Virus record (IMG/VR): IMGVR_UViG_2531839179_000025
Coordinates: 1 to 10,934 of that record
Strand: one strand, 5' to 3'
Source: a virus
Taxonomy: Duplodnaviria > Heunggongvirae > Uroviricota > Caudoviricetes
DNA: 10,934 nt
Part shown: in pieces, positions 1 to 10,934 of the stretch
How the letters are laid out: each line of letters begins with the position of its first letter
Position numbering within the stretch: position 1 is the first letter of the stretch
Made by a program: the position numbers and the translations under genes
The notes under the pieces: model-generated
What the model was told of the DNA's origin: nothing
The model's database searches: none
The model's input: the letters and a program-made list of their open reading frames with translations, nothing else

Positions 1-1032
1 ATGCCGATCATAGCACCAATTTCCCGTGACGAACGACGCCTGATGCAGAAAGCCATCCATAAAACACACGATAAAAATTATGCCCGCAGACTGACTGCCA
101 TGCTGATGCTGCACCGGGGCGACCGTGTCAGCGACGTTGCCAGAACGCTCTGCTGCGCCCGTTCCTCTGTTGGACGCTGGATTAACTGGTTCACGCAGTC
201 GGGTGTTGAGGGACTGAAATCATTACCTGCCGGGCGTGCCCGTCGCTGGCCGTTTGAGCATATCTGCACACTGTTACGTGAGCTGGTAAAACATTCTCCC
301 GGCGACTTTGGCTACCAGCGTTCACGCTGGAGTACAGAACTGCTGGCAATAAAAATCAATGAGATAACCGGTTGCCAGTTAAATGCCGGAACCGTTCGCC
401 GCTGGTTGCCGTCTGCGGGGATTGTGTGGCGAAGGGCTGCGCCAACTCTGCGTATCCGTGACCCGCATAAAGATGAAAAGATGGCAGCAATCCATAAAGC
501 ACTGGACGAATGCAGCGCAGAGCATCCGGTCTTTTATGAAGATGAAGTGGATATCCATCTTCATCCCAAAATCGGTGCGGACTGGCAACTGCGCGGACAG
601 CAAAAACGGGTGGTCACGCCGGGACAGAATGAAAAATATTATCTGGCCGGAGCGCTGCACAGCGGGACAGGTAAAGTCAGCTATGTGGGCGGCAACAGCA
701 AAAGTTCGGCGCTGTTCATCAGCCTGCTGAAGCGGCTTAAAGCGACATACCGTCGGGCGAAAACCATCACGCTGATCGTGGACAACTACATTATCCACAA
801 AAGCCGGGAAACACAGAGCTGGCTGAAGGAGAACCCGAAGTTCAGGGTCATTTATCAGCCGGTTTACTCGCCATGGGTGAATCATGTTGAACGGCTATGG
901 CAGGCACTTCACGACACAATAACGCGTAATCATCAGTGCCGCTCAATGTGGCAACTGTTGAAAAAAGTTCGCCATTTTATGGAAACCGTCAGCCCATTCC
1001 CCGGAGGCAAACATGGACTGGCAAAAGTGTAG
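1..1032 (+). CDS. IS630 transposase (DDE, Tc1/mariner superfamily)
   Basis: 343-aa ORF starting MPIIAPISRDERRLMQKAIHK and ending PFPGGKHGLAKV, recognised from memory as the IS630 transposase. The window begins exactly at its ATG, so upstream signals are not visible. Confidence 0.9.
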   Translation: MPIIAPISRDERRLMQKAIHKTHDKNYARRLTAMLMLHRGDRVSDVARTLCCARSSVGRWINWFTQSGVEGLKSLPAGRARRWPFEHICTLLRELVKHSPGDFGYQRSRWSTELLAIKINEITGCQLNAGTVRRWLPSAGIVWRRAAPTLRIRDPHKDEKMAAIHKALDECSAEHPVFYEDEVDIHLHPKIGADWQLRGQQKRVVTPGQNEKYYLAGALHSGTGKVSYVGGNSKSSALFISLLKRLKATYRRAKTITLIVDNYIIHKSRETQSWLKENPKFRVIYQPVYSPWVNHVERLWQALHDTITRNHQCRSMWQLLKKVRHFMETVSPFPGGKHGLAKV

Positions 1033-1052
1033 CGGTATTAAGCGCAGCTATT
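1..1052 (+). mobile_element. IS630-family insertion sequence, partial (left end lies outside the window; right end approximate)
   Basis: Contains the complete 343-aa transposase ORF that I recognise as IS630 Tc1/mariner-like transposase. The element must end within about 25 bp after the stop at 1030-1032. The exact right inverted repeat and TA target duplication could not be resolved by eye. Confidence 0.8.
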
Positions 1053-1380
1053 TAGCATCAAAATCAGAACCGAGATTAACGGTCACGTAGCCACGCTTCA
1101 TGGCGTCGCCCGGGAAGTTCTTGCCACTCCCCACCTGGCGAACCATGTCCGGCTGCGAAGTGGTCGGATAAGGGCGCACGTAGATCCCCTTCACCTTGTC
1201 TGCGGTATCACCATCTGCCAGCGGCACGAAAAAACCGTCATCATCGTATTTACCAGCCAGGCCATAGGCAGCAAAGGCGTTATCGGATTTAAGGACCACC
1301 GGTTCGACGGTTAAGTCCTGCGGGCGAGAAACAGCCCCGGCAATGCCAACAGGCATCCGGTACAGAAATACATTATTCAT
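1048..1380 (-). CDS. Phage head structural protein, probably an N-terminal fragment truncated by the IS630 insertion
   Basis: 110-aa ORF with RBS AAGGG 8-12 nt upstream of the ATG at 1380 and a start 3 nt after the stop of the upstream gene (translational coupling in the head operon). Its stop codon lies at the IS630 junction, and the position after a scaffold-like gene is where a major capsid gene (usually over 300 aa) is expected. Confidence 0.45.
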   Translation of the reverse strand: MNNVFLYRMPVGIAGAVSRPQDLTVEPVVLKSDNAFAAYGLAGKYDDDGFFVPLADGDTADKVKGIYVRPYPTTSQPDMVRQVGSGKNFPGDAMKRGYVTVNLGSDFDAK

Positions 1381-1383
1381 TTT

Positions 1384-2505
1384 TTACCCTTTACGGTTTG
1401 CCCAGAATTCAGCGTTTTGTTTGTTCAGGGAAGCGATACTGGTCATGCCCATGTTTGGGCGCTGTGCATCACCGACTATCTGGCGAACCAGCGTTTTGTC
1501 AGCGGAAGCCAGAACCTCGCGTTTGAACGCGGTCGGTTTCATCTTACGGCTCAGATCGATACCCGGAACGATAACTTCGGCACGCCAGGCTGAGTCACCA
1601 GTAATCGTGGTTTCCTCTTCATCGTCCTCGCCGTCACCGGTCGGATTAGCGTCAGGTTTATTATCGTTATCGCCCGTGGCATTTCCTTCCAGCTTAGCCA
1701 GCAGGGCTTTCAGTAATGTTTTGAGGTCATCATCACTGTCGCCGGTTGGACCTCCGCCCATCTCTGGTGCTTTGTCCGGTAGCGGTTGCTGCGGGGACAG
1801 GTTGATGTTGAGATTAACGCCCTGCGGCAAATCCCCCTCATCTCCTGTAACCGATGCGGGAGCCGACTCCACCAGTTCGTTCATGGTGTCAGCGTCACCC
1901 GTTTTGATGGCCGTGCGCATGCGGGTCCACCAGCTTTTCTTTTGATTTGCCATTGTGTCTCTGTCTCCAATTGCACAACGATTTCCGGCTCTGCCTTTAG
2001 GGACAAGAGCCACATGGTTTCCGGTAATATCGACCTGCTCGGCTTTACCTGGCTCGGTCTGCTCGTACTCCGCGTCATAGCCGCACGACACTTCGCGCAG
2101 GCCATCTTCGATAAGCTGAATGGCGCTTTCGTCTTTGACGATAAGGTCAGCCAGCATCAAATCAGACTGCTCACCCGTCCCGCGCCGGACATTCTGGAGG
2201 TGCCCGACAGCAAGCTCTTTCCAGTTCTCGGGATTTACCAGCCGCACATTCCCGTTTTCATCTTCAGGATGCAGGATCGTGATGCTCATCCCTTCGAATG
2301 AGGCAAGCGTGGCCGGATGGAATACCTGCTCAGGAGAACGCGTGACGACTATTTCACCGAACTTATCGGGTTTCAGTTTTGGCAGGTCATCAGCACCATA
2401 GAGCTGCTTACCTGTTCGTCCTATCGGCACGTCTTTGCACAGCAACGAGCCGTCAGCCAGGCGGTATCGGGTTTCCCCGAGCCTGGTCTCAAAAAAGTAT
2501 TTCAT
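1384..2505 (-). CDS. Phage head scaffold / prohead-core-like protein (DUF2213-like) with an acidic TGD-repeat linker
   Basis: 373-aa ORF placed between the head-morphogenesis gene and the capsid-position gene, starting 3 nt after the upstream stop. It has a central low-complexity acidic segment with repeated TGD/GD motifs, typical of scaffold-like proteins. Family assignment is from memory, not from a search. Confidence 0.6.
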   Translation of the reverse strand: MKYFFETRLGETRYRLADGSLLCKDVPIGRTGKQLYGADDLPKLKPDKFGEIVVTRSPEQVFHPATLASFEGMSITILHPEDENGNVRLVNPENWKELAVGHLQNVRRGTGEQSDLMLADLIVKDESAIQLIEDGLREVSCGYDAEYEQTEPGKAEQVDITGNHVALVPKGRAGNRCAIGDRDTMANQKKSWWTRMRTAIKTGDADTMNELVESAPASVTGDEGDLPQGVNLNINLSPQQPLPDKAPEMGGGPTGDSDDDLKTLLKALLAKLEGNATGDNDNKPDANPTGDGEDDEEETTITGDSAWRAEVIVPGIDLSRKMKPTAFKREVLASADKTLVRQIVGDAQRPNMGMTSIASLNKQNAEFWANRKG

Positions 2506-2508
2506 GGG

Positions 2509-3291
2509 TTATGCTGCCCTTTTCATTGCGAATGGAACGCGAACAAACACGATCTCTTTATAGCAGCGGCAGTTTGGCAGCTCGCCCGCGTGGCCGGTCA
2601 TGCCGTCCAAAGTTGGAGGTGAATCCCAGCGGACGAATTTACCTTTCATGTGATCGTGGGAATCTCGGACATCGCCATCATCGGCTGTACGCCAAATATA
2701 ACCATCCGAGCCAATAGCTATCGCTCGGGCCATATCCAGCGCGCCCGTTGCTCTTCCCAGTTCCGTTCGGGCAATCAGATCGGCCCTAGACTTAGCAACA
2801 TCGCCGGTAGATGCAATCTCTTTAGCAAACTGCTCCGCCCGACCACCGGTGACAACAGCCTCTATCGCTTTGTTCTGGATGTCGTACACCCTGTCTGCGG
2901 CCTCGAGAGGCAGAGATTTGATGTACTTGACCTGTTCGGCGATGATGGATTGCATCACCTGGCCCACAGGAGCGCTTTCCACAAGATTGCGGAGCTCGCG
3001 ACTGATGTTCTTGCTGTGTTGCCGCCAAACTTTCTCGTTCTGCCGGGTTAGGTCCGCAGTAAAGTTTTCCGCGACCTTTGTCGCCCAGGGGGTGATGATT
3101 TCACTGTAACGCTCCAGCGCCGCAATAATTTCCGTGATACTGTCATTTGAACCATCGTAGCGACCATTTACGATGTCTCCGACCGCCCTCGCTATCCTGC
3201 GTAGGCTGGTTCGATACCGGATTTCCGCCTGACGGCTCCTGCGGTTCGTCATCAGGTTCGCCGATGCCGGGCGGCGCTTCATCTTCGGCAT
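2509..3291 (-). CDS. Phage head morphogenesis protein (SPP1 gp7 / Mu gpF-like family)
   Basis: 260-aa ORF immediately downstream of the portal gene; the C-terminal region ending CRCYKEIVFVRVPF resembles the Mu F-like minor head protein family. The start is uncertain: the longest ORF overlaps the portal 3' end by 149 nt, and internal Met codons exist (for example at 3252). Confidence 0.7.
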   Translation of the reverse strand: MPKMKRRPASANLMTNRRSRQAEIRYRTSLRRIARAVGDIVNGRYDGSNDSITEIIAALERYSEIITPWATKVAENFTADLTRQNEKVWRQHSKNISRELRNLVESAPVGQVMQSIIAEQVKYIKSLPLEAADRVYDIQNKAIEAVVTGGRAEQFAKEIASTGDVAKSRADLIARTELGRATGALDMARAIAIGSDGYIWRTADDGDVRDSHDHMKGKFVRWDSPPTLDGMTGHAGELPNCRCYKEIVFVRVPFAMKRAA

Positions 3292-4609
3292 TCTCGATGT
3301 CCTCGTCGGTAATGGATGCCCCGATGCCGGTTACGTCAGAATTTTCTCGCAAATCAGTCATAGCGGCTTTCAGTGTCATCAGACCATCACCCAGCGCCGT
3401 ACTGATTGCGTTGGTGGTGTTTAACGCCACCGTTGAGCGATCGACATCAGACATTTGCCAGAGCGGGTTAAACTCAAACGTGAAATCGTCCGGCAGCGGC
3501 TTGCCAAGTTCCGAACGATGCATGATGTCCAGTATCCGCCGCACCGGAAGACGTAAACGCCTCTCCTGCAACGAACTGATGCGATCGTAATAGTTGGCAA
3601 GGTCTGCATCACCGGTAGAAAATCCTTTCGGGGACTGTCCGAACAACCGCACCAGTGGGATACCAACAGCGCCACTAATCTGTTCTGCAAACTGCGAAAG
3701 GATGTCATCCAGACCACTGAAGCTGTACTGATGGGTTTCAAACTTATCCCGCGAGTCCATGAGCGTCATGCCTTCATTACTCTGGAACTGTCGAATCAGG
3801 TCGATATTCTTCAGCAACGCTTCATACGCAGGACCACCAAGTGCGATAAGCTCGCGTAGCTTCTCCACGCTGTAGGTACGCAAATGCGCCTTGTAGACCA
3901 GCTGCGCCGCGCCGACAGTAGCGCTGTCGAACGCGGTAAGACGATCCCAGATACGCTCTACAACCGACATTCCCCATTCGTTCTCGGTCATCTTCTGCTG
4001 AAATGGCAACGTGACGCCATCAAAGCGAATCAGGCGACTGTGATGAATGCGCCAGGCAGGAATTCCCGTTGCTGTGGTCACCACATCGTAAAACTCAGGT
4101 TTACCCAGGTCCGGCCCCATATCTTTAATGCGGCGGGTCAGTGCCGGGTCGACCATCCAGCGGTCGAGCGGGAGAATCCCCTTAAACTTGCCCTTACCGA
4201 TGGTTTCGGGTCGCAGCGGGGTCATTGGTGCCTGCCCCTCAATCATGATGAAACCCACCGCGCCGCCGTAGAGGCGCGACCATTTCAGCACGTCATTCAG
4301 CGCATCCCAGATTTGCAACTCATCCAGTTGTGATTCGAGAATGCCACGATCTTTTGCATCAATTTCCGAAGTGATGCGAATGCCTTTGCGGGTCATATCA
4401 TCCGGGATAGCATCGACTGCTTCGCCGATGATCCAAGATGAACGATAGGACCATTCCACCAGCATGCGGTTACGGCTGGTGAAATTAGCCCGGTAGGTGG
4501 ATGCTGAGTGCTGGTTAGGTGTCTGCATCCCTACGCGGGCAATAAAATTCTCATAACCATCAGCTGTGGCCTGCACAGTTCGCCGCAGGGCTTGTTTGTT
4601 TCGTGCCAT
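3143..4609 (-). CDS. Phage portal protein (DUF1073-type)
   Basis: 488-aa ORF directly downstream of the large terminase, with its ATG overlapping the terminase stop (TGATG at 4607-4611). Size, position and an acidic C-terminal tail fit a portal protein. Confidence 0.8.
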   Translation of the reverse strand: MARNKQALRRTVQATADGYENFIARVGMQTPNQHSASTYRANFTSRNRMLVEWSYRSSWIIGEAVDAIPDDMTRKGIRITSEIDAKDRGILESQLDELQIWDALNDVLKWSRLYGGAVGFIMIEGQAPMTPLRPETIGKGKFKGILPLDRWMVDPALTRRIKDMGPDLGKPEFYDVVTTATGIPAWRIHHSRLIRFDGVTLPFQQKMTENEWGMSVVERIWDRLTAFDSATVGAAQLVYKAHLRTYSVEKLRELIALGGPAYEALLKNIDLIRQFQSNEGMTLMDSRDKFETHQYSFSGLDDILSQFAEQISGAVGIPLVRLFGQSPKGFSTGDADLANYYDRISSLQERRLRLPVRRILDIMHRSELGKPLPDDFTFEFNPLWQMSDVDRSTVALNTTNAISTALGDGLMTLKAAMTDLRENSDVTGIGASITDEDIENAEDEAPPGIGEPDDEPQEPSGGNPVSNQPTQDSEGGRRHRKWSLRWFK

Positions 4610-6030
4610 CAGGCCTGTCTCCCCAGCTGTTCCCAGATATCCAGCGATGTATCGATTGGCGCGAAGGCCATAATGAATGCATCAGCAACGTTTGGTGACG
4701 GTATCTCGCGTTTTGCGAGGTCTTTTTTACTTTCGACCATCACACGTCCGTTACGGTCGAAATCACGATGAGGTGTTGTCAGTTCCAGTTTCAGCTTTTC
4801 AAGCAACGGACAACGAGAATCTATGCTGATCAGCTCATCCACAGGATACTGTTCTCCGTTGTTAATGGCGTTAAACGTATTTCTGAAACGGTCAGCCACC
4901 AGCCACCATGCCTGAGCCTTAAGATTTGCGAAAAAGTCTTTGTTGGGGATGCCGTTGTACTCGTCATCTGGCTCATGCACACCAGCACCGGCGTTAAACC
5001 TCTGGTAATTCACACGTCGCGCGTATGCGTTCTCGCTCTTCCGGTCAGCGTTAATTTCAGAGAATTTAGCACCGGCAGACGCACCAACACCGATAGAGTC
5101 GTAAACAATATCTGCTTCACGCTCCAGCGCCGCCTGATAAGTACGCTGGCAGCTCTTCAGTAATTCATCTTCTTTGGCCTTCCATTCGTCGGCCCAGAAA
5201 ACAACGGATCCGTGACGGTAAACGTTAGCGCACTTATCTGTACCACTGTCAGCCACGTCAAAGCCAATACGCTTTCTTCCACTGGGTTCGAAATTTAACG
5301 TTTTGTGCGCATCCACTGCGGCTTCTATCCAAGACAGTTTGATGATTGCCGCATCATCATCAGACTCCGGAACGCCCTCATACACATGTTTAAAACCATC
5401 CGGATCACGGCGTCGCGCCGCGTCGATAACCTTAAGCATGGTGTCAGACAGAAACGGATTTTCGTCATAGTTAATTTTGCGGATGAGAGTGCCTTCGGGC
5501 GGATCAACAACGAAGTTGCGCCAGACGAAATCAGTAACAAGTCCGGGGTTGAATATGAACCAGCATTCCGAACCCTCTTTACGGATCGTTGGCTCCAGAA
5601 TTTTCCACTGGTATTCCGTCAGTGCGTGGGCTTCTTCCAGCCACAACACATCGATCCCCTCCAGTGACTTAATTTCTTCGATGTTGCGCCATAATCCATA
5701 AAAAACAAATTCCGAGCCAGTAACCCGGTTTATGATTTTGTTGTTCAGAATACGGAAACGGTGCCGCAGACCAAACCTGTCTATCTGAATTTTGAGCAGG
5801 GTATACACCGACTCTTCGATTTTATTCTGGATCTGACGGGCACAACAAAAACGCAGGGTGTATTTATTCGACAGAAATATGGCAATGCCAGCGGCATCCC
5901 ATGATTTTGACGATGACCGACCACCATAAAGCACTTTGTTACGTGCCCGCATAGTCCAGAAACTACGTAAAGCCGGATTCAGCGTCGGTTTGGATGTCAG
6001 AGTAGAAGTCATTGAGGTCACGCTCTCCAT
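4609..6030 (-). CDS. Phage terminase large subunit (PBSX / Terminase_3-like, headful type)
   Basis: Long ORF with an ATPase-like N-terminal region (YGGRSSSKSWD Walker-A-like; VLWLEEAH Walker-B-like) and a nuclease-like C-terminal half. The start is set at the ATG at 6030 (MESVTSMTSTL); the ORF track extends to 6120 and an alternative ATG is at 6012. Confidence 0.85.
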   Translation of the reverse strand: MESVTSMTSTLTSKPTLNPALRSFWTMRARNKVLYGGRSSSKSWDAAGIAIFLSNKYTLRFCCARQIQNKIEESVYTLLKIQIDRFGLRHRFRILNNKIINRVTGSEFVFYGLWRNIEEIKSLEGIDVLWLEEAHALTEYQWKILEPTIRKEGSECWFIFNPGLVTDFVWRNFVVDPPEGTLIRKINYDENPFLSDTMLKVIDAARRRDPDGFKHVYEGVPESDDDAAIIKLSWIEAAVDAHKTLNFEPSGRKRIGFDVADSGTDKCANVYRHGSVVFWADEWKAKEDELLKSCQRTYQAALEREADIVYDSIGVGASAGAKFSEINADRKSENAYARRVNYQRFNAGAGVHEPDDEYNGIPNKDFFANLKAQAWWLVADRFRNTFNAINNGEQYPVDELISIDSRCPLLEKLKLELTTPHRDFDRNGRVMVESKKDLAKREIPSPNVADAFIMAFAPIDTSLDIWEQLGRQA

Positions 6031-6727
6031 TGCCATCATCAATACCTGCATCACGGCGAAGACGATCAGCCTCCAGAGACACCTTATCAGTGGCGGCCTT
6101 GCGGTAGGCTGTATCAGCAAATATTTTTCCTACCGTCGCAAGCGTGCCAACGATGGACTCAATACGAACTGTATTGCGCATCATTGCTTTCTCGGCGGCG
6201 CTGATATTTTCAATCAGCATCTTCCTTTCCTGGTCCCCATTAGCATCTTCCAGCGACACCAACCACCGGCCAATATTCTCTGCAGCGACAAGGTTGTTAG
6301 CACGAAGGCGAAATAATTCGTCCTCGAGCGTCAACGCTTTAGCGTCCTCTATCACCTCATCTTTGAGCAGAAGGCGACGGGCATAACCACCGTGTTTTAA
6401 TGCCTGCTGGTTACCGGGTTGGAATGGGTTAGTCGGGGGATCGGTACGCATTCCGCGTATCGGTTTCGTATCCGGTGTAGATTCTGTTTTTAGTTGCGTA
6501 CTTTTTTGTGTAAGGCCAGTAATGGCAGGCTTTCTGCTGGTACGCACTTTCCTTTTTTGCGTACCATTTTTGCAAACCTGCGTACCGCCACTGCGTGCCC
6601 AACCAAGCTTTTTGGCCCTCTTCCTGATAGCCCCTTCTGTAACGCCGTATTTCTCGCCTATATCACGGAGGCTAAGGACTCCGGCCCGGTATGCCGATTC
6701 GATGGCCTCCCAGTCCGGTTTTGCCAT
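5963..6727 (-). CDS. Phage terminase small subunit (HTH DNA-binding, DNA packaging)
   Basis: 254-aa ORF immediately upstream of and overlapping the large terminase. The N-terminus (LSLRDIGEKYGVTEGAIRKRAKKLGW) looks like a helix-turn-helix typical of small terminase subunits. Confidence 0.7.
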   Translation of the reverse strand: MAKPDWEAIESAYRAGVLSLRDIGEKYGVTEGAIRKRAKKLGWARSGGTQVCKNGTQKRKVRTSRKPAITGLTQKSTQLKTESTPDTKPIRGMRTDPPTNPFQPGNQQALKHGGYARRLLLKDEVIEDAKALTLEDELFRLRANNLVAAENIGRWLVSLEDANGDQERKMLIENISAAEKAMMRNTVRIESIVGTLATVGKIFADTAYRKAATDKVSLEADRLRRDAGIDDGNGERDLNDFYSDIQTDAESGFT

Positions 6728-6841
6728 GATTATGCTTTCTGTGATTTACTGTTATCGCTGCCTGTCACAATAGGTTGCTTTAATTCTTCCTCATCACTCA
6801 CTCCTGCGACGCTCCGTGGCAGGGCCCCCCACAGGAGTACC

Positions 6842-6871
6842 TTGTAAATGTAAGGTGTTTAAGCCTAAATT
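6842..6871 (+). promoter_or_regulatory. Candidate sigma70 promoter for the plus-strand membrane-protein gene
   Basis: TTGTAA (6842-6847), 18-nt spacer, TAAATT (6866-6871), about 55 nt upstream of the ATG at 6925. Sequence match only. Confidence 0.25.
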
Positions 6872-6924
6872 AAGTCGTATCACGGTTAAATAGCAAAGAA
6901 AAATTCACAGAAGGAAAGACATTG

Positions 6925-7434
6925 ATGGAGTGGATAAATGCTTTGATGAACTATTTTGTACTTCATCCATATCGCCTATGGGGGCTTCTTTTTATAATAG
7001 CGTTCACAAAATCCACTTTACTCATTTCGGCGATATTGCCACCAGCATCAATTATGATGGCCACTGTAATTACAGTCAGCAAGACGACTCTTTCACCATG
7101 GGAAGCTGGAATCACGGTCATGAGTGGCGCATGGTGCGGTACTATCGTTAATTACCATCTTGGTATAATAATTGGGCATATCCCTCAACTTGCATGTATA
7201 ATATCGAGCCGTTCCAATACAATAGAACGGGTTCGCCTTCAGTTGCAAAATAACTCTGTGTCAATACTTTTCACTTCGCGCTTTATCGCCGTGCTGCGTT
7301 ATATTGCTCCTTTGGTGGCAGGAATGTTGCAACTTCATCCAGTGAAAGTGTATACAGTGAGTCTGATTTCAGCTGCTAGCTGGTCAGCACTTTATGTTGG
7401 TAGTTTTAGCTTCGTGTTGCCTTTTTTTAGCTAA
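6925..7434 (+). CDS. DedA-family-like (TVP38/SNARE-associated-like) inner membrane protein; moron on the opposite strand
   Basis: 169-aa hydrophobic ORF with RBS AAGGAAAG 6 nt upstream of the ATG at 6925 (the track ORF begins at a TTG at 6922). The C-terminal stretch SRFIAVLRYIAPLVAGMLQLHPVKVYTVSLISAASW resembles the DedA signature (RF..G.R....AG...M....F......A..W). The gene is visibly AT-richer than its flanks and opposes all neighbouring phage genes. Confidence 0.55.
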   Translation: MEWINALMNYFVLHPYRLWGLLFIIAFTKSTLLISAILPPASIMMATVITVSKTTLSPWEAGITVMSGAWCGTIVNYHLGIIIGHIPQLACIISSRSNTIERVRLQLQNNSVSILFTSRFIAVLRYIAPLVAGMLQLHPVKVYTVSLISAASWSALYVGSFSFVLPFFS

Positions 7435-7522
7435 ACTGCCCATAAAAAGCTCTTGCGAATCCAGCTTCCCCCATTCCTCTGACAACAGAATCTGATTTGA
7501 AGGATAATGAGTAAAATTACCG

Positions 7523-7993
7523 CTACCCCCCAAGGCATTGGATCCTGATGTACTCCTGAAGCATTCTCAATGCTGTCTGGTCGCTGATGATTCCGTCCCG
7601 GATACCGAGAACGTTTCGTCCAGCAACTGGAGAGAGTTCGACGGTGGCATCATTGCCCATGCCGGAGGCGCTGGAGGTTTCGGCTGAGGATGGCACAGGG
7701 CATTTTCCTTTGACGAGCACCCAACCACCATTATCAAGCTTGCGCCGAAGAGCATCATTTTCAGCTTTCGCATTGGCTAACTCCTTCGTGTATTTAGCAT
7801 CGAGTGCATCAGCAGCACGCTGGCGCTGCTGCATGTCAGTAATGGTTGCGTTCGCCAGCTTCAGTTCTCTTGCGTTTTTGTCGCGCTGCTCTTTGTAGGT
7901 AATGGCGTTATCACGGTAATGATTAACAGCCCATGACAGGCAGACGATGATGCAGATAACCAGAGCGGAGATAATCGCGGTGACTCTGCTCAT
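7523..7993 (-). CDS. Rz: Rz i-spanin (inner-membrane spanin subunit)
   Basis: 156-aa ORF starting [49 protein letters not shown], very close to lambda/21 Rz, with an N-terminal transmembrane segment. The ATG at 7993 overlaps the endolysin stop. Confidence 0.85.
7567..7773 (-). CDS. Rz1: Rz1 o-spanin lipoprotein, embedded in the +1 frame of Rz
   Basis: 68-aa [24 protein letters not shown] with a lipobox (VVGC) and a proline-rich segment [11 protein letters not shown], lying wholly inside Rz. A strong RBS (AAGGAG) sits 7 nt upstream of the ATG at 7773. Confidence 0.8.
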
Positions 7994-8487
7994 TGCTGCC
8001 CCCACAAACAGACTTCACGCTCAATCTCACGACGGGTCATCAGCCCTTTCCATTGCTTACCGCCAGCATATGTCCAGCGACGTAGCTGGTCACATGCGCC
8101 TTTGATATCGCCCTGGTTTATTTTGCGAAGAAGCGTCGATGTTCTGAAATTGCCAGCGCCCACGTTGTAAACGAACGAGTAAAGAGCGCCGCGCGTTGTT
8201 TCCGGTATATCGACTTTGATGTACGGGTTAATTTGTCTGGCGACAGTGGCAAGGTCTTTATTCAGGAGAGCTTTGCATTCTGCTTCGGTATACGTTTTAC
8301 CAGGCATGATGTCTTTTCCGGTGTGTCCGTGACATACAGTCCATACACCAATGATATCTTTGTATGGTATGTAGCTGACACCTTCCAGACCATCGTTACC
8401 ACCTGGGCCAGTGATTAACACAGATGCTATAGCAACAGCCCCGCCACCAATAGCAACTGCAACAGCCTTGCGTAATGATGGCGACAT
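7990..8487 (-). CDS. R: SAR endolysin (phage 21 R-like lysozyme, T4-lysozyme fold)
   Basis: 165-aa ORF with an N-terminal Gly/Ala-rich signal-anchor-release segment ([20 protein letters not shown]) followed by a lysozyme catalytic region ([25 protein letters not shown]). The ATG overlaps the holin stop. Confidence 0.9.
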
Positions 8488-8702
8488 TATTCACCTCTCG
8501 CAGCCTTACGCTTATCTTCTCTTATTTTGAAATACAGATTCGTCAGATAAGTCAGAAGCCCCAGAAGCAGACTTCCCAGCACACCAATCGCAGCCCACTG
8601 TGATGGACTGACCTGATCCAACCACTGCAAAAACCAGTAGCCGGCACTGCCGGCGGAGGTGCCGTAGGCAATGCCTGTTGATATTTTTTCCATCTGATAC
8701 AT
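8487..8702 (-). CDS. S: Class II pinholin (phage 21 S-like), dual-start holin/antiholin
   Basis: 71-aa [30 protein letters not shown]... with two start codons (Met1 and Met4) and two transmembrane segments, matching S21. Confidence 0.9.
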
Positions 8703-8734
8703 ATCCCGCCCCCCGACAGACCTGTGCTATCGGA

Positions 8735-8768
8735 AAGAAAAAAGGCCATCAGCAAAACTCTGATGGCC
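8735..8768 (-). terminator. Rho-independent terminator on the minus strand, about 35 nt upstream of the holin start
   Basis: Perfect 9-bp stem GGCCATCAG / CTGATGGCC (8744-8752 and 8760-8768) with a 7-nt loop, followed on the minus strand by TTTTTTCTTTCC. Confidence 0.6.
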
Positions 8769-9381
8769 TGAATCACCTTTACCAATATTGTATGAAAAAA
8801 CACGCACGTCTAATTGACAATAATTTTCATTTCCATTAAAAAAGATCGCGTAGCATTCTTAATTCATGAGGAACTTTACCCGCCAGCAATCTGAGTAGCG
8901 AAAGCTGTTCATCCCCAATGTTTTTGCTGGCGGGTCCTTTTTTCTACGGTCCTCCTCCCCGGAGGGGGCATTTCATTATTTTTCTAATCATTACTGGTGA
9001 GAAGGCGGAAGAAAAAGCCAGTTCTTCGCCCCTAAATAACAGCATGATTCCAGTCCATGCAAAATCTGATTTCCAGCTCACACATACCGAGCACTGTACA
9101 AAAAACCGCCAGCCAAGGCAGTTAAGAGTGTGTTCCCGGGGTTTGCTTAGAATATTTTGTAAGTTGTCCGAAGAGATATTTACAACACCAGAATGATGCA
9201 TTATCAGTCCCCTGCCAGAGGTTCACTACGTAACCTGACCGACAATGCACCATTCTGGTGCTGAAAAAAGAGCACTGGAACTGCAACAAAACAACATCAC
9301 AGAACAGGAGATGGTAAGGAGTCAGACATTCCCACACAATATTGTGTCAGTGCAAATAACAACCTTCGTCTCAAATCTCGC

Positions 9382-9456
<75 letters not shown>

Positions 9457-9459
9457 ATA

Positions 9460-9535
<76 letters not shown>

Positions 9536-9537
9536 GC

Positions 9538-9614
9538 TGGCCCACCACCGAGGACTCGAACCTCGCACCGTCAACTTAGAAGGTTGATGCTCTATCCGGA
9601 TGAGCTAGTGGTGG
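9538..9614 (-). tRNA. tRNA-Arg (anticodon UCU)
   Basis: 77-nt cloverleaf: acceptor CCACCAC/GTGGTGG, anticodon stem TCAAC/GTTGA with loop CTTCTAA, T-loop TTCGAGT, encoded CCA. Confidence 0.8.
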
Positions 9615-9615
9615 T

Positions 9616-9692
9616 TGGTGGCCCTTGCTGGACTTGAACCAGCGACCTGGCGATTATGAGTCGCTCGCTCTGACCAACTGAGCTAAAGGGCC
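9616..9692 (-). tRNA. tRNA with CAU anticodon, Ile2-like (ileX/ileZ-type, reads AUA after lysidine modification; Met not excluded)
   Basis: 77-nt cloverleaf: acceptor GGCCCTT/AAGGGCC, anticodon arm GCGACTCATAATCGC and T-arm GGTCGCTGGTTCAAGTCCAGC nearly identical to E. coli tRNA-Ile2 as I recall it; encoded CCA. Confidence 0.8.
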
Positions 9693-9701
9693 GGAGGCAG
9701 A

Positions 9702-9730
9702 ATAATAACCATATGTCATCACATCTGCAA
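9702..9730 (-). promoter_or_regulatory. Candidate sigma70 promoter driving the tRNA array
   Basis: On the minus strand: TTGCAG (-35, plus coords 9725-9730), 17-nt spacer, TATTAT (-10, 9702-9707), placing the start site within a few nt of the first tRNA 5' end at 9692. Confidence 0.35.
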
Positions 9731-9779
9731 ACTCATCTGACCACCAGCACGTTTAACGTCCTGTGCCGTTTTTCAGGTA

Positions 9780-9802
9780 TAAAAAAACCCGCATAAAGCG
9801 GG
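9780..9802 (-). terminator. Rho-independent terminator (tR'-like) between the late promoter and the tRNA array
   Basis: GC stem CCCGC / GCGGG (9788-9792 and 9798-9802) with loop ATAAA, followed on the minus strand by 8 T residues (9780-9787). Confidence 0.5.
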
Positions 9803-9863
9803 CTCTTTCAAATGTCCATGTCTGCTATTCGCCTCGCGGTACAGCTTTGCGAAGCGTACAAGA

Positions 9864-9892
9864 ATTGAAGCAGTTTATGGCTAAAATTGCAA
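9864..9892 (-). promoter_or_regulatory. Candidate late promoter (pR'-like) with extended -10
   Basis: On the minus strand: TTGCAA (-35, 9887-9892), 17-nt spacer, TGcTTCAAT (extended -10, 9864-9872). It begins 5 bp after the stop of the upstream gene and lies about 65-80 nt upstream of the terminator, as in lambdoid pR'-tR' units. Confidence 0.35.
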
Positions 9893-9899
9893 GAACTTT

Positions 9900-10457
9900 T
9901 TAAAGCTGCATCAGCCTTTCCACCAGTTTATCTCTGCGAACAACAAACCAACCATTGGCTCTCGCCAGTTCCAGCCATGACTCAAGGGAAATAACAATAT
10001 CATCATCCCGCAACTGAATTGTGGAAACAGTGACACCGCCTTGCTGATAACAGAGAACTCGCGTGTCGTAACTTTTCTGGCATGAAACTGGCGTTGACGG
10101 CTCCTTTTGACTGAAATAGCAGTCTTCCAGTTTTTCGAACACATCCCACGCCTGATCGGTTTCGAGCATTTTTGCGTGGCGGGCTGCGCCGCGTTCTGTC
10201 CAGAGAATGAGGGAGCGGTTTTTGGGAGAGATGGGATTTTGTGAGTAGTTTAAAGCTACCCGCAATTCTTTAAGGTCATTACCAACAACTTTGAAAAAGT
10301 GTTTCCCTTCAACGAAGCGTACTTTGTTCTCATGATGATTCTGGCGAATACGCACCGGCTCAGTGCCGTAAAGCTGCGCCAAAAGTTCGGTGGTAATAAC
10401 AGGAATCTGGTTATAGGTAACAGGGGAAAGGTTTTTGACAGAAATCTGAACAGTCAT
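9900..10457 (-). CDS. ORF6N-domain (KilA-N-related) DNA-binding phage protein, antirepressor-like; sits in the position usually held by the Q antiterminator
   Basis: 185-aa ORF with RBS GAGG 5 nt upstream of the ATG at 10457. The N-terminal region PVITTELLAQLYGTEPVRIRQNHHENKVRFVEGKHFFKVVGNDLKEL and the downstream WTERGAARHAKML match the ORF6N pattern (LA.LYGV....L...V.RN..RF...F.F.L...E...L ... FTE.G.AML) as I recall it. Confidence 0.6.
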   Translation of the reverse strand: MTVQISVKNLSPVTYNQIPVITTELLAQLYGTEPVRIRQNHHENKVRFVEGKHFFKVVGNDLKELRVALNYSQNPISPKNRSLILWTERGAARHAKMLETDQAWDVFEKLEDCYFSQKEPSTPVSCQKSYDTRVLCYQQGGVTVSTIQLRDDDIVISLESWLELARANGWFVVRRDKLVERLMQL

Positions 10458-10617
10458 AACGACCTCGCGTTTCGATGGTTTTTAACTCACCACCTGCGAC
10501 GCCAATCGCTGGGTGGTGAACTGTGCAGGGTTGGCGTAACCGGTCGAAACATCCGGCGAGTCTCTCAACTCCCCCACACAGCCCACCATAAATCGCGAAT
10601 GTGACTGTGCTTAGCGC

Positions 10618-10640
10618 ATAAAAAAACCGCCAGCGCGGTT
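10618..10640 (-). terminator. Putative rho-independent terminator on the minus strand, between the IS3-family element and the ORF6N gene
   Basis: Stem AACCGC / GCGGTT (10625-10630 and 10635-10640) with loop CAGC, followed on the minus strand by a run of T (10620-10626). The stem is short. Confidence 0.4.
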
Positions 10641-10651
10641 ATGCACCGTTT

Positions 10652-10934
10652 TGAGGTAGCCTGAGTTTAACGGACACTCCTTCCTGAAATAGAATGGCAT
10701 CAGAAGGAGCTAATAATGAGCAGAAAAACCCAACGTTACTCTAAAGAGTTCAAAGCCGAAGCTGTCAGAACGGTTCTTGAAAATCAACTTTCGATCAGTG
10801 AAGGCGCTTCCCGATTATCCCTTCCTGAAGGCACTTTAGGACAATGGGTTACCGCCGCCAGAAAAGGACTCGGTACTCCTGGTTCCCGCACGGTGGCTGA
10901 ACTGGAATCTGAAATTCTGCAACTGCGTAAGGCG
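10652..10934 (+). mobile_element. IS3-family insertion sequence (IS600-like), left end and 5' part only
   Basis: A terminal TGAGGTAGCC... begins at 10652 (IS3-family ends start with TG), followed 63 nt later by an OrfA-type ORF. The element continues beyond the window. Confidence 0.7.
10715..10934 (+). CDS. IS3-family transposase OrfA (helix-turn-helix N-terminal ORF), 3'-partial
   Basis: Strong RBS AAGGAG 7 nt upstream of the ATG at 10715. The translation MSRKTQRYSKEFKAEAVRTVLENQLSISEGASRLSLPEGTLGQWV... ELESEILQLRKA is recognised as an IS600-like OrfA with HTH and the start of a leucine zipper; it runs off the window end. Confidence 0.85.

What the first reader, a model, noticed from the sequence alone, without database searches (positions are those of the whole stretch)
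6842..7434. AT-rich DedA-like membrane protein moron on the opposite strand between lysis and packaging modules
This is the only plus-strand gene inside the minus-strand phage region, in the slot where lambda carries bor. It is visibly AT-richer than the flanking phage genes and has its own candidate promoter and a strong RBS. The protein keeps the C-terminal DedA-type signature, but the N-terminal glycine-rich motif is degenerate (ILPPAS where the family usually has a Gly-containing motif). A DedA-like protein as phage cargo could alter membrane homeostasis, drug or colistin tolerance, or superinfection, and is not a standard lambdoid moron.
Basis: partly seen in the sequence, partly recalled or inferred. 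Interest (0 to 1): 0.55.

Follow-up and report, generated by a model that had tools for sequence, protein, structure and literature searches.

The report
Phage-carried variant DedA membrane protein
A small inner-membrane protein gene of the DedA family sits backwards between the lysis and DNA-packaging genes of a Shigella/E. coli prophage; it is real and already annotated by homology, but it belongs to a small unstudied branch of the family in which a normally essential glutamate is replaced by lysine, and what it does for the lysogen has never been tested.

Summary
The ORF is real: + strand, 6925-7434 (or TTG 6922), 169 aa, 42% GC in a 51% GC window, and the only + strand gene among the phage late genes. 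It scores above Pfam's cut-off for the VTT/DedA domain. RefSeq already calls it "DedA family protein". It lies convergent with Rz/Rz1 and upstream of the small terminase, in the position of lambda bor. A sibling prophage with a 98%-identical packaging module lacks it. A different Citrobacter prophage carries a 78%-identical copy at the same position.

K-S-T...L-P-P-A-S is nearly invariant in a small clade of short (167-180 aa) DedA proteins. These are chromosomal in Enterobacter, Serratia, Morganella, Arsenophonus and even Ca. Riesia. In this clade the glutamate that is essential in YqjA (E39) is lysine, the two essential arginines are kept, and the C-terminal helix is absent. dN/dS is 0.15-0.25.

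A ~75-nt leader does travel with the gene.

Best reading: a host-derived membrane-homeostasis gene captured as a moron, probably handling anionic lipids without carboxylate-based proton coupling. The function is inferred, not shown. Interest is moderate.

The parts
6925..7434 (+). Coding sequence of the short DedA/VTT-family inner-membrane protein (169 aa plus stop). RefSeq starts it at the adjacent TTG 6922.
   Evidence: ORF list. Pfam VTT_dom 52.4 bits, above the 33.9 cut-off. RefSeq WP_011069285.1 'DedA family protein'. dN/dS 0.15-0.25 against Citrobacter copies. AlphaFold2 model with pLDDT 86.4.
6850..6924 (+). About 75 nt of upstream leader that travels with the gene, including the RBS AGGA at 6912-6915. 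The promoter is not identified.
   Evidence: Conserved with the C. youngae prophage, C. meridianamericanus and C. amalonaticus copies, and not further upstream. In C. youngae, similarity starts exactly where a truncated rrrD-type gene ends. No Rfam family matches. No consensus sigma-70 site was called.
6735..7479 (.). Segment absent from prophages that share either flanking module: the moron cassette plus junction DNA, about 745 bp and 42% GC.
   Evidence: Homology of the packaging module in 112 E. coli genomes ends at window 6729-6734. Homology of the DLP12-type lysis cassette in thousands of genomes starts at window 7479-7494. The intergenic parts are 42-43% GC.
5963..6727 (-). Context: terminase small subunit, the first gene of the packaging module.
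   Evidence: PHROG 370 'terminase small subunit', E 7.5e-95.
7523..8005 (-). Context: Rz-like i-spanin, the last gene of the lysis cassette, convergent with the DedA gene across an 88-bp gap. Rz1 o-spanin is embedded at 7567-7773.
   Evidence: PHROG 13, E 1.1e-72, and PHROG 3198, E 1.7e-26.
7990..8702 (-). Context: RrrD-type lysozyme (7990-8487) and class II holin (8487-8702).
   Evidence: Pfam Phage_lysozyme E 9.5e-46 and Phage_holin_2_1 E 1.5e-35.

Best explanation
The gene is a moron: a host-type accessory gene captured by lambdoid phages and parked, in reverse orientation, at the junction after the spanin genes and before the terminase genes. That is the position of bor in lambda.

It encodes a 169-aa inner-membrane protein with the VTT/DedA core. 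The model shows a transmembrane helix, a helix-break-helix at 32-52 where the first hairpin is expected, a second transmembrane helix, amphipathic helices, a helix-break-helix at 111-134 where the second hairpin is expected, and a final transmembrane helix.

It belongs to a small, distinct clade of Enterobacterales DedA proteins. In this clade the glutamate that is essential in E. coli YqjA (E39) is always lysine. The Gly of the L-P-G motif is proline. The two essential arginines (R119, R125), the serine equivalent to YqjA S52, and an invariant tryptophan are kept. No acidic residue is conserved anywhere. The last C-terminal helix of canonical DedA proteins is missing.

Most likely mechanism (inferred): the protein is made in the lysogen from its own leader. 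In the inner membrane it binds anionic lipid head groups at the hairpin tips through R119, R125 and K29. Candidate lipids are undecaprenyl phosphate or phospholipids. It would help them cross or redistribute in the bilayer without the carboxylate-based proton coupling proposed for YqjA. That would add to, or retune, the host's envelope and membrane homeostasis.

Shown here: family membership, clade-specific residues, purifying selection, mobility between two unrelated prophages, and chromosomal origin of the family. Inferred: expression in the lysogen, the substrate, and the benefit.
For: Identity:
- Pfam VTT_dom is above the gathering score.
- There are weak but specific NCBIfam matches to DedA and UptA.
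- A confident AlphaFold2 model (pLDDT 86.4, pTM 0.81) has helix-break-helix segments at 32-52 and 111-134, where the hairpins are expected.
- The only similar viral folds are giant-virus VTT proteins, probability 0.94-0.96.

Residues:
- Alignment with seven E. coli K-12 paralogues gives E39 to K29, G50-D51 to P40-A41, S52 to S42, and R130/R136 to R119/R125.
- K29 is K in 22 of 22 clade members. The position is E in 24 of 26 non-clade proteins.
- K29 is present in 75 of 76 and R125 in 76 of 76 sequences across genera.
- No invariant Asp or Glu exists in the clade.
- The literature reports E39, D51, R130 and R136 as essential in YqjA and clustered at the hairpin tips, with S52 also needed (bioRxiv 10.1101/2021.10.18.464800; 10.64898/2026.09.20.752871).
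- In UptA, R112, R118 and E32 contribute to C55-P binding (PMC11474028).

Selection and importance:
- dN/dS is 0.15-0.25, including between the two phage-borne copies.
- The clade is retained in the ~575-kb genomes of Ca. Riesia and is syntenic across 27 or more Enterobacter species.
- The ORF stays intact in prophages whose terminase or head genes are disrupted by IS elements or deleted.

Moron status:
- Low GC.
- Absent from a sibling prophage.
- Found at the same position, convergent with a spanin gene, in an unrelated Citrobacter prophage with a GpA terminase and a GH19 endolysin.
- A ~75-nt leader moves with the gene.
- The phage copies nest inside a Citrobacter/Kosakonia branch of a tree that otherwise follows host taxonomy.
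Against: - There is no expression evidence. No consensus promoter or terminator was found, and the conserved leader has no recognisable sigma-70 pair.
- The Glu to Lys change removes a residue whose loss inactivates YqjA. So canonical DedA activity cannot be assumed, and the protein scores far below the NCBIfam equivalog cut-offs (31 bits against 236).
- No substrate is known for any member of this clade, and no paper on it was found.
- No solved DedA structure exists to check the model against.
- The Shigella copy sits on a long branch with slightly higher dN/dS (0.25), which is compatible with some relaxation of selection.
- Neighbourhood data point as much to Mg2+ homeostasis as to lipid transport.
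Confidence: 0.5

Rival explanations
1. Superinfection exclusion or phage defence. The prophage-made membrane protein would alter the inner membrane, or a host membrane protein, so that DNA of incoming phages cannot enter. Inner-membrane morons such as HK97 gp15 and P22 SieA work this way.
For: It is a small inner-membrane protein encoded by a reverse-oriented moron in a temperate phage. It recurs in two unrelated prophages. That moron-encoded membrane proteins often act in exclusion is general knowledge (see the review PMC3594210 listed).
Against: No match to any PADLOC defence model. The family is overwhelmingly chromosomal, syntenic and retained in obligate endosymbionts that have little need for phage defence. 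That argues for a housekeeping ancestral role. Exaptation in the phage copy is not excluded.
Confidence: 0.15
2. Divalent-cation (Mg2+) homeostasis factor. The clade would work with, or regulate, Mg2+ channels, and the phage copy would help the lysogen in low-Mg2+ or membrane-stress conditions.
For: The gene neighbours a Mg2+ transporter in three lineages, involving two unrelated transporter families. MgtE is adjacent in 23 of 28 Enterobacter loci plus Lelliottia and Huaxiibacter, and in 6 of 22 Arsenophonus loci. CorA is adjacent in 8 of 8 Morganella loci. DedA mutants of K. pneumoniae are rescued by Mg2+ or Ca2+, and a Xanthomonas DedA is linked to Mg2+ uptake (PMC10846249).
Against: There is no adjacency in the Citrobacter/Kosakonia/phage sub-branch. 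A protein with no conserved acidic residue is a poor candidate for binding Mg2+ directly. corA next to uvrD is the usual enterobacterial position, so the Morganella case may be coincidence (my own knowledge of the E. coli gene order, not tested here). The orientations differ between lineages.
Confidence: 0.15
3. Modulator of host DedA proteins. DedA proteins are reported to dimerise through their hairpins. The Lys variant could form mixed dimers with YqjA, YghB or others, pairing its K29 with their acidic residues and changing or blocking their activity.
For: YqjA is modelled and cross-linked as a dimer, with the hairpins and the E39/D51/R130/R136 cluster at the interface (bioRxiv 10.64898/2026.09.20.752871). 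There is a charge reversal at exactly that position.
Against: The clade lacks the C-terminal helix proposed to contribute to oligomerisation. It persists in reduced endosymbiont genomes where partners may be few. Identity to E. coli paralogues is only 13-23%.
Confidence: 0.07
4. Silent passenger. The gene was picked up by illegitimate recombination at a module junction and persists in Shigella only because the defective prophage is fixed.
For: The prophage is heavily decayed, with IS1, IS2, IS600, IS911 and IS630-type insertions and pseudogenes. No promoter was identified. The gene is found in only 6 of 5,426 complete E. coli genomes.
Against: The ORF is intact wherever it was seen in complete genomes, while neighbouring phage genes are broken. 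dN/dS is 0.25 or lower. The exact protein is present on at least 1000 contigs, mostly S. flexneri. The independent presence in a second prophage suggests it is kept for a reason.
Confidence: 0.1
5. Accessory lysis function. The gene would be part of the lysis cassette, for example an antiholin or a membrane factor that sets lysis timing.
For: It lies directly next to the spanin genes in both prophages.
Against: It is on the opposite strand to the late operon, so it is not co-transcribed with the lysis genes. Two unrelated lysis cassettes carry it. Thousands of prophages have the same 93%-identical lysis cassette without it. The family is chromosomal and not phage-linked elsewhere.
Confidence: 0.03

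Closest known systems
E. coli YqjA / YghB (DedA family, PF09335)
   Same: Same VTT domain. Same pair of arginines in the second hairpin (R130/R136 correspond to R119/R125). Same Ser after the first hairpin turn (S52 corresponds to S42). Same Pro in the L-P motif and the same invariant Trp.
   Different: The essential E39 is Lys, and G50-D51 are Pro-Ala. The protein is about 50 residues shorter and lacks the C-terminal helix. Identity is only 17-23%, and it scores far below the NCBIfam equivalog cut-off.
YabI-like DedA proteins and DedA-PAP2 phosphatase fusions
   Same: These are the nearest canonical relatives by profile score, at 70-93 bits. Like the clade, they have a non-acidic residue at the D51 position.
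   Different: They keep the Glu (SEA or AES motif) and the P-G motif. Most have a further C-terminal helix, or a whole PAP2 domain.
B. subtilis UptA and PetA; P. aeruginosa PA4029 (DedA-family lipid transporters)
   Same: Same family. The arginines that contribute to C55-P binding in UptA are conserved here (PMC11474028; NCBIfam UptA match with E 6e-4).
   Different: UptA E32, which hydrogen-bonds R118 and contributes to binding, corresponds to the Lys here. The score is far below the UptA equivalog cut-off (19.9 against 250 bits). No transport data exist for the clade.
Lambda bor (and other morons of the post-Rz slot)
   Same: Same genomic position and orientation: after the spanin genes, transcribed against the late operon, with a base composition unlike its neighbours. 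The position of bor is established knowledge. Another E. coli prophage with this lysis cassette carries other reverse-strand genes there (DUF1398, YlcI/YnfO).
   Different: There is no sequence or fold relationship. Bor is an outer-membrane lipoprotein, whereas this is a polytopic inner-membrane protein (one search found only VTT_dom).
Giant-virus 'SNARE-associated Golgi protein' (VTT) genes
   Same: The only viral proteins in BFVD with a similar fold, probability 0.94-0.96.
   Different: They are eukaryote-type VTT proteins of 240-330 aa in nucleocytoplasmic large DNA viruses. E-values are above 0.1, and they have no relation to tailed phages.

Membership tests
DedA / VTT domain family (PF09335) | Significant match to the VTT_dom profile over its full length | tested here: met
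   52.4 bits against a gathering score of 33.9, E 9e-14, profile positions 3-121 of 123. All 21 homologues carry PF09335.
DedA / VTT domain family (PF09335) | [quoted passage not shown] | tested here: inconclusive
   The AlphaFold2 model (pLDDT 86.4) has helix-break-helix segments at 32-52 and 111-134 in the expected places. Coordinates could not be inspected. No solved DedA structure exists for comparison. The BFVD top hits are VTT proteins but with E above 0.1.
DedA / VTT domain family (PF09335) | Membrane-embedded glutamate before hairpin 1 (YqjA E39), essential in YqjA and YghB | tested here: not met
   Lys at this position. It is K in 22 of 22 clade members, and E in 24 of 26 non-clade proteins.
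DedA / VTT domain family (PF09335) | Second acidic residue in the L-P-G-D motif (YqjA D51) | tested here: not met
   The motif reads L-P-P-A here. This position is also non-acidic in most of the nearest canonical relatives (T, V or S in 20 of 26), so it defines the YqjA subgroup rather than the whole family.
DedA / VTT domain family (PF09335) | Two conserved arginines in hairpin 2 (YqjA R130 and R136) | tested here: met
   R119 and R125 are present. R125 is present in 76 of 76 and R119 in 75 of 76 sequences, the exception being K.
DedA / VTT domain family (PF09335) | [F/Y]xxx[R/K] motif in the second transmembrane helix | tested here: not met
   The sequence is Y77...I81. The position is variable in the clade (Q, N, R, M, I and others) and is R or K in 12 of 26 non-clade proteins.
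DedA / VTT domain family (PF09335) | C-terminal transmembrane helix after the VTT core, as in YqjA, YghB and DedA | tested here: not met
   The protein ends about 47 residues before YqjA does. Clade members extend 0-5 residues beyond this end. Most non-clade proteins extend 14-47.
NCBIfam equivalogs: DedA (NF008102) and UptA (NF052604 / NF052605) | Score above the curated equivalog cut-off | tested here: not met
   31 bits against 236; 19.9 against 250; 16.3 against 300.
Phage moron | Extra gene between genes or modules that are adjacent in related phages | tested here: met
   Sibling prophage PEC399 has a 98%-identical packaging module and no such gene. The lysis cassette occurs without the gene in thousands of genomes. 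No empty site with both identical flanks was found, because the gene sits at a mosaic junction.
Phage moron | Base composition different from the surrounding phage genes | tested here: met
   GC 42.0% and GC3 38.8%, against 48.6-55.2% and 45.8-60.9%. It is in the lowest 1.2% of windows.
Phage moron | Own promoter and terminator (autonomous transcription unit) | tested here: inconclusive
   The reverse orientation requires its own promoter, and a 75-nt leader is conserved with the gene. No consensus sigma-70 promoter or intrinsic terminator was detected.
Phage moron | Expressed from the repressed prophage and beneficial to the lysogen | not testable with these tools
   This needs RNA-seq or reporter data and phenotypes. 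No paper was found.
Known anti-phage defence systems (PADLOC) | Match to a defence-system protein model | tested here: not met
   0 families at E up to 1.

The most novel reading that the evidence does not exclude
The K-S-T...L-P-P-A-S clade may be a naturally 'uncoupled' form of the DedA fold. It would be a proton-independent scramblase or binder for anionic lipids, or a subunit that pairs with and retunes canonical DedA proteins. Temperate phages would have mobilised it to remodel the lysogen's envelope, for example by changing lipid-carrier recycling, polymyxin or serum sensitivity, or entry of competing phages. If so, it would be a new class of lysogenic-conversion gene. It would also be a natural experiment on whether the 'essential' glutamate of DedA proteins is needed for transport.
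Probability: 0.15. Interest if true: 0.65.

Novelty: new variant of a known kind. Interest (0 to 1): 0.4.

Why it matters
DedA proteins are now recognised as lipid and undecaprenyl-phosphate transporters tied to polymyxin resistance and envelope integrity. Their mechanism, and the role of the membrane-embedded acidic residues, is still unsettled, and no structure has been solved.

This clade replaces the key glutamate with lysine, yet it is under purifying selection and kept even in ~575-kb endosymbiont genomes. That gives a direct test of whether carboxylate-based proton coupling is needed for DedA function.

For phage biology, this is a documented case of a host membrane-homeostasis gene carried in the bor position by two unrelated lambdoid prophages. 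One of them is fixed in Shigella flexneri. It is therefore a candidate lysogenic-conversion factor in a pathogen. None of this has been tested experimentally, so the value at present is as a well-defined lead.

Tried and rejected
- The first AlphaFold2 run, with 15 clade sequences, gave pLDDT 58.7 and was discarded. A 48-sequence alignment gave 86.4.
- The Foldseek search of the PDB gave no hit with E below 0.001. The sequence search of the PDB gave only a chance hit. The afdb50 library was unavailable.
- Rfam on 6600-7600 gave only a chance snoRNA match below threshold.
- The PADLOC scan was empty.
- The promoter and terminator scan gave nothing upstream or downstream of the ORF. Manual inspection of the conserved leader found no hexamer pair with acceptable spacing. 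In Kosakonia, a different leader shows a plausible TTGGTG-18-TATAAA.
- I considered that the conserved leader was the relic of an rrrD-type lysozyme gene, because of a tblastn hit running up to the DedA start in C. youngae. I rejected this. True similarity covers only the last ~45 residues and ends where the leader begins. The other copies show no such similarity and have stop codons in all reverse frames.
- A 'plasmid-borne' copy is on a record that holds icd, purB and phoPQ, so it is a chromosomal fragment.
- INPHARED phages gave no DNA match, and the best protein hits were 30% identity or less, on doubtful 'phage' contigs.
- No neighbour gene is shared by all genera.
- Literature searches for DedA with prophage, moron or Shigella, and for the accession, found nothing relevant. 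One apparent hit was a place name, 'Dedacun'.
- Whether the 'dedA' of the Enterobacter colistin-heteroresistance screens belongs to this clade could not be resolved.
Full report
**1. What is in the sequence**

The window is the late region of a lambdoid-type prophage. All phage genes lie on the minus strand.
- From right to left there is an ORF6N protein (9900-10457), then four tRNA genes (9382-9692).
- Next come a P21-type holin (8487-8702), an RrrD-type lysozyme (7990-8487), and an Rz i-spanin (7523-8005) with an embedded Rz1 o-spanin (7567-7773).
- Then come the terminase small subunit (5963-6727), the large subunit, the portal, a Mu-F-like head protein, DUF2213, and a truncated cement protein.
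- The cement-protein gene abuts a DDE transposase ORF at 1-1032.

The only + strand gene inside this block is the ORF at 6925-7434, with an alternative TTG start at 6922. It encodes 169 aa.
- Its GC content is 42.0% and its GC3 is 38.8%. The flanking phage genes have 48.6-55.2% GC and 45.8-60.9% GC3.
- Only 1.2% of all gene-sized windows are as AT-rich.
- An AGGA sits 9 nt before the ATG.

The exception is the proposed promoter. TTGTAA-18-TAAATT at 6842-6871 matches 8 of 12 consensus positions. The consensus scan did not call it, and it lies outside the conserved part of the upstream region. No terminator was found.

**2. Is it a DedA protein?**

Yes, at the family level.
- Pfam VTT_dom (PF09335) scores 52.4 bits against a cut-off of 33.9, covering profile positions 3-121 of 123.
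- NCBIfam gives only weak matches to the DedA and UptA equivalogs: 31 bits against 236, and 19.9 against 250.
- The one PHROG match is a family of unknown function.
- RefSeq already annotates the identical ORF as WP_011069285.1, 'DedA family protein', in 6 of 5,426 complete E. coli genomes.
- The exact protein is on at least 1000 contigs, mostly Shigella flexneri.
- It is not a fragment of a larger gene. Homologues are 167-180 aa with the same start and end.

An AlphaFold2 model from a 48-sequence alignment is confident (pLDDT 86.4, pTM 0.81). It shows helix-break-helix segments at 32-52 and 111-134, where the two re-entrant hairpins of DedA models lie. The PDB holds no comparable fold. In the viral structure library, only giant-virus VTT proteins resemble it.

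**3. A distinct clade, not a degenerate copy**

I aligned the protein with seven E. coli K-12 paralogues taken from NC_000913.3. The correspondences with YqjA are:
- E39 corresponds to K29.
- G50-D51 correspond to P40-A41.
- S52 corresponds to S42.
- R130 and R136 correspond to R119 and R125.

E39, D51, R130 and R136 are reported as essential in YqjA and clustered at the hairpin tips. S52 was recently added to that list (bioRxiv 10.1101/2021.10.18.464800 and 10.64898/2026.09.20.752871).

The motif K-S-T...L-P-P-A-S is not noise.
- An index-free HMMER search of 1.84 billion representatives found only 12 proteins with E of 1e-30 or lower. All of those I retrieved carry the motif. The next-best hits (93 bits or less) all have the canonical Glu.
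- The K29 position is K in 22 of 22 clade members and E in 24 of 26 non-clade proteins.
- P40 is P in 22 of 22 clade members and G in 20 of 26 non-clade proteins.
- Across 76 sequences from a dozen genera, K29 is present in 75, R125 in 76 and W153 in 76. One caveat applies: the locus scan used LPPAS and LFTSRF as search patterns, so only positions outside those patterns are unbiased in that set.

The D51 position is non-acidic in most of the nearest canonical relatives too, so the Glu to Lys change is the distinctive one. No Asp or Glu is invariant anywhere in the clade. The clade also lacks the C-terminal helix that most relatives have.

**4. Where the clade lives**

It is a chromosomal family of Enterobacterales. 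It occurs in many Enterobacter species, Lelliottia, Huaxiibacter, Kosakonia, Citrobacter, Serratia, Hafnia/Obesumbacterium, Morganella, Proteus, Entomohabitans and Arsenophonus. It is also found in the ~575-kb genomes of Ca. Riesia.
- Synteny is conserved within Enterobacter and its relatives, and within Morganella.
- Only 3 of 70 species-level loci have phage genes beside it: the Shigella and E. coli representatives of this prophage, and a C. youngae prophage. A fourth locus has only a dinI gene beside it.
- A neighbour-joining tree follows host taxonomy. The phage-borne copies nest in a Citrobacter/Kosakonia sub-branch.
- In C. freundii and C. meridianamericanus the gene follows a dinI gene. 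In C. freundii this pair lies next to icd, with an Ail/Lom gene nearby, which looks like a prophage remnant.
- dN/dS is 0.15-0.25 in all comparisons that are not saturated.

**5. Moron anatomy**

- Prophages that share the packaging module lose homology at 6729-6734, just past the small-terminase start (112 genomes cover the query up to that point, at 88-98% identity).
- The DLP12-type lysis cassette, about 93% identical in thousands of genomes, picks up at 7479-7494.
- So about 745 bp are specific to this element.
- The sibling prophage in strain PEC399 has only a 61-aa minus-strand ORF in the slot. Another prophage carries other reverse-strand genes there.
- The C. youngae prophage has a different terminase (GpA type), portal, endolysin (GH19) and holins. 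It carries a 78%-identical copy that is again convergent with a spanin gene ending a complete lysis cassette.
- Similarity between the copies covers the ORF, about 75 nt upstream and about 10 nt downstream.
- In C. youngae the upstream border coincides with the truncated end of an rrrD-type gene. The mobile unit is therefore leader plus ORF.
- In E. coli VL7S7 an IS911 lies 44 nt upstream and the packaging and head genes are deleted, yet the ORF is intact.
- In FDAARGOS_943 the terminase gene is split by IS2 while the DedA gene is intact.

**6. How it most likely works**

Shown: a VTT/DedA-fold inner-membrane protein, under purifying selection, mobilised by phages from an enterobacterial chromosomal family.

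Inferred: it needs its own promoter because of its orientation, so it is probably expressed in the lysogen like other morons.

The two arginines contribute to C55-P binding in UptA, together with the Glu that is Lys here (PMC11474028). In this clade they are kept, and a third positive charge is added at the same site. The carboxylates thought to bind and release protons are gone.

The simplest reading is an anionic-lipid-handling protein that works without carboxylate-based proton coupling and adds to the host's membrane homeostasis. Candidate substrates are undecaprenyl phosphate or phospholipids. I put about 0.5 on this general explanation, and less on any particular substrate.

Rivals:
- Superinfection exclusion (0.15). 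There is no PADLOC match, and the ancestry looks like a housekeeping gene.
- A role in Mg2+ homeostasis (0.15). MgtE or CorA is adjacent in three lineages, and there are literature links between DedA proteins and divalent cations (PMC10846249). But the phage sub-branch shows no such adjacency, and there are no conserved acidic residues.
- Heteromeric modulation of host DedA proteins (0.07).
- A silent passenger (0.1).
- A lysis accessory (0.03).

**7. Comparison with what is known, and novelty**

The gene is a member of the DedA/VTT family by the Pfam criterion. It fails three features that characterise the studied bacterial members: the Glu, the [F/Y]xxx[R/K] motif and the C-terminal helix. 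It also falls far below the equivalog thresholds.

Positionally it is an analogue of lambda bor, with no homology to it. I found no paper describing a phage-borne DedA or this clade. No sequenced phage in INPHARED carries it.

I therefore class it as a new variant of a known kind. The annotation 'DedA family protein' already exists. What is new is the recognition of the Lys-variant clade and its carriage as a moron in two unrelated prophages.

Interest is moderate (0.4). It is a clean, testable lead for DedA mechanism and for lysogenic conversion in Shigella, but nothing about its function has been shown.

Noticed in passing
L028-L056 (Enterobacter, Lelliottia, Huaxiibacter), L057-L061 (Arsenophonus), L070-L082 (Morganella); e.g. 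L028:4485-5486, L009:11034-12050, L070:6520-7470: Chromosomal members of the Lys-variant DedA clade sit next to a Mg2+ transporter in three lineages. MgtE is adjacent and divergent in 23 of 28 Enterobacter loci plus Lelliottia and Huaxiibacter. MgtE is adjacent and co-directional in 6 of 22 Arsenophonus loci. The unrelated CorA is adjacent and convergent in 8 of 8 Morganella loci. The Citrobacter/Kosakonia/phage branch has none.
   Followed up: partly
window 1-1380: A 343-aa DDE_3/HTH transposase ORF (1-1032, + strand) abuts a cement-protein gene (1048-1380). That gene covers only the first ~103 of 154 profile positions and is 110 aa, against 168 aa in the E. coli FDAARGOS_943 prophage. An IS element appears to have truncated a head gene, so the prophage is defective.
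   Followed up: partly
window 9382-9692 (minus strand): A cluster of four phage-borne tRNA genes lies upstream of the lysis cassette: Gly-TCC, Thr-TGT, Arg-TCT, and one with a CAT anticodon. ARAGORN calls the last one Met, and RefSeq annotates the equivalent gene as Ile. In E. coli VL7S7 the first one is annotated tRNA-Val.
   Followed up: no
L022:5793-5930 and L002:9291-9776: In the C. youngae prophage the DedA cassette abuts a fragment encoding only the last ~45 residues of an rrrD-type lysozyme, followed by an Rz-like spanin (phrog_214). This is the remnant of a second lysis cassette, lying beside the complete holin, GH19 endolysin and spanin cassette. The gene therefore sits at a recombination scar.
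   Followed up: yes
L091 (NZ_CP056259.1, 82-kb 'plasmid' of C. freundii): This PLSDB record carries core chromosomal genes (icd, rluE, mnmA, hflD, purB, phoPQ), so it is probably a misassigned chromosomal piece. On it, dinI followed by the VTT gene lies directly beside icd, a classic lambdoid integration site, with an Ail/Lom-family gene and an ars operon nearby.
   Followed up: partly
L090:3824-5557 (E. coli VL7S7) and L001:16534-19273 (E. coli FDAARGOS_943): IS911 is inserted 44 nt upstream of the DedA start codon, with loss of the packaging and head genes in VL7S7. IS2 splits the large terminase gene in FDAARGOS_943. In both strains the DedA ORF is intact.
   Followed up: partly
P0030 and P0033 (Ca. 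Riesia): Louse endosymbionts with ~575-kb genomes keep a member of the Lys-variant clade, and one of them has two accessions for it. In P0030 (Riesia sp. GBBU) the first arginine is Lys (ISKFIAILRY). Whether it is their only DedA protein could not be checked.
   Followed up: no
P0041, P0042, P0046, P0049, P0050 and many others: The nearest canonical (Glu-containing) relatives by profile score include many 630-730 aa proteins with an N-terminal DedA domain. The one inspected (P0041, 534 aa) has a PAP2-type phosphatase motif (PSGH...SR...H...D), and similar plasmid-borne proteins are annotated as DedA/PAP2 fusions. That suggests a link between this DedA subgroup and polyprenyl or lipid phosphate metabolism.
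   Followed up: no
window 4609-6120 and 5963-6727: The mechanically listed large-terminase ORF starts at a TTG and overlaps the small-terminase gene by 158 nt. In the sibling prophage the annotated overlap is only 35 nt, so the true TerL start is probably further downstream.
   Followed up: no

Follow-up and report, generated by a model that had tools for sequence, protein, structure and literature searches.

The 679-bp intergenic gap between tRNA-Gly and the class II holin of this E. coli prophage (8703-9381, minus strand) is a patchwork of two conserved non-coding modules joined at about position 9082/9083. All positions refer to the window, the 10,934-nt stretch of viral DNA that was analysed. 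The gap is probably a cargo-less 'moron slot', in which a non-coding framework has been kept and which is composed of two horizontally exchanged modules. Its features resemble those already described in Shiga-toxin and EPEC prophages. A preliminary description of this DNA had left the choice between an empty cargo site, a decayed cargo gene, and an untranslated or small-RNA region. The last of these fits the conserved RNA structure with its compensatory changes, the intrinsic terminators, and the collinearity with a region encoding a known Hfq-bound sRNA.

The layout of Stx phages, in the order Q, pR'-tR', tRNA genes, cargo slot, and holin, is found on the minus strand as had been proposed, and the slot does not contain a protein gene (Table 1). 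This protein-free slot is real but its extent had to be revised, as its true start is at 8703 and the start given before, 8776, falls 73 bp inside the gap. The class II holin, whose relatives in 80 viral contigs are 87-100% identical, is followed by the rrrD lysozyme and then by Rz. The full gap segment is carried by nine genomes with copies that are at least 98.8% identical. The conservation among these nine copies reflects recent spread and not selection. Strain FDAARGOS_944 (NZ_CP065613.1, 4301364-4302042) has exactly this locus.

Table 1. Positions of the genes and predicted elements in and around the gap between tRNA-Gly and the holin
Feature	Positions	Strand	Basis or details
DedA-family gene, oriented toward the lysis genes	6922-7434	+	
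Class II holin, first gene of the lysis cassette, downstream edge of the gap	8487-8702	-	ORF list; RefSeq at identical locus
'Guard' intrinsic terminator T3	8734-8769	-	Terminator scan; fold -17.3 kcal/mol, z -4.2
Antisense promoter candidate	8814-8842	+	-35 TTGACA 8814-8819, 17-nt spacer, -10 TAAAAA 8837-8842
Candidate sRNA of ~95 nt, antisense to the late transcript, converging on T2	8849-8943	+	5' end inferred only
ORF, 92 aa	8918-9196	+	
ORF, 85 aa	8944-9201	-	
Mosaic junction, module I / module II	9082/9083		Extents of homologous matches
Late-strand tail with intrinsic terminator T2, downstream end of module I	9098-9178	-	Terminator scan; fold -10 kcal/mol
ORF, 71 aa	9122-9337	-	
Long RNA hairpin	9179-9267	-	Covariation, strand asymmetry, fold, covariance model
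ORF, 61 aa, extends into tRNA-Gly	9245-9430	+	
Trailer with possible first terminator T1	9264-9381	-	RNAalifold consensus; low confidence
Four rare-codon tRNA genes	9382-9692	-	ARAGORN; Rfam tRNA model, 56-70 bits; RefSeq at identical locus
tRNA Gly-TCC	9382-9456	-	ARAGORN, Rfam
tRNA Thr-TGT	9460-9535	-	ARAGORN, Rfam
tRNA Arg-TCT	9538-9614	-	ARAGORN, Rfam
tRNA Met/Ile2-CAT	9616-9692	-	ARAGORN, Rfam
Sigma-70-type promoter of the tRNA array	9702-9731	-	Promoter scan and motif conservation
DUF1133 Q-like gene, upstream of the tRNAs	9900-10457	-	

The two modules have different distributions. Matches of 87% identity in about 1500 E. coli records are limited to 8703-9082 (module II), and the 68-76% matches of the other half span 9097-9365 and are always located after tRNA-Gly, whatever lysis cassette comes after. 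About 240 genomes of E. coli and, in addition, 86 viral contigs have module I (9083-9381) together with tRNA-Gly(TCC), and the phi80 prophage of DH5alpha also contains it (NZ_CP026085.1, about 2580260-2580650). Module II accompanies the holin, and a remnant of it adjoins iss on IncF/ColV plasmids. A scan of species-representative genomes for the hairpin motif of module I revealed carriers in E. coli and Shigella flexneri only; a match in Acetobacterium paludosum is a chance 23-mer in a coding region, with neither hairpin nor tRNA. The BLASTN similarity to Stx phages that had been expected is absent: the megablast and blastn searches of 50,697 phage records did not return an Stx-phage counterpart, and the distant search yielded five weak partial matches, none of them Stx. 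Module II does not resemble K-12 DLP12 (nmpC-essD, IpeX neighbourhood) or the essD-type upstream region of phage 683R6.

In related prophages the distance between tRNA and holin can be as short as 118-292 nt. Prophages whose tRNAs directly abut the holin, with nothing homologous in between, had been named beforehand as one of the observations that would refute the proposal. Some relatives come close to this with tRNAs just 118 nt from the holin, and the segment is therefore dispensable, but many others have clear homologues of each half. The idea of an empty cargo site also holds only in part. Relatives do place protein genes in the Q-to-holin interval, such as a DNA methyltransferase gene upstream of the same holin-proximal module in one relative (L002) and a sialate esterase gene upstream of the holin in E2348/69. 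However, the remaining DNA is conserved and functional-looking and does not form a bare junction.

Module I follows a tRNA array that seems to have its own promoter. The -35 element TTGCAG/TTTGCA is separated by 17-18 nt from the -10 element TATTAT at 9707-9702, and the first tRNA begins 9 nt further on. In most of 29 distinct upstream sequences the motif TTGCA(G/A)-17-TATTAT is found at a fixed spacing to the CAT-anticodon tRNA, while the flanks are otherwise unrelated. Because it is located downstream of tR', this promoter should be Q-independent. Directly 3' of tRNA-Gly, the trailer is predicted to form a branched domain with the closing helix GCACUG (9353-9348) / CAGUGC (9277-9272), after which a U-run follows at 9269-9264. 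This domain may be a first terminator, T1. Its closing helix is nearly invariant and thus outside the reach of covariation, and the inner hairpins contain some compensatory changes. The trailer was also considered as a degenerate tRNA or a branched terminator, but ARAGORN did not call it and the RNAalifold support was weak (-10 kcal/mol).

The most prominent element of module I is a long hairpin, whose 5' arm begins in the trailer U-run and whose near-continuous stem comprises about 29-33 bp including several G-U pairs. The minus strand reaches a minimum free energy of -48 kcal/mol (z -7.8), compared with -31 for the plus strand, and the late strand folds better in 22 of 22 hairpin variants, by a mean of 21.6 kcal/mol. 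Across the alignment of 33 pairs, 95.6% of the cells are paired, compared to 35-57% if the partner is slid. Six pairs are changed on both sides, and another 12 vary on one side only with pairing kept. The covariance model built for the hairpin gives 81 bits for the late strand, compared with 41 bits for the antisense strand. The position is similarly constrained, with 80 of the 92 occurrences lying 175-192 nt past tRNA-Gly(TCC). With its 29-bp helix and an additional apical helix the hairpin has the near-continuous double strand of about 20 bp or more that is expected of an RNase III substrate, although cleavage by this enzyme is speculation. Prophages of the L106 type contain a second long hairpin after tRNA-Gly (GAAUGAU...AUCAUUC), which is missed by the covariance model and was treated as analogous only. 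For contigs without the 5' arm a moron insertion inside the hairpin was considered, but these contigs instead have IS insertions or replacements. In the literature on the phi80/Lula tRNA-hairpin region we found no relevant description.

At its downstream end, module I terminates in T2, with a stem at 9123-9104 and six U residues at 9103-9098. This terminator type, AAC(U/C)GCC...GGCGGU(n), is shared with another relative (L007), in which a U-G pair is replaced by C-G, and with the STnc100-like element of a phi80-type relative (L008). The tail without the terminator does not have a significant fold (z -0.1). Through T2, the late strand is predicted to give an RNA that lies between the pR'-proximal region and the holin and ends in a terminator, as is the case for STnc100/PasD, and the tail has the position of the STnc100-like sRNA in phi80-type relatives. 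Rfam searches of the gap and of the whole window did not detect STnc100, AgvB, AsxR, Esr41, or IsrK at significance, nor, even at E<=10, an sRNA family of any other kind, and the STnc100 model (RF02076, gathering score 47 bits) does not match 8940-9385 even at E<=10. In L008 the same model gives a sub-threshold match (24.4 bits, E 0.002-0.007), which starts from the hairpin 3' arm. Rfam matches to miRNA precursors within the gap are spurious and caused by the long hairpin, and the other matches in the gap are the tRNAs at its edge.

Module II contains a candidate antisense unit followed, toward the holin, by the guard terminator. Within the promoter candidate, ATTGACAATAAT matches, in 12 of 12 positions, the element that precedes the EcOnc32 gene in Sakai Sp3 and E2348/69 PP4. 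The promoter is kept in the chromosomal 87% lineage, and the plasmid lineage has retained TTGACA-17-TAAAAA while flanking bases are substituted (GTTGACAGTGAT). As the -10 element is without the final T, the candidate was missed by the promoter scan. The putative antisense terminator consists of a 12-bp stem (8878-8889/8924-8935, CCCGCCAGCAA / TTGCTGGCGGG), an inner hairpin with a GAAA loop, and six U residues at 8938-8943. Stem and U-run are kept in the chromosomal lineages, and there is one A-C mismatch in the plasmid variant. The candidate sRNA folds with -28.4 kcal/mol (z -5.1). On the late strand, T3 comprises a 10-bp stem (8769-8743) followed by UUUUUCUUU and is located about 35-40 nt ahead of the holin start codon. 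T3 is identical among the 87% homologues, and the version in Sp3/PP4 pairs through a U-G wobble, which is valid on the late strand only. A late-strand terminator less than 200 nt from the holin is present in 16 of 19 clusters of unrelated upstream sequences versus 28% of shuffles, and under strict rules in 8 of the 19 versus 1%. T2, T3, and the antisense terminator (8878-8943, plus strand) each have the G+C-rich hairpin and U-run of an intrinsic terminator and are predicted to be active. The holin-proximal 258 nt are collinear with Sakai Sp3 at 65% identity (z 8.7 versus 500 shuffles). The significant likeness is confined to promoter, guard terminator, and holin leader and does not extend to the transcribed body, whose comparison with EcOnc32 gives z ~1.

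Several other explanations for the gap have to be considered. As described before, it has just four short ORFs of 61-92 aa, none of which is credible. A decayed remnant of a protein-coding cargo gene, i.e. a pseudogenised moron, would account for such ORFs and also for the protein genes that relatives have in the same Q-to-holin interval. This is highly improbable, however. The gap ORFs do not match any Pfam or PHROGs family even at E<=10, and the only relatives of the 92-aa ORF among 5.8 billion sequences are two near-identical partial 'hypothetical proteins', which do not constitute a family. In the nine genomes with a full-length copy, RefSeq does not annotate anything within the segment. 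The longest ORFs, of 92 and 85 aa, cross the mosaic junction, and therefore neither module can have them as conserved genes. Indels of 1, 2, and 3 nt, including frameshifting ones, distinguish the 87% homologue from the gap, the 71-aa frame runs into a stop after 5-15 codons in the homologues, and substitutions track RNA pairing rather than codon structure. Neither the conserved frame nor the protein relatives of a protein-coding moron or cargo gene are thus found, and the idea of a decayed gene, which had been put forward earlier, is not borne out. It is hard to imagine that a very small protein is encoded instead, for example by the ORF starting with MHHSGVV in the 3' arm of the hairpin. All variants have its ATG and identical first seven codons, which follows from the conservation of the arm. 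This ATG is hidden inside the 30-bp stem, and beyond codon 7 length and sequence diverge fully (18, 21, and 85-97 aa by hand translation), again without a family match in Pfam or PHROGs. Given a near-perfect inverted repeat of about 90 bp, of which either strand folds better than shuffles and in or near which some contigs have IS insertions, the repeat might also work as DNA, by forming a cruciform, by binding a protein as a palindrome, or by serving as the ends of a miniature transposable element. We consider this extremely improbable, because every copy has 6-8 G-U pairs that correspond to A-C mismatches in DNA and on the opposite strand, because the late strand is the more stable one by about 22 kcal/mol in every variant, and because the repeat is found at one locus with constant spacing to tRNA-Gly and without dispersal.

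For the antisense unit, the plus-strand hairpin and U-run at 8878-8943 could be a mere stop for antisense transcription from plus-strand morons, the DedA-family gene here and bor/iss in relatives, and not the end of an sRNA. The DedA-family gene does point at the lysis genes, bor or iss are likewise oriented in relatives, and the -10 element of the proposed promoter is weak. On the other hand, a perfect TTGACA with a 17-nt spacer is present in all lineages and common to the EcOnc32 gene, and at the equivalent position EcOnc32, PasA, and PasC form discrete RNAs with lengths of about 80-112 nt, which makes a simple stop rather improbable. A passive linker would be the explanation that dispenses with any functional RNA of the segment itself: it would consist of recently spread recombination 'boundary' sequences and leftover moron terminators. 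This is consistent with each half being found in many contexts, with the near identity of the full-length copies, with the complete absence of the segment in some relatives, and with the sRNA body not being conserved with EcOnc32. Nevertheless, module I homologues of only 68-76% identity have kept the pairing over about 30 bp through compensatory and G-U changes that suit one strand only, the best-kept parts of module II are the promoter element and the terminator stems, and the homologous Sp3 unit yields an abundant Hfq-bound RNA. Therefore, we regard a passive linker as unlikely.

Under the preferred reading of a cargo-less slot with a retained framework, module I would be the 3' trailer of an autonomous prophage tRNA operon. 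Because of its own sigma-70 promoter downstream of tR', the operon should be transcribed in the lysogen without Q. The predicted transcript would cross the four tRNAs, enter the structured trailer with its duplex of about 30 bp, and stop at T2. The duplex could be a processing and stability element, probably a substrate of the RNase III type. Cutting it would part the tRNA precursor from the downstream RNA and in this way define a short terminator-ended RNA, which would occupy the slot of the STnc100/PasD-like sRNA in phi80-type relatives. Module II would be a holin-proximal unit, whose antisense promoter and strong terminator would produce the RNA of about 95 nt in convergent orientation to T2. 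Together with the T2-ended RNA this would reproduce the 'convergent sRNA pair' layout of EHEC prophages. The antisense RNA could act in trans via Hfq and in cis on read-through late RNA. In the lysogen, T1, T2, and T3 would jointly halt polymerases from tRNA or moron promoters before they reach the lysis genes. Q-modified polymerase is well known from phage lambda to read through terminators, and after induction the polymerase starting at pR' would accordingly be expected to pass T1-T3. All transcript ends at this locus are inferred from the sequence. It could further be that the duplex following tRNA-Gly(TCC) is an undescribed processing element, by which the trailer of a tRNA operon with constitutive transcription becomes a regulatory RNA with a terminator at its end. 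In phi80-type phages this RNA would resemble STnc100, and here it would be a shorter and new one. Such processing would be a biogenesis route for prophage sRNAs in the style of 3'ETS, with T1-T3 being a general insulation system that shields the lysis genes from the constitutive transcription until Q-modified polymerase arrives. This further reading is less likely than not.

The interval from Q/pR' to the lysis genes is the site where lambdoid phages carry Shiga toxin, other cargo, and, in EHEC and EPEC, abundant Hfq-bound sRNAs. The locus analysed here presents this slot without protein cargo. What persists is the framework built of exchangeable modules, which comprises a tRNA operon under its own promoter, the structured trailer, a putative convergent RNA pair, and the terminator that guards the holin. 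If the RNAs are made, they would add a new body variant to the EcOnc32/Pas group and indicate a tRNA-trailer route to prophage sRNAs. The holin-proximal module would then be active in about one quarter of the complete E. coli genomes, and a remnant of it adjoins the serum-resistance gene iss on IncF/ColV virulence plasmids. If they are not made, the locus is a correctly spotted non-coding spacer and nothing more.

Phage polycistronic RNAs carry RNase III processing hairpins, such as the early sites of T7 and the sib and N-leader hairpins of lambda. The hairpin described here is likewise a long near-perfect intergenic duplex in a phage polycistronic transcript, but it is not related to these in sequence, is tied to a tRNA gene, and is a putative cleavage site. 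The sRNAs of the 3'ETS-leuZ type reportedly arise when RNA is released from a tRNA operon's 3' external transcribed spacer. As in these, the operon has its own promoter, and its last tRNA is directly followed by a structured RNA with a terminator at the end, although the trailer is much longer here (about 285 nt) and dominated by the 30-bp duplex. STnc100, PasD, and EcOnc13 are late-strand terminator-ended RNAs between the pR'-proximal cargo and the holin, as the tail would be. In L008, the STnc100-like element extends from the 3' arm of the same hairpin to a terminator of the T2 type. The tail differs from STnc100 in its length, about 80 nt versus about 190 nt, and in lacking the CGGGAGGCACCCG core. 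In Stx2 phages, stx2 lies upstream of STnc100, which is found 75 nt downstream of stx2 (PMC12370729).

Convergent sRNA pairs are found in the EHEC moron site 3' of PR' (PMC4104026), and the slot of the pairs is the position of stx2 in Sp5. Like AsxR/AgvB and the other convergent pairs (Tree et al. 2014), the window would have, in the interval from PR' to the lysis genes, two RNAs that converge and end in terminators. AsxR and AgvB are 51-60 nt long, and in contrast to the layout neither their sequences nor their covariance models are similar to the window. The models RF02702 and RF02703, which include the conserved 42-nt 3' region, gave no match in 8400-10000 with a cutoff of E<=1, nor in 8940-9385 with E<=10, and the published AgvB/AsxR sequences are absent from the window.

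The closest counterparts of the antisense unit are EcOnc32 and PasA/PasC. EcOnc32 of Sp3, an identical unit of which is present in E2348/69 PP4, is an Hfq-CRAC sRNA of about 112 nt that has been confirmed by northern blotting (Tree et al. 2014, PMC4104026). The northern probe (PMC4104026 Table S2) is the reverse complement of the Sp3 antisense transcript. In Sp3, EcOnc32 pairs convergently with the late-strand sRNA EcOnc13 (= PasD). EcOnc32 lies about 100-230 nt ahead of a class II holin, on the strand opposite to the late operon, and has in common with the window the identical 12-nt ATTGACAATAAT, the terminator type CGCCAGC...GCNGGC with U-run, and the adjoining guard terminator. The window terminator differs in enclosing a 32-nt structured loop, and the body is dissimilar. 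In addition, expression and Hfq binding have been shown for EcOnc32, whereas the RNAs of the window locus, including the trailer, are predictions from the sequence. PasA, PasC, and PasD adjoin the holin-lysozyme operon (bioRxiv 10.64898/2026.05.13.724894; PMC8550237 Table S6). PasA and PasC of EPEC E2348/69 (PMC8550237) are intergenic, directly upstream of this operon and antisense, are about 80-85 nt long, and have a TTGACA promoter and a GCCAGC/GCTGGC terminator stem with U-tract as in the window. They differ in normally following a sialate esterase gene, which the window does not have. When compared by blastn with the E2348/69 loci of PasA, PasC, and PasD1, the window shares just a 12-mer. 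With a covariance model derived from PasA, PasC, and a PasC-like gene, the candidate reached 10.4 bits (E ~4.5), no more than unrelated terminators do, and it was not accepted as a member of the Pas family. Significant likeness of the transcribed RNA is thus missing, but the candidate gene closely precedes a class II holin, in antisense orientation to the late operon, as in L003, L004, L006, and L183, and it has the terminator with the GCCAGC/GCTGGC-type stem and U-tract. We therefore read the antisense region as a positional homologue of the EcOnc32 and PasA-PasC loci with a different transcribed body.

The gap of 679 bp between tRNA-Gly and the class II holin has no coding capacity and is a mosaic of two modules. 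Judged from its sequence, it most likely represents the RNA and terminator framework of a moron slot, being neither an empty site nor a dead gene. The late region of this E. coli lambdoid prophage is located on the minus strand of the window, where the tRNA genes follow a Q-like gene and the holin gene is followed by an rrrD lysozyme, Rz, and packaging and head genes. The preliminary description had correctly placed a non-coding segment between the tRNAs and the holin and lysis genes. The segment is real, but its proposed start at 8776 lies slightly inside the true gap. E. coli FDAARGOS_944 contains an identical copy and eight further complete genomes contain copies of at least 98.8% identity, and RefSeq does not annotate any feature in the gap of these carriers. 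As these nine full-length copies are almost identical, they are uninformative on selection. Directly upstream of the Q-like gene there is a match to the C4 antisense RNA family (RF01695, 68.7 bits versus a gathering score of 45), which is known from phage P1/P7-type immunity and antirepressor control. A moron on the opposite strand, encoding a DedA-family membrane protein, is positioned between Rz and the terminase genes and transcribed in the direction of the lysis genes.

Genes and observed or predicted elements of the late region, in late-strand order
Feature	Position	Strand	Remark
C4 antisense RNA match (Rfam)	10509-10593	-	
DUF1133 Q-like gene	9900-10457	-	
pR'-like promoter, by eye	9892-9864	-	TTGCAA-17-TTCAAT
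Predicted terminator after pR'-like promoter	9805-9781	-	hairpin + U-run
tRNA promoter	9702-9731	-	TTGCA(G/A)-17-TATTAT
tRNA Met/Ile2-CAT	9616-9692	-	
tRNA Arg-TCT	9538-9614	-	
tRNA Thr-TGT	9460-9535	-	
tRNA Gly-TCC	9382-9456	-	
Gap without annotation	8703-9381	-	
Module I	9083-9381		
tRNA-Gly-linked hairpin	9179-9267	-	
Predicted terminator T2	9123-9098	-	
Module II	8703-9082		
CCTCCTCCCCGGAGGGGG hairpin	8951-8968	+	
Predicted antisense terminator	8878-8943	+	12-bp stem + U6
Antisense promoter motif	8814-8842	+	TTGACA-17-TAAAAA
Predicted guard terminator T3	8769-8734	-	10-bp hairpin + U-run
Class II holin	8487-8702	-	
DedA-family gene	6922-7434	+	

The only ORFs in the gap are short and overlapping (92, 85, 71, and 61 aa), which is the same set as noticed before, and Pfam and PHROGs searches with a threshold as permissive as E<=10 gave no match for any of them. 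Among 5.8 billion sequences, the relatives of the 92-aa ORF are restricted to two near-identical partial entries termed 'hypothetical protein'. The comparative evidence against coding is stronger than these database nulls. A recombination junction at about 9082/9083 lies within both the 92- and the 85-aa ORF, indels of 1, 2, and 3 nt separate module II from its 87% homologue, the length of a G-run differs among near-identical gap copies, and the 71-aa frame runs into a stop after a few codons in the homologues. Thus, the assumption that the segment is non-coding was borne out, and no ORF is credible by profile and comparative tests. The proposed decay of a cargo gene is very unlikely because of the missing protein matches, the junction-spanning ORFs, the indels, and the early stops. 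Of the other two suggestions, an empty cargo site agrees only in part with the RNA and terminator elements that the segment appears to contain, and an untranslated or small-RNA region fits them.

The two modules have different distributions. Module II shows 87% identity to about 1500 E. coli records, including 1428 of 5426 complete genomes, and all these matches end at 9082. The chromosomal copies are found in front of class II holins with differing upstream content, for example a DNA methyltransferase gene. In addition, 558 plasmids in PLSDB, of IncF and ColV-type, contain a copy starting from window position 8734 (8734-9082, 85-87% identity) that includes the guard terminator together with the antisense promoter and its terminator. 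In pAPEC-1 (L098, IncF, NC_011980.1), the sole plasmid inspected, the copy (3001-3344) is about 400 bp away from the bor homologue iss and is a prophage remnant; no holin is annotated there in the PLSDB gene tables, which are incomplete. Of module I, the part 9097-9365 has only distant homologues (68-76%, 238 genomes), which are always located directly downstream of tRNA-Gly irrespective of the following lysis cassette. This is either of the class II holin type or of the two-holin plus M15-peptidase type, the latter being present in phi80-like prophages (DH5alpha), ETEC prophages, and the LT-IIb phage. The BLASTN comparison to Stx phages proposed in the preliminary description was run, and the searches of phage records did not reveal any Stx-phage counterpart. 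Related prophages manage with 118-292 nt between tRNAs and holin, and the gap segment is therefore accessory. Phage SerU-LTIIb (L009, KU052038.1) has two tRNA-Gly plus trailer/hairpin modules of different sequence subtypes (3350-3712 and 5260-5618), both preceding a holin1-type gene. L106-type loci (21 viral contigs) have a 292-nt gap between tRNA-Gly and holin without the window's modules, their own guard terminator, and another long hairpin after tRNA-Gly (UAUGAAUGAUCGCC...GGCGAUCAUUCAUA), which the covariance model of the window's hairpin does not detect.

Module I contains an RNA hairpin that is conserved on the late strand (about 30 bp, -48 kcal/mol, z -7.8, versus -31 on the plus strand). 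Searching with a 23-nt motif of the 3' arm retrieved relatives in 86 viral contigs, corresponding to 60 distinct 390-nt extracts around the motif and an alignment of 22 distinct variants with 33 proposed pairs. In this alignment 95.6% of the cells are paired, versus 35-57% when the 3' partner is displaced by 1-3 columns. Six of the 33 pairs show two-sided changes (e.g. CAGAAUGG/CAUUCUG to CGGGAUGG/CAUCCCG); since most of the 3' arm was predetermined by the motif used for retrieval, only a few positions could reveal such changes. At 12 pairs one side varies with pairing kept, mostly by G-U wobble. The late strand is the more stable one in every variant (mean difference 21.6 kcal/mol) and scores 81 bits with the covariance model versus 41 bits for the other strand. 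The paired changes together with the late-strand stability therefore point to selection on the late-strand RNA, not on DNA or a peptide. Small ORFs starting in either arm have unrelated continuations between variants. In 80 of 92 occurrences, the motif follows a tRNA-Gly(TCC) gene at a distance of 175-192 nt, and the tRNA array upstream varies. Among species-representative genomes, it is part of a genuine hairpin only in E. coli and Shigella flexneri. The exact motif in Acetobacterium paludosum (L179, NZ_RXYA01000004.1, 6569-6591) is a chance match, because it is inside an apparent coding region and has neither a partner arm nor a tRNA. Some contigs miss the 5' arm (L025, L056, L047); in L056 (3746-5031) an IS3-family element is immediately upstream, and in L047 the stretch from a Q gene to the hairpin loop is replaced and no tRNA is present. 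We could not find a description of this hairpin in the literature, unlike for the remaining framework elements.

The domain between tRNA-Gly and the hairpin is branched, with an almost invariant closing helix (GCACUG/CAGUGC) followed by a U-run, and might possibly be a first terminator, T1. After the hairpin there is a tail of about 80 nt with a canonical terminator, T2, at its end. The terminator is shared by locus L007, with a U-G to C-G change, and by the phi80-type prophage of DH5alpha (L008, NZ_CP026085.1). The latter contains a sub-threshold STnc100 match (2322-2518(-), 24.4 bits, E 0.002-0.007, full model length), which occupies the RNA between hairpin and terminator. Because this match starts inside the 3' arm of the hairpin, it suggests that STnc100-like RNAs of the phi80-type prophage could arise by hairpin processing. 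The covariance-model search did not give any STnc100 signal in the window. In Stx2 phages, STnc100 is located 75 nt downstream of stx2 (PMC12370729).

In module II, the predicted guard terminator (-17.3 kcal/mol, z -4.2) leaves about 35 nt to the start codon of the holin. Holin-upstream regions of 450 nt, taken from 80 class II holin loci in viral contigs and from five reference loci, form 19 sequence clusters that are unrelated to each other. Of these clusters, 16 have a late-strand terminator no more than 200 nt away from the holin, compared to 28% of shuffles, and eight have one by strict rules, compared to 1%. Therefore, the guard terminator is a recurrent feature before class II holins. 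On the opposite strand, the promoter motif and a terminator (-28.4 kcal/mol, z -5.1) predict a transcript of about 95 nt in convergent orientation to T2. Both the window-type and the 87%-type lineages have preserved promoter and stem, and the plasmid lineage retains the promoter motif with one stem mismatch. All three late-strand terminators and the antisense terminator are predicted hairpin-plus-U-run motifs. The CCTCCTCCCCGGAGGGGG hairpin just past the antisense terminator is probably non-functional, because its G-run varies in length between near-identical copies and because it is absent from the 87% homologues.

The tRNA promoter is located 9 nt before the first tRNA and downstream of the pR'-tR' unit. 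Most of 29 distinct upstream sequences, with otherwise different flanks, have conserved it. Transcription of the tRNA operon in the lysogen is therefore probably independent of Q and would require a stop before the lysis genes. The Q-like gene is directly followed by a pR'-like promoter and a hairpin with U-run (together 9781-9892), from which a short transcript of about 77 nt resembling lambda 6S or StxS is predicted; Rfam over 9779-9866 gave only weak Trp-leader and isrK matches, and this terminator is absent from the terminator-scan list.

Most likely, the tRNA operon would use its own promoter in the lysogen, and the trailer would be cut at the duplex, plausibly by RNase III. The processed trailer would end at T1 or T2 as a short stable RNA, and T3 would keep residual transcription from the holin. 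The antisense promoter would produce an Hfq-type RNA of about 95 nt, possibly acting in trans as well as on late RNA from read-through. Once the prophage is induced, polymerase modified by Q and coming from pR' would read through all terminators.

A similar arrangement is known from EHEC prophages, which have a moron site downstream of PR' with convergent Hfq-bound sRNA pairs (Tree et al. 2014, PMC4104026). In EPEC E2348/69, PasA, PasC, and PasD adjoin the holin-lysozyme operon, PasA and PasC being antisense and PasD being late-strand and STnc100-related (Pearl Mizrahi et al. 2021, PMC8550237; Zhu et al. 2026, bioRxiv 10.64898/2026.05.13.724894). A further slot with Q, tRNA-Ile, tRNA-Arg, IS, cargo, and holin is present in E2348/69 PP6 (L182, NC_011601.1, 1442500-1447500). 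There, the published sRNA E2348C_1409.E2348C_1408.IGR, a homologue of EcOnc08/21/42, is located on the strand opposite to the late genes between the IS element and a DUF6645 cargo gene. Comparing the window by blastn to the PasA, PasC, and PasD1 loci revealed nothing beyond one 12-mer, and a PasA/C covariance model did not separate the window's antisense candidate from generic terminators. The 12-mer ATTGACAATAAT is the promoter element of the antisense unit in E2348/69 PP4 and Sakai Sp3. The northern probe used for EcOnc32, an sRNA of about 112 nt identified by Hfq-CRAC (PMC4104026) that converges on the PasD homologue EcOnc13, has the reverse-complementary sequence of the Sp3 antisense-unit transcript. 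The holin-proximal 258 nt of the window are collinear with Sp3 (65% identity, z 8.7 versus 500 shuffles), and both loci have the holin leader, the guard terminator, the promoter element, and the terminator type. The guard terminators differ by a wobble change that is compatible with the late strand only. In contrast, the similarity of the transcribed body to EcOnc32 is not significant (z about 1). This agrees with the conserved ends and variable bodies reported for EcOnc32/Pas-type families (PMC4104026 among the sources). Because the framework is similar and the body is not, the window's antisense unit is best called a positional homologue with a new body variant, and not a demonstrated member of the EcOnc32/Pas family. 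The collinearity marks the framework as a homologue of the EcOnc32 locus, and the gap is a not yet described sequence variant of an already known class.

What the first reader, a model, noticed from the sequence alone, without database searches (positions are those of the whole stretch)
9900..10457. ORF6N-domain DNA-binding protein occupies the Q-antiterminator position
In lambdoid late regions the gene directly upstream of pR' is Q. Here that gene ends 5 bp before the candidate late promoter but looks like an ORF6N / KilA-N-type DNA-binding protein, usually annotated as antirepressor-like. It has no paired-cysteine zinc motif and no resemblance I can see to the lambda, 21 or 82 Q families. 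Either the real Q was lost, perhaps with the IS3-family insertion upstream, or this protein is a non-canonical late regulator. The gene has its own upstream terminator and leader, so it appears to be an independent transcription unit.
Basis: inference. Interest (0 to 1): 0.6.

Follow-up and report, generated by a model that had tools for sequence, protein, structure and literature searches.

The report
Prophage antirepressor cassette, not Q substitute
The gene is a relative of the Salmonella Gifsy-1 antirepressor AnrP with part of its small-RNA control region, an optional cassette that sits between the phage's real Q antiterminator and the late promoter and that an IS600 insertion has here cut off from its own promoter, so it is an ordinary, already described kind of element.

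Summary
The ORF at 9900-10457 (minus strand, 185 aa) is real and carries an ORF6N domain (Pfam E 2e-20). It matches no Q family. It is 52% identical over its full length to Gifsy-1 AnrP (STM2616), the antirepressor-like protein of the characterised antQ-isrK-orf45-anrP-isrJ locus. Its "leader" is a C4-type antisense RNA (Rfam RF01695, 68.7 bits). Its "upstream terminator" is the terminator of the sRNA IsrK.

Intact E. coli relatives read Q-like gene (DUF1133) - isrK/C4 - ORF6N gene - promoter/terminator - tRNAs - lysis. Of 80 DUF1133 loci, 49 lack the cassette, and there the same promoter-leader-terminator unit follows the Q stop codon directly. The cassette is therefore an optional insert between Q and pR'. 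Gifsy-type loci with a phage-82-like Q show the same pattern, with isrJ as the pR' transcript.

In this window IS600 sits inside isrK (3-bp duplication AAA, seen in a genome with the identical junction). That removes the isrK promoter and the activating 5' half of IsrK. In that genome the Q-like gene lies beyond the IS and is itself split by another IS.

The "non-canonical late regulator" option is not.

The parts
10652..10934 (+). Left end of IS600 (IS3 family). The terminal repeat starts TGAGGTAGCC at 10652 and orfA starts at 10717. The element runs off the window.
   Evidence: 99.6% identical to copies annotated 'IS3-like element IS600 family transposase'. The junction is read from the sequence. 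In L008 the same element is flanked by a 3-bp AAA duplication.
10618..10651 (-). 3' remnant of the sRNA gene isrK: about the last 32 nt, including its intrinsic terminator (hairpin 10640-10625, T run 10624-10618). The isrK promoter and the first 46 nt, which carry the a1/b1 pairing sites, are missing from the window.
   Evidence: Truncated Rfam isrK match (model positions 36-77, 22.2 bits, E 0.022, below the gathering score because it is cut). Terminator scan. Alignment to uninterrupted isrK in L001, L002, L004 and VT2-Sakai. Position of the IS600 insertion after IsrK nt 46.
10509..10593 (-). C4-type antisense RNA element (equivalent to STnc1160 / the orf45 region of Gifsy-1). It carries the ACGCCAA motif that pairs with UUGGCGU of IsrK.
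   Evidence: Rfam RF01695, 68.7 bits against a gathering score of 45, E 4e-13, full model. Three-site covariation of the pairing motif across 38 loci.
10482..10589 (-). Small upstream ORF of 35 codons in the position of Gifsy-1 orf45. It overlaps the C4 element, and its stop lies 24 nt before the ORF6N start codon.
   Evidence: ORF search in the leader. The peptide is not conserved among relatives beyond its first residues while the RNA is, so it may matter only as a translated leader (inference).
9900..10457 (-). AnrP-like antirepressor gene of 185 aa: N-terminal ORF6N domain (residues 12-97) plus a narrowly distributed C-terminal domain of about 70 aa. Shine-Dalgarno GAGG at 10466-10463.
   Evidence: Pfam. 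52% identity over the full length to Gifsy-1 STM2616/AnrP, E 7e-61. phrog_2379 anti-repressor, E 9.6e-92. The C-terminal domain has only 11 hits in 1.84 billion representatives.
9779..9892 (-). Late promoter unit pR'-leader-tR'. It comprises -35 TTGCAA 9892-9887; -10 TTCAAT 9869-9864; the conserved early transcribed region TACGCTTCGCAAAGCTGTACCGCGAGGCGA from 9858; and the intrinsic terminator 9805-9779.
   Evidence: The unit directly follows the Q-like gene in 49 cassette-free loci and follows the ORF6N gene in 30 cassette-bearing loci. The promoter and leader are invariant while at least four different terminator hairpins occur. It is positionally equivalent to isrJ of Gifsy-1.
9382..9692 (-). 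Four phage tRNA genes downstream of tR': CAT (Met by ARAGORN, annotated Ile in RefSeq relatives), Arg-TCT, Thr-TGT and Gly-TCC.
   Evidence: ARAGORN, Rfam tRNA, RefSeq annotation of L001 and L002.
8743..8769 (-). Second intrinsic terminator, just upstream of the holin gene (8702-8487).
   Evidence: Terminator scan: 10-bp stem with 6 GC pairs, followed by TTTTTTCTTTC.

Best explanation
The ORF encodes an AnrP-type antirepressor-like protein (ORF6N N-terminal domain plus a lineage-specific C-terminal domain). It belongs to a self-contained regulatory cassette related to the P1/P7 immI system and characterised in Salmonella prophage Gifsy-1 as isrK-orf45-anrP.

In an intact copy the proposed sequence of events is as follows. 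A constitutive promoter overlapping the Q stop codon makes the 77-nt sRNA IsrK, which mostly stops at its own terminator. Read-through transcripts continue through a C4-type RNA structure, a short leader ORF and the antirepressor gene, and end at tR'. These long transcripts are translationally silent. They become translatable when free IsrK pairs (UUGGCGU with ACGCCAA) with the C4 region and opens the leader ORF's ribosome site, and the antirepressor is then translated by coupling. The antirepressor then relieves prophage repression, early transcription reaches Q, and Q loads on RNA polymerase at pR' immediately downstream of the cassette and carries it through tR', the tRNAs and the second terminator into the lysis and head genes.

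The cassette is an optional insert placed exactly between Q and pR'. That is why, once Q is removed, the ORF6N gene appears to occupy the Q position. In this window IS600 has inserted after nt 46 of isrK. The gene has therefore lost both its promoter and its activating RNA and is most likely silent, in a prophage that is also hit by IS630.

Shown here: homology, RNA family matches, synteny, the insertion point and the covariation. Taken from the Gifsy-1 work: the regulatory logic and the inducing activity of AnrP. Inferred: that this protein binds the cognate repressor, that the 9892-9779 unit is Q-dependent, and that the gene is now silent.
For: Protein. Pfam finds ORF6N only. The protein is 52% identical over its full length to Gifsy-1 AnrP, E 7e-61, and matches phrog_2379 anti-repressor over its full length.

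RNA. C4 RF01695 scores 68.7 bits in the leader, and a truncated isrK match abuts the IS. Gifsy-1 has the same order: isrK, c4-a1b1, C4, anrP, isrJ, tRNA. The pairing motif covaries at three sites with no mixed combinations, 31 loci of one type and 7 of the other. It coincides with the G28/G31-C162/C159 compensatory mutants in PMC4825925 Table 1D.

Synteny. L001, L002 and L004 read DUF1367-YbcO-DUF1133-isrK/C4-ORF6N-tRNAs-holin. Of 80 DUF1133 loci, 49 are cassette-free with the same promoter unit directly after Q, and 30 have the cassette followed by that unit. In 80 Gifsy-type Q loci, 42 or more are cassette-free with isrJ directly after Q.

DUF1133 as a Q-like protein. PF06530 E 7e-6 at 26.4 bits against a cut-off of 26; best PDB hit Q21 6P18, E 0.05, collinear; phrog_753 'anti-termination protein Q-like', E 5e-79; the HHpred assignment in PMC8136144.

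IS. The window is identical to a contig end (L011). L008 has the same junction, a 3-bp AAA duplication, PisrK plus the 5' part of isrK, and a split DUF1133 gene beyond the IS.

Function. In Gifsy-1, AnrP expression raises antQ-operon mRNA and induces the prophage, and AnrP alone is not toxic.
Against: - No direct evidence that this protein, or even Gifsy-1 AnrP, binds a repressor; 'antirepressor' is a prediction plus a phenotype.
- The C-terminal half is only weakly similar to AnrP, has no Pfam family, and could not be modelled (pLDDT 49.8).
- The small leader ORF ends 24 nt before the start codon rather than overlapping it as in Gifsy-1, so translational coupling may work differently.
- The proposed -10 (TTCAAT) is weak and was not picked up by the consensus scan.
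- Q-dependence of this promoter unit has not been tested for DUF1133 proteins.
- The source contig ends inside IS600, so what lies beyond the IS in this particular genome is unknown.
Confidence: 0.8

Rival explanations
1. The ORF6N protein is a non-canonical late regulator. It would bind DNA at or near the adjacent late promoter and replace or assist Q in reading through the 9805-9779 and 8769-8743 terminators.
For: The gene ends 7 nt before the -35 of the late promoter. The cassette has landed at exactly this spot in two unrelated Q families. The C-terminal domain type tracks the Q/pR' type with no cross-hits, while isrK, C4 and the N-terminal part cross-hybridise between the two sets. ORF6N belongs to the KilA-N-like DNA-binding domains (UniRef name).
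Against: - Most sampled loci of both Q types lack the cassette and keep Q directly followed by pR'.
- The same RNA control region plus ORF6N domain sits in the nin region of VT2-Sakai and many Stx phages, about 2 kb upstream of Q and pR'.
- No Q-family similarity at E up to 1.
- In Gifsy-1 the toxicity and antitermination phenotype needs AntQ, and AnrP alone is harmless and acts by raising antQ-operon transcription.
- The linkage of the C-terminal domain with pR' is explained by physical adjacency.
Confidence: 0.05
2. The protein is a DNA-binding moron-type factor with another role, for example superinfection exclusion or control of host or other-prophage genes, and is not an antirepressor of its own prophage.
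For: ORF6N/KilA-N-like domains are generic nucleic-acid-binding modules. The cassette behaves like a mobile module found at two genomic positions. Some genomes carry several copies: the query had up to 6 places per genome, and L008 has a second ORF6N gene. The C-terminal domain has no known function.
Against: The closest characterised homologue induces its prophage when expressed. The control by a C4/IsrK-type RNA is the same logic that P1/P7 use for their antirepressor (established knowledge of immI). All PHROG families matched by the N-terminal part are annotated anti-repressor, though this is annotation, not experiment.
Confidence: 0.1
3. The ORF is simply a decaying remnant with no present function in this genome. 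Whatever its ancestral role, it is not expressed.
For: IS600 removed its promoter and activator RNA. No sigma-70-like promoter was found on the minus strand between 10457 and 10934. The prophage is further disrupted by IS630. In related genomes Q is split or missing.
Against: The reading frame is intact and identical in many assemblies (40 collection blocks). This is compatible with the main explanation rather than opposed to it, and read-through from within IS600 cannot be excluded.
Confidence: 0.05

Closest known systems
Salmonella Gifsy-1 isrK-orf45-anrP-isrJ locus downstream of antQ (Hershko-Shalev et al. 2016, PMC4825925)
   Same: - Same gene order: Q, isrK, C4-type RNA with a small ORF, antirepressor-like ORF6N protein of 185-187 aa, a short terminated transcript, then tRNA and lysis genes.
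- Proteins 52% identical over their full length.
- C4 and isrK Rfam families in the same places.
- The same UUGGCGU/ACGCCAA pairing nucleotides.
   Different: - The upstream Q in E. coli/Shigella relatives is a DUF1133-type protein, not a phage-82-type Q.
- The promoter-leader after the gene is unrelated in sequence to isrJ (no Rfam isrJ hit).
- The C-terminal domain is a different subtype.
- The leader ORF is 35 rather than 45 codons and does not overlap the start codon.
- This copy is cut by IS600 and lacks PisrK and the 5' part of isrK.
Phage P1/P7 immI operon (c4 antisense RNA - icd - ant)
   Same: A C4-family RNA (Rfam RF01695) is processed from the leader of an antirepressor operon. Repeated target sites lie upstream (a1/b1, RF03163, within isrK in relatives) and downstream of it. 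Natural specificity variants exist, as between P1 and P7 (immI biology from established knowledge).
   Different: No icd homologue was identified. The antirepressor here is an ORF6N protein rather than the P1 Ant type. In the Gifsy-1 version the upstream RNA acts as an activator of translation rather than C4 acting only as a repressor.
Stx-phage 'ant/antA' genes in the nin region (e.g. VT2-Sakai Ant, phage 2851 AntA)
   Same: About 89% DNA identity over the isrK terminator, the C4 element and the first 115 codons or so. The ORF6N N-terminal domain is the same.
   Different: Those genes carry a P22_AR_C C-terminal domain, are 244 aa long, and lie between ninE and roi, about 2 kb upstream of Q, rather than between Q and pR'.
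Lambdoid Q antiterminators (lambda PF06323, 21/933W PF06530, 82 PF03589, DUF1133 PF06576)
   Same: Only the position immediately upstream of pR' in this IS-disrupted copy.
   Different: No sequence similarity to any of them. In intact relatives the Q-like gene is a separate gene upstream.

Membership tests
AnrP-type antirepressor cassette (Gifsy-1 isrK-orf45-anrP) | Full-length protein homology to AnrP (STM2616/SL2578) | tested here: met
   BLASTP 52% identity, 185 of 187 residues aligned, E 7e-61. Both proteins have ORF6N as their only Pfam domain.
AnrP-type antirepressor cassette (Gifsy-1 isrK-orf45-anrP) | C4-type structured RNA (STnc1160 region) in the leader | tested here: met
   RF01695, 68.7 bits against a gathering score of 45, at 10593-10509. 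The Gifsy-1 leader scores 69.0 bits.
AnrP-type antirepressor cassette (Gifsy-1 isrK-orf45-anrP) | Complete isrK sRNA gene with its promoter upstream | tested here: not met
   Only the last 32 nt or so remain (22.2 bits, truncated), because IS600 is inserted after IsrK nt 46. The feature is present and complete in intact relatives (75.6 bits). The absence is therefore secondary.
AnrP-type antirepressor cassette (Gifsy-1 isrK-orf45-anrP) | Short leader ORF translationally coupled to the antirepressor gene | tested here: inconclusive
   A 35-codon ORF starts at the equivalent AUG, but it stops 24 nt before the start codon instead of overlapping it, and its peptide is not conserved.
AnrP-type antirepressor cassette (Gifsy-1 isrK-orf45-anrP) | Location between a Q gene and the short terminated late transcript | tested here: met
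   Met in relatives L001, L002, L004 and 30 IMG/VR loci. In the window the Q side is replaced by IS600.
AnrP-type antirepressor cassette (Gifsy-1 isrK-orf45-anrP) | Expression derepresses or induces the prophage | not testable with these tools
   Known only for Gifsy-1 AnrP.
Q antiterminators (PF06323, PF06530, PF03589, PF06576) | Sequence match to a Q family profile | tested here: not met
   Pfam scan to E = 1 returns ORF6N only. PHROGs returns no Q-like family.
Q antiterminators (PF06323, PF06530, PF03589, PF06576) | Always present immediately upstream of pR' in related phages | tested here: not met
   The cassette is absent from 49 of 80 DUF1133 loci and from 42 or more of 80 Gifsy-type loci. 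In those loci the Q gene itself abuts pR'.
P1/P7 immI (c4-icd-ant) | C4 RNA with complementary target sites on both sides | tested here: met
   RF01695 in the window. RF03163 (a1/b1) in relatives. The UUGGCGU repeat downstream of C4 is kept in the window, and three-site covariation is seen.
P1/P7 immI (c4-icd-ant) | icd gene and a P1-type Ant protein | not tested
   No direct comparison with P1 Icd or Ant was run. The protein's only Pfam domain is ORF6N.
ORF6N domain proteins (PF10543) | Profile match above the curated threshold | tested here: met
   73.3 bits against 27.8, residues 12-97 covering profile positions 3-86 of 86.

The most novel reading that the evidence does not exclude
The cassette has inserted recurrently and to the base between Q and pR' in two unrelated Q families, and the C-terminal domain subtype links strictly with the pR'/Q type. 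This could mean that the protein, besides or instead of acting as an antirepressor, acts directly at the adjacent late promoter, for example by modulating Q loading or pR' activity. That would give a feed-forward link between derepression and late transcription.
Probability: 0.05. Interest if true: 0.6.

Novelty: new member of a known kind. Interest (0 to 1): 0.22.

Why it matters
This mainly corrects an annotation. A gene that looks like a Q replacement is an IS-orphaned copy of a known antirepressor cassette, and the real Q in this prophage lineage is the under-annotated DUF1133 family.

Two by-products may help people who work on lambdoid prophages and Shiga-toxin phages. First, the promoter-leader-terminator unit that goes with DUF1133-type Q proteins is now delimited. 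Second, the Salmonella sRNA IsrJ appears to be the short pR'-tR' transcript of Gifsy-type phages, comparable to lambda 6S RNA and StxS.

Tried and rejected
- Searching for the exact IS600/isrK junction found nothing in the species-representative genomes, in metagenome contigs or in complete E. coli genomes. The junction was recovered only through the exact-protein look-up.
- The source contig (L011) ends inside IS600, so the far side of the IS in that assembly could not be read.
- AlphaFold2 on a shallow 24-sequence alignment gave pLDDT 49.8 with the C-terminal half unmodelled. No fold search was run because the matches would be meaningless.
- A profile search of the PDB with the protein alignment gave only chance-level hits.
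- A whole-molecule RNA duplex calculation between reconstructed IsrK and the leader was too permissive to be informative. It was replaced by motif covariation.
- I considered whether PisrK could itself be pR' and IsrK the 6S-like RNA. I rejected this because the same isrK/C4 unit sits in the nin region of Stx phages far from Q, and because cassette-free loci have a different unit directly after Q.
- I considered TACGCT (9858-9853) as the true -10. No acceptable -35 lies at 17-18 nt, so it is more likely an early-transcribed -10-like element. This is speculative.

Full report
**What is in the window**

The phage late region runs on the minus strand. Reading in the direction of transcription:
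- the left end of an IS3-family element, from 10652 to the window end;
- an intrinsic terminator (hairpin 10640-10625 plus a T run);
- a structured leader;
- the 185-aa ORF, 10457-9900;
- a promoter-like element and an intrinsic terminator (9892-9779);
- four tRNA genes (9692-9382);
- a second terminator (8769-8743);
- holin, lysozyme and Rz/spanin genes, then terminase, portal and head genes;
- an IS630 copy at 1-1062.

The window is base-for-base identical to the end of an NCBI contig, GCA_000211935.2 AFFZ01000069.1, and that contig stops inside the IS.

**Checking the observation**

Pfam finds ORF6N (PF10543, E 2e-20, residues 12-97) and nothing else up to E = 1, so no Q family matches. PHROGs gives a full-length match to phrog_2379 'anti-repressor' (E 9.6e-92). 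Nearly all its other matches are anti-repressor families and none is Q-like. There is no CxxC pair in the sequence. The gene ends 7 nt before a -35-like TTGCAA.

**What the gene and its leader are**

An Rfam scan identifies the leader as a C4 antisense RNA (RF01695, 68.7 bits, gathering score 45) at 10593-10509. The segment that abuts the IS is the truncated 3' end of the sRNA gene isrK.

The Gifsy-1 prophage of Salmonella has the same order: a Q gene, isrK (with the c4-a1b1 target sites), C4, a 187-aa ORF6N protein (STM2616), isrJ, and a tRNA. The window protein is 52% identical to STM2616 over its whole length (E 7e-61).

This Gifsy-1 locus has been dissected experimentally (Hershko-Shalev et al. 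2016, PMC4825925):
- The isrK promoter drives the short IsrK RNA.
- By read-through of the IsrK terminator it also drives a transcript of about 910 nt, isrK-orf45-anrP-isrJ, which is translationally inactive.
- IsrK in trans opens the orf45 ribosome site, and anrP is translated by coupling.
- AnrP expression raises antQ-operon mRNA and induces the prophage.
- AnrP alone is not toxic, whereas AntQ is.

A 35-codon ORF starts at the equivalent AUG (10589) but ends 24 nt before the ORF6N start. Its peptide is not conserved among relatives, whereas the RNA is.

**Support for the RNA mechanism from natural variation**

Across 38 loci the heptamer in IsrK, its complement in the C4 element, and a second copy downstream of C4 occur in two forms. 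The forms are UUGGCGU/ACGCCAA/UUGGCGU (31 loci) and UUGGAAC/GUUCCAA/UUGGAAC (7 loci), and no mixed combinations occur. These are the same nucleotides as the G28/G31 and C162/C159 compensatory mutants of the Gifsy-1 study. The window keeps the C4 copy and the downstream copy but has lost the IsrK copy.

**Where Q is**

Intact E. coli relatives (L001, L002, L004) read DUF1367 - YbcO - DUF1133 - isrK/C4 - ORF6N gene - tRNAs - holin. DUF1133 is Q-like on four grounds:
- a weak Pfam hit to Phage_antitermQ PF06530 (E 7e-6, 26.4 bits, cut-off 26);
- its best PDB match is Q of phage 21 (6P18, E 0.05, three collinear segments);
- a match to phrog_753 'anti-termination protein Q-like' (E 5e-79);
- an HHpred assignment as a Q antiterminator in a survey of Stx phages (PMC8136144).

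I fetched 80 IMG/VR loci that encode DUF1133 proteins and mapped the parts. Of these, 49 have no isrK, C4 or ORF6N gene. In them the sequence homologous to window 9899-9805 begins at the Q stop codon, with the -35 TTGATT overlapping the stop, a 17-nt spacer and the -10 TTCAAT. Another 30 have the cassette followed by the same unit.

Forty distinct variants of the unit share the spacer and -10 (ATAAAYYGCTTCAAT) and the early transcribed region (TAnGCTTCGCAAAGCTGTAYCGCGAGGCGA). They carry at least four different terminator hairpins at the same distance. This is the expected anatomy of a pR'-qut-tR' unit tied to this Q type.

The ORF6N cassette is therefore an optional insert between Q and pR'. 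The same holds for the Gifsy-type, phage-82-like Q. In 42 or more of 80 loci the cassette is absent and isrJ starts just after the Q stop codon, with the -35 TTGCAA inside the end of Q.

**What the IS did**

A genome with the identical ORF6N protein and the identical junction (L008) shows a simple IS600 insertion. On the far side it has ...GGATATCGAAA followed by the IS600 right end, and on the near side the IS600 left end followed by AAACGGTGCAT.... This is a 3-bp AAA duplication relative to the uninterrupted ATATCGAAACGGTGCAT of L002. The insertion follows nt 46 of IsrK.

Beyond the IS, L008 retains PisrK, the 5' part of isrK, and the 3' end of the DUF1133 gene, which is itself split by another IS. 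Three other genomes have rearranged this side and lack DUF1133.

In the window the antirepressor gene has therefore lost its promoter and its activating RNA. No sigma-70-like promoter was found on the minus strand upstream of it.

**The protein's C-terminal half**

Residues 115-185 are nearly invariant among close relatives. They have no Pfam family and find only 11 proteins at E up to 1e-3 among 1.84 billion representatives. Those that carry a recognisable N-terminal domain have ORF6N or, in one case, Rha.

In the two locus sets, isrK, C4 and the N-terminal coding part cross-hybridise, but the C-terminal part does not. The C-terminal subtype therefore travels with the Q/pR' type. Physical adjacency explains this most simply, and a functional link cannot be excluded. 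The AlphaFold2 model was too poor to use (pLDDT 49.8).

**Comparison with the known, and verdict**

The element works like, and is a member of, the Gifsy-1 AnrP cassette, which is itself a relative of the P1/P7 immI c4-ant system. It is not a Q protein. It differs from the Gifsy-1 prototype in four ways: the Q family it follows (DUF1133), its C-terminal subtype, its leader-ORF geometry, and its decapitation by IS600.

The second (a non-canonical late regulator) is not supported but is not strictly excluded; I give it about 5%. The finding is ordinary: a new, damaged member of a known kind.

Noticed in passing
L005 (Gifsy-1) 33406-33520; L129-L173: The Salmonella sRNA gene isrJ lies directly after the stop codon of phage-82-like Q genes in 42 or more of 80 cassette-free loci, with its -35 TTGCAA inside the end of Q. 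IsrJ therefore looks like the constitutive short pR'-tR' transcript of Gifsy-type phages, analogous to lambda 6S RNA and StxS. Neither PMC4825925 nor the StxS paper (PMC7547250) describes it that way, judging only by term counts in my searches.
   Followed up: partly
window 10540-10529 and 10506-10496; L001-L004, L014-L043: There are two natural specificity classes of the IsrK/C4 pairing: UUGGCGU/ACGCCAA in 31 loci and UUGGAAC/GUUCCAA in 7 loci. The three sites always match within a locus, reminiscent of the P1 versus P7 c4 immunity difference.
   Followed up: yes
window 9903-10115 (protein residues 115-185): The C-terminal domain of about 70 aa is extremely narrowly distributed: 11 hits at E up to 1e-3 in 1.84 billion representatives. 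In one cluster it is joined to a Rha N-terminal domain instead of ORF6N. Its fold and function are unknown.
   Followed up: partly
window 9616-9692: The first phage tRNA has anticodon CAT. ARAGORN calls it Met, but the identical gene in RefSeq relatives is annotated tRNA-Ile, presumably lysidine-modified. The set (CAT, Arg-TCT, Thr-TGT, Gly-TCC) sits between tR' and the lysis genes, as in Stx phages.
   Followed up: no
window 8770-9381: A stretch of about 600 nt between the tRNAs and the holin gene has no convincing gene on the late strand, several terminator-like hairpins and no Rfam hit. In L001 the same interval is only about 300 nt.
   Followed up: no
window 6922-7434 (+ strand): A 170-aa membrane protein gene (VTT/DedA-like domain by the precomputed Pfam hit in L011) is encoded opposite to the late operon, between Rz and the small terminase gene. 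Related Shigella prophages carry a TrkH-family gene at the same place, so this is a moron slot.
   Followed up: no
window 1-1062: An IS630 copy (99.5-99.7% identical to annotated IS630) is inserted after the head-decoration/cement gene (1048-1380, minus strand). It is a second IS hit in this prophage.
   Followed up: partly
L008 3202-3882: The same Shigella-type genome carries a second ORF6N gene (226 aa), with its own C4 element and complete a1 site, upstream of hok and the DUF1367-YbcO-DUF1133 genes. One prophage can therefore hold two such cassettes.
   Followed up: no
L001 5327-5881 and relatives: DUF1133 proteins are still named 'DUF1133 family protein' in RefSeq, although their position, PHROG, weak PF06530 and Q21 matches and a linked pR'-tR' unit all point to a fourth, Q21-related group of Q antiterminators.
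   Followed up: partly
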